Shown: piece by piece, positions 1 through 5,125 of the stretch
How the letters are laid out: each line of letters starts with the position of its first letter
How positions within the stretch are numbered: position 1 is the stretch's first letter
Origin: a virus
Taxonomy: Duplodnaviria > Heunggongvirae > Uroviricota > Caudoviricetes
DNA: 5,125 nucleotides
Virus record (IMG/VR): IMGVR_UViG_2713896784_000014
Direction: 5' to 3' (one strand)
The notes under the pieces: generated by a model
What the model was told of the DNA's origin: nothing
Seen by the model: only the letters and a program-made list of their open reading frames with translations
Databases searched by the model: none
Made by a program: the position numbers and the translations under genes

Positions 1-145
1 TCGTGACATTTCGTGACGCACTCACCAGAAGGTGGATATACACCGCCATCACTGTTGCGATTGGCTGTCCTGAGACCCTGGCAATGGTTCGCCATTTGGG
101 ATCATTTGGCATGTCATGCCACAATCTGAGCCAGGCATTAGCCAT
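1..145 (-). CDS. 5' end (48 codons) of a prophage early-right gene, probably a YdaU-like replication-region protein; start ATG at 145-143, 3' end lies beyond the window start
   Basis: Manual minus-strand translation from ATG 145-143 is open to position 2: MANAWLRLWHDMPNDPKWRTIARVSGQPIATVMAVYIHLLVSASRNVT. A GAGGTGA Shine-Dalgarno sits directly upstream and overlaps the TGA stop (155-153) of the preceding gene. Position after cro and ydaT matches the Rac-type order. The family assignment is from memory of similar prophage N-termini and is not verified. Not in the ORF track because it has no stop in the window. Confidence 0.5.
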   Translation of the reverse strand, partial: MANAWLRLWHDMPNDPKWRTIARVSGQPIATVMAVYIHLLVSASRNVT

Positions 146-152
146 ACTCACC

Positions 153-431
153 TCATCTGATACCGAACTTTACCCTCGAACATCCGGAAGAAATCCGGCA
201 TGAATATTGTTGGTCAANNNNNNNNNNNNNNNNNNNNNNNNNNNNNNNNNNNNNNNNNNNNNNNNNNGTATTACGAGCCAGGGCTTCCGGATGGCTGTCG
301 TCGTACAGTTCCGGGAACGTCATCCCCAGCTCGAAATAAGTCCGGGCTATTTCAGCTGCAGGAACTTTCTCACCGTCCGGATAGGCCCAGGCATTGATCG
401 CCATGCGGATGTGCTCATGTTTGATTTTCAT
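153..431 (-). CDS. YdaT-like protein (so-called toxin YdaT / CII-like family of Rac-type prophages); reading frame passes through a 50-N assembly gap so true length is uncertain
   Basis: ORF track 153..431 (-). N-terminus MKIKHEHIRMAINAWAYPDGEKVPAAEIARTYFELGMTFPELYDDSHPEALARN; the MKIKHEHI start is characteristic of YdaT-family proteins as I recall them. Start ATG 431-429 overlaps the cro-like stop TGA 430-428 (ATGA coupling). SD-like AAGGGGG lies 4 nt upstream. Stop TGA 155-153 sits inside the SD of the next gene. Confidence 0.6.
   Translation of the reverse strand: MKIKHEHIRMAINAWAYPDGEKVPAAEIARTYFELGMTFPELYDDSHPEALARNXXXXXXXXXXXXXXXXXXDQQYSCRISSGCSRVKFGIR
218..267. other. Assembly gap: run of 50 N
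   Basis: Positions 218-267 are all n in the sequence; the gap length may be arbitrary. Confidence 0.95.
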
Positions 432-655
432 GAATCCCCCTTTCCTTCGCCCTGAGTGGTATCCTTCTTTTTGTAAAGTTCTGGGTTCAAAGATAATTTC
501 CCCTTGGAGTATGCAGCAGCTTCCGCAGCCCTCCCCTTCGGAACTATTTCACCAGGACGCTTACGCCACATGTAAATAGCTTCGCGGGTTATCCCATAAA
601 AATCGGCAACCCTCTGAACAGAACCAAAAAACTGGACAAGTTCATCAACTCGCAT
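428..655 (-). CDS. Cro-like small HTH DNA-binding protein (YdaS/Cro family), 75 aa
   Basis: ORF track 428..667 (-) begins at a TTG; the internal ATG at 655-653 is preceded by a perfect GGAGG (664-660) with a 4-nt spacer, so 655 is the likely start. Protein MRVDELVQFFGSVQRVADFYGITREAIYMWRKRPGEIVPKGRAAEAAAYSKGKL... has a GxxxxVAxxxGITxxAIYxW helix-turn-helix pattern typical of Cro/YdaS-like proteins. It is divergent from the CI-like repressor. Confidence 0.8.
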   Translation of the reverse strand: MRVDELVQFFGSVQRVADFYGITREAIYMWRKRPGEIVPKGRAAEAAAYSKGKLSLNPELYKKKDTTQGEGKGDS

Positions 656-752
656 TTTACCTCCCAAATCTAAGTATTTTTAGATTACAAGATAATTTTT
701 TTTAGGTCAATGCAATCTAAAATAATTTATATTCAATTTGCAGGAGAAAATG
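656..752. promoter_or_regulatory. Divergent immunity-region control region (OR-like) with candidate PR-like promoter on the minus strand and PRM-like promoter on the plus strand
   Basis: 97-bp AT-rich spacer between divergent cro-like and cI-like starts. Minus-strand candidate promoter: -35 TTGACC (plus coords 710-705), 17-nt spacer, -10 TAATCT (687-682). Plus-strand candidate -10 TAAAAT (718-723) or TATATT (728-733). Contains the AATCTAA-N6-TTAGATT palindrome and an extra AATCTAA half-site at 714-720. Confidence 0.6.
667..686. promoter_or_regulatory. Operator-like inverted repeat AATCTAAGTATTTTTAGATT (7-bp arms, 6-bp spacer)
   Basis: Perfect 7-bp inverted arms read directly from the sequence; it overlaps the proposed -10 and start region of the cro-directed promoter. 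A 15/17 match recurs at 1475-1491. Confidence 0.55.
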
Positions 753-1397
753 ATGGAAAGCCTTGGCTTCAGGCTTAAGAGACTTAGAAAAGATAAGGGG
801 CTGACCCAAGTAGAACTGGGTAAGCTTTCAGGCGTGACTGGGGTTACTATAGGGTACTGGGAGAAAGATCTAAACGAACCAGGTAGCAAAGCTCTAAGTA
901 AGTTAGCCCAGGCATTAGGAACTACTGAGTCCTATCTCCTATATGGAGTATCGTCTCCTGAATTATCTTTTGTACAAAGTACCTCAGGCACCAAGATCCC
1001 CTACCTTTCGTGGGGTGAGGCGATTTCTTTCCTAATCTTAAAAGGAGAGAAAACAATGGGAAATGTCGATAGAATCACCACATTCTTTGATGTCGAGGAA
1101 GGTGATTTTGCCGTTTCAATGCCTGATGACACAATGCATAACCCATCAGGATCACCGAGTATCCCAGTTGGTGCTACTGTGATCCTAAGGCCAGGAGAAA
1201 GTTATAAAAATGGCAGCATCGTCGCTGTAATAGTTCCGGATCCGCTTAAAAATGAACCATCTATGACTATAAAGAAATTAGTTATTGATGGGAAGCTTGT
1301 GTATTTAAGCCCTCTCAATCCACGCTATCAGTCATCCTTACTTACACCAGAGTGTAAAATTGTTGCCGTAGCAAAAGGTGTACAGTTCAACTTATAA
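753..1397 (+). CDS. CI-like phage repressor: N-terminal XRE-family HTH plus C-terminal LexA/S24-type autopeptidase domain (214 aa from ATG 753)
   Basis: ORF track 738..1397 starts at TTG; the ATG ATG pair at 750-755 follows AGGAG (742-746), so the start is 753 (6-nt spacer) or 750. HTH segment LTQVELGKLSGVTGVTIGYWEKD. C-terminal segment KKLVIDGKLVYLSPLNPRY closely resembles the lambda CI C-terminus ([20 protein letters not shown], recalled from memory). Candidate catalytic Ser in AVSM (codon 1116-1118) and Lys-Lys in TIKKL (1272-1277). Stop TAA 1395-1397. Confidence 0.9.
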   Translation: MESLGFRLKRLRKDKGLTQVELGKLSGVTGVTIGYWEKDLNEPGSKALSKLAQALGTTESYLLYGVSSPELSFVQSTSGTKIPYLSWGEAISFLILKGEKTMGNVDRITTFFDVEEGDFAVSMPDDTMHNPSGSPSIPVGATVILRPGESYKNGSIVAVIVPDPLKNEPSMTIKKLVIDGKLVYLSPLNPRYQSSLLTPECKIVAVAKGVQFNL

Positions 1398-1418
1398 CCC
1401 GCCACGTCCTTTACTTGA

Positions 1419-1443
1419 GGTCGGCAATGCCGACCTTTTTTTT
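1419..1443 (+). terminator. Rho-independent terminator downstream of the repressor gene
   Basis: Perfect stem GGTCGGC (1419-1425), loop AAT, GCCGACC (1429-1435), followed by eight T (1436-1443), 22 nt after the stop codon. Confidence 0.75.
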
Positions 1444-1446
1444 AAA

Positions 1447-1492
1447 TTAATCTAGATTTACCTTGACTGAAAAACTAAATACTTTTAGATTT
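1447..1492 (+). promoter_or_regulatory. OL/PL-like region: candidate rightward promoter (-35 TTGACT 1463-1468, 17-nt spacer, -10 TAGATT 1486-1491) embedded in operator-like repeats
   Basis: 10-bp perfect palindrome AATCTAGATT at 1449-1458. 17-mer CTAAATACTTTTAGATT at 1475-1491 matches the OR 17-mer CTAAGTATTTTTAGATT (670-686) at 15 of 17 positions and overlaps the proposed -10. Confidence 0.5.
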
Positions 1493-1671
1493 ATTACATA
1501 CCACCCTACCTCGCCCCACAGAACGTCGGGCAATACCTCGAGTTACCCGGCAGTGGTCAGGGGTTAAGTAGCCAGCCCGAGGCGTATGAACATGACGGCG
1601 GGAACACTTTGTATAACAGCGCAGCAGGTTTTTAGTTCCGCGACCCGGCGTTAAGGGTAAATGAGGTCAAC

Positions 1672-1824
1672 ATGGATATGCTCAATCTTGGCAACAATGA
1701 ATCTCTGGTGTGCGGAGTATTCCCCAACCACGACGGCACGTTTACCGCGATGACGTATACCAGAAGTAAAACGTTTAAAACCGAAGCTGGCGCGCATCGC
1801 TGGTTAGCAAGAAACGCTAACTGA
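1672..1824 (+). CDS. Small ORF (50 aa) downstream of the PL-like promoter, hypothetical; possibly a YdaF-like Rac-type small protein
   Basis: Manual translation: ATG 1672 ... TGA 1822-1824 gives MDMLNLGNNESLVCGVFPNHDGTFTAMTYTRSKTFKTEAGAHRWLARNAN. SD GAGG at 1663-1666 with a 5-nt spacer. Absent from the ORF track, presumably because it is below the length cutoff. The family resemblance is a vague recollection and is not verified. Confidence 0.4.
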   Translation: MDMLNLGNNESLVCGVFPNHDGTFTAMTYTRSKTFKTEAGAHRWLARNAN

Positions 1825-2100
1825 TTAGCGCCAGTAAAAACAGGTTTCCACAGGTTAATTTACCCTGAAAAGTCAGGGCATAACACGAAAGCGCACGGCG
1901 AAGTTAGTCTCTCTGTATAGGTCGTCGTTAAATTTAATTCGACCGTGCGCTTCTGGTTGTGGCAATCCGCGAAATGGCGCGGCGGTAAGTATGGCGGGGT
2001 TATTCCTTCCCCCGTTGAGGACACCGGGTTGTCAGGTTGACCATACGCTTAAGTGACNCCCCAGCCACAACAACCTCTGTTATCACTTTTCTGGTGATTC

Positions 2101-2126
2101 GGCGGAAATGGATATCCGCCCTTTTT
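2101..2126 (+). terminator. Candidate intrinsic terminator on the plus strand
   Basis: Stem GGCGGA (2101-2106) and TCCGCC (2115-2120) with an 8-nt loop, followed by CTTTTTAAA (T-run 2122-2126). The long loop and only 6-bp stem make this moderate-confidence. Confidence 0.5.
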
Positions 2127-2304
2127 AAAGTGAATTTTGTGATGCGGTGAATGCGGCTATGCGCACGCGGAACAGTTAAAGCAGTAAGGCGGTCTTTTAC
2201 TGGCGTAACGAGCATCAACTAACCCGACGTTAATTGTTAACTGGTTAACGTCACCTGGAGGCACCAGGCACTGCATCACAAAATTCATTGTTGAGGACGC
2301 GATA

Positions 2305-2493
2305 ATGGAAACGTTATTACCAAACGTTAATACGTCTGAAGGTTGTTTTGATATTGGTGTTCTGCTCAGTAATAAAGCGTTTACTGAGGATGCCATTAAT
2401 ATGCGGAAATATGAGCCTTATCTGCTCAATGATAATTCCATTCTTTCCCGAATTGCCCTTATTAAACTTGGTATTTTCGGAGAACGTCAATGA
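2305..2493 (+). CDS. Hypothetical small early-left protein (62 aa)
   Basis: ORF track 2305..2493 (+). SD GAGGA at 2293-2297 with a 7-nt spacer to ATG 2305. Stop TGA 2491-2493 overlaps the next start (ATGA). Protein METLLPNVNTSEGCFDIGVLLSNKAFTEDAINMRKYEPYLLNDNSILSRIALIKLGIFGERQ; no family recognised. Confidence 0.55.
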   Translation: METLLPNVNTSEGCFDIGVLLSNKAFTEDAINMRKYEPYLLNDNSILSRIALIKLGIFGERQ

Positions 2494-2678
2494 CTTCAGC
2501 ATTTGCACTGGTGATGACGGTTTTTCTTATAACGGGTGAATCACAGAATGTTATTACCGGAATTTATGCCAGTAAAGAATCCTGCCTCCAGGCAAGAGAC
2601 GAGCAAAAAATTTCTGGTGAATGCCTACCGGTAAAAAAAGTATCGCTGTACCTGAATAACGAAACACCGGCTGGATAA
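2490..2678 (+). CDS. Hypothetical small protein (62 aa) with an N-terminal hydrophobic segment (signal peptide or single transmembrane helix)
   Basis: ORF track 2490..2678 (+). ATG 2490-2492 overlaps the upstream stop by 4 bp (translational coupling). Protein MTSAFALVMTVFLITGESQNVITGIYASKESCLQARDEQKISGECLPVKKVSLYLNNETPAG: residues 4-15 are hydrophobic, and the C-terminal part has two Cys. Confidence 0.55.
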   Translation: MTSAFALVMTVFLITGESQNVITGIYASKESCLQARDEQKISGECLPVKKVSLYLNNETPAG

Positions 2679-2773
2679 CCCGCCAGCCATATTAACGCCA
2701 TACCAACGGATTAAAAATGCCAGCAATGGCAGGGATTCGTTCACCCTGAAATCTGTAATGAGGTTAAAACACA

Positions 2774-5125
2774 ATGAGTAAAATCTTTATTTGCGCTGCT
2801 ATTCCTGACGAACAGGCCATAAAAGAAGATAGCGCTGTTGCGGTGGCCACTGCCATTGAAGCCGGTGATGAGCGTCGCGCACGCGCAAAATTTCACTGGC
2901 AATTTCTGGAGCAATTCCCGGCAGCTCAGGACTGCGCTTATAAATTTATTGTCTGCGAGGATAAACCCGGCATACCCCGCCCTGCCCTCGATTCCTGGGA
3001 TACCGAATATATGCAGGAAAACCGCTGGGATGAGGAGTCAGCTTCCTTTGTACCGGTCGAACCAGAATCCGATCCGATGAACGTCAATTTTGACAAGCTG
3101 TCCCCTGAAGTACAGAACGCAGTCCTGGTTAAATTCGACACATGCGAAAACATCACCGTTGATATGGTGATTAGCGCACAGGAATTACTACAGGAAGACA
3201 TGGCAACATTCGGCGGACATATCGTTGAAGCGTTGATGAAAATGCCAGAAGTTAACGCCATGTATCCTGAACTTAAACTGCATGCCATCGGGTGGGTTAA
3301 GCATAAATGTGAGCCTGGCGCTAAATGGCCTGAAATTCAGGCAGAGATGCGCATCTGGAAAAAACGTCGCGAAGGTGAACGCAAGGAAACCGGAAAATAC
3401 ACGTCTGTTGTTGATCTCGCCCGCGCCAGAGTCAACCAACAGAACCCTGAAAACGCTGCTGAAAAAACCGGGGCTGTCACTGTTGCCATTCGCCGCGAAT
3501 ACAAACAGACATGGAAAACACTCGACAATGAACTGGCCTGCGCCCTCTGGCCCGGTGATGTGGATGCAGGAAACATTGACGGTACCATCCATCGCTGGGC
3601 GACAAATGAGGTTATCGACAAGGATCGCGAAGACTGGAAGCGTATCTCAGCATCAATGCGCAAACAGCCCGAAGCACTTGGCTATGACCGTCAGACTATT
3701 TTTGGCCTTGTTCGCGAACGTCCGATCGATATTCACAAAGATCCCGTTGCACTGAACAAATATATCAGTGAATACCTGACGACAAAGGGCGTGTTTGAAC
3801 ATGAAGAAACAGACCAGAGCTCTACTGATGCTCTCCAGCCGTCAGCAGCACAAACTGCTCCAGTGGAGACGGCAGAATCCGATACTCAAAAAAATGAAAT
3901 CCTGGTGGAAGCTGAACCATCTGTAGAGCGTGAAGGACCATTTTATTTCGTCTTTACCGATAAGGGCGGGGAAAAATACGGCAGGGCAAACAAACTTTCT
4001 GGTCTGGACAAGGCGCTGGCTGCCGGCGGTACCGAAATCTCAAAAGAAGAATATTTTGCCCGAAAAAATGGCACATACACGGGCTTACCGCAAAATGTGG
4101 ATACCGCTGAAGATTCCGAACAATCAGAGCCGGTAAAAGTTACCGCTGACGAAGTAAACAAAATTATGCAGGCAGCCAATATCAGCCAGCCTGACGCCGA
4201 TAAATTGCTTGCTGCATCACGTGGTGAATTTGTTGAAGGGATTAGCGACCCGAATGATCCGAAATGGGTGAAAGGGATCCAGAGTCGCGACGCTGAGGAC
4301 CAGAATCAGCCCAACGTGAAACAAAATGAGCCAGAAGCGGAACAAAACAGCCCGGATACGCAACAAAACGGGCCAGAAGAACAACAACCAGAACCAGCAG
4401 TGCAACAGGAACTGGAAAAAGTTTGCACCGCATGCGGTCAGACCGGTGGCGGCAACTGTCCTGACTGTGGTGCGGTGATGGGGAACGCAACCTACCTGGA
4501 AACATTCGATGAAGAGAATCAGGCTGAAGCTCAGAAAAATGATCCGGAGGAAATGGAAGGCACTGAACATCTGCACAAGGAGAACACTGGCAGCGATCAG
4601 TATCACGCCAGCGATAATAAAACTGGCGAAACAGCAAATCCCTTAATTAAAGTGAACGGTCATCATGAAATCTCATCCACCAGCAGGTTGTGGCACCATC
4701 TGATGATTGACCTTGAAACAATGGGAAAAAATCCTGATGCGCCAATAAACTCTATAGCCGGTAAGTTTTTTGATCCGGCAACCGGAGAGATGGGGCCAGA
4801 ATTCAGCAAAACTATCGATCTGGAAACCGCAGGTGGGGTCATCGATCGGGACACCATTAAGTGGTGGCTGAAACAGTCACGCGAAGCACAATCCTCCATT
4901 CTGACCGATGAAATCACGTTGGATGATGCACTGCTGCAATTCCGGGAATTTATCGACGAAAACTCCGGTGAATTTTTTGTTCAGGTCTGGGGTAACGGTG
5001 CAACTTTCGACAACGTGATTTTACGCCGTTCATATGAACGGCAGGGGATCCCCTGCCCGTGGCGTTACACCAATGATCGCGATGTAAGAACGATGGTTGC
5101 TCTGGGACTGGTGATGGATTTCGAC
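2774..5125 (+). CDS. recE: RecE-like recombination exonuclease (exodeoxyribonuclease VIII-like), 784 codons with the 3' end beyond the window; C-terminal part carries DEDD/DnaQ-like 3'-5' exonuclease motifs
   Basis: Manual codon-by-codon reading from ATG 2774 (in-frame stop TAA at 2765-2767 just upstream) finds no stop codon through 5125. Missing from the ORF track, presumably because it has no stop in the window. Contains DKLLAASRGEFVEGISDPNDPKWVKGIQ, which I recall as RecE-like. C-terminal motifs MIDLETMG (Exo I, about 4703-4726) and WGNGATFDN (Exo II, about 4991-5014). Sits where exo/bet-type recombination genes lie in lambdoid early-left operons. The gene symbol is by family resemblance only. 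Confidence 0.85.
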   Translation, partial: MSKIFICAAIPDEQAIKEDSAVAVATAIEAGDERRARAKFHWQFLEQFPAAQDCAYKFIVCEDKPGIPRPALDSWDTEYMQENRWDEESASFVPVEPESDPMNVNFDKLSPEVQNAVLVKFDTCENITVDMVISAQELLQEDMATFGGHIVEALMKMPEVNAMYPELKLHAIGWVKHKCEPGAKWPEIQAEMRIWKKRREGERKETGKYTSVVDLARARVNQQNPENAAEKTGAVTVAIRREYKQTWKTLDNELACALWPGDVDAGNIDGTIHRWATNEVIDKDREDWKRISASMRKQPEALGYDRQTIFGLVRERPIDIHKDPVALNKYISEYLTTKGVFEHEETDQSSTDALQPSAAQTAPVETAESDTQKNEILVEAEPSVEREGPFYFVFTDKGGEKYGRANKLSGLDKALAAGGTEISKEEYFARKNGTYTGLPQNVDTAEDSEQSEPVKVTADEVNKIMQAANISQPDADKLLAASRGEFVEGISDPNDPKWVKGIQSRDAEDQNQPNVKQNEPEAEQNSPDTQQNGPEEQQPEPAVQQELEKVCTACGQTGGGNCPDCGAVMGNATYLETFDEENQAEAQKNDPEEMEGTEHLHKENTGSDQYHASDNKTGETANPLIKVNGHHEISSTSRLWHHLMIDLETMGKNPDAPINSIAGKFFDPATGEMGPEFSKTIDLETAGGVIDRDTIKWWLKQSREAQSSILTDEITLDDALLQFREFIDENSGEFFVQVWGNGATFDNVILRRSYERQGIPCPWRYTNDRDVRTMVALGLVMDFD

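Follow-up and report, generated by a model that had tools for sequence, protein, structure and literature searches.

In phage lambda, the leader of N contains a large RNase III-sensitive helix before the ribosome-binding site of the first downstream gene. The put RNAs of phage HK022 are about 70 nt long, form two stem-loops and bind the zinc-binding domain of the RNA polymerase beta' subunit (PMC9378689). In the dicBF operon of E. coli K-12, the sRNA DicF is a 53-nt species generated by Rho-independent termination and a 5' cut by RNase E (PMC5069750, PMC9438474). A 72-nt form owes its 3' end to RNase III cutting of the full-length read-through transcript (PMC5069750), while the 5' end of a 190-nt form is made by RNase III at +813/814, and a structured domain accumulates within this stable processed RNA (bioRxiv 10.1101/2023.04.14.536235). 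Terminated and read-through products have both been documented, and no internal promoter was found (PMC5069750, PMC9438474, bioRxiv 10.1101/2023.04.14.536235); no transcript longer than ydfABC-dicF was detected (bioRxiv 10.1101/2023.04.14.536235). When the operon was driven from a foreign promoter, its toxicity exceeded that of dicF alone, and some strains have been reported with gaps in ydfB/ydfC, one of them lacking ydfB (PMC5069750).

Here we describe a locus of this kind in a window of 5,125 nt, i.e. the whole stretch of DNA that was analysed. The region following its early-left promoter is a known dicBF-type operon leader, consisting mostly of non-coding RNA. The operon type is already known; the RNA cassette within it is under-described.

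The dicBF-type early-left operon

The window is 99.9% identical to a prophage of E. coli O157:H7, for which the RefSeq annotation gives the order DUF1391, dicB, DUF1482 and exonuclease. The following features were assigned:

738-1397: cI-like gene upstream of the promoter, with HTH_3 and Peptidase_S24 domains (Pfam)
1417-1437: terminator of the cI-like gene (terminator scan), the promoter lying just after it
1463-1491, + strand: PL-like early-left promoter TTGACT-17-TAGATT, counterpart of dicBp (promoter scan), with an operator-like motif at 1475-1490
1492-1671, + strand: 5' leader (about 180 nt) whose first part is rich in C and poor in G
1672-1824, + strand: ydfA-like ORF of 50 aa, first gene of the operon (Pfam DUF1391, PF07151, E = 1.3e-28; RefSeq DUF1391 family protein)
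1889-1953, + strand: long hairpin AAGCGCACGGCGAA...UUCGACCGUGCGCUU, homologous to K-12, probable RNase III substrate
1952-2081, + strand: structured RNA domain of about 125 nt (model R1), with three helices inside a closing stem and a candidate pseudoknot
2088-2126, + strand: shortened DicF-derived sRNA, with a single-stranded 5' part UUUCUGGUGAUUC, terminator hairpin 2101-2120 and U-run 2121-2126
2122-2297, + strand: highly structured domain closed by a helix of about 2122-2149 with about 2270-2297, reaching the dicB Shine-Dalgarno region
2305-2493, + strand: dicB, cell-division inhibitor of 62 aa (Pfam DicB over its full length, E = 1.3e-35; RefSeq)
2490-2678, + strand: ydfD-like gene, DUF1482, 62 aa (Pfam PF07358, E = 2.6e-16), in the position of K-12 ydfD
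2774-5125, + strand: large exonuclease gene, annotated as 'exonuclease' and running past the window end

The PL-like promoter had been recognised in the initial annotation and was recovered here together with an operator-like motif, CTAANTANTTTTAGAT, which occurs in three copies (670, 715 and 1475) versus 0.05 expected, a number reached by none of 200 shuffles. One copy overlaps the promoter, which is therefore a repressor-controlled early promoter. The leader behind it is 86-88% identical in other lambdoid phages and has no significant fold (positions 1492-1671, z-scores +0.34 and +1.72, no better than shuffles). The gene order is that of the Qin-type dicBF operon, the promoter and its operator motif being followed by homologues of ydfA, dicB and ydfD, with ydfB and ydfC absent. 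From about 1860 to 2304 the alignment is near-identical to K-12 from the ydfC-dicF spacer to dicB, and this non-coding region was found in 4,746 of 5,426 E. coli genomes. We consider it likely that positions 1463-2304 belong to a Qin-type dicBF early-left operon of a lambdoid prophage, of which they contain the promoter, the first gene and the long untranslated region.

The exonuclease gene product carries an Rv2179c-like 3'-5' exoribonuclease domain at residues 641-778 (Pfam, E = 1.8e-48), and in the annotation of the 41-kb prophage DUF4224 and integrase genes come after it. Since dicB, the ydfD-like gene, the exonuclease gene and int all lie 3' of the hairpin at 2101-2126, the exonuclease gene is the next gene dependent on read-through. 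The small ORFs mentioned in the initial annotation do lie behind this hairpin, but they had gone unrecognised as the dicB and ydfD homologues of a dicBF operon. That reading also missed what the region is, namely a dicBF untranslated region with a DicF-derived sRNA, a structured precursor domain and an RNase III-type helix.

RNA elements between the first gene and dicB

The candidate terminator proposed earlier at 2101-2126 is present as a hairpin followed by a U-run (stem GGCGGA/UCCGCC at 2101-2120, then CUUUUU; dG = -10.7 kcal/mol, z = -2.4). With a 6-bp stem and an 8-nt loop, it differs from the K-12 hairpin, the source of the termination and processing steps considered below. Terminator-like sites are not enriched across the window (9 versus 6.0 +/- 2.8 expected), so that 2101-2126 owes its significance to homology: the alignment places it on the Rho-independent terminator of K-12 DicF, and all other copies examined have a hairpin with a U-run at the corresponding position. 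By this alignment it is the positional homologue of the DicF terminator, i.e. the predicted 3' end of a shortened DicF.

Like K-12 dicF, with which it aligns in register, the shortened copy precedes dicB within the untranslated region and has the intrinsic terminator as its 3' end; 19 nt are missing and the sequence of the upper stem-loop is changed. A canonical DicF, expected from synteny, was rejected, as the alignment shows the 19-nt-shorter variant and the Rfam DicF model (RF00039, gathering score 48 bits) gave no match at E <= 10 on 1840-2310, the K-12 copy used as control scoring 76.7 bits. Taking the role of the DicF upper stem-loop region, the part changed in this copy, from PMC5069750, the shortened sRNA would probably be unable to pair with ftsZ mRNA as K-12 DicF does. 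Rfam-based annotation overlooks this shortened locus, which is present in O157:H7 and several hundred other complete E. coli genomes; in roughly 650-780 of 5,426 genomes the best match to it has at least 90-95% identity. Strain EDL933 has four DicF copies in Rfam-type annotation (PMC5331693), which would not include this locus. Counts for EHEC that give "four dicF copies", and the deletion strains derived from them, may therefore be incomplete.

Upstream of the shortened DicF, between the long hairpin 1889-1953 and the terminator, the R1 covariance model matches 1952-2081 with 144.5 bits. In 55 distinct copies, pairing holds in 96.6% of the cells; two-sided changes occur in 10 pairs (4.1 +/- 1.4 in shuffles, reached by 1 of 500) and in 35 cells (5.7 +/- 2.1 in shuffles, 0 of 500), and slid registers of the structure perform far worse. 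In the candidate pseudoknot GUAUG/CAUAC, pairing reaches 99.6% and one pair covaries. For one helix, RNAalifold proposed a different register on a 100-copy alignment. On 1840-2310, Rfam contains no family for the domain at E <= 10, returning only a sub-threshold STnc100, and a tRNA-like or tmRNA-like nature was discarded after ARAGORN found none. In K-12, the R1 match spans 3248-3376 (K-12 locus numbering) and the 5' end of the 190-nt RNA falls at its start. The domain is thus the counterpart of the 5' region of the published 190-nt long DicF, a region that is little described, although earlier DicF and P1 literature may already cover it. The mature sRNA part is less conserved than this domain, an oddity if the domain were only a precursor and a hint at a further function. 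The 5' part of the long DicF is a separately conserved, covariation-supported structured RNA, present also in P1 and in Salmonella phages, in a sampling made up essentially of Escherichia, Salmonella and P1-like phages, with wider taxa poorly represented.

All 16 further copies that were inspected, from P1, Ayreon, F1055, L123 and 12 viral contigs, have a terminator 3' of the structured domain. In six lambdoid contexts and in P1 the distance between them is 15-35 nt and the pair stands early in a repressor-controlled operon, while the linker varies in length and sequence from copy to copy. The 'dicF-like region' of the P1 ban operon leader has this domain too (95.7 bits), with an intrinsic terminator behind it, about 50-250 nt downstream of the Pban promoters controlled by the repressor C1. 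Domain, variable single-stranded stretch and terminator together look like a portable cassette for different sRNAs, possibly one that also determines how much read-through reaches dicB and other toxic early genes. Phages with genomes deposited as complete (Tritos, Ayreon, Salmonella F1055 and Stx2c phages) share the layout, and the stretches examined contain no N-like ORF; as N-like candidates, an Ayreon ORF of 126 aa was dismissed as not Arg-rich and without Pfam match, and an F1055 ORF of 61 aa as a ClpX-type zinc finger. In the stretches examined of Ayreon, the Stx2c phage, F1055 and P1, no DUF1391 gene was annotated or detected beside the cassette. Among the 40 listed of 81 matching phage records there was none of lambda, P22, 933W or HK97, and the matches in Shigella Stx phages are confined to the STnc100-like part. 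A pattern scan of contigs (19 specified bases and a variable gap of 31 positions) yielded 120 loci, of which 5 were real, the rest being mostly chance hits in unrelated phyla.

Both sides of the cassette are strongly folded. The stretch 1855-1960 reaches -34.4 kcal/mol (z = -3.9), and in K-12 the 5' end of the 190-nt RNA maps by arithmetic (+/-5 nt) to about 3246 (K-12 locus numbering), at the 3' foot of the long hairpin. By analogy, a cut on the 3' side of the 1889-1953 hairpin is the probable origin of the 5' end of the long DicF species. Downstream, 2121-2320 folds with -70.8 kcal/mol (z = -5.5); the 2122-2297 helix is, again by comparison with K-12, a likely RNase III site, and we infer that the cut forming the 3' end of the K-12 72-nt DicF falls within it. 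The STnc100 model (RF02076) aligns at 2133-2282 with 29.3-29.5 bits (K-12, 34.1 bits), below the gathering score of 47, so the 2122-2297 domain is related to STnc100 at a sub-threshold level. The STnc100/PasD family is typical of Stx-phage-like prophages (bioRxiv 10.64898/2026.05.13.724894).

N, nut and put elements and other ways past the terminator

According to the initial annotation, no N-like ORF lies downstream of the promoter, and the only convincing plus-strand ORF encodes 50 aa and is not Arg-rich. Both statements stood when the ORFs on the + strand between 1480 and 2340 were surveyed. Only 1672-1824 has family support, the remaining six measuring 21-37 aa; among these, 1945-2040 and 2037-2150 had no match in a Pfam scan. 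An N-type arginine-rich motif (ARM) occurs in none of the + strand ORFs of this range: the highest density, in a 23-aa ORF at 2151-2222, is 4 Arg in 15 residues, versus 5 Arg, or 7 Arg plus Lys, in lambda N, and the DUF1391 product is not Arg-rich. In the 41-kb prophage, tblastn with lambda N and HK022 Nun returned nothing below E = 1, and the Arg-rich ORFs present are out-of-frame artefacts, Q or RusA. The suggested check of the flanking prophage thus ended with a Q antiterminator annotated, and with N and Nun homologues absent from the 41 kb. No remnant of an N pseudogene was seen at 1492-2304. A lambda-N-like gene is missing after the PL-like promoter because the segment is the leader of a dicBF-type operon, a type that has no N gene. 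The missing N is therefore no puzzle: the locus belongs to a known class of lambdoid early-left operons with RNA elements in the N slot.

Could another factor or RNA carry the polymerase past the terminator? An unrecognised protein antiterminator, either DUF1391/YdfA-like or another small prophage protein, acting at the hairpin 1863-1878 as a nut-like site, is very unlikely. The DUF1391 gene does come first after PL, as N does in lambda, and the hairpin (CCCUGA-AAAG-UCAGGG) folds stably and has CCCUGAAAA in common with lambda boxB. However, it is only loosely boxB-like and its stem is lost in K-12, which reads CCCUGAAAAGUCAGAC; the gene product lacks the expected Arg-richness; boxA (YGCTCTTTA, at most one mismatch) is absent from the + strand, with a single match on the - strand versus 2.1 expected by chance; and the cassette occurs in Ayreon, the Stx2c phage, F1055 and P1 where no DUF1391 was found in the stretches examined. 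For HK022-type RNA antitermination, also suggested earlier, membership in the put family finds no support. With filters off, a covariance model (R2) derived from 8 put RNAs recovered HK022 putL and putR (93.8 and 78.5 bits), but gave nothing above noise in the window leader or the 41-kb prophage, the best match (E >= 5) lying outside the leader; the put consensus considered was the CGAACGGC hairpin, GUCGG, and stem II with its CAAUG bulge. That the leader 1492-1671 nevertheless holds a divergent put member rendering RNA polymerase resistant to termination is scarcely credible. The stretch 1518-1562 resembles putR (local score 31; shuffles 17.3 +/- 2.9, 2 of 1000 reaching it), and its site just downstream of PL would suit a putL, yet it has no similarity to putL, the first put hairpin, which covaries in the put family, and the distal stem II are absent, the fold is that of shuffles, and this candidate was rejected. 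Extremely unlikely, too, is a decayed prophage that simply lost N and retains a region without organised function. The large terminase of the O157 prophage is frameshifted and IS1203 is inserted, which makes it probably defective, and K-12 Qin is cryptic; to this extent the earlier suggestion of a cryptic prophage stands. It fails to account for the absence of N, since the N-less layout is shared, in the stretches examined, by phages with genomes deposited as complete. Moreover, covariation and the presence of the region in most E. coli genomes indicate constraint, and the DicF 5' end is intact, as are dicB and the ydfD-like gene.

The structured domain itself could be a cis-acting RNA that tunes the adjacent terminator, as a put analogue, a riboswitch-like element or a factor-binding attenuator standing in for N and setting the ratio of sRNA to read-through; we regard this as unlikely. 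Its constant place 15-35 nt before an intrinsic terminator, in six lambdoid contexts N-less in the stretches examined and behind P1 Pban, speaks in its favour, as do the covariation, a conservation that outlasts that of the following sRNA, and its lack of detection in N-bearing model phages among the 40 listed of 81 records. On the other hand, the domain does not resemble put, and the R1 model finds no copy of it in HK022. A riboswitch-style pairing was considered, the P2 arm CCGCGAAA and the terminator arm UUUGGCGG being almost complementary, but in the P1 copy both are altered without compensation and no conserved antiterminator pairing is left; a linker of variable length and sequence fits an sRNA seed rather than an expression platform, and the stable processed RNA of K-12 is explained more simply by a role in the precursor or its stability. 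The corresponding picture of an autonomous, host-machinery-based gate on early-operon read-through, unrelated to put and emitting a lineage-specific sRNA, is likewise improbable. If true, it would provide the N-less lambdoid phages and the P1 ban operon with a protein-independent read-through gate.

Proposed processing and comparison with known systems

Of the possibilities raised in the initial annotation, the one that antitermination is absent, or that read-through is needed, agrees best with the data, the downstream genes lying behind a homologue of the DicF terminator. We propose that the region yields an sRNA precursor at a partial terminator, an explanation which, taken as a whole, we hold to be probable and in which the processing steps and partial termination are inferred from K-12 experiments on the homologous locus. 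Transcription would start at the repressor-controlled promoter 1463-1491, and the polymerase would pass the ydfA-like ORF and then make the multi-domain non-coding RNA. RNase III would cleave the long hairpin 1889-1953 and release an RNA of about 175 nt, the local counterpart of the 190-nt DicF, consisting of the domain 1952-2081, a short single strand and the terminator 2101-2126. A cut by RNase E in the AU-rich linker near 2087/2088 may then produce a DicF-like sRNA of about 39 nt. Read-through of the single, moderately strong terminator would allow transcription of dicB, the ydfD-like gene, the exonuclease gene and int, and the read-through RNA would form the 2122-2297 helix, partly covering the dicB ribosome-binding site and likely to be an RNase III target. 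The main job of the terminator would be to form the 3' end of the sRNA and to attenuate the toxic downstream genes, with no need for an N-like factor.

Compared with HK022 put, the locus has in common a cis-encoded structured RNA in the early operon of a lambdoid phage without N, but the comparison with put structures suggested earlier yielded no match in sequence or structure. Whereas put has two stem-loops, the window domain has about 125 nt and four helices and would be, by analogy with K-12, the stable part of a processed sRNA precursor. With lambda N/nutL it shares the genomic slot, the first segment transcribed after PL, and a predicted large RNase III-type helix, here before the dicB ribosome-binding site; an ARM protein, boxA and a conserved boxB are absent, and the terminator precedes the first regulated gene instead of coming after it. 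The STnc100 model aligns in the window as well as in K-12, but the window copy is the 5' untranslated region of dicB rather than a demonstrated free-standing sRNA. The P1 ban leader has the same structured domain and an intrinsic terminator after repressor-controlled promoters, although its terminator and linker are unrelated to the DicF seed and it is followed by tRNAs, tciABC and ban instead of dicB.

DicF is closer still. Its first 10 nt (UUUCUGGUGA), the base of the terminator hairpin, the U-run, the upstream domain and the downstream helix are all shared, while the window copy is 19 nt shorter, has an altered hairpin and is not matched by the Rfam model. The K-12 Qin dicBF operon differs from that of the window in possessing ydfB/ydfC, in a leader of about 70 nt rather than about 180 nt, in its repressor (DicA there, a LexA/cI-type protein with an S24 peptidase domain here), and in having pseudogenes where the window prophage has an intact large exonuclease and integrase. 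Both operons lack N and run from a repressor-controlled promoter through ydfA (DUF1391) and a long untranslated region, which contains dicF and its terminator, to dicB and ydfD.

The immunity region and the absence of N

The window is 99.9% identical to a lambdoid prophage of many E. coli O157:H7 genomes, which in strain TR01 is located between a tRNA-Ser gene adjoining mtfA and the phage morphogenesis genes. The window holds the immunity region of this prophage, with the following features:

428-667, minus strand: P22-Cro-like gene
738-1397, plus strand: cI/LexA-type repressor with HTH_3 and Peptidase_S24 domains
1417-1437: terminator of the repressor gene
1463-1491, rightward: sigma-70 promoter, TTGACT-17-TAGATT

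An operator-like motif, CTAANTANTTTTAGAT, is present in three copies, at 670 and 715 between cro and cI and at 1475 over the promoter, against a chance expectation of 0.05 copies. The designation PL-like promoter in the initial annotation is therefore well founded. On the minus strand, ORF 153-431, the positional counterpart of the YdaT-family toxin gene of TR01, contains a masked run of 50 N at 218-267. In the 41-kb O157 prophage locus (L001, here 375-2304 and 6682-7895), the large-terminase gene is frameshifted and IS1203 is inserted near the lysis genes, so the prophage is probably defective. Its cargo includes three tRNA genes, hokD and a PerC-family regulator.

As the initial annotation had stated, no N-like ORF follows the promoter; ORF enumeration, arginine-rich motif scan, tblastn and annotation all agree on this point. 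Between 1480 and 2340 the plus strand has seven ORFs of 20 aa or longer, and an arginine-rich motif like that of N is absent from all of them, the best 15-residue stretch having 4 Arg (in a 23-aa ORF) versus 5 Arg and 7 Arg+Lys in lambda N. Family support was obtained for one of the seven, the 50-aa ORF at 1672-1824 (DUF1391, E = 1.3e-28), which is indeed the only convincing ORF before 2305. No boxA was detected on the plus strand of the window. The flanking prophage had been suggested as a place to look for N- or Q-like genes: the annotation of the 41-kb locus lists a Q antiterminator and no N, tblastn searches with N of lambda and Nun of HK022 gave no match below E = 1, and the motif scan of all 211 ORFs returned out-of-frame artefacts and known genes only. 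A small, stable hairpin at 1863-1878 (CCCUGA-AAAG-UCAGGG) has CCCUGAAAA in common with lambda boxB. It has no boxA nearby, and its stem is lost in K-12 (sequence CCCUGAAAAGUCAGAC). The hairpin may be what is left of a nut site, or else the target of the N or Nun of another phage.

RNA-based antitermination of the HK022 put type, one of the explanations proposed for the missing N, was not borne out. The positions of putR and putL in the HK022 genome were established, their numbering was verified against the cryo-EM paper (PMC9378689), and a covariance model was built from eight put RNAs (putL and putR of HK022, S9-5 and phiEt88, plus HK639 and CobraSix), the alignment of which showed the expected covariation. 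With filters off, this model scored putL at 93.8 bits and putR at 78.5 bits, and found nothing above noise in the window leader or the whole prophage. By eye, 1518-1562 resembles putR, with a local alignment score of 31 versus 17.3 ± 2.9 for shuffles, 2 of 1000 of which reach 31. Since the put model finds nothing and the leader folds no better than shuffled sequence, membership of the put family was rejected, and the comparison with HK022 put structures yielded no family match in the window. The start of the leader (1497-1520, ~25 nt, CAUACCACCCUACCUCGCCCCACA) is very C-rich with a single G, as a Rho-utilisation site would be. The leader also holds a ~110-nt insert, absent from that of K-12 Qin, which is common to other lambdoid phages at 86-88% identity.

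A dicBF operon and its terminator

The first small ORF after 2305 is a full-length dicB (Pfam DicB, E = 1.3e-35) and the second a DUF1482/ydfD homologue, the gene order matching ydfA-ydfB-ydfC-dicF-dicB-ydfD of the K-12 Qin dicBF operon. Beyond them, the 'exonuclease' ORF (2774-5125, at least 784 aa) has a single recognisable domain, a C-terminal Rv2179c-like 3'-5' exoribonuclease (residues 641-778); its first ~640 residues match no Pfam family and contain acidic and Gln/Asn/Pro-rich low-complexity stretches. Alignment with K-12 Qin shows near-identity from ~1860 to the dicB start and places the hairpin 2101-2126 in register with the DicF sRNA terminator. The candidate terminator, a hairpin (2101-2120, ΔG = -10.7 kcal/mol) followed by CUUUUU, is therefore a homologue of an experimentally characterised one; it is already explained and not new. 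In K-12, the 53-nt DicF arises by Rho-independent termination together with 5' cleavage by RNase E, and a 72-nt form by RNase III cutting of read-through RNA (PMC5069750; PMC9438474). RNase III also makes the 5' end of a 190-nt form, at +813/814, which accumulates upon RNase E inactivation; the locus has no internal promoter and nothing longer than ydfABC-dicF was detected (bioRxiv 10.1101/2023.04.14.536235). The characterised terminator is known to make an sRNA 3' end, dicB and later genes relying on read-through; the local one would do the same. The missing N is ordinary for this type of operon.

The local DicF copy (2088-2126) agrees with K-12 DicF in its first ten nucleotides (UUUCUGGUGA) and in its hairpin base, but is 19 nt shorter, and the rest of its upper stem-loop is altered in sequence. 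With the Rfam DicF model, K-12 scores 76.7 bits, and no match is obtained here even at E ≤ 10 (471-nt search). We infer that the variant probably keeps the 5'-seed targets and loses ftsZ. The variant is common: taking the best match per record over 2030-2170, it occurs at ≥ 95% identity in 648 records and at ≥ 90% in 781, while canonical loci align at ~80% over a 160-nt span. For EDL933, four DicF copies have been tabulated (PMC5331693); they are Rfam-type hits of 52-56 nt, and this locus would not be among them. The short variant is unannotated and constitutes a new element.

A structured RNA domain and the recurring cassette

In a BLAST search of a phage collection, ~1956-2079 recurred on its own, with the remainder of the region missing. 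It was seen in Stx2c phages, Ayreon, 2H10, Salmonella phage F1055 and P1, whose copy is annotated as "dicF-like region". Viral contigs and reference loci supplied 100 copies (55 distinct), which were aligned with a covariance model of the domain (R1, 1952-2081). Standard pairs fill 96.6% of cells. Changes on both sides affect 10 of 34 pairs versus 4.1 ± 1.4 in shuffles (reached by 1/500) and double-change cells number 35 versus 5.7 ± 2.1 (0/500), in an alignment fitted to the model and composed of closely related sequences. All six slid registers were far worse. RNAalifold on its own reproduced three helices and placed the fourth in a shifted register because GGUUG occurs twice; the single covarying pair of this helix favours the R1 register. 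The tandem pair (A4 columns 85-98, window ~2025-2040, GGGUUGUCAGGUUGAC) has two mutually exclusive pairings with the 3' strand UGACAACCC and could be a conformational switch or mere prediction ambiguity. A candidate pseudoknot joins GUAUG in the junction to CAUAC in the P4 loop (99.6% paired); one of its pairs covaries, U-A being replaced by C-G in the P1 group. Helix P4 includes a single N at 2058, which is A in TR01. No Rfam family matches the domain, a tRNA-like nature was rejected in a tRNA search, and HK022 has no R1 copy.

In the K-12 dicBF locus (L002), R1 matches 3248-3376. A 190-nt RNA that ends at the DicF 3' end (3435) would start at 3246, and +813/814, placed independently from the promoter position, falls at ~3250; by these coordinates the domain is the 5' part of the published long DicF. 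Just upstream, the very stable hairpin 1889-1953 (fold of 1855-1960, -34.4 kcal/mol, z = -3.9) is a probable RNase III substrate. The cited K-12 DicF literature does not discuss structure or conservation of the 137-nt 5' part, and earlier dicF/P1 literature may cover some of it. Recognition of the long-DicF 5' domain as an independently conserved structured RNA, common to P1 and Salmonella phages, is a new element, part of which may have been described before.

In every copy examined (window, K-12, P1, Ayreon, F1055, the divergent genomic copy L123 and 12 further viral contigs), a hairpin and U-run follow the domain after 15-35 nt. The hairpin base is common (UUUGGCGG...CCGCCCUUUUU), with P1 differing, and its interior and the preceding single-stranded stretch vary among lineages. 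This stretch, compared at window 2086-2100, L005 4118-4128, L007 3132-3151, L003 2606-2618 and other folded cassette loci, reads, for example, UUUCUGGUGA, ACUGCUUU, UUAUUGCUGUGUGAAGUCUU or CCAGUUU. The same scaffold thus seems to present a different sRNA seed in each lineage. The cassette lies within the first transcribed segment past the repressor gene in six lambdoid contexts (this prophage, Qin, Tritos, Ayreon, an Stx2c phage and F1055), and the stretches examined contain no N-like ORF. The architecture is a new element, which may have been described earlier.

Downstream of the terminator, 2121-2320 folds at -70.8 kcal/mol (z = -5.5), its closing long helix extending to the dicB Shine-Dalgarno sequence. 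A perfect 16-bp helix pairs 2131-2146 (AGUGAAUUUUGUGAUG) with 2274-2289 (CAUCACAAAAUUCAUU), starting 5 nt past the DicF U-run and ending ~15 nt before the dicB start codon; an analogous long-range helix exists in Ayreon, F1055 and L123. The 16-bp helix is probably the RNase III site behind the 72-nt DicF form of K-12, and it may occlude dicB translation. The stretch has a sub-threshold STnc100 match. In the EDL933 lysogen, the eleven STnc100 copies are well expressed, each with a transcriptome read count between several hundred and several thousand, whereas the four Rfam DicF copies are nearly silent, with 0-118 reads (PMC5331693, Table 1). This suggests, for some STnc100-type RNAs, transcription that does not depend on the repressed early promoters.

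Probable termination and read-through without N

We consider it likely that the region works by dicBF-type termination and read-through without N, the steps from the RNase III cut onward being modelled on K-12 experiments with homologous sequence. Inactivation of the repressor would fire the promoter at 1463-1491, and the ydfA-like ORF would be transcribed and translated. RNase III would cleave the hairpin 1889-1953, and most polymerases would stop at 2101-2126, giving an RNA of ~175 nt with domain, seed and terminator that RNase E would trim to a DicF-like sRNA of ~39 nt. A minority would continue into dicB, the ydfD-like gene, the exonuclease and int, and the RNase III-type helix lying across the ribosome-binding site of dicB would add further control of this read-through RNA. 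N would not be needed. A simple scan of the window's plus strand downstream of PL finds 2101-2126 as the only terminator site, and an attenuator before the cell-division inhibitor dicB is useful in itself.

The structured domain might instead modulate the adjacent terminator, a role for which there is room because the domain is conserved more strongly than the sRNA it precedes. However, alternative pairing is not conserved, the linker to the terminator is variable and the domain accumulates within a stable processed RNA, so that we regard such modulation as improbable and prefer dicBF-type termination and read-through.

The helix before dicB has a parallel in the lambda N leader, which is RNase III-sensitive. 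In P1, the cassette lies ~50-250 nt past the C1-controlled Pban promoters and is followed by tRNA genes, tciABC and ban.

Follow-up and report, generated by a model that had tools for sequence, protein, structure and literature searches.

A dicB-ydfD gene pair in the early-left operon of a lambdoid prophage closely matching that of Escherichia coli O157:H7

Here, we analyzed two small, overlapping open reading frames (ORFs) in a stretch of viral DNA of 5,125 nucleotides, referred to as the window throughout. The window carries, on its plus strand, a lambdoid prophage's early-left (pL-type) operon; its features are as follows:

428..667, minus strand: Cro/DicC-equivalent regulator (Pfam P22_Cro, 38.1 bits; RefSeq 'Cro/CI family transcriptional regulator')
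738..1397, plus strand: cI/DicA-equivalent repressor with HTH_3 and Peptidase_S24 domains (Pfam; RefSeq 'LexA family protein')
1417-1437: terminator of the repressor gene (terminator scan)
1463..1491, plus strand: candidate pL/dicBp-type promoter, TTGACT-17-TAGATT, just 3′ of the terminator (consensus scan only)
1672..1824, plus strand: ydfA-like gene (DUF1391; PF07151, 98.8 bits), first gene of the operon, in the slot of K-12 ydfA
1935..2087, plus strand: conserved untranslated block, 91% identical to K-12 and equivalent to the 5′ portion of the 190-nt long DicF precursor
2088..2126, plus strand: short DicF-like sRNA allele with an intrinsic-terminator hairpin (alignment to K-12 dicF, fold, terminator scan)
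2133..2282, plus strand: dicF-dicB spacer and dicB 5′ UTR, with a conserved hairpin, CACCUGGAGGCACCAGGCAC, at 2252-2271
2293..2297, plus strand: Shine-Dalgarno sequence GAGGA of dicB, 7 nt before the ATG (read from the sequence)
2305..2493, plus strand: dicB, ATG start, 62 aa; cell-division inhibition protein DicB, O157-type allele
2479..2482, plus strand: Shine-Dalgarno-like GGAG of ydfD, within the 3′ end of dicB, 7 nt before the ydfD ATG
2490..2678, plus strand: ydfD, ATG start, 62 aa; DUF1482/YdfD lysis-protein family, O157-type allele
2774..5125, plus strand: large exonuclease gene, equivalent of ydfE/exoO, open for 784 codons up to the window end, where it is cut; final gene of the operon

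The order of these elements, namely, repressor/cro, ydfA, dicF, dicB, ydfD, and exonuclease, matches that of the dicBF operon of the Qin prophage of E. coli K-12 (dicC, dicA, ydfA, ydfB, ydfC, dicF, dicB, ydfD, ydfE, intQ), and the synteny extends to several phages. The ydfB and ydfC genes, which separate ydfA from dicF in K-12, have no counterpart at 1825-1935, and ydfA directly precedes the DicF precursor region. The position of the candidate promoter agrees with that of dicBp, which lies upstream of ydfA in K-12. By contrast, the repressors of the two operons differ: K-12 DicA consists of 135 aa, whereas the window repressor is a cI/LexA-like protein of 219 aa carrying a Peptidase_S24 domain, the presence of which suggests that the dicBF-type operon of the window might be subject to SOS-inducible control. 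At the nucleotide level, positions 268-5125 are 99.9% identical to a prophage of E. coli O157:H7 PV15-279. The window also contains a run of 50 Ns at 218-267, which takes the place of 258 bases present in the matching O157:H7 genome (L001 1812-2069) and represents a gap or mask of arbitrary length, as well as a single N at position 2058.

The last gene of the operon aligns to the ydfE pseudogene region of K-12 and matches PHROG 2082, annotated 'exonuclease'; its product carries a C-terminal Rv2179c-like 3′-5′ exoribonuclease domain (PF16473, 165 bits). A preliminary description of this locus, made from the sequence alone, had placed the two small ORFs between the immunity region and a recombination gene. 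The slot as such was assigned correctly, with the addition of the intervening DicF-like sRNA and its precursor. The 'recombination gene' label, by contrast, is unproven: for this gene, which is cut by the window end, the equivalog model of RecE/exodeoxyribonuclease VIII (NF007259) scores 260 bits, far below its cut-off of 1269, with a match limited to the middle region, and in PV15-279, no annealase gene follows the exonuclease, the place being taken by a DUF4224 gene and an integrase.

Upstream of dicB, the window encodes a DicF-like allele (2088-2126, plus strand; UUUCUGGUGAUUCGGCGGAAAUGGAUAUCCGCCCUUUUU), in which a hairpin at 2101-2120 is followed by a T run identified by the terminator scan (fold, -10.7 kcal/mol). 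Compared with K-12 DicF (RF00039), the allele shares the first 10 nt (UUUCUGGUGA), the base of the terminator, the T run, and both flanks, whereas it is shorter by approximately 17 internal nt, among them the 3′ region used by K-12 DicF for pairing with the ftsZ mRNA. The 5′ end, which in K-12 pairs with xylR/pykA, is kept. The Rfam DicF model yielded no match at E <= 0.1 in the whole window or at E <= 10 in 1900-2320, and the allele is unannotated in RefSeq. A match over the full length of this short allele is present in 442 of 5426 complete E. coli genomes. Four DicF orthologues have been reported in EHEC by published work. Given that the DicF terminator is located between the promoter and dicB, expression of the latter would depend on read-through.

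The untranslated stretches on both sides of the DicF-like allele are more conserved than the genes. The identity of the 1935-2087 block to K-12 exceeds that of the coding genes, and the dicB 5′ UTR (2221-2304), with 96% identity to K-12, is likewise above the adjacent coding genes. We considered and rejected the possibility that 1935-2087 is a novel structured RNA, the block being accounted for by the published 190-nt long DicF precursor of K-12, which is generated by RNase III (PMC10448788). Over the dicB 5′ UTR and spacer, the Rfam STnc100 model scores 29.3 bits, below its gathering score of 47.

The first of the two small ORFs is dicB. Its product matches the Pfam DicB family (PF05358) over the entire length (residues 1-62 of 62; 121.4 bits, cut-off 27, E = 1.3e-35), scores above the cut-off of the NCBIfam DicB model NF049927 (112.2 versus 100 bits), and is annotated as dicB in RefSeq (WP_000449168.1, E. 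coli O157:H7 PV15-279). DicB of the cryptic prophage Qin (Kim) of K-12 (b1575), which is 61% identical overall, also consists of 62 aa and occupies the same slot between dicF and ydfD, with a 4-nt overlap. The K-12 protein binds MinC, and ZipA recruits the resulting complex to the septum; there, MinC depolymerizes the Z ring, resulting in filamentation. Via the same interaction with MinC, DicB blocks ManYZ, which makes the cells approximately 100-fold resistant to lambda and to other phages that depend on ManYZ (PMC6832061). Truncation and mutation of K-12 DicB have demonstrated a critical role for the N-terminal ~14 residues and for L5, but not for the identity of residue 2; the last 8 residues are dispensable, whereas C-terminal deletions of 12-20 residues weaken the activity (PMC4967827). 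Residues 1-15 of the window protein are the same as in K-12 save for K2E, and L5 is kept; within the critical ~14 residues, the window sequence (METLLPNVNTSEGCF) and its K-12 counterpart (MKTLLPNVNTSEGCF) differ at residue 2 only. By contrast, the last 27 residues are very divergent, codons 36-62 being essentially unrelated to those of K-12 (44% nucleotide identity, pN 0.52), and the net charge of the C-terminal part is +1 in the window versus +5 in K-12. A single-sequence AlphaFold2 model of the window protein (mean pLDDT 52.9, pTM 0.34) is too poor for fold comparison, and a PDB sequence search with it returned zero matches.

The second ORF is ydfD. Its product matches PF07358 (DUF1482) at 59.7 bits (cut-off 25, E = 2.6e-16, residues 4-61 of 62) and PHROG 1092 at 117 bits, is 47% identical to K-12 YdfD ('lysis protein', b1576), and is listed in RefSeq as a DUF1482 family protein (WP_000199485.1); a PDB sequence search produced chance matches only (E ~0.7-1). 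In common with YdfD of K-12 Qin, it has a hydrophobic N-terminus, two cysteines, an E-x-PAG motif, and a start that overlaps the dicB stop. The N-terminal residues 1-15 (MTSAFALVMTVFLIT) form the most hydrophobic 15-residue stretch of the protein (mean Kyte-Doolittle 2.04), and a comparison of 7 homologues shows no variation at C32, at C45, or in the terminal E-x-PAG motif. In K-12, expression of YdfD causes rapid lysis of actively dividing cells, which is prevented by co-expression of DicB or SulA (PMC8835842). YdfD has further been reported to bind and inhibit IspG, an enzyme of the MEP isoprenoid pathway, and the cells are rescued by ispG overexpression or HMBPP, although this mechanism comes from a single study without enzyme kinetics (PMC8835842). 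The YdfD results of Masuda et al. 2016 are taken as reported in PMC8835842 and PMC10448788; additional mechanistic work is covered in PMC10448788 and PMC5069750.

The window YdfD departs from the K-12 protein at its ends. The K-12 variants N1A (the residue after Met), L63A, and deltaC1 lose full killing, and neither of the residues reported to be needed for full lysis, the N after Met and the C-terminal L63, is present in the window protein, which starts with MT (T2, where K-12 has N2) and ends in PAG at G62, without residue 63, being 62 aa long versus 63 aa in K-12. The missing terminal residues bear on potency, not on family membership. The C-terminal domain is neutral in the window, whereas that of K-12 YdfD is acidic (charge -3), and the neutral domain does not fit the electrostatic model proposed for IspG inhibition.

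The dicB stop and the ydfD start share the ATGA at 2490-2493, and, besides this overlap, ydfD has a Shine-Dalgarno sequence of its own. Because the 4-nt overlap is kept in every locus read, translational coupling of dicB and ydfD is plausible. The Pfam matches, together with the dN/dS values of 0.16-0.5 described below, indicate that both ORFs are genuine and not due to chance. Antisense and alternative-frame ORFs across 2157-2774 yielded zero family matches and were rejected as coding on that ground.

Much of the preliminary description is borne out by these results. The two 62-aa ORFs and their ATGA overlap are present in the ORF table, the strong ribosome-binding site ascribed to the first ORF is the GAGGA at 2293-2297, and the hydrophobic segment ascribed to the second is the one at residues 1-15. 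The functional class expected of accessory genes in this lambdoid early-left slot was anticipated as well: the family of the first ORF inhibits cell division and excludes superinfecting phage (PMC6832061), and the second ORF belongs to the family of a host-killing lysis protein (PMC8835842). However, neither protein had been recognized, and both were put forward as the best candidates in the region for genes of undescribed function, that is, host-takeover or anti-defence genes unrelated to known proteins. The position in the early-left operon and the lack of hits in the PDB and in a search for defence systems with PADLOC, which matched neither DicB nor YdfD, are the sole support for this possibility, which is almost certainly incorrect given the full-length, above-threshold matches to the DicB and DUF1482/YdfD families, the existing RefSeq annotation, and the homology to the characterized K-12 proteins. 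The preliminary description had itself proposed profile searches and counted clear homology to a characterized protein against its own reading, and such homology is what the searches returned. Thus, the dicB-ydfD pair is already known, being both characterized and annotated in this very sequence, so that the result is mainly an annotation correction and the pair is not a new anti-defence candidate.

When complete E. coli genomes were searched by megablast with positions 2200-2780, many O157:H7 chromosomes matched at 100%, their annotations for the two genes being dicB and DUF1482 family protein; at an identity of at least 99%, the allele is found by megablast in 304 E. coli records, with 4-7 matching places per O157:H7 genome, so that EHEC genomes carry several dicB-ydfD modules. 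The overlap, in the form of ATGA or GTGA, is present in all 5 lineages compared (the window, K-12, mEp460, the PPompW/Stx2_14040 phage, and phage 689R5), and, of 7 additional loci belonging to Escherichia, Shigella, and one metagenome-assembled genome (MAG), 6 have an intact overlapping ydfD. Across both sets, the 4-nt overlap is seen at 12 of 12 loci and the pair is intact at 11 of them, in line with the conservation across related prophages that the preliminary description had proposed to look for. Furthermore, in all 20 phage records carrying DicB, YdfD directly abuts it (tblastn). In a scan of one genome per species, DicB is confined to Escherichia and Shigella, plus a single contig binned as Veillonella. 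This 22.9-kb contig (L010), from a MAG assigned to Veillonella parvula, carries a K-12-type dicB-ydfD pair and is most likely a mis-binned Escherichia prophage. The sole broken copy among the 12 loci belongs to Shigella flexneri SFBU0723 (L013, ~2683-2740), in which ydfD is cut to 18 codons and dicB is intact.

In every informative pairwise comparison, both genes show dN/dS values between 0.16 and 0.5 (Nei-Gojobori; dS 0.3-1.4), demonstrating that dicB and ydfD are under purifying selection. These values bear on the question of whether the two ORFs could be silent, decaying remnants of a cryptic prophage, devoid of current function. Signs of decay do exist in the surroundings, namely, an integrase truncated beside an IS in the matching genome, a frameshift in the adjacent exonuclease of the PPompW phages, and the truncated ydfD of the Shigella flexneri locus. 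However, both ORFs are intact in the window, dN/dS is well below 1 at dS of 0.3-1.4, the allele persists at high identity in the 304 E. coli records, and conservation extends to the ribosome-binding sites and the 5′ UTR. Thus, decay is a very improbable explanation.

The compared sequences fall into two allele classes, the K-12 type and the O157 type, the latter comprising the window together with the PPompW phages and a single E. albertii locus. Homologues of YdfD are also present, without detectable DicB, in phages of Klebsiella, Citrobacter, and Salmonella, indicating that the two proteins are not obligatorily linked. Conceivably, despite their common family membership, the O157-type alleles differ in function from those of K-12, with changed partner specificity or potency; for instance, the replaced C-terminal third of DicB might alter the effects related to ZipA or ManYZ, and YdfD might be less active or have a target different from IspG. 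Such divergence would be compatible with the clear separation of the two classes, the extent of change in DicB codons 36-62, the differences in charge between the classes, and the occurrence of YdfD without DicB, as well as with T2 and the lack of residue 63 in YdfD, given that changes at both sites lowered killing by the K-12 protein. Conversely, the critical N-terminus of DicB is conserved, the pair, its overlap, and the operon context are alike in both classes, the invariant motifs of the YdfD family are all in place, and dN/dS inside the O157-type class (0.16 and 0.27) is indicative of purifying selection, all of which makes functional divergence quite unlikely. In its more general form, namely, that the O157-type alleles constitute a functionally distinct variant of the module, with altered toxicity or target range, this possibility is still unlikely; if it were true, YdfD might be attenuated or IspG-independent and DicB might exclude other phages, and such a variant would be tuned for the SOS-inducible, multi-prophage background of EHEC. 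In any case, given the differences between the alleles, potency or specificity might have changed, with a small probability, whereas family membership is unaffected. In our literature search, no study testing the O157-type DicB or YdfD was found.

Considering these results together, it appears very likely that the two ORFs represent dicB and ydfD, that they form the distal small-protein part of a dicBF-type early-left operon belonging to a Qin-like lambdoid prophage from the O157:H7 lineage, and that they act much as their counterparts in K-12. The two proteins belong to the DicB and YdfD families, the locus is syntenic with Qin, and the overlapping pair is conserved under purifying selection; the functions of the window proteins, in turn, are presumed by analogy with the K-12 homologues. 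Under the preferred, K-12-like scenario, inactivation of the S24-domain repressor, probably by RecA-stimulated self-cleavage during the SOS response, would allow transcription from the pL-type promoter near 1463-1491, and transcripts reading through the DicF terminator would yield the dicB-ydfD mRNA. DicB would be translated from the strong GAGGA, and YdfD by coupling through the ATGA overlap and/or from its own GGAG. The N-terminal ~14 residues of DicB would then bind MinC and ZipA would bring the complex to the septum, so that the FtsZ ring is depolymerized and the cells filament. Through its interaction with MinC, DicB would also inactivate the inner-membrane channel ManYZ, leading to the exclusion of lambda-like phages. 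Finally, YdfD would lyse dividing cells, with IspG as the target according to one study, and this activity would be suppressed as long as division is blocked by DicB or SulA.

With respect to its presumed activity, DicB resembles Kil of phage lambda, which is also a small protein of the early-left (pL) operon that blocks FtsZ-ring assembly with the involvement of ZipA (PMC4967827). However, there is no sequence relationship between the two, the Pfam and PHROG matches of the first ORF being to DicB only, and the modes of action differ, Kil acting directly on FtsZ/ZipA and DicB via MinC. Similarly, YdfD is comparable to the single-gene lysis proteins of phiX174 (E, acting on MraY), Qbeta (A2, on MurA), and phage M (LysM, on MurJ), which are also small and lyse growing cells by blocking the supply of envelope precursors (PMC8835842). 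These proteins belong to other families and have other targets, and, unlike them, YdfD is encoded in the early operon of a temperate phage rather than by a dedicated lysis gene, with its effect masked by the co-expressed DicB.

One difference from the K-12 operon concerns regulation: the operon in the window is probably controlled by a cI-like S24 repressor and not by DicA. Given the S24 repressor in place of DicA, coupling to the SOS response may follow, such that SOS induction in a Shiga-toxin-producing host may be linked to all three activities, namely, inhibition of division, phage exclusion via ManYZ, and latent lysis.

As for the YdfD homologues that occur without detectable DicB, two of them occupy the same slot of the early operon, between the repressor and an exonuclease. 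In Klebsiella phage ST13-OXA48phi12.4 (L006 2143-2692), the ydfD homologue is preceded by two unrelated ORFs of 37 and 83 aa, and in Salmonella phage SW-37 (L007 2301-2698), by an abutting, unrelated ORF of 66 aa. Judging from their position, these small ORFs could encode analogous partners that mask the lysis protein.
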